Shown: piece after piece, positions 1-52,301 of the stretch
How the letters are laid out: every line of letters starts with the position of its first letter
Position numbering within the stretch: the first letter of the stretch is position 1
Source: a bacterium
GTDB taxonomy: Bacteria > Chloroflexota > Dormibacteria > Aeolococcales > Bog-877
Assembly: GCA_021809895.1 (NCBI GenBank)
Contig: JAJZJU010000003.1
Span: 1-52,301 of the forward strand
Direction of reading: 5' to 3'
DNA: 52,301 bases
The notes under the pieces: model-generated
What the model was told of the DNA's origin: nothing
Seen by the model: the letters and a program-made list of their open reading frames with translations, nothing else
Database searches by the model: none
Program-made: the position numbers and the translations under genes

Positions 1-125
1 CAGGGCGCCCTCAACAGAAGCCGCCCATAGCCTGACCCACCAGTCCCACTCGCCGGCCTCTTCCCGGTTCACTCAACCGTCCTTATGGGCACTACCGCAC
101 ACTTCTCCGCCAGCTGCTGCCAACC
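1..125 (-). mobile_element. Left end of IS607/TnpB-derived mini-element, copy 1 (truncated by window start)
   Basis: 1-125 is collinear with 27037-27161 (8 mismatches in 125 nt by manual alignment) and with the reverse complement of 52051 onward. All three end in ...CTGCTGCCAACC, followed by CC. Confidence 0.9.
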
Positions 126-146
126 CCAGGTAGCAAACTACAGGTC

Positions 147-1196
147 ATGCAGGTTCGTTCCGCCAGCTACCGCGACCTGAGCCAGGTTGACTCTCTCTAC
201 CGGACCACCATGGTGGTGGAGGAAGAGCTGTCCCAGAAGCTGGCTGCCGCCGGCCCCCACAGCCCGGTCCCGGGAGCCGCGCTGGCCAGAGCCTGGTCGA
301 TCCTCACCAAGAGCCTTTCCGCCTTGATGCCGCTGGCCGACGTCGGTGACCAGCTGTACGTGGCCGAGGACGACGGCCGGATCGTAGGCTTCGTGCAGGC
401 AGAGCCGGCACCGGGCGGGAGGGCCTGGCAGATTCTCAACCTCTGTCTGGACCCCACCTCCAGTGGCCACTTCGCAGGGGTTCCCCTCTTGCAGCATCTC
501 TTCAACGAGGGGCTGGAGCGCGGCGTGACCAGGTTCCTGGTGCGCATCCCCGACGGGCACGCCCTGGCCAGCCTGCTCCGCGAGCAGGGCTTCCAGCCCT
601 ACGCCAGCGAGCAGATCAGCTTTCGAGAGCTGCCCAAACCCCCGCGGGTAGAGTCGGCTCCATGGAGGCCCGCCCACCGGGAGGACCTCTTGGGGGTGTA
701 CCTCCTCTATCTCAACACCGCGCCGCACTCTGTGGCAGCGGTGGAGGCCCCCTCTCTCAAACAGTGGCGGGCTACCTTCCAGCTGGGCTGGCTGAGCCGG
801 CTCGACGCCCGCTCCGGCGACTCGCGCCACTACGTGGTCGAGAAGCAGTCCAAGGTGGTCGCCTGGGCCGGGATCAGAGACCCCTCCCAGGCTCGACCGA
901 CCCAGATCAGCCTCATGCTCGATCCGCAGGAGCGCGAACTGGCGGTGGAGGCAGTCCACAGCCTGCTGGGCCAGCTTCCCGCAGGTCCGACGGTGTGCCT
1001 GTTGCGGCACTACGACGGAGAGGTCGCACGAGCGGTGGCGGCCCGGGGATTCGAGCCGGTGGCGACCCAGTCGCTGATGGCCAGAGACCTGCCCCTGAAG
1101 TTGCGGGCAAGGCAGCCGCTGGAGCAGAAGAAGCGCGCCCTGGCGAGTGCCCTTCCGGTCGCCCAGGCCGTGCGGCAGCCCGAGCTTGGGTCCTGA
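147..1196 (+). CDS. GNAT-family N-acetyltransferase-like protein (tandem GNAT-like domains)
   Basis: N-terminal MQVRSASYRDL; YVAEDDGRIVGFV...WQILNLCL; second repeat WRPAHREDL...YVVEKQSKVVAWA. Confidence 0.7.
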   Translation: MQVRSASYRDLSQVDSLYRTTMVVEEELSQKLAAAGPHSPVPGAALARAWSILTKSLSALMPLADVGDQLYVAEDDGRIVGFVQAEPAPGGRAWQILNLCLDPTSSGHFAGVPLLQHLFNEGLERGVTRFLVRIPDGHALASLLREQGFQPYASEQISFRELPKPPRVESAPWRPAHREDLLGVYLLYLNTAPHSVAAVEAPSLKQWRATFQLGWLSRLDARSGDSRHYVVEKQSKVVAWAGIRDPSQARPTQISLMLDPQERELAVEAVHSLLGQLPAGPTVCLLRHYDGEVARAVAARGFEPVATQSLMARDLPLKLRARQPLEQKKRALASALPVAQAVRQPELGS

Positions 1197-1207
1197 ACGG
1201 TTGGCTC

Positions 1208-1236
1208 TCGTCAAGATTGGCGCGGTGCGGTATATT
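1208..1236 (+). promoter_or_regulatory. Candidate sigma70-type promoter (TCGTCA-17-TATATT)
   Basis: -35-like TCGTCA at 1208-1213, 17-nt spacer, TATATT at 1231-1236, in the intergenic gap. Confidence 0.45.
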
Positions 1237-1365
1237 CGGGTCGTGACGAGGAGTTGGACGGAGGGTCCCGGCGATCCTTCGCTGCCGCCCTCTCCTGGAG
1301 CGCATGGCGGCTAATCGCCGCTGGCGATCCGCGGGGGCGCGCCCACCTCTGAAGGAGGCAGCAGC

Positions 1366-2976
1366 CTGACCAACCTTCAGTTCGACTTCGGCCCCTCCTT
1401 CGCGGAGGAGCTGGAGCTTCTGGTGGGAACTCTGCCCCCGGCCCTGCGGGACTCCGTGCGCGCGCTCCCCGAGGAGTACGGCGACCTGCTGGAGATCGTG
1501 CTGGATCTGGGGCGCGACCCGGAGGCCAGGTTCGAGGGGCAAGAGGTCGTGCTCGGGCAGGAGCCGGTCTCGGTCGCCGACCTCGACTATGTGGCAAGCA
1601 GGATCGGGGCCTTCGGAGGCGACAACCGCGCCGGGATCGCCCGCACCCTCCACCGCATCTCAGCCATCCGCAACCGCTCGGGTGAGATCATCGGGCTCAC
1701 TTGCCGGGTCGGTCGAGCGGTCACCGGCCGGGTGGAGATCATCCGTGACATCGTGGTCGGCGGTCAGAGCCTGCTGTTGCTGGGCAAGCCCGGGGTGGGC
1801 AAGACCACCATGCTTCGGGAGGTGGCTCGCATCCTCGCCGACGAGAGCCGCAAGCGCGTGGTGGTGGTGGATACCAGCAACGAGATCGCCGGCGATGGGG
1901 ACATCCCCCACCGCGGGATCGGGCGGGCGCGGCGGATGCAGGTGGCCCGTCCGGAGCTCCAGCATGCGGTCATGATCGAGGCCGTCGAGAACCACATGCC
2001 TGAGGTCATCGTCATCGACGAGATCGGGACGGAGCTCGAGGCTGCCGCCGCGCGCACGATCGCGGAGCGCGGGGTCCAGCTGGTGGCGACCGCCCACGGC
2101 AACACCCTCGACAACCTGCTGGTGAACCCCACCCTCAACGATCTGTTGGGTGGCATCCAGACGGTGACTCTTTCCGACGAGGAGGCGCGTCGGCGGGGCA
2201 CCCAGAAGTCTGTGCTGGAGCGCAAGGCCCCACCGACATTCGACGCCCTGGTGGAGATCGTCGACCGCCACCGGGTGACGATCCACATGCCCCTGGCGGA
2301 CGTGGTCGACGACGCCCTGCGAGGACGCCCCCACCCCGCCCAGCTGCGGGAGATGCGGGAGGGCCGAGGGGTCACCACCCGCCTGGTGGAGCCGGCTCCC
2401 TTCGACGACCGCGGATCACGAGAGCTATTCGCTCAGGAAGCGCCTTCCAGGGGACGCCGCCCCACCAGTCTGGCGGAGCTGGCCGAGGGCCGCACGGATG
2501 CCCAGGGCGGTGCCGCCGACACCTCGGTATTCCCCTACGGGGTCTCCCGGGTCTACCTGGAACAGGCGGTGCGCGAGCTGAGGGTGCCGGTCCGGATCCA
2601 GCACCACGTCGACGACGCCGACATGGTGCTGACCCTGAAGAACTACTACCGCCGACGCGACTCGCCGCTGCGCACCGCCGAGGCCGATGGCATCCCCATC
2701 TCCATCCTGCGCAGCAACACGGTGGCCCAGATCCGCACCTTCCTGAGCCAGCTCTACAATCTGGAGCCGCTGGACCCAACCGATGCCGCGCTGCAGGAGG
2801 CCAGGGATGGGATCGAGCGCGCGCGCCAGGGGACGGTCGTGGAGCTCGCTCCCCAGAACGCCTACATCCGCCGGTTGCAGCATCAGCTGGTGGAGGAATG
2901 TGAGATGGTGGCGCGCAGCACGGGCAAGGAGCCGCGACGTCGCTTGCGGATCTACCCCACCTCGCAGGCTTCCTGA
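1366..2976 (+). CDS. Ycf45/SpoIIIAA-like AAA ATPase with C-terminal R3H domain
   Basis: Walker [25 protein letters not shown], Walker [10 protein letters not shown]3[16 protein letters not shown]. The ORF track starts at 1423, but an in-frame CTG at 1366 follows AAGGAGG (1352-1358) by 7 nt. Confidence 0.85.
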
Positions 2977-3025
2977 GCGCCCGCCGGCGAGCCGCCGACC
3001 CAATCCATCAGGAGATTTCTGACCC

Positions 3026-3667
3026 TTGAGTGACAGCGGCTTCTTCGTGAGTGTGGAGGGGCTCGACGGCTCCGGCAAGACCACCCAGGTTGGTCTGCTC
3101 GCCCAGACCCTGGCCACGACCGGCCGCAGAGTCACCGTGGTCCGCGACCCGGGCTCGACCGCGCTGGGAGAGCGGGTGCGCGACCTCCTGTTGGAGCCGA
3201 GGGCGGGAGCGCCGGTCAGCCACTGGGCTGAGACCGCCTTGTTCCTCGCCTCCCGACTGCAGCTTGCAGAAGAGGTGATCCGGCCAGCCCTCACCCATGG
3301 AGACGTGGTGGTGTCAGACCGCTACCTCGATTCCACCCTTGCCTATCAGGGAGCTCGCGGCATCTCCCGGAGTGAGATCCTGGAGCTGCACCGCCTGTTC
3401 GGGCTCACCCGCCTTCCAGATCTCACCGTCATCCTCGACCTCCCCGTGGTCCTGGCCCAGACCAGGCGCGAGAGTGGGACAGCTCCAGACCGGATGGAGC
3501 AGGAGTCCAGCTCGTACCATGAGAGGGTCCGGGCAGGGTACCTGGATCTTGCCGGGCAGTTCCCGGACCGGATTGTGGTCTTGGACGCCGACAGGCCGGC
3601 TGACGAGATCGCTCGCCAGTGCGGGAGCCTGGTCAAAGATCGGCTTAACGTGGGGAGAGCAACTTGA
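3026..3667 (+). CDS. tmk: Thymidylate kinase
   Basis: FVSVEGLDGSGKTTQ P-loop; VSDRYLDSTLAYQG motif; PDLTVILDLP. Confidence 0.95.
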   Translation: MSDSGFFVSVEGLDGSGKTTQVGLLAQTLATTGRRVTVVRDPGSTALGERVRDLLLEPRAGAPVSHWAETALFLASRLQLAEEVIRPALTHGDVVVSDRYLDSTLAYQGARGISRSEILELHRLFGLTRLPDLTVILDLPVVLAQTRRESGTAPDRMEQESSSYHERVRAGYLDLAGQFPDRIVVLDADRPADEIARQCGSLVKDRLNVGRAT

Positions 3668-3987
3668 AGCTGGTAGTGGCGATCGTCCATGAGCAGGATG
3701 CCGCCCGAGCGCTGGAGGCGCTGGGCGCCCGAGGCTTCGGGGTGACCAGACTCACCAGCGAGGGGGGCTTTCTGGAGCGACGCAACTCCCTGTTGCTGTT
3801 GGGGCTCGACGACAGCTTGGTCGACGAGGCCATCGCGACCCTGCGCTCGGTGTGCCGCCCCCGTCATGAACAGATGAACGCAGGCCGGGGCCACGACCAG
3901 GCCGCCGCCTACGACGTCGACGTCGAGGTAGAGATCGGCAGGGCCACCGTCTTCGTGCTCGACCTGGGCAGGGTGGAGCGCCTCTGA
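3664..3987 (+). CDS. darA: Cyclic-di-AMP receptor, PII-like (DarA/PstA/YaaQ family)
   Basis: MKLVVAIVHEQDA...TRLTSEGGFL...N...EVEIGRATVFVLD; overlaps the tmk stop, matching the known tmk-yaaQ order. Confidence 0.9.
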   Translation: MKLVVAIVHEQDAARALEALGARGFGVTRLTSEGGFLERRNSLLLLGLDDSLVDEAIATLRSVCRPRHEQMNAGRGHDQAAAYDVDVEVEIGRATVFVLDLGRVERL

Positions 3988-4075
3988 CCGGGGCCATCAC
4001 CTATTGGCTAGCTCGGCTTATACTGCCGCCTGAGCGGGCAGGGGGTAGATCGGCGCCAAGCGAAGGGAGGACCCG

Positions 4076-5035
4076 GTGGGATCAACCGCCACCGAGCAGA
4101 TCCGAGGGCTGACCGAGGCCGTCGGCACGGTGATCGTCGGCAACCTTGCCCAGATCGAGCTCTGCACCATCGCCTGGTTGGTCGGTGGACACGTGCTCAT
4201 AGAAGACGTGCCCGGGGTGGGCAAGACCATGCTGGCCAAGGCCCTCGCCAAGGCCACCGGAGGGCACTTCGACCGGGTGCAGTTCACCCCGGACCTGCTC
4301 CCAGGAGACATCACCGGAGCCAACATCTACTACCCAACCCAGGGCGCCTTCGAGTTCCGCCATGGTCCGGTGTTCACCCAGATCCTGCTCGCGGACGAGA
4401 TCAATCGGGCAACCCCCAAGACCCAGTCAGCTCTGCTGGAGGCGATGGAGGAGCGCCAGGTGACAGTCGACGGCACCACCCACCCTCTGCCCGACCCATT
4501 CGTGGTGCTGGCGACCCAGAACCCCATCGAGTACCAGGGCACCTTCGCCCTCCCGGAGGCCCAGGTGGACCGCTTCCTGATGCGGGTGTCGCTGGGCTAC
4601 CCAGACCTGGGCGGAGAGCTGGAGATCCTGGACAGGTTTGGCAATGCCTCTCCGCTGGGCGACCTCCACCCGGTCACGGATCCGGAGGATTACCCAGCCC
4701 TGCGCGAGGCGGTGATGTCAATCTTCGTCGCCGCAGAGATCAAGGAGTACTTAGTCCGCCTGGTCCAACGCACCCGTCGGCACCCCGACCTGGCGATGGG
4801 GGCGAGCGTACGCGCCAGCCTGGGGCTGCTGCGGGCCAGTCAGGCCCGCGCGCTGATGCAGGACCGGAGCTACGTGGTGCCAGACGACATCAAGGCGCTG
4901 GCCCGCCCGGTGCTGCTCCACCGAATGGTGCTGAAGGCCAACGCCGAGCTCCGGGGCGCCACCGGCGCGGCGATCCTGGAGGAGGTCGTCGAGAGCGAAC
5001 CGGTCCCTGTGGGAGGCCAGCGCGCCGCGGGATGA
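4076..5035 (+). CDS. moxR: MoxR-family AAA+ ATPase
   Basis: GHVLIEDVPGVGKT, RVQFTPDLLPGDITG, LLADEINRATPKTQSALLEAMEERQVT. Confidence 0.95.
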   Translation: MGSTATEQIRGLTEAVGTVIVGNLAQIELCTIAWLVGGHVLIEDVPGVGKTMLAKALAKATGGHFDRVQFTPDLLPGDITGANIYYPTQGAFEFRHGPVFTQILLADEINRATPKTQSALLEAMEERQVTVDGTTHPLPDPFVVLATQNPIEYQGTFALPEAQVDRFLMRVSLGYPDLGGELEILDRFGNASPLGDLHPVTDPEDYPALREAVMSIFVAAEIKEYLVRLVQRTRRHPDLAMGASVRASLGLLRASQARALMQDRSYVVPDDIKALARPVLLHRMVLKANAELRGATGAAILEEVVESEPVPVGGQRAAG

Positions 5036-5077
5036 GGCCCGACTTCGCGCAGTCGCCGGCAGCAGACGCGGATACCC

Positions 5078-6274
5078 ATGCATAGGGCGGCGCTGTTGGC
5101 GGTGGTGGCGGTGGCCGCCTTCTTCGCCTACATCAACGGGGTCCAGCTGGCTTTCTCGGTGGTGTACGCAGCCATCTTGGTCACCCTCCTCTCCCTGGGC
5201 TGGAGCCTGGTCGCTGCCCGCGGCGTCTCCTTCTCAAGGGAGGCCCCGGGAGGCACCCAGATGGTGGGCGAGCTCTTCTCACAGCGGTTCACGGTCACCA
5301 ATCGGTCGTTCCTGCCCATTCCGATGATGGAGATGAGGGACTTGGCAAGGTTTCCCGGCTACCGCGCCTCCAGAGGACTCTCGCTTCGCGCCCATGAGGA
5401 GGCCGTCTGGGACAGTGAGGTGCGGCTTCTGGCTCGGGGACGCTACACCCTGGGACCCACCGAGATCCGTCTGGCGGACCCCTTCGGCCTATTCCCGCGG
5501 CGGGTGCGCTTTGCGGCCGGGGGGTCGGTGCTCGTGTATCCCGCGATCTACCACATGCCGGACTTCGCCTTCATCGGCGCCCGGGCGGGGCTGGACTCCG
5601 ACCGCGGAGGCCGGCCGCGGGACCTGCCGCCGAGCGCCTCTGGCATCCGTGAGCACGACCCTGCCGACGGCATCAACCGGATCCACTGGATCTCCACGGC
5701 GCGCAAGGGTCGGCTCATGAGCCGCACGTTCGACGCCGAGGAAGGCTCGGACCTCCTGGTCGTCCTGGACCTGCGCCGCGGACTTCATCACGGCATGGCA
5801 CCTGAGAGCTCTCTCGAGTACGCGGTGACCCTGGCGGCCTCGGTTGCCCACGGTGCCATCCGACACGGAAGGGCGGTGGCGATGCTGGCCACCGACCGCG
5901 AGCTCACCGACATCGCGCCCGGTCGCGGCGACGCCCAGGAGCAGCTGATCATGGAGAGGCTGGCGCTCGCCCAGGCAGACGGCCAGGTGGCGCTGGGTGA
6001 CATCCTCTACCGCCACATCCCCGCCTGGCGGACCAGGGGCAACATCGTGCTGGTGACATCAGACCCTTCGGGTGAATGGGTCGAGGCGATGGCGGCAGGG
6101 TCTCAGCCCGGGCGGAAGGCTGTCGCGATCTACATCGACGCGCGCTCGTTCCAGAGCTCCGAGCAGACCACCGCCATCCCGGCCCAATGGCGCCTGGTGA
6201 TGGACATCTGGACGATCCGCCAGGGCGACGACCTCTCCCGTCTCGACCCGGTCGTGGGCAGAGCCGTTGTCTGA
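5078..6274 (+). CDS. DUF58 domain membrane protein
   Basis: N-terminal TM pair, RGRYTLGP..DPFGL, IREHDPADGINRIHWISTARKGRLM; follows moxR. Confidence 0.9.
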   Translation: MHRAALLAVVAVAAFFAYINGVQLAFSVVYAAILVTLLSLGWSLVAARGVSFSREAPGGTQMVGELFSQRFTVTNRSFLPIPMMEMRDLARFPGYRASRGLSLRAHEEAVWDSEVRLLARGRYTLGPTEIRLADPFGLFPRRVRFAAGGSVLVYPAIYHMPDFAFIGARAGLDSDRGGRPRDLPPSASGIREHDPADGINRIHWISTARKGRLMSRTFDAEEGSDLLVVLDLRRGLHHGMAPESSLEYAVTLAASVAHGAIRHGRAVAMLATDRELTDIAPGRGDAQEQLIMERLALAQADGQVALGDILYRHIPAWRTRGNIVLVTSDPSGEWVEAMAAGSQPGRKAVAIYIDARSFQSSEQTTAIPAQWRLVMDIWTIRQGDDLSRLDPVVGRAVV

Positions 6275-8645
6275 GCTGGCACTGGTGGCGCTGGTGGCGC
6301 TGGCGGTGATGGCAGCGGTGGCAGCGGCACCGATGCGCAGCCCGTCTCTGGTTCCTGAGACGGGCATCAGGGCCAGCGGAGCAACCGGATTCGGGTATCC
6401 TGGCCCACCCGCCTGGGTGAGCTTGGTCCTCTCCCTGCTTCTGGCCGTATCCAGCGCGGGGGCGCTGGCGGTCACCGTGCTGGGCAGCCTGGGGCTGTCG
6501 GGCTGCCTGGTGGCCGCCATCGGCGTCCTGATGGCAGCAGCCGCTGCCCGCTTCATCGCCAACAGGGCGCTGGGAGTCCTCGGCCTGGTGGCGGGTGGGC
6601 TTGTCACGGCCGGGGTGCTCACATTGCAGGTGGCGGCCGGGATCAGCGCCACCGGGAGCCCCGCCAGCCTGCTCAAGCAGGTGCTCGCCAGCCCCGCCAG
6701 CTCGCAGCTCTTCGCCCTCCTGGTCGTCTGCTGGGCGACGGGTGCCTGGGTCGGCTGGCTGGCGATCCGCGAGCACATAGGAGCGCTGGCCTGCGCGGTG
6801 CCCCTGGTGGTCCTCGTGGCAGATCTGGTCAACGTTCCACCGGTGCTCGAGAGCGCGCCCGCCTGGCCGGTGGTCGGAGCCACTGTGAGCGGGCTTGCCC
6901 TGGTCGGTTGGGCCCATCAGGAGCAGCAGCTGGTGCGCTGGACGAAGCTGGGCGTTCCCTGGTCCGGGACTCAGCCTGGTCGCGGCCTGGGGATTGTGGT
7001 GGGCCTGGCGCTGGTGGTGGCGCTGCTGGCACTGATCGCCCCCCCCCTGAACCGCACCAACATCAGCGAGCGATTCTTCCACTCCGGCCCTCACATCAGC
7101 AAGACGAGTCCCTCGGCCCAGATAGCTGCGATCTCGGGCTACTCCACCGCGGTGGTCCCGGGAGGGCCAATCCGCCAGGTCCGGCAACCGGTCCTCAGCT
7201 ACCGGACCTCCGCTGCCGGAGGCACTGTCTACCTGCGCGGGGTGGCGCTCACAGACTTCAGCAACGGCAACTGGTACCCCGCACCTTCGAATACCGTAGC
7301 CGTCAAGAGCGGCGGTATCATCCCCTTCCAGGCCTCGGCGGCACAGGGGACCACCGCCACTGAGCTGGCCCGCAAGGAGGTCTCGCTCACCGTCACGTAC
7401 CTGGGGACAGGCGCCCAGGCCGTGCCCGACCTGCTGTTTCCCGGCAGCCCCTTGCAGACGCCGATCGCGCCCGCCGCATATCGCGTGCACGGACAGACTT
7501 TGGGTCGTTCCCTGCTCACCATCACCGACGTCACCACAACCACCGGCCTCGCCAACTCACTGCCCTCGTCCCAGACGCTCACGACCTTTGGGTCGGTGTC
7601 GGACGCCACCGCCCAGGAGCTGGAGTCGGCCGGGACCAATTACCCCTCGTGGGTGAAAGCTGACGCCTCCCTGCCTCCGGAGGCCTCATTCATTGACGTC
7701 AACGCGCTCGCGTCCGACGCCACCGCGATGGCCGCCGGGGCGACCAATCCGTACCAGATCGCGATCAACATCCAGAATGCCCTGCGCTCTCAGGAGATCT
7801 ACACCCTGGATCCGCCCAAGGTCCCGGCCGGTGTCTGGCCGATCGTTTACTTCCTCAATAACTCGCACCGGGGCTACTGCCAGTATTTCGCCTCGGCGAT
7901 GGGGGCCATGCTCCGCAGCATGGGGATCCCGACCCGACTGGTCAGCGGCTTCGGGCCAGGACAGGAGGGCAAGCTGAGGAACGGGCAGCGGCTGATCACC
8001 GAGGCCGACGCTCACACCTGGGTGCAGGTGTACTTTCCCCACTACGGCTGGGTCAACTTCGAGCCGACTCCGGACGGTTTCTACCAGCCCACCGGAGCCG
8101 CCGCGACCCGGACTGGACCGACACCTCCCTCGACCGTCGCCGTGCCCCACCCCGGGGTGCGCTCGACTGGAGCTGGCACAGCGCTGCTGAAGCCGACCCG
8201 GCCAGGGGCCAACCTGCGCCGCGATCTGGTCTGGGTCGGCCTGGCGGTGGCCCTGCTGCTTATCGCCGCCTTCCTGGGGGGAGCTCTGCGCTGGCTGGCC
8301 TGGGTCACCACCCCCCGGCAGCTGCGCCGCCGGCTCGCCCTGGCGGTCCGCCTGGGTAGAATGGGCGACCCGCGCTGTCTTACGGTTTCCGAGCTGGCGC
8401 AGTCGTGCGCCACGCTCGCTGGGGCAGGCAATCTCAAATGGGAACAAGAGCTGATGAAGCTGGCTGTAACCGCCGACCGGATCTCGTTCTCACGGCCGGA
8501 AGACTCAAGGGGAGCGGACGGGCTCGAGGGCTGGGCATCCGTGCGCTCCGCCTATCCCCGCCTGCTCTGGCTGGCCTGGCGAGCCGGTCGAGGCCGGACC
8601 AGCGGTAGCCCCAGGCCGACCGTGATCCGGCTGCAGAGCATCTGA
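6267..8645 (+). CDS. Membrane-bound transglutaminase-like protein (TgpA type)
   Basis: Multiple N-terminal TM segments; GYCQYFASAM (Cys), AHTWVQVYF (His), GWVNFEPTP; third gene of the MoxR-DUF58-TGase triad. Start codon uncertain. Confidence 0.9.
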   Translation: MSELALVALVALAVMAAVAAAPMRSPSLVPETGIRASGATGFGYPGPPAWVSLVLSLLLAVSSAGALAVTVLGSLGLSGCLVAAIGVLMAAAAARFIANRALGVLGLVAGGLVTAGVLTLQVAAGISATGSPASLLKQVLASPASSQLFALLVVCWATGAWVGWLAIREHIGALACAVPLVVLVADLVNVPPVLESAPAWPVVGATVSGLALVGWAHQEQQLVRWTKLGVPWSGTQPGRGLGIVVGLALVVALLALIAPPLNRTNISERFFHSGPHISKTSPSAQIAAISGYSTAVVPGGPIRQVRQPVLSYRTSAAGGTVYLRGVALTDFSNGNWYPAPSNTVAVKSGGIIPFQASAAQGTTATELARKEVSLTVTYLGTGAQAVPDLLFPGSPLQTPIAPAAYRVHGQTLGRSLLTITDVTTTTGLANSLPSSQTLTTFGSVSDATAQELESAGTNYPSWVKADASLPPEASFIDVNALASDATAMAAGATNPYQIAINIQNALRSQEIYTLDPPKVPAGVWPIVYFLNNSHRGYCQYFASAMGAMLRSMGIPTRLVSGFGPGQEGKLRNGQRLITEADAHTWVQVYFPHYGWVNFEPTPDGFYQPTGAAATRTGPTPPSTVAVPHPGVRSTGAGTALLKPTRPGANLRRDLVWVGLAVALLLIAAFLGGALRWLAWVTTPRQLRRRLALAVRLGRMGDPRCLTVSELAQSCATLAGAGNLKWEQELMKLAVTADRISFSRPEDSRGADGLEGWASVRSAYPRLLWLAWRAGRGRTSGSPRPTVIRLQSI

Positions 8646-9380
8646 GTGGAGCTAGCAGTCCTGGGCAGCGGATCTGCCTTTGCGGACACCGGCCACCAAG
8701 CCGGCTATGTGGTCGACCGCAAGCTGCTACTGGACTGCGGTGCACCCGCGCCTCTTTTGCTCTCGCGGATGGGGATCGACCTGGCCGAGATCGAGACGGT
8801 GGTGATCTCCCACCTCCACAGTGACCACGTCGGACAGCTGCCCATGCTGCTGGTGGCCAGGGCAGTGACCAGGCCGGAAGCACCGCCCCTGCTCGTGCTG
8901 GGCCCGCGCGATCTTGCCGACCACCTCCGCCGGCTCGGCGAGCTGAGCCTGGGCGCGCAGTTCTGGAACTCCTTCTACTCCCAGCACACCCCGATCCTGA
9001 GGGAGGTGGCAGAGGGACGGATCGAGGAGCTGGGATCGCACCGGCTCGAATTCATCGAAGTGGAGCATGTGCCACAACTTCATTGCCTGGCGATTCGGGT
9101 GGAGACCCAGGAGGTGAGCCTGGGATACTCCGGCGACACCACCCTGTGCCCGGGGATCCGCCGCCTGGCGGGCTCGGTCGACCACCTGTTGTGCGAGTGC
9201 ACCGGATGGTCAAAACCAGCCCCCATCCACCTCTGGAAGGAGGAGGTCGAGCTGCTCATGCGCGAGTTCCCTCGGACCTCGTTTCTGCTGACCCACCTCA
9301 GCGAGCGCAAGCCGGTCGGGGGAGCGCTGCTCGCGTTTGACGGGCTGAGGCTCAGGCTGACCAGGCCACCCGCGGACTGA
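8646..9380 (+). CDS. MBL-fold metallo-hydrolase (RNase Z-like)
   Basis: VLGSGSA, LLDCG, ISHLHSDH, YSGDT, LLTHL. Confidence 0.85.
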   Translation: MELAVLGSGSAFADTGHQAGYVVDRKLLLDCGAPAPLLLSRMGIDLAEIETVVISHLHSDHVGQLPMLLVARAVTRPEAPPLLVLGPRDLADHLRRLGELSLGAQFWNSFYSQHTPILREVAEGRIEELGSHRLEFIEVEHVPQLHCLAIRVETQEVSLGYSGDTTLCPGIRRLAGSVDHLLCECTGWSKPAPIHLWKEEVELLMREFPRTSFLLTHLSERKPVGGALLAFDGLRLRLTRPPAD

Positions 9381-10500
9381 ACGCGGCCAGCTCTGGAGGG
9401 TCGGTCCCTGTTAGGACGGCTCTACCCAGCAGGTCCGCGGTCACCGGCGCCAGCAGGATTCCGTTGCGGTGGTGCCCGGTCGCCAGCAGCACCCGGTCGG
9501 TGGTGGGAACCCGGCCGAGGAGGGGCCCGGCCGCCGAGTGGGGGCGCAAACCCGCCCAGCTGTTAGAGAACCTTGCCCCCGTCAAGGCGGGGATGAGTTC
9601 GGCGGCTATCTCGCTCAGACGCTCCATGCCCGACAGGGTGGGCCATGCATCGAAACCGGCCGCCTCCTCGGTCGCACCGACCAGCACCTGCCCGGACCGC
9701 TTCTGAAGTACGTATCCACGGTCGCCGAAGACGATCCGGGGCAGCGCTCCTGGCGCTCCGCACACCGCGGCGATCTGGCCTCTGATCGGCTCGACCGAAG
9801 CTTCCACGCCAAGGCCGGCCAGGAGGTTTCCGCTCCAGGACCCGGCGGCGATGACAGCGAGATCCCCCTCGAGGTCGCGGCCCGGCACTGTGGCTCGCAC
9901 CCGGTCACCTTCAGCCTTCAGGGAGGTCACCTCGACCCCGGTCTCGATCCTTGCCCCGTGGCGGCGCGCCGCCAGCTCCAGCGCCTGGGTGACCCGGTGG
10001 CTGTGGACGTGCGCCTCGTCCGGATAGAGGAGGCCGGCTGCTACCATCGCGGACACCCCTGGCACCTCGGCGCGCAGCTGGTCTAGGCTCAACAGCTCGG
10101 AGACATTGATCCCCTGGGTGAGCTGCCAGGCCCGGCGGACCTCCAGATCCGAGATGGACTCGGGCCGAGTGGTGACTCGCAACAATCCGCACGTCTCCAG
10201 CTCACAGTCCACCCCCGAGTCCGAGCGCAACTCCTCCGCCCAAGAGCGCCACATCCGCGAACTGCGCCGACAGAGGTCCAGAAAGGGGCCGGGAGCATTC
10301 GCCTCCACCCCCGCCGCGAGCATCCCGGCGGCGGCCGCTGAAGCCCCCTGCCCGCACTCTGGCTCGCGCTCCAGGACGGTGACCGCCAAGCCCTGCTTGG
10401 AGAGCTCCCAGGCCAGTGCCAGCCCCACCACCCCGGCACCGACAATCAAGCAGTGGGCGCGGTCCTGGATGGCGGGCGAGGCGGTCACGGACTCGAGCAT
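9352..10500 (-). CDS. thiO: Glycine oxidase / FAD-dependent oxidoreductase (DAO family)
   Basis: IVGAGVVG, GASAAAAGML, PIRGQ, WAGLRP, ATGHHRNGILLAP; ATG at 10500 chosen because the upstream extension overlaps the next gene. Confidence 0.85.
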   Translation of the reverse strand: MLESVTASPAIQDRAHCLIVGAGVVGLALAWELSKQGLAVTVLEREPECGQGASAAAAGMLAAGVEANAPGPFLDLCRRSSRMWRSWAEELRSDSGVDCELETCGLLRVTTRPESISDLEVRRAWQLTQGINVSELLSLDQLRAEVPGVSAMVAAGLLYPDEAHVHSHRVTQALELAARRHGARIETGVEVTSLKAEGDRVRATVPGRDLEGDLAVIAAGSWSGNLLAGLGVEASVEPIRGQIAAVCGAPGALPRIVFGDRGYVLQKRSGQVLVGATEEAAGFDAWPTLSGMERLSEIAAELIPALTGARFSNSWAGLRPHSAAGPLLGRVPTTDRVLLATGHHRNGILLAPVTADLLGRAVLTGTDPPELAAFSPRVAWSA

Positions 10501-10528
10501 ATCCCCACCGAGTGATGTCGCGCCCTTC

Positions 10529-11794
10529 TCAATCCAGCAGGCCGGTCCGCCACTGCTGGGGCAGCAGACCGGGGTCGGTGAATGCGACCGACTCCATGCC
10601 GACCGCCCTAGCCAGCGAGAGCAGCGCGGCGCGGATCGCTGGGGCCCGGCCGGAGTCGGCCGGGCAACCAGGCTCCCGGTGCACCGAGGCCACCTCAAGT
10701 CGACCGCTGAGGGAGTTGCGACGGCAGTCCAGCCGACCCACCAGGCGGTCCCCGGCGAGGATGGGTAGCACATAGTAGCCGTACCGGCGCCGCGTGGGAG
10801 GGACGTAGATCTCCATCCGGTAGTGGAACTGGAAGATGAGCTCGGTGCGTCGCCGGTCGATGATCAGGTTGTCGAAGGGGGACAGCAGGGTGGTCCTGCC
10901 CTGCCAGCTCTGCAGAGCGCCACTCTCCCATTCGCTCAGAGCTGTCTGCGAGACCAGCCACGGTCCCGGGATCAGCCCGTCGCGGCTGCGGACCGTGACC
11001 TCTTGGGCCAGGCCCAGCCGCAGCAGCTCGGCGACAAATACCTCGATCCCTGACGGAGCACCGCCATTCAGATGCCTGGCGACCTGCCTGGGTGTCGCCA
11101 CTCCCTGGGCCTCCAGCGAGCGACGGGCGAGCTCGAGAACCGCCTGGCGCCTGCTGACGCGCGGTGCGGCGGTGGCCGCCGGCAGGGAGCGTTCCATGAG
11201 ATCCCAGAGTCGTCCTCGGGCATCTCGGCCCGCTACCGCCACCAGGCCCTGGAACCAAAGCACCTCCAGCATCCGCTGGTGATCTGTGAGACCCGCCCAT
11301 CCGGATCCGTCCCGGGGCCGGGTGGACGAGTCGCCGATGGCGCTCGTGGGCATGGGTCCGGACAGGGCCAGACGCCGCAACAGGTGGCGTCTCAGCTGCT
11401 GATGGTCGACGATCCAGGACGCCATCCCCGCTCCGTACGCGGGTGGCCGCTGCCGGTAGTGCCGCATCCGCCATAGATGGAGCGGAAAATCGGAGCTGGG
11501 GAGAACGGCGGCCGCGTGGGCCCAGTACTCGAAGAGTTCACGGTCCTGCCACAGGGCACGGTCCACGGCCGCACGATCCAGGCATCCAAGGCGGCTCCAC
11601 AGCACCAGCTCATGGCTCTGGGCCACCACGTTGAGCGGATCGCGCTGCACATAACCCAAGCGGCGGATAAGGTCGACCACAGACTTCGGTGTCATCGGGG
11701 CCACCACCTGCGCGAGCGCTCCCAGCAGCTGCGCATCCACCGCGATGCGGCGGATGTCGCCCAGGGTCAGCTCGGGAAGTTTGGGACTGACCAT
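10529..11794 (-). CDS. YcaQ/AlkZ-family winged-helix crosslink-repair DNA glycosylase
   Basis: LGYVQRDPLNVVAQSHELVLWSRLG, LFEYWAH, LLSPFDNL, YRMEIYVP..RRYGYYVLPIL. Confidence 0.85.
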   Translation of the reverse strand: MVSPKLPELTLGDIRRIAVDAQLLGALAQVVAPMTPKSVVDLIRRLGYVQRDPLNVVAQSHELVLWSRLGCLDRAAVDRALWQDRELFEYWAHAAAVLPSSDFPLHLWRMRHYRQRPPAYGAGMASWIVDHQQLRRHLLRRLALSGPMPTSAIGDSSTRPRDGSGWAGLTDHQRMLEVLWFQGLVAVAGRDARGRLWDLMERSLPAATAAPRVSRRQAVLELARRSLEAQGVATPRQVARHLNGGAPSGIEVFVAELLRLGLAQEVTVRSRDGLIPGPWLVSQTALSEWESGALQSWQGRTTLLSPFDNLIIDRRRTELIFQFHYRMEIYVPPTRRRYGYYVLPILAGDRLVGRLDCRRNSLSGRLEVASVHREPGCPADSGRAPAIRAALLSLARAVGMESVAFTDPGLLPQQWRTGLLD

Positions 11795-11825
11795 GGCAGG
11801 GCTGACCTACCTGGAGGCTGACGCG

Positions 11826-12758
11826 TCAGCCCAGACACGCTCGCCGGGCGGCCTCCCACCAGCCCGATCCGTCAAGTCCTCTGAGCTCCGCCTCGGAAGC
11901 CTCCCGGGCGGCCTGGTGCTCCAGCTCAACCCTGACAGTGAGCCGGCGCAGGGCCGGACGGAGGTCGTGGCGCCCGCGGCGAGAGATTTCGTCCATCCAC
12001 TCCACCAGTATCGCGAGGTCGTGGAACCGCCCCAGCATGGACTGAAGCCGGCGCAGCTCTTCGACAACCCGCCGGTGCTCATCTGACAGCGCGGGCCCGA
12101 AGAGCTCAAGACGGTAGCGCAGCCGCCTGGTGCGGATACGGCGACGGTGCAGATCCCGCTCGCTCTCCTGGGGGATGGCCGCCCGTTCGAAGAGCCGCGG
12201 CAACTCCTGATCGGCGACCTCCCGCGCCCGCTTCCGGCTGCTCCGATTGTCCAGGACCTCAAAGCCGGACGCCAGGCGTCCGAGGCGGGGCAGGGAGCGG
12301 CCGCTCAGGAAAACCTCTCGCTGAGTGGTCATCTCCGCCGCCACCGCGTCCGCCAGCCAGCCGCGGGCCATTGCCTCCAGCCCCCGCAGGCCGGCCACGG
12401 GCCCGGTCGCACCCGGCAGCACCGATGATCCGTAGACCGCCGCGGCCCTGGGATCGTCGCGACGATCCCAGGAGACCGCCACCGGGCCCAGCACCGAGGC
12501 CAAGAGCTCGTACCGGGCCTCGGCATCCCGGAGCGGGCCCAGGTCCCTTTCGGCGGTGCGCAGCCGAGGTGCGCGCCCCTGGTCTTTGGGTCGCAGGCAT
12601 GGGGAGAGCGCCGCAATGGCCTCTCGCAAACGGCGGAGCGCGACTCTGGTGTCATGGACCGCCTCTTGGTCGCCGGCCAAGGGGAGGCGGGCGGTTGCCC
12701 AACGCAGCGCCTGAACTCGGTCTTCCAGGGCTGCGCCGGCCAGCTCCGCGTAGGTCAT
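11826..12758 (-). CDS. CHAD domain (polyphosphate-binding) protein
   Basis: EAVHDTRVALRRLR, LGPLRDAE, LHRRRIRTRRLRYRLE, LQSMLGRFHD; ATG at 12758. Confidence 0.88.
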   Translation of the reverse strand: MTYAELAGAALEDRVQALRWATARLPLAGDQEAVHDTRVALRRLREAIAALSPCLRPKDQGRAPRLRTAERDLGPLRDAEARYELLASVLGPVAVSWDRRDDPRAAAVYGSSVLPGATGPVAGLRGLEAMARGWLADAVAAEMTTQREVFLSGRSLPRLGRLASGFEVLDNRSSRKRAREVADQELPRLFERAAIPQESERDLHRRRIRTRRLRYRLELFGPALSDEHRRVVEELRRLQSMLGRFHDLAILVEWMDEISRRGRHDLRPALRRLTVRVELEHQAAREASEAELRGLDGSGWWEAARRACLG

Positions 12759-12762
12759 CCCG

Positions 12763-13737
12763 TCAGAGCTGGACAAGCTCTGCCTCCTCGGCGACGGGCG
12801 GGGTCCCCTCCACGGGCGCCAGCGGGCGCCACCAGTCGTCGCCTCGCTCCAGAATCCCCGCCACCATCCCGTCTCTGAGCCCACGCTCCGAGCAACGGAT
12901 CCGGGCCAGACCGAGAAGGTCCATGAGGTGCGCCAGGATGAGCGCCCCACCGCGGCAGAGGCGGACCCGCTCCAGATCCATGCCTGTCCGAGAGGCGACC
13001 TCCCAGACGGGACGCTCACGGAACACCTCGATCACCTCCTCCACGTCCCGCAGGCGCAGGGAAGAGCCCTTTTCACGCCCGATCAGGCGGGGCAGGTTGG
13101 TGATGGTGCCGCCGGTCCCCAGGGCCAGGGTCCGTGGCGGCGGTGGTACCAGATCGGGGATCAGCTCGCTGACCCTTCGCTGCATCGCCCGCCACTCCTC
13201 CGGGCTGGGTGGGTCTCCAACCGCCAGGGCCGCGATGGACCCGGACCCCAGAGGCAGGGAGTGGTCGGAGCAGACTCCTCCGGCCGGCCCCAGTGCCACC
13301 TGGGTGGAGGCGCCCCCGATGTCCAGGAGCAGGGTCAGGGTGCCCGGGGCGACACCCATGCCGGCGCCCGTGAAGGCGAGCTGGGCCTCCTCGGCGGCCG
13401 GCAGCACCACCACCTCAGGGATTCCTGCGCGCTCAGCCAGCAGCCGTGCGACCTCAGCCCCGTTGCCCGCAGCCCGCAGGGCCTGGGTCGCCCCCACGGC
13501 CAGGCTCCGCGCCCCCCGGCGGCGCGCCTCCGCGACCTGCCCCGAGAGTGTGCTCGCGGCCAACTCCAAGCGTTCGGGGCCGATCCTCCCGCTGCTGGCC
13601 ACATCCAGGCCCAACTGAACGAACTCCCGGCGCCGGAACAGGTGGCGGGGGGCGCTCTCCGGTCTACAGCCGGCCAGGAGCAGATGGATGGTGTTGCTGC
13701 CGACATCGATGGCGGCGAGCCGGGGCGCCCTGCTCAC
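12763..13737 (-). CDS. ppx: Ppx/GppA exopolyphosphatase (short form)
   Basis: AAIDVGSNTIHL, ATQALRAAGNG, EEAQLAF, LDIGGASTQ, GTGGT, SERGLRDG; GTG at 13737. Confidence 0.9.
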   Translation of the reverse strand: MSRAPRLAAIDVGSNTIHLLLAGCRPESAPRHLFRRREFVQLGLDVASSGRIGPERLELAASTLSGQVAEARRRGARSLAVGATQALRAAGNGAEVARLLAERAGIPEVVVLPAAEEAQLAFTGAGMGVAPGTLTLLLDIGGASTQVALGPAGGVCSDHSLPLGSGSIAALAVGDPPSPEEWRAMQRRVSELIPDLVPPPPRTLALGTGGTITNLPRLIGREKGSSLRLRDVEEVIEVFRERPVWEVASRTGMDLERVRLCRGGALILAHLMDLLGLARIRCSERGLRDGMVAGILERGDDWWRPLAPVEGTPPVAEEAELVQL

Positions 13738-13859
13738 GGCGCCGCGGCGACCGAACGGCAAGCGCTCACGATCACATCGTATCGTCGCCGTGCGACGCCA
13801 AGACGCTCCAGATCCAGATCGCCCAGGATCGGCGCTCGGCACGCCTATACTTCGCGGCA

Positions 13860-14366
13860 GTGCCCACCTTGCACCTGGTGCGCCATGGGGTGGCGCTGGA
13901 CCGTGGGGCCTGGCCCGGCAGCGACCAGAGCCGGCCGCTGACCGAGTTCGGCTGGCGCCAGAGCCTGGCCATCTCCTGCGTTTTGGCCGAGCAGGCAGTC
14001 CAGCTCTTCTGCAGCAGTCCCACCGTCCGCTGCTGCGACACCCTGATGCCGGCGGCTCACAGCCGCGGACTGGAGGTCACACCGCTCTCATTGCTCTTCG
14101 AGAGCAATGAGCCCCAGAGCCCCGAGGAGGCTGTGGGGCTCCTCCAGCGGATAGTCTCCACCTGTCTAGTCGGCGGAGTGGAAGTGGCCGCCGCGGCCAC
14201 CCACGGCAACATCCTGCTGCCCTTGCTGACCCATGCGCCGGGCGGCGGCCAGCAACGCTGTCCCAAGGGCGGGGTGTGGCGCCTGGAGCTCAGCCCTCGG
14301 CTGGACCCGCTCCACGTCGAGTTTCAGGGCTACCTGAACCCCAAAACCGGGGAGTGGGCCAGGTGA
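13860..14366 (+). CDS. Histidine phosphatase family protein (SixA-like)
   Basis: LHLVRHG, DQSRPLTEFG, SSPTVRCCDT, ATHG; GTG 8 nt after TATACT (13846-13851), possibly leaderless. Confidence 0.85.
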   Translation: MPTLHLVRHGVALDRGAWPGSDQSRPLTEFGWRQSLAISCVLAEQAVQLFCSSPTVRCCDTLMPAAHSRGLEVTPLSLLFESNEPQSPEEAVGLLQRIVSTCLVGGVEVAAAATHGNILLPLLTHAPGGGQQRCPKGGVWRLELSPRLDPLHVEFQGYLNPKTGEWAR

Positions 14367-15442
14367 CCCGTCCCGCAGAGAGTGGCCATGAGCGGCTGCG
14401 GACCGAGGTGCTGACCGCGATGGCGCGCCTGGGCACCGACGCGGGGCTGTTGCTCGACCGCAGCCGGCGGCTGCTCTGGGCCAGCCCCAACGCCCCCGAG
14501 CTCCTGGCCAAAAGCGTCCCCCCCAGGGAGCCGGTCGCTCCTCCTCTCGAGGCCGGGAGCCCGCTGGCTCTGATCCTTGATGACCCCAGAGCCGCGGAGC
14601 TGGTGGGGATCGCCTTCGAGCAGGGGGAGATCCAGCGTTCGGAGATCACCCACGACGGCTGGCGGCGGGTCCTGCGCGCGGTGGCGGCGCCGATGGGCTC
14701 CGGTCCCGCCCCGACTGTCCTTCTGATCCTGAGTGACATCACCCACGAGCGCCGGCTCAACCGCGCCCACCAGGACCTCCTGGCCAACCTGTCCCACGAC
14801 CTGCGCACCCCACTCGCCAGCCTCACCCTGCTGGCTGACACCCTCACCGGAGAGGCGCGCGGCGACCCCGAGGCAACCCAGGAGTTCGCCTCGCGGATCG
14901 CCACCGAGGCGGCCCACATGCACTCGCTGTTGTCGGGGATCCTGGACCTGGCCCGGCTGGAGGCGGGCGCAGAGCGAGCAAACCTGGAGGCGGTTGACCT
15001 CTTGAAGCTGGTCCGCCGCGTCTGCGAGGGACTCGGCCCCCAGGCCAAGGAGCGGCGCCAGACCCTTCAGTGTTCCGGGGAGCCGGTTGTCGCCCGCGCC
15101 GACTCGGAACGGCTGGAGCGGGCGCTTTCCAACGTCCTCGACAACGCTATCAAGTTCACCGGCGAGGGTGGCCGGATCACGGTCACGGTCGCGATGGCGG
15201 GCGCCTGCCCAACCGTGGCGGTGCGCGACACCGGCAGCGGCATACCGGCGTCGGCGCTGCCGCTTATCTTCGACCGCTTCTACACCGGCGATCGCTCCCG
15301 CTCCGGCTCCGGCAGCGGCCTGGGGCTGGCCATCGCCCGCCAGGCGGTCGAGCTCCAGGGCGGCAGGATCGAGGTCAGCAGCCATCCGGGAGCCGGCACC
15401 GAGGTTCGGATCCAGCTGTGCCCTCCCGATCCGGCCGTCTGA
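14363..15442 (+). CDS. phoR: PhoR-like sensor histidine kinase (no obvious TM segment)
   Basis: H-box LSHDLRTPL, N-box NVLDNAIKF, G1 VRDTGSGI, F IFDRFY, G2 GSGLGLAI; adjacent to phoU. Confidence 0.85.
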   Translation: MTRPAESGHERLRTEVLTAMARLGTDAGLLLDRSRRLLWASPNAPELLAKSVPPREPVAPPLEAGSPLALILDDPRAAELVGIAFEQGEIQRSEITHDGWRRVLRAVAAPMGSGPAPTVLLILSDITHERRLNRAHQDLLANLSHDLRTPLASLTLLADTLTGEARGDPEATQEFASRIATEAAHMHSLLSGILDLARLEAGAERANLEAVDLLKLVRRVCEGLGPQAKERRQTLQCSGEPVVARADSERLERALSNVLDNAIKFTGEGGRITVTVAMAGACPTVAVRDTGSGIPASALPLIFDRFYTGDRSRSGSGSGLGLAIARQAVELQGGRIEVSSHPGAGTEVRIQLCPPDPAV

Positions 15443-15465
15443 TGCGCGTCCTCTAAGATCGCAAG

Positions 15466-16131
15466 ATGGCGAGCGTTCCACGGCCCCCTGACCTGGCCGC
15501 CGAGGTGGCAGCCCGTCGCGACGGGGTGCGTCTGCTGGGCGGGCTGGTCGCCGAAGGGGTTGCGGGCGCGATGGGAGGTCTCGAGGATCGCGACGGCGAC
15601 CGCCTCCGCAAGGTCGTCTCTGGTGACCTGGAGATAAACGAGCGCCACCGCCTGGAGCGAGAGCGCGGGATCCAGGTCCTGGAGGAGCTGCACCCGACCG
15701 GGCCCGACCTCCATGCCATCTTCGGCCTTCTTCTGATCGCTTCAGAGCTCGAGCGGATGGGCGACCACGCCAAGAGCTGCGCCCGGTATGCCCTGCCCCT
15801 GATCGAGCTCTCCTCGCGGCCGCGCATGGACGCCGTGATCCGGCTGGGGAGGTATGTGGAGGAGCAGGTGCGCGACATCATGGAGACGATCACCGCCACC
15901 GATGTCCGCCGGGCCCAGGACATCGCCGCTCGTGACGATCGGATCGACCGCATCTACCACCGCGTCTTCGACGACATGGTGGAGACCATGCGCGAGCATC
16001 CGGACTGGGCATATCCCGCCACCAACCTGCTCTTCATCGCCCACAACCTGGAGCGGATCGCCGACCGCGTCACCAACATCGCCGAGGATGTCGTCTTTCT
16101 GGAGACCGGCCAGCTGGTGGAGCTGGGCTGA
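15466..16131 (+). CDS. phoU: Phosphate signalling complex protein PhoU
   Basis: ELERMGDHAK, DDRIDRIY, NLERIADRVTNIAEDV. Confidence 0.92.
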   Translation: MASVPRPPDLAAEVAARRDGVRLLGGLVAEGVAGAMGGLEDRDGDRLRKVVSGDLEINERHRLERERGIQVLEELHPTGPDLHAIFGLLLIASELERMGDHAKSCARYALPLIELSSRPRMDAVIRLGRYVEEQVRDIMETITATDVRRAQDIAARDDRIDRIYHRVFDDMVETMREHPDWAYPATNLLFIAHNLERIADRVTNIAEDVVFLETGQLVELG

Positions 16132-16133
16132 CC

Positions 16134-16874
16134 TTGAGCTCCCCCGAGCCGGGCCAGGGGCACGGGCGTCGCGTGCTGCTGGTGGAGGACGAGGAGGCGG
16201 TGCGCATGACCCTGCGCTACAACCTGGCGGCGCAGGGGTACGTGGTCTCGGAGGCCAGCTCCGGCACCGCCGGGCTGGCCCTGGCCAGGTCCCGGAGCCC
16301 TGACCTGGTGGTGCTCGACCTCATGCTCCCGGAGCTCTCCGGCGAGGAGGTGTGCCGGGCCATCCGCCAGGAGTCGGACGTGCCCATCCTGATGCTGACC
16401 GCCCGTGGGGCCGAGAGCGACAAGGTGACAGGGCTCGGACTGGGCGCCGACGACTACATGACCAAGCCGTTTGGGGTGAAGGAGTTCATGGCCCGGGTCG
16501 CAGCCCTGCTGCGGCGCTCTGAACGCCCCCCCCAGGCGCCGCCCCAGGGCCAGCTGATCCGGGTCGGCAACTTCACAGCCGACGCGGATTCGCGCCGGGT
16601 CATGGTCGACAGGCAGGAGGTGAAGATGAGTCCCAAGGAGTTCAGCCTCCTCTTCTTCCTGCTGACCCACCACGGCCGGGTGCACAGCCGGGACTCACTG
16701 CTGCGGGCGGTCTGGGGCGCCGACTTCCACGGTGACAGCAAGACCGTGGCGGTTCACATCAGATGGATCCGGGAGAAGTTCGAGGCATTTCCCAGCCTGC
16801 CATTCCGCGTCAACACCGTCTTTGGCGTCGGGTACCGGGTTGACCTGGCCCCGGGCGAAACCCTGCAGCCATGA
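16134..16874 (+). CDS. OmpR/PhoB-family response regulator
   Basis: VLLVEDE, PDLVVLDLMLP, GADDYMTKPF, wHTH KTVAVHIRWIREK...TVFGVGYR. Confidence 0.92.
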   Translation: MSSPEPGQGHGRRVLLVEDEEAVRMTLRYNLAAQGYVVSEASSGTAGLALARSRSPDLVVLDLMLPELSGEEVCRAIRQESDVPILMLTARGAESDKVTGLGLGADDYMTKPFGVKEFMARVAALLRRSERPPQAPPQGQLIRVGNFTADADSRRVMVDRQEVKMSPKEFSLLFFLLTHHGRVHSRDSLLRAVWGADFHGDSKTVAVHIRWIREKFEAFPSLPFRVNTVFGVGYRVDLAPGETLQP

Positions 16875-17812
16875 CCGCGGCTGCGCCCTCCGGGTCCGCC
16901 ATCTCGCTGGTCGGAGTCTCCAAGTCCTACGGGGATAGGGTCGTGGTGGCGGACTTGAGCCTAGAAGTGGAGATAGGGGAGCTGGTGGCGGTGGTCGGCC
17001 CCAACGGAGCCGGCAAGACCACCACGATCGAGATGATCGAGGGATACCGTCGTCCCGATCGAGGCACGATCAGGGTTCTGCAGTGCGATCCCGCCGGGGA
17101 TACCGGGCGGGTCCGGCCGCTGGTCGGGCTGATGCTGCAAGAGGGAGGCATCTACCCCACCATCAAGGTGGGCGAGGTGATGCGGCTCTTCTCGTCCTAC
17201 TTCCAAGACCCGGAGCCAGGGGAGGCGCTGCTGGAGCGGGTGGGATTGCTGGAGAAGGCCGACCGCCGCTTCCGCCAGCTGTCGGGAGGTGAGCAGCAGA
17301 GGCTGTCCCTGGCGCTGGCCCTGGTCGGTCGCCCCCGGATCCTCTTTCTGGACGAACCGACTGCGGGGATGGACCCCCGGGCCCGGCTGCTCACCTGGGA
17401 GATCGTGAAGGAGAATCAGGCACAGGGGGTGACCGTGGTCCTGACCACCCACTCGATGGAGGAGGCCGAGCGACTGGCCGACCGCGTGGCGATTCTCAAG
17501 GATGGAGCCCTGATCGCCTTTGACTCGCCGGAGCGCCTCCGAGGTGGCTCCGGCCCCGACCTGCTCCACGTCGAGCTCACTGAGCCGCTGACCCCCGACC
17601 AGCTGGACGTGGTGGCGCATCTGACCGGCGTCGATCACGTCCAGGATCGCGGCCGCGGAAGTTACGACCTCGCCACCTCTGAGCCCGCCGTGGTGGCGGT
17701 CGGGCTCACCTCCTGGCTGCTGGAGCGGGAGCTCTCCTTCAACCAGATCCGAATCGGACGGTCGTCGCTGGAGGAGGTGTTCCTGAGCCTCACCGAGGAG
17801 GCAGCAGAATGA
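16871..17812 (+). CDS. ABC-2 type exporter ATP-binding protein
   Basis: GPNGAGKTT, LSGGEQQRL, ILFLDEPTAGMDP, TTH. Confidence 0.92.
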   Translation: MTAAAPSGSAISLVGVSKSYGDRVVVADLSLEVEIGELVAVVGPNGAGKTTTIEMIEGYRRPDRGTIRVLQCDPAGDTGRVRPLVGLMLQEGGIYPTIKVGEVMRLFSSYFQDPEPGEALLERVGLLEKADRRFRQLSGGEQQRLSLALALVGRPRILFLDEPTAGMDPRARLLTWEIVKENQAQGVTVVLTTHSMEEAERLADRVAILKDGALIAFDSPERLRGGSGPDLLHVELTEPLTPDQLDVVAHLTGVDHVQDRGRGSYDLATSEPAVVAVGLTSWLLERELSFNQIRIGRSSLEEVFLSLTEEAAE

Positions 17813-18579
17813 GCTCTCTCCCCCTTGGCACGAGGCGGGGCAGCCACGGCCCCCAGGCCAGAGCATTCTCAGCCCAGCTGCGGGTGGAGCTGCTGCTGCT
17901 CCTGCGCCAGCCCGAGAACCTGCTGGTGATCCTGGTGCTCCCGGTCTTGCTGCTGGTCTTCTTTGCGGGGATCAAGGTGCTGCCCTCGCAGAACGGCCCC
18001 CCGATCTACTTCCTGGTCCCGGGGATCCTGACCCTGGCCCTGATGTCGACGGGAATGGTGACCCTGGGAATCTCCACCGCTTACCAGCGCTACTACCGGG
18101 TCCTGAAGCGGCTGGGGGGGACTCCACTCAGACGAAGCACGCTGGTCCTGGCCAAGGCCGCCTCGGTGCTGCTGGTTGAGCTGGGCCAGGTGGCGCTGGT
18201 ATTGCTCATTGCTCACTTCGGCTTTCGCTGGGAGGGCAAGGGCGCCTGGTGGCTGCTCGGAATCCTCCTGCTGCTGGGAAGCTTCACCTTCGCTGCGATC
18301 GGCCTGACGATGGCCGGTGGGCTGCGAGCGGAGCTCACCCTGGGAGGGGCCAACGGGCTCTACATCCTCTTTCTGGTGGTCGGGGGGATCGCCCTTCCGA
18401 TTGGCCAGCTGCCCACACTCATCCAACCGATAGCGCGCGTGCTGCCCGCGGCCACCTTCAGCAGCTCTATGCGGGCTGTGATGGAGGGCCACGGCTTGCC
18501 ACTCCTGCCGTTCGCCCTCTGCCTCGCCTGGGCGGCGGTGTCGGGGCTGGCGGCGGTGACACTGTTCCGATGGGAATGA
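17809..18579 (+). CDS. ABC-2 type exporter permease
   Basis: About six hydrophobic segments, VLKRLGGTPL, C-terminal FRWE. Confidence 0.88.
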   Translation: MSSLPLGTRRGSHGPQARAFSAQLRVELLLLLRQPENLLVILVLPVLLLVFFAGIKVLPSQNGPPIYFLVPGILTLALMSTGMVTLGISTAYQRYYRVLKRLGGTPLRRSTLVLAKAASVLLVELGQVALVLLIAHFGFRWEGKGAWWLLGILLLLGSFTFAAIGLTMAGGLRAELTLGGANGLYILFLVVGGIALPIGQLPTLIQPIARVLPAATFSSSMRAVMEGHGLPLLPFALCLAWAAVSGLAAVTLFRWE

Positions 18580-18627
18580 TTCGGAAGGCCTGTCCACCCA
18601 CCACGCGGTGGTAGGGTTGAGCCCTAA

Positions 18628-19302
18628 GTGCTGGAGGTATTACGCCGCATGCTTGACACCACTCGCCGCACCGAGCTGCCGCCGCCTTCGAGAGCTCTGC
18701 CGGGACGCCAGGAGGCCATGCAAGTGGGGGCAGCGCACCCGGTTCTGGGCCAATCCCTGCAGCCGCCATTCCCTCCCGGGGTCGAGGTCGCCATCTTCGG
18801 GATGGGCTGCTTCTGGGGCGCCGAGCGCCGCTTCTGGCAGGTGCCTGGGGTGCACACCACCGCGGCCGGCTACAGCGGTGGGATCACCCCCAACCCGACC
18901 TACGAGGAGGTCTGCACCGGGATGACCGGCCACGCGGAGGTGGTGCTGGTCACCTTCCGGCGCCAGCGGGTGACCTATCAGGAGCTGCTTCGGGTCTTCT
19001 GGGAGTCTCATGACCCCACCCAGGGCATGCGCCAGGGCAATGACCTGGGCACCCAGTACCGATCGGCCATCTACTGCACGTCTCCAGAGCAGCTCGCGCT
19101 CGCCGAGGCATCGAGGGCCAGCTACCAAGAGCAGCTGGATGGGGCCGGGCTGGGGCGGATCACGACCGAGGTTCTGGAGTCGGGTCCCTTCTACTACGCG
19201 GAGCCCTACCACCAGCAGTACCTGCACAAGAACCCCAACGGCTACTGCGGGCTGCAGGGAACTGGAGTCGCCTGCGCGGTTGGGCTCGTCCCCGCCGGCT
19301 GA
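18628..19302 (+). CDS. msrA: Peptide-methionine (S)-S-oxide reductase
   Basis: [50 protein letters not shown]. The start may be ATG 18649. Confidence 0.95.
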
Positions 19303-19306
19303 TCAC

Positions 19307-21121
19307 CTACGGCGCGGCCAGACGCTCCAGGGTGTACTGGTGGGCCGCCTCGATCAGCGCGCGGTAGCTGCGAAAGTCGAACGCCTTGGAGCCGCCGGTT
19401 GGAGGCCGCAGGAGCACATCGCCGGCATCCTCGTCCAGACGCCAGCGCCCGTCATGAGGGCCCCGCACCGCCTGGGAACGGGCCACCACCGCCGCCATCC
19501 TGGGCACCTGCAGGGACTCGCGCAGTGGGTTGATCTGATTCAGCAGCAACTTCCATCCTGAGATGGAGGGCTCGAACGGCCTGCCCACCTTGAGGTCGAT
19601 GGAGGGCTCCACGTCCACCGCGATCACCCGACCCCCCTGGAGCTGGTCATGCATGACGCCGATGGGAAGGTTGTCCAGGATGGCGCCGTCCACCAGCAGC
19701 TCGCCATCCTCGCACACCGGCGGCAGCAGGCCAGGGATGGAGGCGCTGGCGCGGGCGGCCCGCCAGATGGGACCCTCCTTGTGCACCTTGGGCGCGGCGG
19801 TGGTGAGGTTGGTCGAGACCAGAAAGAGCGGCAACCAGCAATCCTCGATCCTGAGGTCCCCGAACGCCTGGGGTGACCGGAGCGCCTCGGTCACGGTGCG
19901 GCCCGATGACAGTGCTGCGATCGGCAGGGTCATGCGGAAGAGCCGGCGTGGGCCGGCCAGGCCATGCTCGAGGATGCGCTCCCTTTGCTCAGCCTCTGGG
20001 AAGATCGCAAAGGCCGCCGCCATCACCCCTCCGATGCTGGTGCCGCCCACCGCGTCCACCGCAATCCCCAGCTCCTCCAAACCGCGGAGGACACCGAGAT
20101 GGGCCCAGCCGCGAGCGGCGCCACCGCCGAGGACGACCCCGGTGCCCCGACCGGTCAGGAGACGGGCCACCCGGTCGAAGTCGCTCTGGCGATCACCGCG
20201 AACGTGGTGGTGAGCGGAGACCCCGAGCCGTCGCAGCAGTGGCGCGCAACCTGACGGGCGGCTGGTCGCTTCGGGATGGACGATCAGGAGCTCGCGGCGC
20301 ACCGGCAGCGACGCTGGGCCGGCCGGATCGCCTCCCACATCCGTAGATCCGGAGCCCTCGTGGACCAGCAGTATCCGATCCGCCTGCCTGGCGCAGCGAG
20401 CGCTCCACTCGTTTGAGCGCGGGTCGGCAACGTAGAGCACGAACCGGGAGTTGGCCTCCAGGTTGTTGAGCCATCTGACCAGACGGCTGCCGCCACCAGC
20501 CGGGGACGGCTCCTCGTTCGGCTCTTCCCCCAGGAACTCCTCCACCCTGCCCAGGTCGAGCAGCTCGCAGCCGCCCAGCCGGGAGAGCCCCCGACACATG
20601 GCCTCTGCCACAGCGGTGGGGACCGGCACCCCTCCCAGCGGGATGAGCGCTATCGTGCGCACGCTCTGAGCCGGCCGCAAGGGGCGGCTCTCCCGCAGCC
20701 GGTCCACGATGAGCCCCGCCAGACCTCCCATCAGCCCGGGTTCGCGGACGGCGGCCCGGCTGAGCTCGGCGGAGCCGATGCGGACCAGCTCCGTGTCGCG
20801 CACGGCGCGCACCGTCGCGGTTCTGGGCCGCCTTGCAATCAACGCTATCTCCCCCACCAGCTCTCCCGGCCCCACCTCCCCCACCATCACCTCCTCGCCC
20901 TCGACCGTGCGCGTCACCTGCAGGCGACCGCCGGCCACCACGAAGGCGGCATCCCCGGGATCCCCCTCGTGCATGAGGACCGAGCCACCCTTGGTGGTAA
21001 CCCAGCTACCAGCTTCCGCCAGGGCGGCAAGCTGCGCCTCGTCTAGCGCGGCGAGCACCTGGCAACGCCTGAGGCAGGCGGCTATGTCGTGGGGGTCACC
21101 GGGGCCCGAGGGCGAATCCAA
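19307..21121 (-). CDS. Cyclic-nucleotide-binding domain + patatin-like phospholipase (NTE family)
   Basis: CNB domain (EGDPGDAAFVVAGG...GEIAL..RPRTATVRA); patatin GGGAARGWAHLG, GTSIG, DGA. Confidence 0.9.
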   Translation of the reverse strand: MDSPSGPGDPHDIAACLRRCQVLAALDEAQLAALAEAGSWVTTKGGSVLMHEGDPGDAAFVVAGGRLQVTRTVEGEEVMVGEVGPGELVGEIALIARRPRTATVRAVRDTELVRIGSAELSRAAVREPGLMGGLAGLIVDRLRESRPLRPAQSVRTIALIPLGGVPVPTAVAEAMCRGLSRLGGCELLDLGRVEEFLGEEPNEEPSPAGGGSRLVRWLNNLEANSRFVLYVADPRSNEWSARCARQADRILLVHEGSGSTDVGGDPAGPASLPVRRELLIVHPEATSRPSGCAPLLRRLGVSAHHHVRGDRQSDFDRVARLLTGRGTGVVLGGGAARGWAHLGVLRGLEELGIAVDAVGGTSIGGVMAAAFAIFPEAEQRERILEHGLAGPRRLFRMTLPIAALSSGRTVTEALRSPQAFGDLRIEDCWLPLFLVSTNLTTAAPKVHKEGPIWRAARASASIPGLLPPVCEDGELLVDGAILDNLPIGVMHDQLQGGRVIAVDVEPSIDLKVGRPFEPSISGWKLLLNQINPLRESLQVPRMAAVVARSQAVRGPHDGRWRLDEDAGDVLLRPPTGGSKAFDFRSYRALIEAAHQYTLERLAAP

Positions 21122-21494
21122 ACGCCATCACTCCTTGGGGATGCAAATGGGCTGAGCCGGGCGCCATACGACCGGTGAACCGGGTGTCATGCGGACGACT
21201 GGTCCAGCGACAGACGCCAAGACGCGTACGTTCGCGGCCCTTTTCCATGATCACGGCGTGTCGAAGACCCGCCCGAAGACATGGAGATGGCACCGGCGCC
21301 GTGCGCGTGAACCCTCCGCGCGAGGGTCGAGTTGGGACGGCCGCGGGCTCCACCAGCCCAACCGGCCGCCACTGAAAGAGCTCATGTAGCCCCTTGCGCA
21401 AAGTCCAAGGGCGACTTCGGCGCTCGAGAGTCGAAGACCCAAGGGCGCTCAGGTCCGATTGAGGGAACAGGATGTGACCCACTCGGTCCGCCCG

Positions 21495-22676
21495 CTACCA
21501 GAACATGGGATCGCCGAAGGAGCTGGTGTGGATGACCACCCGCTCAGCACCGTGAACCCTGGAGTAGGAGTAGACGCAGATATTGAGGGGATAGTTCCCA
21601 GCATTCTTGATGTCAGCGTGGTGGGTCGCGTTGTCGCACGGGTAAAGCAACCCCTGATAGGTGAAGGGGCTGGTCGGGGTCCACCTCACCGCTGACGAAC
21701 CGGGGAAGGGCTCGTTCGCCCCCACGCAGACTGGCATGTGCGGCGTCCCCTTGTTGGTTGGGACCTCGTGCACGACCTTTTTGGGGAAGGTGAGAGTGAC
21801 CGAGCCGTACACGTTCGGCGCCGTCGAGTTTTGGTGATAGCTGATGACCAGCAGCGGGTCGGCCGTGAAGTGGCCGGTCACCGCCGAATCACAACCGAGC
21901 CTGTAGTCGGAACCGAAGGTTGCCTGCAGAAAGAAACCGTCCCCCGTCGACGCGGCGGTGATGCCCGCGGAGGTACCGGTGGAGGTGCTTTGCAGGTTAA
22001 CCGTGCAAGACCCCGTGCATGTGGTCGGGGAAGAACTCGGCGTCAGCGTCACGTCGGCCAGAACCGGTCCACAGTCGGTGGTATTGTTAGAGGCGGCTGT
22101 GAACGTCAGGGTGGTGGCGGCGGTGGCAGTGTGAAAGGCATAGTTCTCAGTCAGCCATCCCATATTTTGGGGGCTATAGTCGGAAGGTTTCGTAAACGTG
22201 TACGAGGACGGGACCGAGGACCAGCCGGTGCCACTGGCTTGGACAGTCATGGTCTGGGTGCCCTGACCAGGACATGTAGGGCTGTTGAAGTTGCCAGAAA
22301 ACTCGAAGGAGACAAGGTAGGTCGTACCTGCGGTCGTACTGAATGTCTGTGCGATCGCCCCTGCGGCACTGGTAGCTCCGCTCGGCTCCCGATTCAGGGT
22401 GCCGTTCATGTCGATGCTGTTGCCACCGCCCGGAGGCGGCTGCCAATAGGGGTGTAACGCACTGCCGTTGATCCAATCCACGCTATTTTGAGTGACGCTC
22501 CAAGGGGCTATGGCGGGGGAACCCTGCACCAGGGGCACCAAGCTGCTGGCGTCGCAACTGGAACATTCGAAAGTGGAGTTGGAAAACTGGTCGAAAGTCT
22601 GGGCCCCCACCACCGGACCCAGGAGGGCCCCCGCTCCGGCCAGCACCGTCGCGCCAAGCACCCACCATTTCTTCAA
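21495..22676 (-). CDS. Secreted choice-of-anchor C / DUF642-like protein with Cys-rich C-terminal domain
   Basis: TTG 22676 after GGAGG; signal peptide KKWWVLGATVLAGAGALLG; WSVTQNSVDW, SIDMNG, GAIAQTFSTTAGTTYLVSFEFSGN, MGW, TTLTF, CGPVLADV. Confidence 0.75.
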   Translation of the reverse strand: MKKWWVLGATVLAGAGALLGPVVGAQTFDQFSNSTFECSSCDASSLVPLVQGSPAIAPWSVTQNSVDWINGSALHPYWQPPPGGGNSIDMNGTLNREPSGATSAAGAIAQTFSTTAGTTYLVSFEFSGNFNSPTCPGQGTQTMTVQASGTGWSSVPSSYTFTKPSDYSPQNMGWLTENYAFHTATAATTLTFTAASNNTTDCGPVLADVTLTPSSSPTTCTGSCTVNLQSTSTGTSAGITAASTGDGFFLQATFGSDYRLGCDSAVTGHFTADPLLVISYHQNSTAPNVYGSVTLTFPKKVVHEVPTNKGTPHMPVCVGANEPFPGSSAVRWTPTSPFTYQGLLYPCDNATHHADIKNAGNYPLNICVYSYSRVHGAERVVIHTSSFGDPMFW

Positions 22677-22716
22677 AGTGGAAACCCTCCGCCCCGGCGC
22701 ACCCGCGCCGACCTTC

Positions 22717-22790
22717 AGGGGTCGGGCCCGCCAGTGGCTCAGTGCGGGCCAGGCGGCCGATTTCACAGCCCGCACCTCATCGCCTCCCCT
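22717..22790 (-). ncRNA. c-di-GMP-II-fold riboswitch, variant binding pocket (GCG type)
   Basis: Minus strand AGGGGAGGCGAUGAGGUGCGGGCUGUGAAAUCGGCCGCCUGGCCCGCACUGAGCCACUGGCGGGCCCGACCCCU: P1 AGGGG/CCCCU, P2 GGC/GCC, kink-turn GAUGA/UGA, P3 GUGCGGGC/GCCCGCAC, pseudoknot CCGCC/GGCGG. Lies between a TATACT -10 (22809-22804) and the RBS of the downstream gene. Confidence 0.85.
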
Positions 22791-23106
22791 CCGCGAGACC
22801 GGAAGTATACCGGATAAACCGGGCCGGTCGAGCGCCTCCCCTGACCGACTTGCGGTCAGCAGATGATGCCAGAAAGCCACAAATCCGGTTCGGGCACACG
22901 CTGAGCCAGCGGTGCTGGCGAGCCTGGGATGGGGGCGTAAGCCGAGGGCCAACGGTCGTCGCCGGGATCCACCACCCGAATCTCCCGGAGATCCAGCCGA
23001 GCCAGCCCGCGGCGTTAAGACGGTTGGGATCCGCCCTGCTCGGCCGGGCGCCGCCCATCGCCAGCAACCGCGCGGCCCCTCCCCGCCGATTTGCCGCCGA
23101 AGGGAC

Positions 23107-24801
23107 TCAGCTCGGTTCTGGCTGCTCCATCGCCGCGGCGTAGGTGGGATGGGAGCGCTGGAGCCGGGTCTTGGTCCCCTCGAACAGCATCCTGGCTGCG
23201 GAGCCAGAGGAGAGGGCGTCCAAGAACTGGTCGCCGCCTATGCGGTACAGGTCACAGGGGGTGACAGCAGTGACGGTGGCGGTTCTGGGGATGTGCTGCA
23301 GCAGACCAATCTCCCCAAAGTAGGCAGGCGCACTCAGGGTCGCGAGCTCTCTTAGCTGTGTGCCCTCGCCCACGGCGTCGACCCGCACGACCCCGCTGCG
23401 CAGCACGTAGAAAGCATCCGCTGGTTCTCCCTCCCTGACCACGACCGTCCCAGAAGCTACATCCTGCACCGTGCAGGCTGCCGCCAATCGCTCCAGGATC
23501 GCACGGGAGCCGGCCGCGAAGATCCCCAGCTGGCCCAGCAAGGCGACCATGGGCGCCAGCTCGCGAGCTCGCTGCTCCGCCCGGTTGTCCATCCGTCGCA
23601 GCCAAGGGTAGGCCATGCCAGCCACCACCGGGACCAGGATCCCGACCACGATCAGGCTCTCGTGCAGGTGAATGCTGGCCACCATGGTGGCTGCCAGCAG
23701 CGATCCCAGAGAGATGGCGGCCAGCACCAGGGCGAAGAAGACCCCGAACACGCGCGCCACCAGGTCTGAGGACACCGAGCGCTGCATGGCGGTGATCGCC
23801 AGCACATCCACCACCAGGGTGCCGCCGCCGCGCACCACCTCGAGCACAAATCCCAACTCTGGAGAGCTGACCCAGATGAGCAGGGCCGAGGGAACGCAGT
23901 AGACCGCCATCCCCAGTGTGATGATCGCCCCCAGGCGCGGCATTCCCGCCAGCCGGTTGACGAACAGGGCCCCGACGACCCCACCGACCCCTAGACCCGC
24001 CAGCAGGTAGCCGTAGCCGGTCGCTCCGGTGTGGAGCTGGAGCTTGCTGACGTAGACGAAGAGCACGGTGTCGGTGCCATAGACAAAGCTGGCGAGCACG
24101 CTAAAGGTGACCAGCACCACGAGAGCCCCGGAGCTAGTGATGGCGCGGAGGCCCACCAGCATCTGCCGGAATGGCCCCGAACGCCCGCCGTCGGTCACGT
24201 CGCTGGGCTGGGAGCGGACTCGGATCAGCCGGACCATGGCGGCGGCGAACACGAAGGTGAGGGCGTTGATCACAAACGGCAGCCAGGAATAGTGGGTGAG
24301 CAGGAGCAAGGCGCCAAAGGCCGGTCCCAAGACCACCACCAAGTTGTCGATCGTGCTGTTGAGAGCGTTGGCGGCCGCCAGGTCGTCCTCACCAGCCAGT
24401 TGCGGGATCATGGCCGCCACCGCGGGGTTATACGGGGTGCTGCTGATAGCGGCCAGGCTGGCCAGCAGCAGCACCACCGCGATGGGCCAGCCGGCAATCA
24501 CCGCCAACGCCAGCAGGATCTGCCACGAGAAAAGCAGGATGTCGGCGGTGATGAGGAGCCGGACCCGTTCGAAGCGCTCCGCCAGCACCCCTCCATAAGG
24601 CGAGAGAAACATGGCTGGAACGAATCTCACCAGGAAGACCGCCGACACCAAAAACGACGAATGAGTACGGTCGAACACGTACACCGCCAGGGCGACGTTG
24701 TAGGCCCAGGTGCCGGCCGCGGAGACCAGCTCTCCGGTCAGCAGCAGGCGCAGGTCGCGGTGGGAAAGAGCCGCTCGGTAGCCTACGAACAGCTTCTCCA
24801 A
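23107..24801 (-). CDS. MFS transporter with C-terminal cyclic-nucleotide-binding domain
   Basis: About 12 TM segments, motif A GVLAERFERVR; C-terminal VVREGEPADAFYVLRSG...FGEIGLL..IPRTATVTA. Confidence 0.9.
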   Translation of the reverse strand: MEKLFVGYRAALSHRDLRLLLTGELVSAAGTWAYNVALAVYVFDRTHSSFLVSAVFLVRFVPAMFLSPYGGVLAERFERVRLLITADILLFSWQILLALAVIAGWPIAVVLLLASLAAISSTPYNPAVAAMIPQLAGEDDLAAANALNSTIDNLVVVLGPAFGALLLLTHYSWLPFVINALTFVFAAAMVRLIRVRSQPSDVTDGGRSGPFRQMLVGLRAITSSGALVVLVTFSVLASFVYGTDTVLFVYVSKLQLHTGATGYGYLLAGLGVGGVVGALFVNRLAGMPRLGAIITLGMAVYCVPSALLIWVSSPELGFVLEVVRGGGTLVVDVLAITAMQRSVSSDLVARVFGVFFALVLAAISLGSLLAATMVASIHLHESLIVVGILVPVVAGMAYPWLRRMDNRAEQRARELAPMVALLGQLGIFAAGSRAILERLAAACTVQDVASGTVVVREGEPADAFYVLRSGVVRVDAVGEGTQLRELATLSAPAYFGEIGLLQHIPRTATVTAVTPCDLYRIGGDQFLDALSSGSAARMLFEGTKTRLQRSHPTYAAAMEQPEPS

Positions 24802-26280
24802 AGCCCACCGCCCTCCTCACCCGCCACCCTCTGCGACCAACACCGTGCAGCCGTCAGCTGAGGCGCCAGCACGGTCTTGCGATGATAGCGACCGCCGCGA
24901 CCCATGTGGAATGCCGGTCGGGCTGCGGCGGTTTTGCTGCTCGAGCCGCGGTCACACCGTCCGCTGCGGGTTCATGGCTTAGATGTCCGACCCCGAGATT
25001 CCAGCCCAGTGGCCCCTTCGGGTGCGCGCAGTGGATAGGTTGGGATGGCCGTGGGATCTCAAAACGCGCGTCATCGTGGTACGATTCCGCGCCTGCGGAT
25101 TGGTACGCTCTACCCTCGCATCATCAAGATCACCTCCCGACTCCACGCAAGGTTGGCCCTGAGTCCAACGCAGCGCGCGGCCCGCTCAGCGGCGGTCCTG
25201 ATCGCGGTCGCAGTCATCGGTGCACTGGCCGGATGCGGACCTGCCGTCACCCACACGGACCGTTCCCGACCAGGCGGGCGGTCGCATTCCCGAGCGCCCA
25301 TCGCCGTCTCCGAGCTGGCCAGAGGCGCGCAGGGCAGCCGCGCATCCATCCCCTGGGGCCAGGTCGGGCCCGGATGGATCCTCGCCGAGTGGACCGCGGC
25401 GCCAGCGGGCCCCGCCGGGGCGGCCCCATCTTCGTCGCCGATCGAACTGTTCCTGGCGGACCCAATGGGGGGGCGCTATTTGGTGGCCACGCTGCCGCCC
25501 AACTCGCCTGGCTTGCGGGCCTGGTCTGGAGACGGGCACCGGGCACTGCTCTACGGGGGCGCCAGCGCCGCCACGGGCAAGACGACTGTGACCGAGCTGA
25601 ACCTCGAGCAGGGATCCTCGAGCCAGGTGGCGCTTCCAACGGGGACCGGAACCTTCACGCGGCCCCACGGCCCGGCGCTTCTGTGGCTCTCTGGGCCGCC
25701 CGGAACCTTCCCGCCTGCGATCCAGCGTTTCGACCCTCAGGGCAAGCTGCAGCTGACATTCCCCAATCGGTTCTCCAACCTGGGCGCGGCCGCGGGCTCA
25801 GCCGCCTACTCCCCCGACGGCACTGAGCTTGCGATCGGCGCTCAGCAGGGCGTTGCGATCGTGTACAACGACGGTCGGGTCCTCAGGCAGGTAGCCGTCC
25901 CACGGGCCGTCGATTGCTCCGCTCTGCGCTGGCAGAGCGGCTCGGTCCTCGCCAGCTGCGATAGCTCTTCCTCCGCACCCCGACTGTGGTGGATCCCAAC
26001 GAGTGGCGCGCCCGCCACTGCTCTCACCGGCCCTCCGGTGGCCCCGGATCTTGGGGATCTGAACGCATGGTCCGTGGGCGCGACGACCTTCGTTCAGGAC
26101 GCGGGGGCCTGCGGCCATCTCTACTTGGCCACCCTCCAGCCAGGAGGCACCACCAAGCCGGTCGTCGTCCCGGGCGTTCCCACGGACAACAGCGTGGTGG
26201 TCCTTGGAGCCGACGGTGACCGGCTAGCTCTGCACACGACGAACGCCAGCGCCGCAGGGGTATCGGCGGTCTGGTTCACC

Positions 26281-27161
26281 GTTCCTGCTGAGTGCCCATA
26301 AGACACCCGGTCGGGACGAGCGGTCTTTCCCGACCTGGACGCTGCCCAAGGTCGCCGTCGCCGTTTCGGGTCTTGCGCCACGTGGGTGGCTGCCCTCACG
26401 CCTTCGGAACTGGGACTGGCCCTCGCACCCGTCACCTGCCACGCCGGCGCTTCCCCCTGAGTAGCTCTCCACATCAGCGGGTTGCCCCGCCGCTTCGATC
26501 CTCTGTTCGGATGTGGTCACACCTGGACTTGCCTGGAGTCTGCGCCGGGCAGAGTGCCCGAGTGCCCTTCTACCGAGCACCACGGCCGCGGCCGTGTGCC
26601 CGGATACCTGGTGATGCTGGGCCAAGAGGGGAGTCAGCCGGTGCTGCCTGCCCCAGATTGAGGTGTAAGCGGCGGGGATGCCGACAACCGCTATGCCCCG
26701 CCGGGATGCCCCAGCCACCAGCCGGTCCCTGAACTTGGCGGTCAGCATCCCCGAGACCATCTTGCGCAACCAGTGCCTCGAGCCGTAGCGCTCCCGCCCG
26801 ACGAAGCGGATCTCCGAGAAGCCCGAGTCCTCGATGGTGATGCACCTGGTGCCGCTCACCTCGGCTGGGTCCAGCAGCTGGGTGATCGCCTGGAGCAGGT
26901 GCCCGACCCCCACAGACAAGATGCGCCCTGGGGGCTTCGGCTCCCGCATGCCCCCATTAGCGGTGGCGCTGGCCGAAGCCTTGACGCCGGGGCGACCCGA
27001 TCCTTCACACCATGAATGTCCCGCCAGCAGTCGTCTCAGTGCGCCCTCAACAGAAGTCGCCCATAGCCTGGCCCACCAGTCCCACTCGCCAACCTCTTCC
27101 CGGTTCACTCAACTGCCCTTATGGGCACCACCGCACACTTCTCCGCCAGCTGCTGCCAACC
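26281..27161 (-). mobile_element. Complete 881-bp non-autonomous IS607/TnpB-derived mini-element, copy 2
   Basis: Element strand GGTTGGCAGC...CAGCAGGAAC followed by target GG; no TSD; subterminal inverted AGTGCCCATAAG motif (26291-26302 vs 27118-27129); carries a TnpB-like fragment and no intact transposase. Confidence 0.85.
26540..26900 (-). pseudogene. tnpB: C-terminal fragment of a TnpB-related (RuvC) protein
   Basis: CITIEDSGF (RuvC-II-like), TAKFRDRLV, GIAVVGIPAAYTSIWG, GHTAAAVVLGRRALG, as in actinobacterial-type TnpB-related proteins; N-terminal domains and RuvC-I are missing. Confidence 0.75.
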
Positions 27162-27469
27162 CCCGCCACCAACGCAACTGACGTCGTGCTTGGCCCCGGC
27201 CTCAACGGAGGGAGTGTCCTGAGCGCGATCCTCTTCGGCGAGTAGACGCCCTGGCACTCCCGTCTTGGCCGCTGCCTTCGCGGCTGCTCCTCGGCGGCGG
27301 AGGCGTCGTCACCGAAGGCGCCCTGAGCGGCAATGGGCGCGGGACGGAGCCTTACCCGAGTGGGCGGGCGGGCGGAACATCTGTGCCCGAGTCACCTCCT
27401 CCCAAAGACCCGGACGTGCCCTTCCACATTGGCGACTCGGTGAAGGTGCAGACGGTGCCACTGGTACCG

Positions 27470-27660
27470 GCGGGCAAGAACAAGGCATTCCCGCTAGTAT
27501 GACCTGGAGCAAGGTTTCCTGGTGCCCCCGAGCCTGGATGACGGGCTACCACGCAACCGCGCGGCGCGGTTCATCTTGGACGCCGTCTACGATTTGCTGT
27601 GCCTGAACGGTCTGTACGCGAGCTACAAGGAAGACCCGGGGCATTGGATCGGCCAGTCGC
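27470..27660 (+). pseudogene. IS1182-family transposase N-terminal remnant
   Basis: Stop-interrupted YDLEQGFLVPPSLDDGLPRNRAARFILDAVYDLLCLNGLYASYKED resembles the IS1182 start (LLPPSLDDWLP..H.ARF). Confidence 0.6.
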
Positions 27661-28170
27661 CAGGCCATCCCTCCTCCGCCGGCGCCGCGCCACAGCTCCC
27701 GCCCCACCTGCCGGACATGGCCCACGGTGAAGCTCCGTAGGAAGGTTCCCCGTGGCGGAGAGAGCCAGTACCGCATAACCCAGCACCTGCCGGGTAGCCG
27801 CAGCCCAGAGCACGCTGCTGTCGTCGATACGATCCCCACAGGCCAGCACCGAATTGACTGGATACGCTGCCTTGCGGCCGACATTGAGCCGACCCGGCGC
27901 TTCACCCAGCTCAACGCTCTCCTCGAACACCTCCCTCGGCACCAGGTGCTGGGCCAGAGTGGCAGGTCTGAGGAGTCCGGCATTGGCCACCAGACGGGGA
28001 TCCTCGAAGGTTGCGCCCAGACGATCCACAGCGTGGGGTGATGCCTGCACCGAAAAGGTGCTCGTTGGCAGGGCCGATTGGCGGCCTGGTAGCACCGACT
28101 ATCCCGGCATTGAGTGCGTTGTCTTCGTGTACACCCGTCTCAAAGCCATGTCCTAGTCGTTAGATCCAGG
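27660..28170 (-). mobile_element. IS1380-family remnant (left end plus frameshifted 5' transposase)
   Basis: End CCTGGATCTAAC at 28170; ATFEDPRLVANAGLLRPATLAQHL...ACGDRIDD, then GTFLRSFTVGHVRQV in another frame. Confidence 0.7.
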
Positions 28171-28532
28171 CTGAGGTGACCGAGCATCGCCCTGCTCCGC
28201 CGTTGCCAACAGCGGCGTTTCGAAGAGGACTTCAAGACCACGACGGCGCGTGGCAGAGAACGGGCCTTCGCTGCTGTCGGCTGCTCTTGCATCAAGCCCC
28301 GGGCCCGAGGACGGGACTTGAGGAGTCCCCCGTGGGCCGGAGCCACCACGGAGAGCTCCACCCTGCTGTAGCTCGGCTTGAGCGCCAAGCCTCATCAAGC
28401 AGCGTGCCTGGCGAGCAGAGACGCCAACGAGCACCCATTTAGGGTCGGCGGCCCCGAACATTACCGCGCGCCATCGACGAGCATTGGCTCTGTCGCGAGC
28501 GGTCGCCGTTCGCGCTTACCGCCCAGCTCCGT

Positions 28533-29366
28533 TCATCGGCCGCTCCTGCTGTGACTGCTGCCGGCCCTCCCACCACCGGACCCAGCAACCAGGGTGCTGT
28601 GCGTCCCGCCATGGCCCAGGCTTGGCGAACTCCCGGAACTGACAGCGCCTCGACCCGAACCTGGAGTACTGCCGGATACGGCATGGCTGCGACCCAGACC
28701 CGCAGAACTGCCAGCCTTGGCACGGCCGCGACTCGCTCCTGGAGTACTGCTGGATACGGCATGGCTGCGACCCAGACCCGGGGAACTGCCAGCCTTGCCA
28801 CGACCGCGGCTCGCTTCTGGAGTACTGCCGGCTACGCCACGGCCACGACCCAGACCCGGGGAACTGCTGGACCCGCCGTGGCTGCGACCAGGACCCGGAG
28901 TGCTGCTCGGCCCGCCGTGGCTGCGGCTCAGGCCAGGGGAACCGGCCGCCATGGGGACGCGGACGTAGGTTCCCAGCCGTCCATGGGCCGTCGTGTCCCG
29001 ACCTCCACCGGGGGTCGCGCCGGTCATGTTGGTCGCCACGCGCGAGACACTGGGCTGTCTTGGGCCACCAGCTGTCCCGCAGGAACGATGGGCGTTGCAG
29101 GAGCTGGCTGCGTGTCCAAAAAACCCTGGCAGAGAAGGGTCTACGGCATGCACCGCGGCGGCGGCGGTGGCAGTGGCCAGGCCCGCCGCGCAAAGCACCC
29201 CTAAGAACCCCGCTCTGACGGCTGGCCGGTTCGCGCGAAACCAGCTGCTGGTACGCGGTCGGCGGAGCGCCTGCTGACGATACCGCGGCGGTGGGACAGC
29301 CGTGTCTGGGGGGGGGAGTACCGCTGGGAGCTCTCGCCGCAACCATGTGTCGAAATCGTCAGGCAT
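28533..29366 (-). CDS. Putative anti-sigma factor: short cytoplasmic N-terminus, one TM, Gly/Ser/Arg-rich repeat tail
   Basis: ATG 29366 overlaps the sigma stop; MPDDFDTWLRREL, TM AGFLGVLCAAGLATATAAAAV, repeats such as SPGLGRSHAV/STPGASRGR. Confidence 0.6.
   Translation of the reverse strand: MPDDFDTWLRRELPAVLPPPDTAVPPPRYRQQALRRPRTSSWFRANRPAVRAGFLGVLCAAGLATATAAAAVHAVDPSLPGFFGHAASSCNAHRSCGTAGGPRQPSVSRVATNMTGATPGGGRDTTAHGRLGTYVRVPMAAGSPGLSRSHGGPSSTPGPGRSHGGSSSSPGLGRGRGVAGSTPEASRGRGKAGSSPGLGRSHAVSSSTPGASRGRAKAGSSAGLGRSHAVSGSTPGSGRGAVSSGSSPSLGHGGTHSTLVAGSGGGRAGSSHSRSGR
28663..28945. repeat. 78-bp tandem repeat (two ~39-bp subunits) inside the anti-sigma-like CDS
   Basis: GGAGTACTGC recurs at 28663, 28741 and 28819; degenerate 36-39-bp units continue to about 28945. 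Confidence 0.9.
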
Positions 29367-29967
29367 GAAGTCTCCCCTTGGTGGCGGAGCCAACCTTCAG
29401 GGTTTTCGCATTTGCGGCAGGCTGCTCCTCCGATCGGCTCTGGATCGAAGCCCCTGAAGATGCTCCCCCCAGACGGGCGGCCAAGTTCCGCTTGGCAGAG
29501 GCGAGTCGCGAGGCCACAGTGCGCTCCGGGATTCCGATGGCCACCGCGATCTCGCGGTTGGTATACCCATGCAAGTGGCGGAGCACAATCACGGCCGCCT
29601 GCCGGGGCGGCAGGGAACGCAGGGCTCCAAGCAGGTCCATATCCTCGACCCTGGCAGCGGCGTCCTCGATCGCCTCGCGTTGTCCGAAACGTCGGATGGT
29701 CTCCTTGACCTGTCGAAGCTCAGAGCGCCGACGCTCGGTCACGGCGACGTTCACCGCGATTCGCTGCAGCCACACCGGTGCGGGGGCCTCCGGCCGGAAT
29801 CTGGGCCAGGCCGCGTAGGCCCGCTCAAAGGTCTCTTGGGCGCAGTCCTCTGCGGCCACGCCGGTGCCCACGATGGCAGCTACAGTCTGCAGAACCTTGG
29901 AATAGTTGTCCCGGTAAAGCCGATCGAAATCGGAGTCGGACCCGGGCCTGTAGGTGGAGAACATCAC
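29359..29967 (-). CDS. ECF RNA polymerase sigma factor
   Basis: FDRLY, AEDCAQETFERAY..W, WLQRIAVN, LRSLPPRQAAVIVLRH..GYTNREIA..IGIPERTVASRL. Confidence 0.92.
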   Translation of the reverse strand: MMFSTYRPGSDSDFDRLYRDNYSKVLQTVAAIVGTGVAAEDCAQETFERAYAAWPRFRPEAPAPVWLQRIAVNVAVTERRRSELRQVKETIRRFGQREAIEDAAARVEDMDLLGALRSLPPRQAAVIVLRHLHGYTNREIAVAIGIPERTVASRLASAKRNLAARLGGASSGASIQSRSEEQPAANAKTLKVGSATKGRLHA

Positions 29968-30182
29968 TCCGGGTCATTCTGCACCATCACCCACCTGCGC
30001 GCCCCCCTCAAGGTGGTGTACGCCTGTCCCAATTTCGTCATTCTGGGACCCTCCGTGCATCAATTCCAGCCTTCGCACCGCCATGCCCGGACCCGCCGAG
30101 CGGGCCCCGCGCCCAGGTTGGTCATCTATCAAGGAGATGGCAGTTTGCGCTGGCCGCGAACCGAAGACCCCTGCATGACTTT

Positions 30183-30210
30183 TTCGAGGCTGGTGCGCCC
30201 CAGCCTCGAA
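30183..30210. repeat. Perfect 11-bp inverted repeat (hairpin) downstream of the tad genes
   Basis: TTCGAGGCTGG-6-CCAGCCTCGAA; no 3' U-tract on either strand. Confidence 0.6.
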
Positions 30211-30269
30211 CAATGGCCCAGATCAGGTAACGTGGTAGACCCGTTAGGCGAGGGACGACACGGGGCGAC

Positions 30270-30617
30270 CTACAGCGGCGGCAAGTTCCCACCGGCACCC
30301 CCTCCCATGAAAGGCGGGCGGTGGCGTCCCCAACGGCTGTCCGGGGCAACCTTCCGCGTGTAGTTGTGGGCGCAGCCAGCGGTCGCCTCCCAGGTCATGC
30401 TGTCGATGGAGCACCGCCTCGCCCAGCTCGCGCTGCGACCGGTCGCGCCGCCCACCGGGACCGGGTCCTCGATGGCATCCGCCGCTGGCCACAGGCGCCA
30501 ACCGATTGTCGTGAGGGCGCAGTTGTGGAAGATGCGCCACCTCGGGGATGGCGCTCCACAACAACGGCCCCCAGAGCTGCATCGCGAAGACCTGCGCCCA
30601 AGCCCCGCAGCGTTCAT
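30270..30617 (-). CDS. Hypothetical or degraded ORF translationally coupled to tadE
   Basis: ATGA overlap with the stop of 30614-31147; no recognisable family. Confidence 0.25.
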   Translation of the reverse strand: MNAAGLGRRSSRCSSGGRCCGAPSPRWRIFHNCALTTIGWRLWPAADAIEDPVPVGGATGRSASWARRCSIDSMTWEATAGCAHNYTRKVAPDSRWGRHRPPFMGGGAGGNLPPL

Positions 30618-31147
30618 GGTTGAGCGGCCAGGATGCTGGTGGATTTCAGGTCGACCTGCGCCCCCAGGAGCGGCTCCAGGGGGTGGGCGACGAAGGTGAC
30701 CTGCACCTTGAATGCCGACGGAGCGGTGAAGCCGCCGATGGCACACAACTCGATCATCGCGTCTCCGGTGCCGCTTATGGGCGCCTGAACCAGAGTCCCG
30801 GCCTGCCCGTTCGCGCAGAAGCTGTCGGCACTGGTAGCGCTCCCCTGCTGGCAGAGTCGCCTGCTGTCAACCTGCACGATGTTGGCGGCATGCTGAACCA
30901 CCGTCGGCATGTAAGTCGGCGCCCCCGACCCGGAAGCGGCCGGAACCCCTGGCTCGCAGCCCCCTACCAGAGGGTTGTGGTAGAACTCGATGATGGCCTG
31001 GCGTGCCCCAGACTGGGCCGCGTCGGAGATCGCGCTGGCCTGGAACAGCAGGATGCCGCACGCGATGATCCCGAAGAGGACCGCGAAGAAGATAGGCGCT
31101 ACCAAAGCGAACTCGACGGTGCTCTGCGCCCGTTGCCTGCCTCTCAT
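30614..31147 (-). CDS. TadE-like pseudopilin
   Basis: RQRAQSTVEFALVAPIFFAVLFGII...DAAQSGARQA prepilin-like N-terminus. Confidence 0.88.
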   Translation of the reverse strand: MRGRQRAQSTVEFALVAPIFFAVLFGIIACGILLFQASAISDAAQSGARQAIIEFYHNPLVGGCEPGVPAASGSGAPTYMPTVVQHAANIVQVDSRRLCQQGSATSADSFCANGQAGTLVQAPISGTGDAMIELCAIGGFTAPSAFKVQVTFVAHPLEPLLGAQVDLKSTSILAAQP

Positions 31148-31151
31148 CCGG

Positions 31152-33122
31152 CTACTGGGTGAGAATCGCCGAGCCTTGCACGCCCGGGATATTGAAAGTG
31201 CTGCCCGTGATATTGAGGACGGTGTTGCCCTGGGTCTGGAAGACATCGACCGTGGCCAGGCCGTTGATCGTGACTCGGCACCCGGTGCCGTAACCGGGCT
31301 GCCCCGCTCCGCAGGTCATGCCGGTCTGGCTATCGATTCCGAAGCCAGCGACGAGCATTCCGCCCGGCAGGAAGGGGATCCCGTTCTGGCTGCCACCTTC
31401 TCCCCAGTAGGTCTCATGGGCTGGGTTCTGGCCCCCGATGCAGCTGTCGTTGTAGACGATCCCGCTCAAGGTGATGTTCGCGCTGTCGCCCGGCATGGCG
31501 TCGAACCCGAAGTTGGCAGGCGTGGTGGTCCCGCAAGGATTGGACAAGGTGGGCGCGGCCGGAGCCCCCCCGCGGTCCTGCCAGAGCAGGAAGCCCAGCC
31601 AGGTACCGGAGTTCGGCGCGGACAGGTTGATCGTCCCATGGCCGCCCATCTCCACCGAGTCGTTGAGCCCCTGCTGGGACACCGAGTTTGGATTCCAGCC
31701 AATCGCCTGCTCGGCCGGCGAGTTGACGGCGTTGCAGTTGTCGTTGCTGTTGTTGTTCGGCTGCGGCGGGCAGTTTCCGTTGAAGCCCCCAATCACCGGC
31801 TCGCCGTCGCCCTGGTTCTGCACGCCGTTGATCTTGGATGGTGGGTTCTGGGTGAAGAAGAGCACGTTCTGCCCGGTCACCGTGTCAGCGGTGTGGGCCG
31901 GCCGAAGCACCACTCCCTGTCGAAAGTCGTAGAGACCGGTGTAGGAGGTTGACCCGCCTGACTGCCCCAACACCTGGCTGCAATTTTCGAAGGTGGCGCT
32001 TCCGGTAACCACCACGGTGTAGTTGTAGACACCCGGTTGGTACACGTTGCCTGCCGGCGGGCCCGGGCCATTGAAATACATGACCGGCCGCCCCGGACAG
32101 TTGGCATCGGTCGCCTGCGGCTCCGGTAGGTTTGGGTTGTTGGCCAGAGGATCGCTGGTGAATTGGGGGTAGCCGCCTTTCCAGTGGTAGTACTGGATGG
32201 TGGTATTGTTCTGGCTGCAGACCGCGCTGTTCCACGGTGCTGGGGGTGGGGTCGAGCCTGGGTTGACACCGGCCGGCGGCGGATTGTTCGAGGCGCTGCC
32301 GAAGCACGAATCCCAGGGCGTTTGCACGTAGGACTCGATGTTTCCGCGGTCGGTCATGGTCCCGGACTGTTTGCCATCGATCACGTCCGGGCGGCCCCAC
32401 TGACCACAGTTGGTGTCGAGACAGCCGTTGGCGTTGTCGAAGATGGTGCCGGTTACGTTGAACTGGCCATCGCCGGCCATCAGAATAGTGTGGGCGCCGT
32501 TCTCTGACAGCGACACGATGCTTGTCAGTGGACCACCCTGCACCACGGTGTTGACCGCCGCCGCTCCGGTTACGGTCTTGAGCCGGGTCACCCCCATGAT
32601 CTGCGCGATGAATGGGGGCCACTGGGGTTGCACGGTGATGTGGATCCCGCACGCTCCCACCGGAACCACGGCGGAAGTGGCGGTCACTGGCACCTCGGCG
32701 GGAGGGCTGGAGCCGGGTGCATACAGGGGCATGTACTGGCCGTTCGGGTACTGCTGGTTGGAGAGGTAGTAGGCGGTCCAATGCCTGTTCGGGGCACTGA
32801 AGGGCGCCGCCGCCGCCGGAGCGTTGATGTTCACCTCGTCATCGAGCACCTTCACCACCTGGTTGCCGGTCACAGGGGGAGGGTTCAGCGCTCCATCGCA
32901 GTTGCTCTGCAAGGCGGTGGCTCCGGCCTGAGCGGCGAAGTCGGCGGCGTTCTGGGCCTGGCGATATTGAAGTAGGCCGAAGCCGCCGTCGATCGCGACT
33001 GCCACGGCCATCAGCAGCACCACCAGACTAAGCGCAAACAGCACCGCCACCTGTCCCTGCTGGCGGGGGCGCCCGCCGGTCCAGTGGGAGGCGCCAAGGT
33101 TACGATGCGGAGAGATGCTCAT
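31152..33122 (-). CDS. TadG-like pilin/adhesin with a large Cys/Asn/Gly-rich extracellular domain
   Basis: RQQGQVAVLFALSLVVLLMAVAVAIDGG...QAQNAADFAAQAGA; ATG 33122 overlaps the upstream stop. Confidence 0.85.
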   Translation of the reverse strand: MSISPHRNLGASHWTGGRPRQQGQVAVLFALSLVVLLMAVAVAIDGGFGLLQYRQAQNAADFAAQAGATALQSNCDGALNPPPVTGNQVVKVLDDEVNINAPAAAAPFSAPNRHWTAYYLSNQQYPNGQYMPLYAPGSSPPAEVPVTATSAVVPVGACGIHITVQPQWPPFIAQIMGVTRLKTVTGAAAVNTVVQGGPLTSIVSLSENGAHTILMAGDGQFNVTGTIFDNANGCLDTNCGQWGRPDVIDGKQSGTMTDRGNIESYVQTPWDSCFGSASNNPPPAGVNPGSTPPPAPWNSAVCSQNNTTIQYYHWKGGYPQFTSDPLANNPNLPEPQATDANCPGRPVMYFNGPGPPAGNVYQPGVYNYTVVVTGSATFENCSQVLGQSGGSTSYTGLYDFRQGVVLRPAHTADTVTGQNVLFFTQNPPSKINGVQNQGDGEPVIGGFNGNCPPQPNNNSNDNCNAVNSPAEQAIGWNPNSVSQQGLNDSVEMGGHGTINLSAPNSGTWLGFLLWQDRGGAPAAPTLSNPCGTTTPANFGFDAMPGDSANITLSGIVYNDSCIGGQNPAHETYWGEGGSQNGIPFLPGGMLVAGFGIDSQTGMTCGAGQPGYGTGCRVTINGLATVDVFQTQGNTVLNITGSTFNIPGVQGSAILTQ

Positions 33123-33604
33123 TGGGGCGCCGTGGCCTCTGCTTGGATGGTGACGTTTCCGAAAATGGGGACGAAAGGCATGATGGTCTCCCACACTCGG
33201 ACCTGGACCAGGCTGACCACGCGATTCTCCAGCGGGGCAACTCCCGCTTTCATGTCCACCACCGAGACGCAGCCGGAAGGAACGGCCCCAGAACACTGAA
33301 TGGACCCCACCCCCCCTTGCTCATTGTTGGCGGCGGTTCGGGCGTCCGTTGTCTGCACACCGATCGAGTCGGGCGGGGTTGCCGCAGCGTCGTGAGCCGC
33401 CGCGATGGCTCCGGCTCGAGCCGCCTGGGTGAGGCCGATGTCCGTCATCACCATCTCGCCCCCAGTAGCCGCCAGAGCCAGGATCACGACCGCCACCGGC
33501 AACACCACCGCGAACTCGGTGATCGCCTGCCCAGGTTGGCGCCAGCGCGGCCGGATGCGGCCCCATGACGGTGACGGTCCCGGCGTGTGAGAGTGTTTGC
33601 CCAT
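33119..33604 (-). CDS. TadE-like pseudopilin
   Basis: GQAITEFAVVLPV...LTQAARAGAIAA. Confidence 0.88.
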   Translation of the reverse strand: MGKHSHTPGPSPSWGRIRPRWRQPGQAITEFAVVLPVAVVILALAATGGEMVMTDIGLTQAARAGAIAAAHDAAATPPDSIGVQTTDARTAANNEQGGVGSIQCSGAVPSGCVSVVDMKAGVAPLENRVVSLVQVRVWETIMPFVPIFGNVTIQAEATAPQ

Positions 33605-33646
33605 GGCTGGACACGGAGCTTAACTGAGTTTGGCCACCAAGTACCC

Positions 33647-33674
33647 ATCATATCCTGTAACGGACGTGTAACAA
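33647..33674 (-). promoter_or_regulatory. Candidate tad promoter overlapped by a GTTAC-N6-GTTAC direct repeat
   Basis: Minus-strand GTTACA at 33672-33667 and 33661-33656 (11-bp period); TATGAT at 33652-33647. Confidence 0.5.
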
Positions 33675-33773
33675 CTTCCTTGGATTCCTAGTGTCAACAG
33701 CCAGCCACGAGGGTGCCCGCGAACTCTTCGCCAAAGGACCGCAGCCCCGCATTGGGCCTGTTGCAGCCGCTCG

Positions 33774-33801
33774 CCGACCTCGCGGGCTCCCGCGAGGTCG
33801 G
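33774..33801. repeat. Perfect GC-rich inverted repeat
   Basis: CCGACCTCGCGGG-CT-CCCGCGAGGTCGG. Confidence 0.7.
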
Positions 33802-33831
33802 ACGAGATGTGCCCTGGTCCGGTGGTGGGAC

Positions 33832-35794
33832 CTAGCGGGACTTTCAGAGATTTGGCGGGCGAAGGGGCTGGATTGAACTCGGCGAAGGGGTAGGCAGGCG
33901 TAGTACCTACGGGCCGATGGCGAGAGCGCCGGTGGCCTCGAGGAGGCTCTGCTGGCGAGGGGTTGTCTCGGAGATGACCGCCGCAGTCCGAGGACGGCCT
34001 CGACCTCCACCGGCCGCAGGGTAGATCAAGGGGGACTCGGTGACCTCGTCAAGGTCGGCGATCAAGGACTGCGGCTCCCTGGTGTCGGCAACGGCAGCGG
34101 CGCGGTGCTGGAGCAGGCGGACCAGCATCAAGCCCAGGACGCAGTAGAGGCCGTGCACTTGGATCTTCTGGTCGGTCCAGTGCCACATCGGTGACCAGGC
34201 CACAGCCCGCTCGGCGTGCAGCTGGCGGAAGGCATCCTCAGCCTCACTCTGACCTCGGGCGGCGAGGATGACCCGCTCCGGCTCCCACTCCAAATGGTTG
34301 GTGATCCACAGCCGGCGCCCGAAGAGATGGTCGACCAGGTGCGTCACCCGCTCCTCGTCGACTGCGAACTGGAGTTGTGGCCGGTTCTGGGCATCGGCCT
34401 CGAGTTTGGTCGTCACCACTTGGCGCAGGTGTTGGGCGGAGATGATGCCATCGATCTCGTGGCGGAGGGTTTCGGGATCTGGGGGCTTGCGGCGGCTGCC
34501 CCTCTGCAGCATGGCCTGGAGCTCCGATAGTGCTGCCTGGGCCCTGACCAGGTGCTGGCGAAGACCGGCCAGCTGGCCGCTGGCCAGGGTGGGGCTATGG
34601 GTTTGGACCACCAGCCGCTGTCGGCGCAGGATCATCTGCTGACCGGCGCTGTAGCGGATCCCGCTGAGCCTCGGATGTGCTGCCAGTTGAAAGCTCGCCA
34701 GGGGCGCCGCCAACAACTCCCGATGCTGGCTTGGCGGCACCGAGGTCACATAGCTGATGCCGCTCTTGTCCACCTGGCGCTGGTTGACCACGGACACATT
34801 GCCGGTGTCATAGACCGCGGTCGCCGCGCCCAGCCCCAGCTGCTGGAGGCGCTCCTCCAGCCGCGGCCAGGCCTCGCGGAATATGGTCACATCTGGACTG
34901 TTGCCGGCGTACACGTGGTTGAAGAGCGGCATCTCACTGTGCACCGTGGTAGCCAGGGTCAGCCCTACCTGGCGCAGGTCGTAGCGATGAGCCTTGTTAT
35001 GACCTCGGCGAGGCATCTGGGGCCGGCTGCTGCCACTGTCGATCCAGGTGAAGAAGCTGGTGCATTCGAAGGCCACCACCTCATCGCCCAAGGGCAGTTG
35101 GGCCAGTGCCTTTTGGGCCACCTCACCCATGATTGCTCCCGGGGCAGCCTCTGGTACCCGGTCCATCGCCTGCCAGAAGTCCTGGCTGCTCAGCTGGTCG
35201 GGGGATATCCCGCAGATGCGGCGCAGGGCCGTTGTTTCGTACCACTCGGCGAAGCCTCGCTTGGAGCGTGGCGACACCACTCGGTTGATGGCGGCCAGGA
35301 CCAGGTAGGTGCCCACTGAGGGCGCGTGGTTGCCCGGTTGAGGGCAGTGGCGATCGATGGTGGCGACCAGATCCAGATCCCCCGCCAGCCGCCAGAGCGC
35401 CGCCACTGCCCCAAAGTGGCGAGTCCTCAGCGTGGTCGGGGTCAGTGCTCCCTGCCGCATGGCCACCAGGTCATCGACCTTGTCCAGGTAGACCTGGTCA
35501 ACATTGCGGGGCTTGCCATTCACGCGGGCCGAGCGGGCCGCGTAGTAGTAGGCATGGCCGCGGATGAGCTTGCTGACGAGGCGGTAACTCGATTAGGCAC
35601 GACCATACCACGTACCCCAACCCCATGGCAACAGCCGATACCGGCATCTAGTTCGGATGTGTCTCCCAGGCCGGATCTTATATTAGGGACGACTCATACT
35701 CGTCATACCCAACCAGCTCTACTGACTTCCCCAGCGGCCCTCAGCGCCGCCTGAACCGGCGCCTCGCACCCTCAACTTCTGAAAGTCCCGCTAG
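33832..35794 (-). mobile_element. IS1634-family insertion sequence
   Basis: Perfect 17-bp terminal IR CTAGCGGGACTTTCAGA (33832-33848 / 35778-35794) around the transposase; no flanking duplication unless the CTAG itself is one. Confidence 0.88.
33907..35590 (-). pseudogene. IS1634-family transposase, probably defective
   Basis: GHAYYYAARSARVNGKPR N-terminus lacks an in-frame start (TAATCGAGT; first usable GTG at 35523); RGHNK..RYDLRQVGL, YAGNSPD, VYDTGN, EDAFRQL, HWTDQKIQVH. Confidence 0.8.
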
Positions 35795-35883
35795 CCAGTA
35801 GACGCCCCGCGCTCGACGCCACTGCCGAAAGACGGGTACCTGGGCCACATGGCCCCATGGGGCCAGCAACACCCGCGTAGGCC

Positions 35884-37330
35884 CAATGCCAGTAACTTAG
35901 GGCGGCGAGAGGATCCCGATGGCCGCCGGAGTCGGCAGGGTGGGCTGGGGCCAGTGGCGGTGCTCTGGGCGCTTGACAGCGAAGCTGGTCATCTTGCGGC
36001 GCACGACGCGGGGATTGGCGCGCAGGCGGCGCCGGGGCAGCAGTTCTTCGAGGATCTCCTGGGTGGCATGGAGGATAGCCGCGGCGAGGCTGACCTTGTC
36101 GCCCACGGAGCGGCGACTGCTGCGGCGTGCGGCGCGCAGGGTACGGGTGAAACTCACCCGGTCAGGGTCGATGTCGCTGTCGTGAGCGGCCTGGCAGAGC
36201 AGGGCTCGAATCGCGTAGTGGACGCAGAGCATGCCCCACGCCTCCTGGTAGACCCCATCGGAGGTCTTGGAGCGTAGCACCACCCGGGGGCCGCGCTGGT
36301 GAGTCTTGAGCTCATCCAGTGCGGACTCGAACTCCCAACGCTCCGAGTAAAGTGCGGCCAGCTCGTGCGCAGGTGCCAGTTTGGGATCCAGGATCGTGGT
36401 GACCAATCGGTAGGCAGACTCCGCCTGGGGCCGACCCGGGTCCTCGATGGTGTACTCGATGACCCGCACTACCAGGACGTCTTTACGGCTGCGCTTGTCG
36501 GGTGATGCCACCAACTCGGAGCGGAACGAACCATCGGGATAGCGCTCCAGCACCGGCAGGACGGCATTGGCCTTGGCGCGCCAGCACAGCTGCGCTCCGG
36601 TCCCTGCCATGGCCGAAAACAGGGGGTGAGCGGTGAATCCTCGATCCGCCAGGATCAGCATCCCCGGGTCGATCGCAGCTACCAGCTGGCGCGCGAGGGT
36701 CGGCTCGCCAGTCCCGTAAGCTCCCATCGCGGCTGCGAATATGGCTTTGGTGCCGGACTCCGCCAGCGCCACGATGCGCAACTGCGGGAATGCCGACTCT
36801 CCCCGACTGGAACCGGGCCGTCCGAATGTCTGGGCATTGTCAGCCGTGTCGGCGGTGTCGAGCGTGGTGCCATCCATGGAGACCACCCGCCACCCCCGAT
36901 AGAACGCGCCCCGGGTGTCCAGTTGCGCCAGCGGCACGCACGCGGCTGTGAACAGGGCTTGCAGCGGCGCCGATCCCAGTCTCGCTCGCGCCTTCGAGAT
37001 CGCCACCGAACTCGGCCGCTGCAGCGCATTCCGGGCCCGCCCAAGCAGGCCTTCGGTGAGCTCCCGCAGCACCTCCTCGTAGCCTGCTTCTCGAAACAGA
37101 GTCATCGCCAGCACGTAGTAGACAACCATCCGTGCCGGCAACAGCCGGTAGCGCAACTCACGCTTCCCAGTGCTCTCGATCGCCTTGTCCACCAAGTCCT
37201 GGGGATAGGTAGCTGTCAACACTCCCAGGGCGATCCGATCGCGCAACCTCCGACCATCCTCAGGCTTCGGCTGTCCTACCCGTGGCACCCACCCATTATA
37301 CCAGCTTTAGGCTCTAAGTTACTGGTATTG
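35884..37330 (-). mobile_element. Intact IS4-family insertion sequence (1447 bp)
   Basis: 17-bp TIR CAATGCCAGTAACTTAG / CTAAGTTACTGGTATTG (1 mismatch); 10-bp TSD CGCGTAGGCC at 35874-35883 and 37331-37340. Confidence 0.95.
35897..37288 (-). CDS. IS4-family transposase
   Basis: SKARARLG, SMDGTTLD, ILADRGF, YSERWEFESALDELK (YREK signature). Confidence 0.95.
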   Translation of the reverse strand: MPRVGQPKPEDGRRLRDRIALGVLTATYPQDLVDKAIESTGKRELRYRLLPARMVVYYVLAMTLFREAGYEEVLRELTEGLLGRARNALQRPSSVAISKARARLGSAPLQALFTAACVPLAQLDTRGAFYRGWRVVSMDGTTLDTADTADNAQTFGRPGSSRGESAFPQLRIVALAESGTKAIFAAAMGAYGTGEPTLARQLVAAIDPGMLILADRGFTAHPLFSAMAGTGAQLCWRAKANAVLPVLERYPDGSFRSELVASPDKRSRKDVLVVRVIEYTIEDPGRPQAESAYRLVTTILDPKLAPAHELAALYSERWEFESALDELKTHQRGPRVVLRSKTSDGVYQEAWGMLCVHYAIRALLCQAAHDSDIDPDRVSFTRTLRAARRSSRRSVGDKVSLAAAILHATQEILEELLPRRRLRANPRVVRRKMTSFAVKRPEHRHWPQPTLPTPAAIGILSPP

Positions 37331-37620
37331 CGCGTAGGCCCGCGACTGGGTGGCTGGGGACACCGTAATTAAAGGGTGCACCCAGTCGGGCCGGTTGCGC
37401 GCCGTGGCTTGGCCGGGAGGGTAGATGGCCGGGCGGCGCCTCCAGAATCGGAACCCCGCGAAGCGGCGCTTGCGTTTCCAGACCCATGGCAGATCGGGAC
37501 CCGTGCCCCATAGGAAACTGGAGGCGACCGCTACAGCACCGCCAACGCCCCGGGGTACCGGGGACCCATCGGGCCTCCCGGTCCGTCCGGGCGTTGCAGC
37601 TCGCCGCTCTGGGGATCTAC

Positions 37621-40179
37621 TCAGACGCGAGGATGAGGCCGGAGCCTGGCGGCGGTCAAAAGCAACAGGGCGCCGAGGATAATGGCGAGCACTGCCAGCA
37701 CGCCAGCCAGGACGAGGTCAGCACCAGTGTTGGGGGTGGGAGTGCTAGCAGCCTTCACCGCCCCCGCCGGAGTTGGGGCTGGAGTTGGAGTTGGAGCTGT
37801 GTGGGCTCCCAGGGCCCCACCCGACGCCGTGATCGTGACCGGCTCGCCACAGACCAGAGAGCTGCTCAGGTTGGCCGAGTCGTTGACCGAGTTGAAGGTG
37901 ACTCCCCAGTAATACGTCCCCGCGACCGCAGGGGCGTACCCGGAGCCAGGTGAGGTCGCCGTCCAGGTGGCTGCACCGTTGGTGGTTGTCGGCCCGGTGA
38001 GGGCAGCGCTGCCGAGGGTATCCGCCAAAGCGCTGCACGTTGGGTCGGAGTACAACGCAAAGCTCACGTTGTCAAAGGCCGCCGGACTGACTATGCCGGT
38101 GACTTGGGCTGTGTCTGACAGATGGGTCCCTACGGGCCCCCCGGCGCTCGGGACGGTGGTGATCGTGGGCGTATTAGGGGTCGGCGGAGGAGGCGGCTGG
38201 ACTGGGGCAGCGTTGACCACCATCGGCTCCGATCCGCAGACACTGTCGATCGTCGGAATGGAGGCATACCCGGCCCCCCCACTGACGGTCACGACCGCCT
38301 GCCACGTGTAGCTGCCCACGGCGGTGGGCGTGTATGCGGCTGCCCCCGTACTGGCTTGACCACTGGAATCGAGCGCGATCGGGACCTTCGCAGAGGAGTG
38401 GTAGACCGGGGTGCCGCTGCAACTGGTCCCCGAGTACAGCGAGAACACGACCGACCCACTGGCCGAAGAGTCCTCCGCAGCCAGGGCGGCGTACCCGCTC
38501 ACGGCGACCGTGTCGCCCACAGACCGTCCGATCGTGATCGTGCTGGTGACGCCGCCGGAGGCTGGCGTGGGAATCGCTGTCGTGGTGGCCGTGAGATTCC
38601 CGGCCGGGTTCAATACCATCACCGGCTCACTTGTACACGAACTGTAGAGAGTGGGGACTTGGAAGAGGCTGCCGCCGGTGATGCTGACAGCGGCCTGCCA
38701 GGCATAGCTCCCGGCCGAGGTGGGCTTAAACGCAGTGCTGCCAGTGCTGGCATTCCCGTTGGCGTCGAGGGCGATCTGAGTCGTGGTCGGGGATTGGTAG
38801 ACGGGGGTGCCGCTGCAGCTCGTCCCCGAGTACAGCGAGAACACGACCGACCCGCGCGCTCCCGGGTCGCTACTGACAAGGGACGCGAAGTTGCTCACGT
38901 TTACGGTGTCTCCCACGTAGCTCCCCAGGGTTATCGTGCTGATGGTGCTAGGGGACACGGGGGCTGGAATGGCCCTCGTGGTGACAGCGAGCTGCCCGCC
39001 CGGACCAGTGATCGGTGCCACGTCGTCCAGGCTGTTGGTGAGGAACTGGTCATAGGGCATGGGCGCGTTGGAGATCAACGGTACCGAGCCGGCGGCGTAG
39101 GCGACGTGGGCGTAGTCGACTGCGACCAGATTGCCGCCGTTGTTGCTGACGAAAATGTGGCCTGCGCCGTCGACTGATCCCTGGTCGAACGGCTGCCCAC
39201 CGAACTGCTTCCCGTGCTCCCGGAGACAGTTCGTGATCGTGCACTGGCCCGTCCTCTGCCCGAACACGATCTCGGACGCGACCGGCGAGGCGCCTTCAAT
39301 CCCGCTTAGGGGCAGCTGCGCGATCATGGTCGAGCCGAATAGGATGATGCTCTTACTGAAGGGGTCGTAGGCCATGCCATGGGCGGCCTCAAACCCAGCC
39401 CCGGCGCCCTTTGACCCTGGCGTGGGCAACAGTTGGGTCAGCGTCGCCGAACACTTCCCGCCAGGCGAGGTGGGAGCATCGATGCTGATCTGGCCGAAGA
39501 GCCCGTACCCAGCGGTGGCACTGCCGGACGGGTTGCTAGCCGTGTAATAGGCCCCACTGGGGGTCCAGACGATCGTGTCCATGACGGCTGGAGCGACGGT
39601 CTGGCCCACCGGGTTGAGGGAGCAGTTAGAAGCGGGCGTCTGAATGACTCCGTTCTTGACGGTGACGATGGCCAGCCCGCCTCCGCCGTAGCCGCCAGCG
39701 GTGATGTACTGGCCGCCGGGCGCCACCGAGATGTGGTCCACCTGCCCAAGACCGGTGCTGACGTTGATCGGGGTGGCATTGGTGAAGCTACCGCTGGAAT
39801 TCGGGACGAGTTCCGTCACGTAGCCGTCGCTCTGGCCCCCCACCACCAGGTTCGTTCCATTCAAGAACTGGATCCCGTCGGCGCCCGGGAGGTTGGCGAC
39901 CTTATGGATGTTGCCGATCGAAAGCTGGCCGTTCGTGTAGGTGTAAGTGGCAGACTGCACATTCGCGGCGACATCGCCCGGATTAGTGGTGCAGTTGCTG
40001 CCCCCGCCGCCCTGATTCGCGAAGCAAGTGAAGTAGAGAGTGCCCGTCGGCAGGGTCAGAGCTGACACCTGGGCAGTCCCCAGCACTGCCGTGGCAATCA
40101 GCCCCAGGACCCCGGCCGTGACCATGAGGCCCCCCAGCCGACTGAGATAACGTCCAGATCGTCTCGAACCTCGGTTCAC
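37621..40179 (-). CDS. Cell-surface protein: propeller-like N-domain, three Ig-like repeats, sortase-type TPNTG signal
   Basis: GTG 40179 after AGGAGG; signal peptide; duplicated GSVVFSLYSGTSCSGTPVY repeats; Pro/Thr linker; TPNTG + hydrophobic helix + RLRPHPRV tail. Confidence 0.8.
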   Translation of the reverse strand: MNRGSRRSGRYLSRLGGLMVTAGVLGLIATAVLGTAQVSALTLPTGTLYFTCFANQGGGGSNCTTNPGDVAANVQSATYTYTNGQLSIGNIHKVANLPGADGIQFLNGTNLVVGGQSDGYVTELVPNSSGSFTNATPINVSTGLGQVDHISVAPGGQYITAGGYGGGGLAIVTVKNGVIQTPASNCSLNPVGQTVAPAVMDTIVWTPSGAYYTASNPSGSATAGYGLFGQISIDAPTSPGGKCSATLTQLLPTPGSKGAGAGFEAAHGMAYDPFSKSIILFGSTMIAQLPLSGIEGASPVASEIVFGQRTGQCTITNCLREHGKQFGGQPFDQGSVDGAGHIFVSNNGGNLVAVDYAHVAYAAGSVPLISNAPMPYDQFLTNSLDDVAPITGPGGQLAVTTRAIPAPVSPSTISTITLGSYVGDTVNVSNFASLVSSDPGARGSVVFSLYSGTSCSGTPVYQSPTTTQIALDANGNASTGSTAFKPTSAGSYAWQAAVSITGGSLFQVPTLYSSCTSEPVMVLNPAGNLTATTTAIPTPASGGVTSTITIGRSVGDTVAVSGYAALAAEDSSASGSVVFSLYSGTSCSGTPVYHSSAKVPIALDSSGQASTGAAAYTPTAVGSYTWQAVVTVSGGAGYASIPTIDSVCGSEPMVVNAAPVQPPPPPTPNTPTITTVPSAGGPVGTHLSDTAQVTGIVSPAAFDNVSFALYSDPTCSALADTLGSAALTGPTTTNGAATWTATSPGSGYAPAVAGTYYWGVTFNSVNDSANLSSSLVCGEPVTITASGGALGAHTAPTPTPAPTPAGAVKAASTPTPNTGADLVLAGVLAVLAIILGALLLLTAARLRPHPRV

Positions 40180-40417
40180 GTGCGTACCTCCTGTATCCGC
40201 CTGTATGAATTCGGACAACGATCGAGTTCTGGTGGAAAACCCCAAGCCGGGGCCACGACGAGATCAGAGCGGCGGCCGGAGCCCCAGCCGGCTCTGCCGA
40301 GCGCCGGCCCCTAGAGTCCTCAACCAAGCGCGGTCTGCATTCCTTCCGCTGGCGGCCCCATGCACCGGGGGCGTCTCCGTCCGCCCGACGGCGACTCGGG
40401 TCACTGTAAACGGCCGG

Positions 40418-40485
40418 TGACGGCTCCTGACGGCTCAGAAGCCGTGTCTTCACGAGTTGTTACCGAAATGTTACAGAAACGTCAC
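40418..40485. promoter_or_regulatory. Direct-repeat operator candidates upstream of the surface-protein gene
   Basis: GTTAC/GTTAC/GTCAC at 40459, 40470, 40481 (11-bp period); TGACGGCTC at 40418 and 40428 (10-bp period). Confidence 0.5.
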
Positions 40486-40649
40486 TCTGGCACTTGCCAG
40501 ATGTCGAGGTTGGTTAGTTGCGGCTCGCCCCTGGGTCCGTTCGGATTGCGAACCCCAGGCGGTGCCAACGCCACCGCCTGGGTCCGAAGCACGGTCGCCC
40601 GGACCCGGGCCCTGAACTACCGCCCGGCTCGAGATGCCCCGTTCAAAGC

Positions 40650-40850
40650 GGCACTCTGATCAGGCATCAACGAGAGCCGGCCGCTGAGGAGGGCGCTGCA
40701 CGTGAGCATCCCTCTCTTGTTGCGATAACCGCGCGCTTTCCGCTTGGCAGCCTGGATGAATGAGTTAATCCCCTCCAGGAGGCTGGCAGGTACTGGTCTG
40801 GTGCCCGCGGACGGCCCCTGACTTGCTTGCAGGCGGTGCCGGTCGTACTC
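40650..40850 (-). pseudogene. ISL3-family transposase C-terminal remnant
   Basis: LLEGINSFIQAAKRKARGYRN matches the ISL3 C-terminal motif; upstream part is degraded. Confidence 0.75.
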
Positions 40851-41278
40851 CGCATATTGCCGAGCCAGAGAGCGCACCGGCTATCTGGGACAACCACACG
40901 CCCGGCAGCCGGTACCCCAAAACGACGCGAGCGCGCTCTGCCACTGTTCTGATCTGGCGCTACCGCCGACATGCTCGCGCCCGAGTCTCGGTCAGCCCCG
41001 CCTCCCGCAGCGCTGGCCATACGGCTCCACCAGGCCCCAGACGGTTGATGGCCGGTCGGAGCGGGTCGGCCGCGCTAGCGCCGCCCTCCTTCACGAGTGC
41101 CGAAACCTGCTGCCCTGACCGCTGGCCCCGACCATCGACCGTCTGTTCCCCGGTCAGGGCCGGAGGGCCCCGAGCTGCAGGGAATCCTCCGTCGGCATGA
41201 GCGTAGTGCCAGCTGGTGAGGGGGCCGAGGCCCAACTAAACTCGAAGGTGAGTCGGCGAGAACGTGGAGGTGGCGGAT

Positions 41279-42265
41279 ATGCAGATGCGCAAACTTGGTG
41301 GCCAGGGGCTGGAGGTGTCGGCCCTGGGGCTCGGATGCATGGGAATGTCGGAGTTCTACGGCCAGCGCGACGACCAAGAGTCGATCGCCACCATCCACCG
41401 TGCGCTTGAGCTCGGCGTCAACTTCCTGGACACCGCCGACATGTACGGGCCCTTCCACAACGAGCGCCTGGTGGGTGAGGCGATCGCCGACCGCCGGGAC
41501 CAGGTGATCCTCGCCACCAAGTTTGGCAACGAGAGGCGCGAGGACGGTTCCTGGGTGGGCATCAACGGCCGCCCAGAGTACGTTCGGCGGGCCTGTGACG
41601 CCTCCCTCACCAGGCTCGGCGTCGATCACATCGACCTGTACTACCAACATCGGGTGGACCTCGAGGTCCCCATCGAGGAGACCGTGGGCGCGATGGCCGA
41701 GCTGGTGGAACAGGGCAAGGTGCTCTTCCTGGGGCTATCGGAGGCGGGTGCCAGCACGATCCGGCGCGCCCACGCGGTTCATCCCATCTCAGCCCTCCAG
41801 ACCGAGTACTCGCTCTTCACCCGCGAGCCGGAGCCGGAGATCCTGCCCACCGTGCGAGAGCTGGGGATCGGCTTTGTCGCCTACAGCCCGCTCGGACGCG
41901 GCATGTTGACAGGCCGCGCTCGCAGCACCGAGCAGGTGAGCGCGGACGGTGACACCAGGACGGCCCGCTTCCCCCGGTTCGCCGCTGAGAACTTGGAGCG
42001 CAACCTGGCCCTGGTGGACCGGATCGAGGAGATAGCCCGGGACAAGGGAGCCACCCCCGGACAGGTGGCGATCGCCTGGGTCTTGCACCAGGGGCAGGAC
42101 ATCGTTCCCATCCCGGGCACCAAGCGGCGCCGGTATCTGGAGGAGAACCTGGCAGCCGCCGAGCTGTCCTTGGATGGGGAGACCCTGGAGCAGCTGTCGG
42201 AGCTGGCACCGCTGGGAGCTGTCGCCGGCGAGCGTTACGCCAACATGAAGACGGTCAACCGCTGA
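41279..42265 (+). CDS. Aldo/keto reductase
   Basis: [40 protein letters not shown]; GGAGG RBS before ATG 41279. Confidence 0.95.
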
Positions 42266-42274
42266 TCTCATTCA

Positions 42275-42298
42275 GGCTGGGCCCGCATGGGCCCAGCC
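42275..42298 (+). terminator. Terminator-like hairpin after the AKR gene
   Basis: GGCTGGGCCC-GCAT-GGGCCCAGCC 9 nt after the stop; no U-tract. Confidence 0.5.
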
Positions 42299-42361
42299 CT
42301 GAGTGGCCACCCGCCCCGAGGCACCAGAGGGCCCGCAGCCACCTCCCGCGTCCCCGCGGAA

Positions 42362-42408
42362 CCACAATATGAGGGGTAGAATGCCTGCAGTCGCCCCATA
42401 TGCTGTGG
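42362..42408 (+). promoter_or_regulatory. Tandem NrdR boxes around a TAGAAT -10
   Basis: CCACAATATGAGGGGT (42362) and GCCCCATATGCTGTGG (42393), starts 31 bp apart; TAGAAT at 42377-42382. Confidence 0.65.
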
Positions 42409-42430
42409 GCGAGGTTCGAATCGGAGATCC

Positions 42431-42922
42431 ATGCGCTGCCCCTACTGCAACCACGACGATCTGCGGGTGGTGGACTCGCGCGACTCCGAGACCGGAGAGG
42501 CGATCCGACGCCGACGCGCGTGCAACAGCTGCAACAAGCGCTTCACGACCTACGAGCGGATAGAGTCGGTGCCGTTTTACATAGTCAAGAAAGACGGTCG
42601 GCGGGAGGACTTCGACCGCCAAAAGCTCTTCCTGGGGCTGATGAACGCATGCAAGAAGCGGGACATCTCACCCGCCCAGGTGACCGAGATAGTCGATGAG
42701 ATCGAGGGGGATCTGCGCGGGCGCGGGCAGTCCGAGCTTCCCAGCCGGGAGGTGGGAGAGCTGGTCATGAACCGCCTGCGCCAGCTCGACGAGGTTGCCT
42801 ACGTGCGGTTTGCCTCGGTGTACCGTTCGTTCCGCGATCTCTCTGAAGTGCGCAACGAGATCGACCAGATCCTAGTCGGGGACCGCACCTCTCGCCGACG
42901 ACGTGCCAGCAGCAAGGCCTGA
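42431..42922 (+). CDS. nrdR: Transcriptional repressor NrdR
   Basis: MRCPYC..VVDSR..IRRRRAC..CNKRFTTYER, ATP cone, LDEVAYVRFASVYR. Confidence 0.97.
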   Translation: MRCPYCNHDDLRVVDSRDSETGEAIRRRRACNSCNKRFTTYERIESVPFYIVKKDGRREDFDRQKLFLGLMNACKKRDISPAQVTEIVDEIEGDLRGRGQSELPSREVGELVMNRLRQLDEVAYVRFASVYRSFRDLSEVRNEIDQILVGDRTSRRRRASSKA

Positions 42923-43607
42923 TTTCGAGCAGGGACTGGAGCGGCTGCGCGGCGCCGTGGCCGAGGTGGCGGAGCGCATCGAGGCCGCCCGTGGGCGGGC
43001 GGGTGGGGACCCGGTCAGCCTGCTTCCCGTAACCAAGGGCCACCCCATCGAGCGCGTCCGCCAGGCAGCCGCTCTGGGCTTCAAGGAATTCGGGGAGAAC
43101 TACCTGCAGGAGTGTCAGGGCAAAGCGGCCCTGGAGCCGGAGTTCAACTGGCACCTGCTCGGTCACCTGCAACGCAACAAGGCGGCCAGAGCCGCCCTGC
43201 TGTTCGGCGTAGTGGAGACCATCGACACCCTCTCCCTGGCCCAGCAGGTCTCCTTGGCCCACCGGGGCCGGGAGCCACTCCCGGTTCTATGCGAAGTGGA
43301 CTTCACCGAGATCCCGGGACGAAGCGGCTTCAAGCCTGGGGATCTGCTGCAGGTGGCGCCAGAGGTCGCCACTCTGCCGGGGATCAGCCTGGGTGGTTTG
43401 ATGACGGTGGCTGACCCCGCCTCTCCCCAGCGTTGCTTCAGCGAGTGCCGGGAGTTGCGGGAACAGCTGGTGGCACAGCTGGGCCGACCGCTGCCTGTGC
43501 TCAGCATGGGCATGAGCGACGACTTCGAACTCGCCATCGCGGAGGGCAGCACGCAGGTGCGTTTGGGCAGCGTCCTCTTCGGACCGCGGCCGCCCCGGCT
43601 GGGCTGA
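42903..43607 (+). CDS. yggS: PLP homeostasis protein YggS
   Basis: LLPVTK, FGENYLQE, WHLLGHLQRNK, LSMGMSDDFELAIAEGSTQVRLGS. Confidence 0.95.
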   Translation: MPAARPDFEQGLERLRGAVAEVAERIEAARGRAGGDPVSLLPVTKGHPIERVRQAAALGFKEFGENYLQECQGKAALEPEFNWHLLGHLQRNKAARAALLFGVVETIDTLSLAQQVSLAHRGREPLPVLCEVDFTEIPGRSGFKPGDLLQVAPEVATLPGISLGGLMTVADPASPQRCFSECRELREQLVAQLGRPLPVLSMGMSDDFELAIAEGSTQVRLGSVLFGPRPPRLG

Positions 43608-43608
43608 C

Positions 43609-44910
43609 TCAGTCGGGCGATGAGGGTGGAGAGGATGCCTCATCCACCGGCACCTCCTGACGGGAGGGTCGGCGGAGGCGGAAGCTGCGCAGGAGGCGGC
43701 GATTGCGCATCTCTCCCAGGCTGTCCGGCCGGGAGGCGCTGTAGAGGTCGGGGCGCTGAGCCCGCCAGTCACCGACACCGGCGCGAATGAGCACGGTCAC
43801 ATAGCTCGCCGCGGGAACCGCGACCAGGGCTCCCAGGAACCCTCCCACCTCCACTCCCGCGAACAGGGCCAGCAGGGTGACGATGGGATGGAGCTGGACG
43901 AACCGGGCCTGGATCCTCGGCACCAGCAGGTACCCCTCCACCACATGGATGCCTAGGAAGAGGATCAGGGTGAAGACCGCCAGGGTCGGGCTCTTGGTGA
44001 GCGCCAGCAGAATGGCTACCGCTCCGCCGGCAAATGGGCCCACCAGGGGGATGAGCTCGAACAACCCCGCCGCCAGCGCCACCACCAGCGGGAATGGCAC
44101 CCCCAGCAGGAATGTCCCGACCCCAGCCATCGCCGCCACCACAAGGGCGAGTAGAAGCTGCGCTCTGACGTAGCCACCCACCACTACCGAGTAGGCGTCG
44201 ATGCCGAACTCCAGCTCGCGGGCGGCTCTGGTCGGGAACAGGGCGACGAAGCGCTGGCGTAGCTCGCGCGCGTCGCGCATCAACCAGAAAGAGAGGACGA
44301 TCGAGATCACGACGTCGACCAGGATCCCTACGGCGCTGGTGACCCCGGTCACCGCCAGGCCGGTCAGCTGGGGGACCAAGCTGGTCAGCTTGGAGGTGAC
44401 AAAGGACACCGCGTCGACCTTCACCCCGTGATCCCTCAGCTGCTGTTGAAGCTGGGTCACAACACGCTCCACCCGATGGACCAGGCTCGGCGCCTGGACG
44501 GCCAGGCCCCGGCTCTCAGCGACCAGCGGCCCTGACACCAACCAGAAGATGAGGCCCAATAGGCAGACTCCGAAAACCATGGTGAGCAGCGCCGCCAGCG
44601 TGCGGGGGACCCTGGCGCGCCGCTCCAGCAGATCGACCGCGGGGGTCCCCAAAAACGAGATGATCGAGGCCAGCAGGGCGCAGATCAGAACCACCAGCAG
44701 CGCAGCCGCCAGCCCCTTGAGGATCAGGAGCAGTTGGTATACGAGGAAGGCGGTTAGCAGGATTGCCGCCGCTCGGCCCCAAAGTAGCGCCGACCGCCCC
44801 AGTCCGTCAGGCTGGGCCCCAGACGAACCGAGCGCCGAGTCCGGACGTCCTGCGGAGGCGGGTGGGAGGATTGGCGGCTGCGCCGCCGGTGGAGTCGGGC
44901 CGACTGCCAT
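43609..44910 (-). CDS. AI-2E family transporter
   Basis: GGYVRAQL, FELIPLVGP, HVVEGYLLVPRI...LHP, GFLGALVAVP. Confidence 0.9.
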   Translation of the reverse strand: MAVGPTPPAAQPPILPPASAGRPDSALGSSGAQPDGLGRSALLWGRAAAILLTAFLVYQLLLILKGLAAALLVVLICALLASIISFLGTPAVDLLERRARVPRTLAALLTMVFGVCLLGLIFWLVSGPLVAESRGLAVQAPSLVHRVERVVTQLQQQLRDHGVKVDAVSFVTSKLTSLVPQLTGLAVTGVTSAVGILVDVVISIVLSFWLMRDARELRQRFVALFPTRAARELEFGIDAYSVVVGGYVRAQLLLALVVAAMAGVGTFLLGVPFPLVVALAAGLFELIPLVGPFAGGAVAILLALTKSPTLAVFTLILFLGIHVVEGYLLVPRIQARFVQLHPIVTLLALFAGVEVGGFLGALVAVPAASYVTVLIRAGVGDWRAQRPDLYSASRPDSLGEMRNRRLLRSFRLRRPSRQEVPVDEASSPPSSPD

Positions 44911-44946
44911 GCTGGGGGGAGTGTAAGGAGTTAGCGGAGCGCCTGA

Positions 44947-46482
44947 TCAGGCGACGCTCACCACGATCTCCTGGCGGCCCCTGGCGCCGTTGGGGTAACT
45001 GCCGACGCTGCGGGCAGATTGCACCCGGCCCTGCCTGTCCTCGGCCCTGACGGTGAGGGTGTAGAGACCAGGACCAGGCCGCCACGGGAGGCTCCAGACA
45101 GACCAGGCAAACCGGGAGAGCTGCGGCTGGATCCGAGCCGGCACCCAGTGGGCACCACCATCCGCGCTCACCTCCACTCGCTGCACTCCCAAATTGCCCG
45201 CAAAGGCAACCCCGCTGAGCAGGTACGCCCTGCCGGCCCTCAGGCTGGCGCTGCCGGCCGGGAAGTCGAAGCGGGAGAAGATGTGTGGCACCGCGGCAGC
45301 GTTCCAACCCTGCTGCTCCCAGTAACCCGAGAACGATCCAGCGGTCGTGGAGATCCCGGTCAACCACTTGGGATCCTTCATCCCGTAGTGCCCTGTGACC
45401 AGGATCCGCACCGGAAATCCATGCTGGGCGGGGAGAGCTCTGCCATTGAGGTGGGTTGCCAGCAAGGTCGATGGGAGCATCGCCTCCTCCACCGCCAGGC
45501 TCTCCGAATATCCATCGGCACAGTGGAAGACCACCTCCTTCGCGTTCCGAGGCAGACCGACCGCTTCCAGCAGGCGGGAGAGCTGGACGCCCCGCCAAAC
45601 GCCCGTGCTGATGAGGGTTCCCCCGACCGGATTGGAGATGCATTCGAGGGTCTGCACCTGTTCAAGGTGCGGCATCGCCAACAGCTGGGGGTAGGAGAGC
45701 GAGCTGGACTGGTTACCGCTGAGCTCAAGTCGCCAGGTGGAGGGGTCCAGGCGGGGCGGCCCCAAGAGGTCCTTGGATACGATGTAGAAGTCGGAGATGG
45801 GGGTCACCCCGGCCGGAATGACGCCGCCCGCAACGGCCGCGCCCCTGCCCAGGAGCGCCGGCGGTGCCTGGGCGGCGAGGACCCTGCTGCCCAGATACCC
45901 GAGCGACACCGCCCCCAGCGCGCCCCCTGAGACGGCCATGAACCGCCGCCGACTCATGGTCGAGAAGGTGGACGAGCCGCGGGTCCCGGGAGTGTTCCCA
46001 CTGAGCCGAGGAAGCCCGACCAGGATCTCCACCAGGCCACAGAGGAGCAGCCAGTCAGCGAGTGTGCTGACAGCAGCGGAGGTGTCGTACCCACCCTCCG
46101 CCACCAGCAGCAGCGGCTGTGTCAAGACCCACAGAGAAAGAGCGGGCAGCAGCCAGCGCCACCACCAGTCGCCGGCTCGTGACTGCATCGCGGCGGGCCC
46201 GAGCGGCAGCTCCGACCGCGCCCAGCGCGCCACCACCAGGCCCAGACCCGCGCCGATGGCGATCAGCAGGGCCGCGGTCCCCAGCAGCAGCAGCGGCCTG
46301 CCCCTCTCCTGAAGCGCGTCGATCATGGTCCCGAATACCGGTCCGGGCAGCAGCAGCGCCAGTCCAGAGCCGATCACCTCGATGAGGCTCGTGACTCCCG
46401 CAGCCAGCCTTAGCGCCAGCATCGCCGCCACCGCCATACCACCGGCGCAGGCCCCCAGGGCAGCCGCGGAGCGACCATTCAC
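44947..46482 (-). CDS. Membrane-anchored molybdopterin-dependent oxidoreductase (sulfite oxidase family)
   Basis: N-terminal TMs, internal SRRRFM Tat-like motif, TLECISN, WRGVQL, ADGYSESL, HGFPVR..GHYGMKDPKWL. Confidence 0.9.
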   Translation of the reverse strand: MNGRSAAALGACAGGMAVAAMLALRLAAGVTSLIEVIGSGLALLLPGPVFGTMIDALQERGRPLLLLGTAALLIAIGAGLGLVVARWARSELPLGPAAMQSRAGDWWWRWLLPALSLWVLTQPLLLVAEGGYDTSAAVSTLADWLLLCGLVEILVGLPRLSGNTPGTRGSSTFSTMSRRRFMAVSGGALGAVSLGYLGSRVLAAQAPPALLGRGAAVAGGVIPAGVTPISDFYIVSKDLLGPPRLDPSTWRLELSGNQSSSLSYPQLLAMPHLEQVQTLECISNPVGGTLISTGVWRGVQLSRLLEAVGLPRNAKEVVFHCADGYSESLAVEEAMLPSTLLATHLNGRALPAQHGFPVRILVTGHYGMKDPKWLTGISTTAGSFSGYWEQQGWNAAAVPHIFSRFDFPAGSASLRAGRAYLLSGVAFAGNLGVQRVEVSADGGAHWVPARIQPQLSRFAWSVWSLPWRPGPGLYTLTVRAEDRQGRVQSARSVGSYPNGARGRQEIVVSVA

Positions 46483-46642
46483 AGCTACCGCCTCCGGTGA
46501 GGATCCAGGACTTGCGATCCGAGACGGCTGGGCGCCCCTGGGTTCAGCGTCGCCGTCTCCTCGGGAGACGCCCTTCCCGCCTCGGCGCTGTCGCTGTTCA
46601 CTGCTCTCCTGATCGTAGATCCCAGAGCCGTGCCAGCTTGGA

Positions 46643-48355
46643 TCAGTCCCGAGTCGGGCGCAGGTCCCGAAGCATCAACCGCAGTCTCTCCCGACCCCGC
46701 CACCTGCTGGCGTCAAGTTCGAACAGAGCGTCCACCCGTCGTCCCATAGGGAGGTGCCGGCCGAGGCCAGGGCGATTGAACGCGATCGCCTCCAACTGGC
46801 CGGTGCCGTCGTCGAGCACGACCCTGAGGTGATCGCCGTTGCTTCCGAAGGGCTGAGCGTTCACGACTCGGCAGTGGTGGGCACTGAGGGTGACCCGAGG
46901 ATTGCCGATCCCGAACGGGCCCAGCCCGGCAAGCTGGTCAGCCACCCCGAGGTTGCACTCGGACAGCTTCACCCGGGCGTCAACTGAGAACACGCGGCAC
47001 GGCGTGGTCCCCTGGAGCTGCCTGCGAACGGCTTCGTCGACCAGACCGCCGAACGCGGCGGCACGCTCTGAATCCGGCGGCAGGCTGAAGCCCCCGGCAC
47101 CACGGTGGCCGCCCCAGCGCAGCAGCTCCGGGCCGGCCGCCGCCAGCGCCTCGACCACGTTCAGACCGGCAACCCCTCGGGCCGACCCCTTCCACTCCTC
47201 CCCAGCCATCGAGTAGATGAAGGCGGGACGCTGGAACTCTTCCGCCAGCCGACCTGCGACCAGCCCCACAACCCCAGCCGGGAAGGCGCCTGCCCCCAGG
47301 ACTATGGCCCCGGTCTCGTCTGGGAGCTCTTCCACCATCGGCCTGGCCAGCTCCATCGCCTCCGCCAGGGAACGGCGGCGGCGGCGGTTGAGGTGCTCCA
47401 GGGCCAGGGCCGCAGTTTCAGCCTGCCCTTTGGTGTCCGCCAGGCAGCACTGCAGAGCGAGGCTGGCATCCTCCATCCTGCCGGCGGCGTTTATCCGTGG
47501 CCCGATCGAGAAGCCAAGGTCTGAACTGGTGATCGGCCCCTCCAGGCCGGCGCCGCGGGCCAAAGCCAGAAGGCCCAGGGGCGCCGCATCAGCCCAGCTG
47601 GCCAAACCCTGGCGTACCAACTGGCGGTTCTCGTCGACCAACGGCATGAGGTCTGCGACCGTGCCGAGGGCGACCAGCGGCAGTCCTGCCGCCGCTGTCC
47701 CAGGAGGCAGCAGCCCCCGGCTCTCAAGCGCCTGCACCAGCTTGTAGGCGACCCCCACCCCGGCCAGGCCCGAGAAAGGATAGCGGTCCCCGGGACGCTG
47801 CGGATTGATGAGGGCATCGGCGGGAGCCAGTTGCACCTGCCCACTGCTTGGGTCTACGCGAGGCAGGTGATGATCGGTGATCACCAGGCCCATGCCCGCG
47901 GGACGCTCGGCCACCACCTCCACAGCTGTGGTCCCGCAGTCCACGGTGATGACCAGGGCGGCTCCTCTAGCCGCGAGCTCGTCAAGGGCCTGGGCGTTGA
48001 GGCCGTAGCCCTCGCTGTCGCGGTTGGGAATGTAGGCCAAGGGGTCGAGATGCGCCGCCCGCAGGGACCGCACCAGAAGGGCGCAGGCGGTCACTCCATC
48101 GGCGTCGTAATCGCCGTAGATGGCGACCTGGGCCCGATCTCGAATCGCCCGAGCGACCAGCTCCAGCGCCGGCTCCATATCGGTCAGCAGGCCCGGTTCG
48201 TGGTCCTGGAGGCTGGCATCCAAGGTCCCATCGAGCCCGCGGGACAGAAGCACCCGCTCCAGCACCGGCGTTCCCTCGGGAGCGGCAGCGGGCAGCTCCC
48301 AGCGCCGGGGTGCCCTCAGCAAGAACTCGGATCTCGCCGGGAAAGAGGCAGGCAA
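46643..48355 (-). CDS. recJ: Single-stranded-DNA-specific exonuclease RecJ
   Basis: IYGDYDADG, ITVDCG, ITDHH, LGTVAD, GPRINAAGR, GSAR, GGH.GAGG. Confidence 0.95.
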   Translation of the reverse strand: MPASFPARSEFLLRAPRRWELPAAAPEGTPVLERVLLSRGLDGTLDASLQDHEPGLLTDMEPALELVARAIRDRAQVAIYGDYDADGVTACALLVRSLRAAHLDPLAYIPNRDSEGYGLNAQALDELAARGAALVITVDCGTTAVEVVAERPAGMGLVITDHHLPRVDPSSGQVQLAPADALINPQRPGDRYPFSGLAGVGVAYKLVQALESRGLLPPGTAAAGLPLVALGTVADLMPLVDENRQLVRQGLASWADAAPLGLLALARGAGLEGPITSSDLGFSIGPRINAAGRMEDASLALQCCLADTKGQAETAALALEHLNRRRRRSLAEAMELARPMVEELPDETGAIVLGAGAFPAGVVGLVAGRLAEEFQRPAFIYSMAGEEWKGSARGVAGLNVVEALAAAGPELLRWGGHRGAGGFSLPPDSERAAAFGGLVDEAVRRQLQGTTPCRVFSVDARVKLSECNLGVADQLAGLGPFGIGNPRVTLSAHHCRVVNAQPFGSNGDHLRVVLDDGTGQLEAIAFNRPGLGRHLPMGRRVDALFELDASRWRGRERLRLMLRDLRPTRD

Positions 48356-48417
48356 GGCACGGCTGGCTCAGTTTAAGCCCGCCGCCTGATCCACTCCAAG
48401 CCGTCACACTTGTCGCT

Positions 48418-48924
48418 GTGAGCGTGGTCGGCCAGCAGTCCCAGGGCGAGTCAGGGCCAGAGGTCCTCGAGGAGGAGGCTCGGGCCAAGGCAGAGCGCCG
48501 GCGGCGGGGACTGCAGCTGACCAACTTCGTGATGCATTCCACCTTCTGGGTGCTGCTGACCTATTTCGCGACCGACTACCTGCCGCCCCTCACGATTCGG
48601 GGGACAGTCGGCCTGGTTGCGCCCAGGGGAATCCAGTTCCTGATCGGTTACCTGGCTCTCAGCGTGGTGTGCCTTCTGCTGGGGGTCGGGTTCGGAAACT
48701 TCTACAAGCCGCGCGTCAGCGCCAGCAGGTACCCCTGGCGCTGGTACCTGTTCCCCCTGATCGTGGCCGTGGTGCTCATCCCTCCTCAGGGGAACAGCAC
48801 CCTCCTCAGCAGCCTGATCGAGGCCCTGTGCCTGCTCGCAGGTGCGGTTTTGGGGACGGCTCTGCCCTTGTGGGTCAGGCGATCGCGGCGGAGCGCTCGG
48901 TCAGATCCCGCGGCCGATTCCTGA
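48418..48924 (+). CDS. Hypothetical membrane protein (about 4 TM)
   Basis: Hydrophobic segments; GTG 48418 lies 7 nt after CACACT; 3' end overlaps the convergent cofGH. Confidence 0.6.
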   Translation: MSVVGQQSQGESGPEVLEEEARAKAERRRRGLQLTNFVMHSTFWVLLTYFATDYLPPLTIRGTVGLVAPRGIQFLIGYLALSVVCLLLGVGFGNFYKPRVSASRYPWRWYLFPLIVAVVLIPPQGNSTLLSSLIEALCLLAGAVLGTALPLWVRRSRRSARSDPAADS

Positions 48925-50872
48925 CCGGCCGGTAAATGGTGTCGCGCTCGAGGGGATGGCGGCCAGCTCCTAGGATGGCAAGCTCGATCTCCGCGGGCTC
49001 CAGGTTCTGCCCGTGGCTGGCCCCACTCATGCGCGTGATCGACTCCTCCATGAGAGTGCCACCGAAGTCATTGGCGCCCCAGCTCAACGACTCCGCCACC
49101 CCCTGCGGGCCAAGCTTCACCCAGCTGGTCTGAATGTTGGGGATGTCGGCCCCAAAGTAGAGACGGCAGAAGCCGGTGAACCGCAAAGAGTCCTGAAGGG
49201 TCAGGGGCCTGGCTATCCCGAAGAACTTGCCCAGGGTGTTGTGCTCCACCTGGAAGGGCAGCAGCACGAACTCGGTGAAACCACCCGTCTCACGCTGCAG
49301 GTTGCGGATGACCTCCAGGTGCTGCAGCCGGTGCCACTGCGTCTCCACGTGGCCGTACATGATGGTGGCGGTGGTGCGCAGGCCAACCCGGTGCGCCGTT
49401 CGCATCACGTCCACCCACTCCTGAGTGGTCAACTTCTCCGGACACAGGATCCGACGCACCTCCTCCACCAGGATCTCGGCTGCGGTGCCTGGCATCGTCC
49501 CCAGGCCGGCGTCTTGCAGCTGTCGGATCACGTCCTCCACGGAGCGACCGGAGACCTGCGAGATGTAGCGGATCTCCTCCGGGGAGAGGGCGTGCAGGTG
49601 CAGGCTGGGCCACCTCGCCTTGATCTCCCGGAACAGGGAGTCGTAGAAGTCCAGGTTCAACTCCGGCGTCAGCCCCGACTGCATGCAAATCTCGGTGGCG
49701 CCGCGCGCGACCGCCTCCTCCAACTTGGCGAAGATGGTGTCGTGGTCGTGGAAGTAGGCGCCCTTGACACCCAGGGAACCACGGCGGAATCCGCAGAACT
49801 TACAGCTGCCCACGCAGACGTTGCTGATGTTGACGTTGCGGTTGATGACATAGGTGACGGTGTCGCCCACCAATTCCGAACGCAGCCGATCCGCCGCCCA
49901 GCGCAGATCGGCCGCAGTCTCCTGGTAGACAGGCAGGCGCTCCTGGAGGTGATAGCCCAGAGTCCTCGCCTTGGTGGCCAGGTCCTCCTCCTGGGGCCAG
50001 TCCCAGGCCGGGCTGACTGAGTCACCGTCGGCGGAGATCCCGCCCAGGTCTGTGGCTCCGGCCTCGACCAGCTGCGGCCAGCTTTCGAAGTTGAGATTGG
50101 GCGGGATCTGCACCGCGACCTCGGCGGGCAGGATCTCGCGGGCCAGGCGCACAGCGGCGGTGAACTGCTCCATCGTGGGCGCGGGCTGGCCCGCCATCGG
50201 AGTGGCCGGCTTGGGGATGAAGTTCTGGACGATCACCTCCTGGATGTGGCCGTGGCGCCGGTGGGTCGCCGCGATCAGCTCCAACGCCTTCCGACGATGC
50301 TGCTCCGCCTCCCCGATCCCCACCAGGATCCCGGTCGTGAAAGGGATTCGCAGTTCGCCGGCCCACTCCAGGTGCTGCAGGCGCTCCTGAAAGCGCTTGC
50401 CGCCCCCCATGGCGTGCGCCGGGATGCGATCGGTCGCTGTCTCCAGCATCAGCCCCATGGAGGCATTCCAGGGCCGCAGCGCCAGCAGGCTGGTTCGGGA
50501 CAGCAAGCCCACATTGGTGTGTGGCAAGAGCCCCCGACGCATCGCCCGGCGGCAGATCTCCGCAACCATCGCCACAAACTCCACCTCACCGGTCAGCCCG
50601 AGGTCGGGCAGCAGCCAGGGCCGCTCCCCGGACATGACCAGCACCTCTCGGCAGCCAAGCTGAGCCGCCTGGTCCAGCTGCCGATCCACCTCCTCCCAGC
50701 TGATGAGTCCGCCCTCATCCTGGCGGTACTCGCAGTAGCCGCAGCGGCGGTAGCAGCGGTAGGTGACATCGACCGTGTAGCTGCGACTGAAGGTGAGATA
50801 ACGCTGGTGGTAGTCGGGGTGGTGCCGGGTGGCCACTCCGGCTGGAGGAGGTATGACGGCGTCGTAGGCCAT
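48875..50872 (-). CDS. fbiC: Bifunctional FO (deazaflavin) synthase, CofG-CofH fusion
   Basis: Two radical-SAM motifs (CYRRCGYC, CVGSCKFC); CofG LTFSRS, LLPHTNVG, IPFTTGILVG, HIQEVIVQNF, DLGGIS; CofH VTYVINRNVN, MPGTAAEIL, NIQTSWVKLG, ANDFGGTLMEE. ATG 50872. Confidence 0.92.
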   Translation of the reverse strand: MAYDAVIPPPAGVATRHHPDYHQRYLTFSRSYTVDVTYRCYRRCGYCEYRQDEGGLISWEEVDRQLDQAAQLGCREVLVMSGERPWLLPDLGLTGEVEFVAMVAEICRRAMRRGLLPHTNVGLLSRTSLLALRPWNASMGLMLETATDRIPAHAMGGGKRFQERLQHLEWAGELRIPFTTGILVGIGEAEQHRRKALELIAATHRRHGHIQEVIVQNFIPKPATPMAGQPAPTMEQFTAAVRLAREILPAEVAVQIPPNLNFESWPQLVEAGATDLGGISADGDSVSPAWDWPQEEDLATKARTLGYHLQERLPVYQETAADLRWAADRLRSELVGDTVTYVINRNVNISNVCVGSCKFCGFRRGSLGVKGAYFHDHDTIFAKLEEAVARGATEICMQSGLTPELNLDFYDSLFREIKARWPSLHLHALSPEEIRYISQVSGRSVEDVIRQLQDAGLGTMPGTAAEILVEEVRRILCPEKLTTQEWVDVMRTAHRVGLRTTATIMYGHVETQWHRLQHLEVIRNLQRETGGFTEFVLLPFQVEHNTLGKFFGIARPLTLQDSLRFTGFCRLYFGADIPNIQTSWVKLGPQGVAESLSWGANDFGGTLMEESITRMSGASHGQNLEPAEIELAILGAGRHPLERDTIYRPVRNRPRDLTERSAAIA

Positions 50873-50898
50873 GCCGGAGATTATGACGGGCTGCGCCC

Positions 50899-51618
50899 TC
50901 AGACCGAGGCCGGCATCCCGTGACCGGGATAGATGATCCCGTACTTCTCCACGTAGGCGTCCAGAGCTTGCAGCAGCTGGTGCTGGAAGGCAAGCCGCTC
51001 CACCAGCTGGGATTGAGAGCCCAAGCCCACCCCGCCGATGAGGCGGCGCTGGATCCAGGGTGGGACCAGCTCCACCAAACGGGTTCCCCCACCGGTGAGG
51101 ATCACCGTCTCGGGGCGACTGTCCTCCACGCGGACCGCCACCCGCAGCAGGATTCCGGTCTTGGTCGCCAGCGCCCATGCCCGCTCCCAGTGCCCGGGGT
51201 CGTGCTGCAGCCGGTTCGGGCGCGAGTAGCGGATGGCGGGGTCGTTGATGATGCCGGTGTTGGCGTCGCCCCAGCGGACCAGCCGCTCCAGCACCGGCTC
51301 GTCCAAGTCGGTCGCCACGGCCAGGACCAAGGACGCACAGCGGTCGTCCAGATCCGGCGGCAGCAGGGCATTCCCCTGGCGCGCCGCCATGATCAGGACC
51401 TCGACGATGCTGGCGTGACGAATGCAGTAGGCACGCCCGTCGACCACCTTCAGGTGGTCTCGGCAGGCCACCCAGGCGCAGTCCACCGCTCGCCGGTCGC
51501 GGTACAGACAGCGGTACGCCTCCTGGTTGCCGCAACCTGGGTGATCGCAGCCTCCACCCTCCGCTTCGCCATACCTCACCTCGGGTGCTGCGTCCTGAGC
51601 CGCGGGCTTCTTGGCCAT
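50899..51618 (-). CDS. Hypothetical protein with Cys/His-rich N-terminal (zinc-binding-like) domain
   Basis: CDHPGC...C.Y.DRR...C....C..H......YC..H; fills the gap upstream of cofGH. Confidence 0.65.
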   Translation of the reverse strand: MAKKPAAQDAAPEVRYGEAEGGGCDHPGCGNQEAYRCLYRDRRAVDCAWVACRDHLKVVDGRAYCIRHASIVEVLIMAARQGNALLPPDLDDRCASLVLAVATDLDEPVLERLVRWGDANTGIINDPAIRYSRPNRLQHDPGHWERAWALATKTGILLRVAVRVEDSRPETVILTGGGTRLVELVPPWIQRRLIGGVGLGSQSQLVERLAFQHQLLQALDAYVEKYGIIYPGHGMPASV

Positions 51619-51764
51619 GTTGCGAGAGCCCCCTCTGAATTTTCGGAGAAGAAGCCGACTCTGCCACCTCTGGGCAGCGCTTGACCGGCCTGCAGCGACG
51701 ATAGCAGAGGTGTCGAGGGATCACAACGAGACGGCTCCCGCTCGGCCAAGATGTGACCATTCCG

Positions 51765-52050
51765 TCAGGGGGATGGGCTACCGGAAGACGAGTCCTGGAC
51801 CTCCAGGCGGGCTCGTCGCAGCGCCACTCGGGCACTTTCTGCGCTCCAGTCTGGAGGTGTGGCCGCGGTCACTCCATCACTCATCTCGCCGGCGCACCAG
51901 TCAGCCAGCAGGCGCATGGATCGGGCCTGCGCTCTGACGAACCGCTCCCCCACCGGACCTCCGTGGCCGGGCACCGTAACCGTCGCCCTGAGAGCCAGGA
52001 GTTGGTCAAGCCGGTCCGCCCAGCTGAGTGGGAAGGAGTCCTCGAGCTGG
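51765..52050 (-). pseudogene. 3' part of an MBL-fold hydrolase gene interrupted by mini-element copy 3
   Basis: PQLEDSFPLSWADRLDQLL...VTVPGHG is typical of an MBL C-terminal half; sequence switches to the element end at 52051. Confidence 0.75.
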
Positions 52051-52301
52051 GGTTGGCAGCAGCTGGCGGAGAAGTGTGCGGTAGTGCCCATAAGGGCGGT
52101 TGAGTGAACCGGGAAGAGGTTGGCGCGTGGGGCAGTGGGTCAGGCTATGGACGACTTCTGTTGAGTGCGCCCTCCGACGACTGCTGGCGGGACATTCATG
52201 GTGTGAAGGATCAGGTCGCCCCGGCGTCAAGGCTTCGGCCAGCGCCACCGCTGGTTGAGCCGAAGCCCACAGGTCTGATCTTGGCTGTGGAGGTCAGGCA
52301 C
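52051..52301 (+). mobile_element. Left part of IS607/TnpB-derived mini-element, copy 3 (runs off window end)
   Basis: Matches the reverse complement of about 26900-27161 to the window edge, with substitutions and short indels; begins GGTTGGCAGC after CTGG. Confidence 0.9.

What the first reader, a model, noticed from the sequence alone, without database searches (positions are those of the whole stretch)
22676..22809. c-di-GMP-II-fold riboswitch with a rewired ligand pocket (GCG-type variant) and a visible expression platform
Seen: the minus-strand leader aligns position by position with the class II c-di-GMP aptamer, with compensatory changes in P2 (GGC/GCC instead of AAC/GUU) and the pseudoknot (CCGCC/GGCGG instead of GCACU/AGUGC). 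The kink-turn and an 8-bp P3 are intact. Known: in the C. acetobutylicum aptamer U37, A69, A70 and G73 form the pocket, and A70 stacks between the two guanines. Here these are C (22759), G (22727), C (22726) and G (22723): U37-A69 has covaried to C-G and A70 is lost. This fits the bioinformatically defined c-di-GMP-II-GCG variant, whose ligand I do not know to be established. An alternative hairpin CCGACC(22725-22720)/GGUCGG(22713-22708) is mutually exclusive with P1 and lies just upstream of the RBS. Inference: an active switch that may sense a different cyclic (di)nucleotide.
Basis: partly seen in the sequence, partly recalled or inferred. Interest (0 to 1): 0.88.

Follow-up and report, generated by a model that had tools for sequence, protein, structure and literature searches.

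The report
Known orphan c-di-GMP-II-GCG riboswitch variant
This is a genuine copy of an already catalogued variant of the class II cyclic-di-GMP riboswitch, sitting in front of a secreted-protein gene in an uncultured soil-type bacterium; its family is known, but the molecule it senses has still not been established.

Summary
Window 22796-22711 (minus strand) is a full-length match to Rfam RF03170, c-di-GMP-II-GCG: 68.4 bits against a gathering score of 47.9. The parent model RF01786 scores 50.6, below its cut-off of 53.5.

It is the only copy found in a 2.5-Mb, 86%-complete genome. One relative's record is titled Candidatus Dormiibacterota.

The aptamer follows a promoter-like site. It ends 34 nt before the TTG start of a secreted DUF642/choice-of-anchor-C protein. 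All 8 genomes with a full-length orthologue of that gene carry the aptamer upstream.

Across 82 distinct related aptamers, 22 of 23 pairs covary, including the pseudoknot and the pocket pair C38:G70.

The ligand cannot be decided here. GCG, GAG and a third type (U:A pair plus C) precede homologous genes in different genomes, which argues for one shared signal. The genome has 10 GGDEF, 8 EAL and 1 DAC domains and no SMODS cyclase. c-di-GMP is the leading candidate, at roughly even odds.

The mechanism is most likely a translational ON switch.

Verdict: new member of a known orphan class.

The parts
22804..22831 (-). Promoter-like site: -35 TCGACC (22831-22826), 16-nt spacer, -10 TATACT (22809-22804). 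This puts the transcript start within a few bases of the aptamer's first base.
   Evidence: 1 site found against 0.2 expected in shuffles. Similar -35/-10 hexamers are visible by eye at the same distance in the 60 nt upstream of the aptamer in relatives.
22711..22796 (-). Aptamer, Rfam RF03170 c-di-GMP-II-GCG, full length.
   Evidence: 68.4 bits, gathering score 47.9. RF03169 62.3 bits. RF01786 50.6 bits, below 53.5; covariation.
22786..22790 (-). P1 5' strand (AGGGG), pairing with 22721-22717 (CCCCU).
   Evidence: P1 pairs covary (6 of 6 pairs change on both sides).
22776..22784 (-). P2 5' strand GGC (22784-22782) and the kink-turn bulge plus G-A (22781-22777). Partners are GCC 22738-22736 and G-A 22740-22739.
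   Evidence: G19, A20, A58 and G59 invariant in 13 relatives.
22742..22775 (-). P3: 8 bp (22775-22768 with 22749-22742) and its 18-nt loop.
   Evidence: 8 of 8 pairs change on both sides.
22752..22759 (-). Loop part of the pocket and pseudoknot: C38 at 22759, then CCGCC at 22756-22752.
   Evidence: 5 of 5 pseudoknot pairs covary; pair 38:70 is U:A 49, C:G 21.
22723..22732 (-). Pseudoknot 3' strand GGCGG (22732-22728) and pocket letters G70 (22727), C71 (22726) and G74 (22723). These three letters are the 'GCG' signature.
   Evidence: Roles of the equivalent A69, A70 and G73 come from PMC13715770.
22695..22710 (-). Linker hairpin CGGCGC / GCGCCG with a GGGU loop, directly 5' of the ribosome-binding site.
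   Evidence: A hairpin at this position appears in 9 of 9 related leaders, with z from -1.35 to -3.27 each. The sequences differ between genera.
22685..22690 (-). Shine-Dalgarno-like GGAGGG, 8 nt before the start codon.
21495..22676 (-). Regulated gene: TTG start, 393 aa, N-terminal signal-peptide-like segment, DUF642/choice-of-anchor-C domain (aa 31-211) and a conserved Cys-containing C-terminal half with no family match.
   Evidence: PF04862, E 1.2e-14. TIGR04362, 97.2 bits, below its cut-off of 120; 7 orthologues aligned.
22708..22725 (-). It is mutually exclusive with P1 and with the linker hairpin.
   Evidence: Present in the sequence. I did not see it in relatives' leaders. It is not part of the predicted minimum-energy fold.

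Best explanation
This is a functional member of the catalogued c-di-GMP-II-GCG variant riboswitch class (Rfam RF03170). It forms the whole 5' leader of a monocistronic gene for a secreted DUF642/choice-of-anchor-C protein. The host is an uncultured bacterium of the Dormibacteria type.

Shown: family membership, the fold (P1, P2, kink-turn, P3, pseudoknot), the GCG pocket letters, and the conserved linkage of aptamer and gene.

Inferred (about 0.6): it acts on translation as an ON switch.
- With ligand bound, P1 and the pseudoknot hold the G-rich 5' strand and the C-rich 3' half of the aptamer. The short linker hairpin forms, and the ribosome-binding site and TTG start are free.
- Without ligand, the 5' strand (22793-22782) can pair with 22685-22674, which includes the start codon. 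The aptamer's 3' half (22738-22718) can pair with the linker (22709-22691).

Inferred (about 0.5): the ligand is a cyclic dinucleotide made by the cell's own GGDEF enzymes, with c-di-GMP itself the leading candidate. On this reading the GCG, GAG and U:A+C pocket types are flavours that answer to the same signal, perhaps with different affinities.
For: Membership:
- RF03170 at 68.4 bits against a cut-off of 47.9, full length.
- It is the only hit in the 2.5-Mb genome.

Structure:
- 22 of 23 pairs covary on 82 distinct sequences; 0 of 500 shuffles reach the observed values.

Function as a leader:
- A promoter-like site ends 7 nt before the aptamer.
- The aptamer-to-start distance is 32-37 nt in 9 related leaders.
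- All 8 genomes with a full-length orthologue of the gene have the aptamer upstream.
- 0 of 24 DUF642-only relatives elsewhere have it.

ON switch:
- In the unconstrained minimum-energy fold, 8-13 nt of the stretch from ribosome-binding site to start codon pair with the aptamer's first 16 nt in 6 of 9 leaders.
- Duplex energy between the 5' strand and the start region is reached by 9 of 500 shuffles for the window, and by 1-4 of 500 for five leaders of genus g6.
- No terminator-like site lies between aptamer and start.

Ligand:
- The genome has 10 GGDEF domains. Eight have an intact GG[DE]EF motif, and all eight carry Asp in the GHxxGD motif.
- It has 8 EAL domains, 1 DAC and 0 SMODS cyclases.
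- No other c-di-GMP-II-type site was found.
- GGDEF is present in 37 of 37 aptamer-bearing genomes tested.
- Homologous genes sit behind different pocket types: DUF642 (GCG in the window, a GA type in L006, U:A+C in L046); GSDH (GCG in L043 and L047, GAG in L045); NiFe hydrogenase small subunit (GCG in L036, U:A+C in L077).
- In genus g6 a PAS-GGDEF-EAL gene lies about 1.4 kb away.
Against: Ligand:
- No binding data exist here or in the searched library.
- Two of the three ligand-contacting letters differ from the parent. In the solved parent, the sugar edge of A69 makes three hydrogen bonds to one guanine and A70 intercalates (PMC13715770). Reduced or altered recognition is therefore plausible.
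- The parent model scores below its cut-off.
- Variant-type aptamers in the wider sample precede genes atypical for c-di-GMP control: NiFe hydrogenase, GSDH, a solute-binding protein, SnoaL and LamB/YcsF. Parent-type ones precede adhesin-like surface proteins.
- Different pocket types co-occur in one genome. G143 has three types within 6 kb. This also fits different ligands.
- GGDEF presence is nearly universal, so it is weak evidence.

Mechanism:
- The pairing of 5' strand with start region is absent in L002, L003 (same genus) and L010.
- For the window, 7 of 48 unrelated start regions pair as well.
- Mean accessibility from ribosome-binding site to start changes little in the model: 0.50 against 0.53.
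- Pseudoknot and ligand energies are not modelled.
- Relatives are not independent; five of the nine leaders are from one genus.
Confidence: 0.8

Rival explanations
1. Altered-ligand reading. The C38:G70 pair and C71 rewire the pocket so that the RNA no longer responds to c-di-GMP. Instead it responds to another nucleotide signal: an adenine- or pyrimidine-containing cyclic dinucleotide, c-di-AMP, linear pGpG or similar.
For: - The pocket letters differ at the positions that read and separate the two guanines in the parent.
- The parent model scores below its cut-off.
- The class II scaffold is plastic. An engineered one-nucleotide deletion variant binds 3',3'-cGAMP at 11.1 nM and 2',3'-cGAMP at 460 nM (PMC13715770).
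- Variant types precede metabolic genes unlike the adhesin-like genes behind parent types in the same phylum sample.
- Several pocket types coexist in one genome.
- The genome has a DAC domain and EAL domains that would yield pGpG.
- Recalled, not seen here: the 2017 paper that defined these variants proposed that they might recognise other signalling molecules.
Against: - No dedicated synthase for another cyclic dinucleotide was found: 0 SMODS.
- All 8 intact GGDEF domains carry the Asp that I recall as marking guanine-specific cyclases.
- GAG, GCG and U:A+C types share no single change from the parent, yet precede homologous genes.
- G74, which reads the second guanine in the parent, is kept.
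- This aptamer would be the only riboswitch-type c-di-GMP sensor in a genome with 10 GGDEF and 8 EAL domains.
Confidence: 0.35
2. Same aptamer, different output. It is an OFF switch, or it acts on transcription, Rho access or RNA stability rather than on translation initiation.
For: - In three of nine leaders no pairing between the 5' strand and the start region is predicted.
- Modelled accessibility of the ribosome-binding site barely changes in several leaders.
- The conserved hairpin abutting the ribosome-binding site has no assigned role.
Against: - No terminator-like stem with a U tract lies between aptamer and start.
- Only 32-37 nt separate the aptamer from the start codon.
- Strong start-codon sequestration by the P1 5' strand is seen in genus g6: -15.4 to -21.5 kcal/mol, reached by 1-4 of 500 shuffles.
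Confidence: 0.2
3. It is a decaying relic or a chance match with no regulatory role.
For: - Fold-energy z-scores are not significant.
- Only 2 of the 7 genomes of its own genus, counting G000, carry it.
Against: - E 1.5e-10 with a full-length match.
- Compensatory changes occur throughout the structure.
- There is strict co-occurrence with the downstream gene.
- The promoter and spacing are conserved.
Confidence: 0.03

Closest known systems
c-di-GMP-II-GCG riboswitch aptamer (Rfam RF03170)
   Same: Full-length match above the gathering score. It has the same helices, kink-turn and pseudoknot, the same G-C-G pocket signature, and a 5'-leader position on the gene's strand.
   Different: Column 69 is G, pairing with C41, where the family consensus has A. 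This gives a fifth pseudoknot pair. The host is a Dormibacteria-type lineage. I could not see the Rfam seed or its taxonomy, so I cannot say whether this lineage is already represented.
c-di-GMP-II riboswitch (Rfam RF01786; C. acetobutylicum structure 3Q3Z)
   Same: Same fold and the same G at the position that reads the second guanine. It typically controls surface or secreted proteins.
   Different: - It scores 50.6 bits, below the cut-off of 53.5.
- The U:A pair whose A reads the first guanine is C:G here.
- The intercalating A is C here.
c-di-GMP-II-GAG variant (Rfam RF03169)
   Same: Scores 62.3 bits on the same site. It shares the C:G pocket pair. It is found before homologous genes: GSDH, and DUF642 in L006.
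   Different: One letter: A instead of C at the intercalating position.
Engineered c-di-GMP-II-Bh variant (PMC13715770)
   Same: Class II scaffold with an altered pocket environment. It shows that small changes shift selectivity among cyclic dinucleotides.
   Different: It is man-made, by a one-nucleotide deletion. It keeps the three pocket adenines and the G.
c-AMP-GMP (GEMM-Ib) riboswitches
   Same: A precedent for a natural variant hidden inside a c-di-GMP class that senses another dinucleotide (PMC7266159, passages seen).
   Different: A different fold (class I). Its ligand is established. In the host I recall, special GGDEF enzymes make the ligand, and none of that type were found here.

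Membership tests
c-di-GMP-II-GCG (RF03170) | Covariance-model score at or above the curated gathering score | tested here: met
   68.4 bits against 47.9, model positions 1-85 of 85. The same result came from the whole-genome search.
c-di-GMP-II-GCG (RF03170) | Class II architecture: P1, P2, kink-turn, P3, and a pseudoknot between the P3 loop and the 3' strand | tested here: met
   All elements are present in the sequence. 22 of 23 pairs covary among 82 relatives, including 5 of 5 pseudoknot pairs.
c-di-GMP-II-GCG (RF03170) | G, C, G at the three pocket positions equivalent to A69, A70, G73 of the solved parent | tested here: met
   G at 22727, C at 22726 and G at 22723. That the family name refers to these three positions is my inference from comparing the three Rfam consensus lines.
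c-di-GMP-II-GCG (RF03170) | Cis-regulatory position: 5' leader, same strand as the downstream gene | tested here: met
   A promoter-like site lies 7 nt upstream and the start codon 34 nt downstream. The arrangement is conserved in all 8 orthologue-bearing genomes.
c-di-GMP-II-GCG (RF03170) | Ligand-dependent switching | not testable with these tools
   No ligand is established for the family in the searched library.
c-di-GMP-II parent class (RF01786) | Score at or above the gathering score | tested here: not met
   50.6 bits against 53.5.
c-di-GMP-II parent class (RF01786) | Pocket adenines: A69 reads the first guanine, A70 intercalates | tested here: not met
   G and C at these positions. Roles of the adenines come from PMC13715770.
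c-di-GMP-II parent class (RF01786) | Binds c-di-GMP | not testable with these tools
   Only indirect evidence: GGDEF and EAL domains are present.

The most novel reading that the evidence does not exclude
The GCG, GAG and U:A+C pocket types together form a riboswitch class that has left c-di-GMP behind. It would sense another nucleotide signal, such as an adenine-containing cyclic dinucleotide or the breakdown product pGpG. In Chloroflexota and Dormibacteria this signal would control a regulon running from secreted DUF642 proteins to NiFe hydrogenase small subunits and sugar dehydrogenases. The aptamer-gene unit in this window would be one output of that unknown signalling pathway.
Probability: 0.3. 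Interest if true: 0.75.

Novelty: new member of a known kind. Interest (0 to 1): 0.35.

Why it matters
The instance itself is ordinary: a new copy of a family with its own Rfam model. Its value is as material for a question I found unanswered in the searched literature, namely what the c-di-GMP-II pocket variants sense.

This lineage offers a natural allelic series on one orthologous gene: GCG in the window, L002 and L003; a GA type in L006; and U:A+C in L010 and L046. The leader is short (about 120 nt) and apparently translational, so it is easy to probe and to fuse to a reporter.

- If all types bind c-di-GMP, the variant families are affinity flavours. In that case positions 69 and 70 are less decisive than the crystal structure suggests.
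- If they do not, a new second-messenger sensor would be identified in a phylum with almost no experimental genetics.

Tried and rejected
**Literature**
- The 2017 paper that defined the variants (PMC5358364 and its DOI), the 2011 structure paper (PMC3093532) and the 2016 biosensor paper (PMC5397252) are not held. What I say of them is recalled.
- Library searches for a ligand of the GCG variant found only papers that list the Rfam model, reviews without it and one 2026 structure paper on an engineered variant.
- Searches for 'GEMM-II' with Spinach and for Dormibacter with riboswitch found nothing.
- PMC3764141 turned out to concern other riboswitches.
- Supplements are closed. The mutant ITC table of PMC13715770 and the supplement of the 2017 paper may already hold binding data for these pocket changes.

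**Searches that gave no usable answer**
- The c-di-GMP-I search of the genome found nothing, but its control rang nowhere, so it says nothing.
- No RNA holder is listed for the stretch.
- The four runs laid were contigs only. They showed other aptamer copies with unlike flanks, and no other letters were listed at the four pocket places. This is no evidence on expression.

**Readings rejected**
- The 128-aa ORF 21482-21096 and the flanking cNMP-binding genes as part of a conserved operon: there was no tblastn match in 7 relatives' loci.
- Fold-energy z-scores as evidence: not significant.
- A model in which the ribosome-binding site pairs with the P1 3' strand: its modelled accessibility barely differs between states.

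**Limits of the counts**
- The whole-genome RNA searches scored only part of their first-look candidates (27-150 per genome), so absences are soft.
- The pocket-type counts come from hits chosen with the GCG model. They are not a census.
Full report
**What is there.** The Rfam scan of the whole 52-kb window returns a single hit at gathering threshold. It is RF03170, c-di-GMP-II-GCG, on the minus strand at 22796-22711. It covers model positions 1-85 of 85 and scores 68.4 bits against a gathering score of 47.9, E 1.5e-10.
- The sister variant model RF03169 (GAG) scores 62.3 bits on the same stretch.
- The parent model RF01786 scores 50.6 bits, below its cut-off of 53.5.

**Anatomy.** I number alignment columns so that column n is coordinate 22797 minus n.
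- P1 is columns 7-11 with 76-80.
- P2 is GGC (13-15) with GCC (59-61).
- The kink-turn has a three-base bulge followed by G19-A20 opposite G57-A58.
- P3 is eight pairs (22-29 with 48-55).
- The pseudoknot is CCGCC (41-45) with GGCGG (65-69).
- The four pocket letters are C38 (22759), G70 (22727), C71 (22726) and G74 (22723).

**Is it more than chance?** Energy alone says nothing here. The aptamer and the whole leader fold no better than dinucleotide shuffles, with z of 0.50 and -0.20, as expected at 72% G+C. The evidence is comparative.
- I collected hits to RF03170 in relatives: 9 of 40 genomes, 12 of 42 in the family and 35 of 151 sampled from the phylum.
- I built my own model from 13 family members and aligned 83 matches, 82 of them distinct.
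- On that alignment 90.8% of cells form standard pairs against 69.1% in shuffles.
- 22 of 23 pairs change on both sides, and 0 of 500 shuffles reach any observed measure.
- Sliding the partners by one to three columns drops pairing to 43.5% or less.
- The five pseudoknot pairs and the pair 38:70 were not in the model, so their covariation is not an artefact of fitting. Pair 38:70 reads U:A 49, C:G 21 and other 10.
- One row of the alignment (L056) comes from a genome marked unpublished.

**Context.** The genome is a 2.50-Mb assembly in 159 contigs, 85.8% complete, and it holds this one copy. A relative's record is titled Candidatus Dormiibacterota.
- A promoter-like site ends 7 nt before the aptamer: TCGACC, 16 nt, TATACT at 22831-22804. 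Similar hexamers are visible by eye at the same distance in relatives.
- After the aptamer comes a six-pair hairpin (22710-22705 with 22700-22695).
- GGAGGG follows at 22690-22685, and a TTG start at 22676.
- The gene (22676-21495) encodes 393 residues. It has a signal-peptide-like N-terminus, a DUF642/choice-of-anchor-C domain and a conserved cysteine-containing C-terminal half without a family.
- The next ORF (128 aa) has no family and no counterpart in relatives. The flanking genes with cyclic-nucleotide-binding domains are not conserved beside the aptamer. I therefore read the unit as monocistronic.

**Linkage to the gene.** A profile of seven orthologues finds the gene in 9 of 42 family genomes.
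- Eight of these are full-length. In G006 the gene is split over two contigs.
- All eight have the aptamer 32-37 nt upstream.
- The ninth, G017, has only the C-terminal part inside a longer frame, and no aptamer in the fetched locus.
- In the species-representative collection, 6 of 6 full-length orthologues have the aptamer, and 0 of 24 proteins that share only the DUF642 domain do.
- The aptamer and this gene therefore travel as a unit, which is strong evidence for a working cis-regulator.

**How it probably works.** No terminator-like stem with a U tract lies between aptamer and start, and the spacing is very short. I therefore favour control of translation.
- Under unconstrained folding, the window's G-rich 5' strand (22793-22782) pairs with 22685-22674, which includes the TTG. 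The aptamer's 3' half (22738-22718) pairs with the linker (22709-22691). This fold is -62.7 kcal/mol, against -55.4 with the aptamer enforced.
- In 6 of 9 related leaders, 8-13 nt of the stretch from ribosome-binding site to start codon pair with the aptamer's first 16 nt.
- The duplex between 5' strand and start region is strong in five leaders of genus g6: -15.4 to -21.5 kcal/mol, with 1-4 of 500 shuffles as good.
- It is only moderate in the window: -12.9 kcal/mol, with 9 of 500 shuffles and 7 of 48 unrelated start regions as good.
- It is absent in L002, L003 and L010.
- The picture is therefore an ON switch in which ligand-stabilised P1 withdraws an anti-start strand. I give it about 0.6.
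- A hairpin abutting the ribosome-binding site is present in 9 of 9 leaders, with different sequences in different genera and z from -1.35 to -3.27 each. Its role is not explained.
I did not see it in relatives, and it is not in the predicted alternative fold.

**The ligand.** In the solved parent, the sugar edge of A69 makes three hydrogen bonds to one guanine. G73 and the ribose of A70 read the other guanine. A70 stacks between them, and the first pair of P2 stacks on the backbone (PMC13715770, whole text read). Here A69 is G (paired with C38), A70 is C, and G73 is kept. That paper, dated October 2026, still counts four classes of cyclic-dinucleotide riboswitches. No paper in the searched library gives a ligand for the GCG variant. 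The defining 2017 paper is not held. I recall only that it proposed a different signalling molecule.

*Comparative evidence on the ligand.*
- Among 82 distinct aptamers from this phylum, chosen with the GCG model and so not a census, the four letters at columns 38/70/71/74 read as follows:

| Letters | Count | Note |
|---|---|---|
| U-A-C-G | 30 | third type, U:A+C |
| U-A-A-G | 17 | parent type |
| C-G-C-G | 8 | plus 4 with the last G one place later |
| C-G-A-G | 8 | |

- The pair is therefore either U:A or C:G, and the intercalating base is either A or C, in all four combinations.
- Rfam splits the U-A-C-G type between RF03170 and RF01786.
- Homologous genes sit behind different types. DUF642: GCG in the window, L002 and L003; A at column 71 in L006; U-A-C-G in L046. 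GSDH dehydrogenase: GCG in L043 and L047; GAG in L045. NiFe hydrogenase small subunit: GCG in L036; U-A-C type in L077.
- GAG and U-A-C-G share no single change from the parent. A common signal for all types is therefore the simpler reading.

*The genome's signalling enzymes.*
- It has 10 GGDEF domains. Eight have an intact GG[DE]EF motif, and all eight carry Asp in the GHxxGD motif. That this Asp marks guanine-specific cyclases, and that Ser marks the hybrid ones, is recalled and comes from no call.
- It also has 8 EAL domains, 1 DAC, 0 SMODS cyclases and 3 class III cyclase domains.
- GGDEF is present in 37 of 37 aptamer-bearing genomes tested.
- In genus g6 a PAS-GGDEF-EAL gene lies about 1.4 kb from the aptamer. 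I verified this in G056 and G014. By coordinates it also holds in G020 and G057.

*Evidence the other way.*
- Variant types precede metabolic genes: hydrogenase, GSDH, a solute-binding protein, SnoaL, SRPBCC, NIPSNAP, LamB/YcsF and alkaline phosphatase.
- Parent types in the same sample precede adhesin-like surface proteins.
- Three different types lie within 6 kb in G143.
- I put c-di-GMP at about 0.5, another nucleotide signal at about 0.35, and leave the rest undecided.

**Comparison and verdict.** The element meets every testable defining feature of RF03170. It fails two features of the parent class: the score and the pocket adenines. It is a new member of a known, still orphan, variant class, not a new kind of switch.

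Its interpretation is partly supported. The classification and the active-switch claim hold. The specific expression-platform hairpin does not generalise. The altered-ligand idea remains open, and the comparative data lean mildly toward one shared signal.

Its interest lies in the natural series of pocket types on one orthologous leader, which makes the ligand question directly testable.

Noticed in passing
window 23107-24801 (-) and 19307-21121 (-): Both neighbours carry cyclic-nucleotide-binding domains in unusual fusions. One is an MFS transporter with a C-terminal cNMP-binding domain. The other is a cNMP-binding, NTE P-loop and patatin phospholipase protein. Neither lies beside the aptamer in relatives.
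   Followed up: partly
window 21096-21482 (-): This is a 128-aa ORF just after the DUF642 gene. It has no Pfam family, an Arg/Pro-rich translation and no counterpart in relatives' loci. It is probably not a gene.
   Followed up: partly
L036:459-1870; L077:1201-2395; L044:1501-2056: Aptamers of this clan sit directly upstream of NiFe hydrogenase small-subunit genes in Chloroflexota-type genomes of two families. L036 is the GCG type and L077 the U:A+C type. L044's downstream fragment clusters with them by BLAST but gave no Pfam match. This is an unusual gene association for a c-di-GMP-type riboswitch.
   Followed up: partly
alignment A2 (83 aptamers from the phylum sample): A pocket type with the parent's U:A pair but C at the intercalating position is the commonest in this sample, at 30 of 82. 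It has no Rfam family of its own. Of 8 such hits among 20 loci scanned, Rfam assigns 5 to RF03170 and 3 to RF01786.
   Followed up: partly
L065 (G143 contig C67, 8.4 kb); L080 (G159 contig C1, 14.9 kb): Aptamers occur in clusters. G143 has three within 6 kb, with three different pocket types (GCG, GAG, U:A+C). G159 has four parent-type copies within 12.5 kb.
   Followed up: partly
L004, L005, L006, L033, L034 (genus g6): In these orthologous leaders, the conserved G after the CCC run lies one position later than in the window: column 75 instead of 74. Either the pocket G is shifted or the alignment needs an indel there.
   Followed up: no
L137:204-3900; L138:347-3920: In genus g6 an aldo/keto reductase gene and then a PAS-GGDEF-EAL gene run divergently from the aptamer-DUF642 unit. 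The same 959-aa frame lies at the same distance in G020 and G057, by coordinates.
   Followed up: partly
window 22560-22900: Near-identical DNA is held in public runs labelled mine drainage, mine tailings and sediment metagenomes: 16 rows hold half or more of the sampled words, and the 20 holding rows span 9 studies. In four runs laid, further contigs match only the aptamer core (22716-22790) at lower identity, with unlike flanks. These are probably other aptamer copies from related organisms. One difference, C to T at 22820 in the promoter spacer, is seen in three runs.
   Followed up: partly
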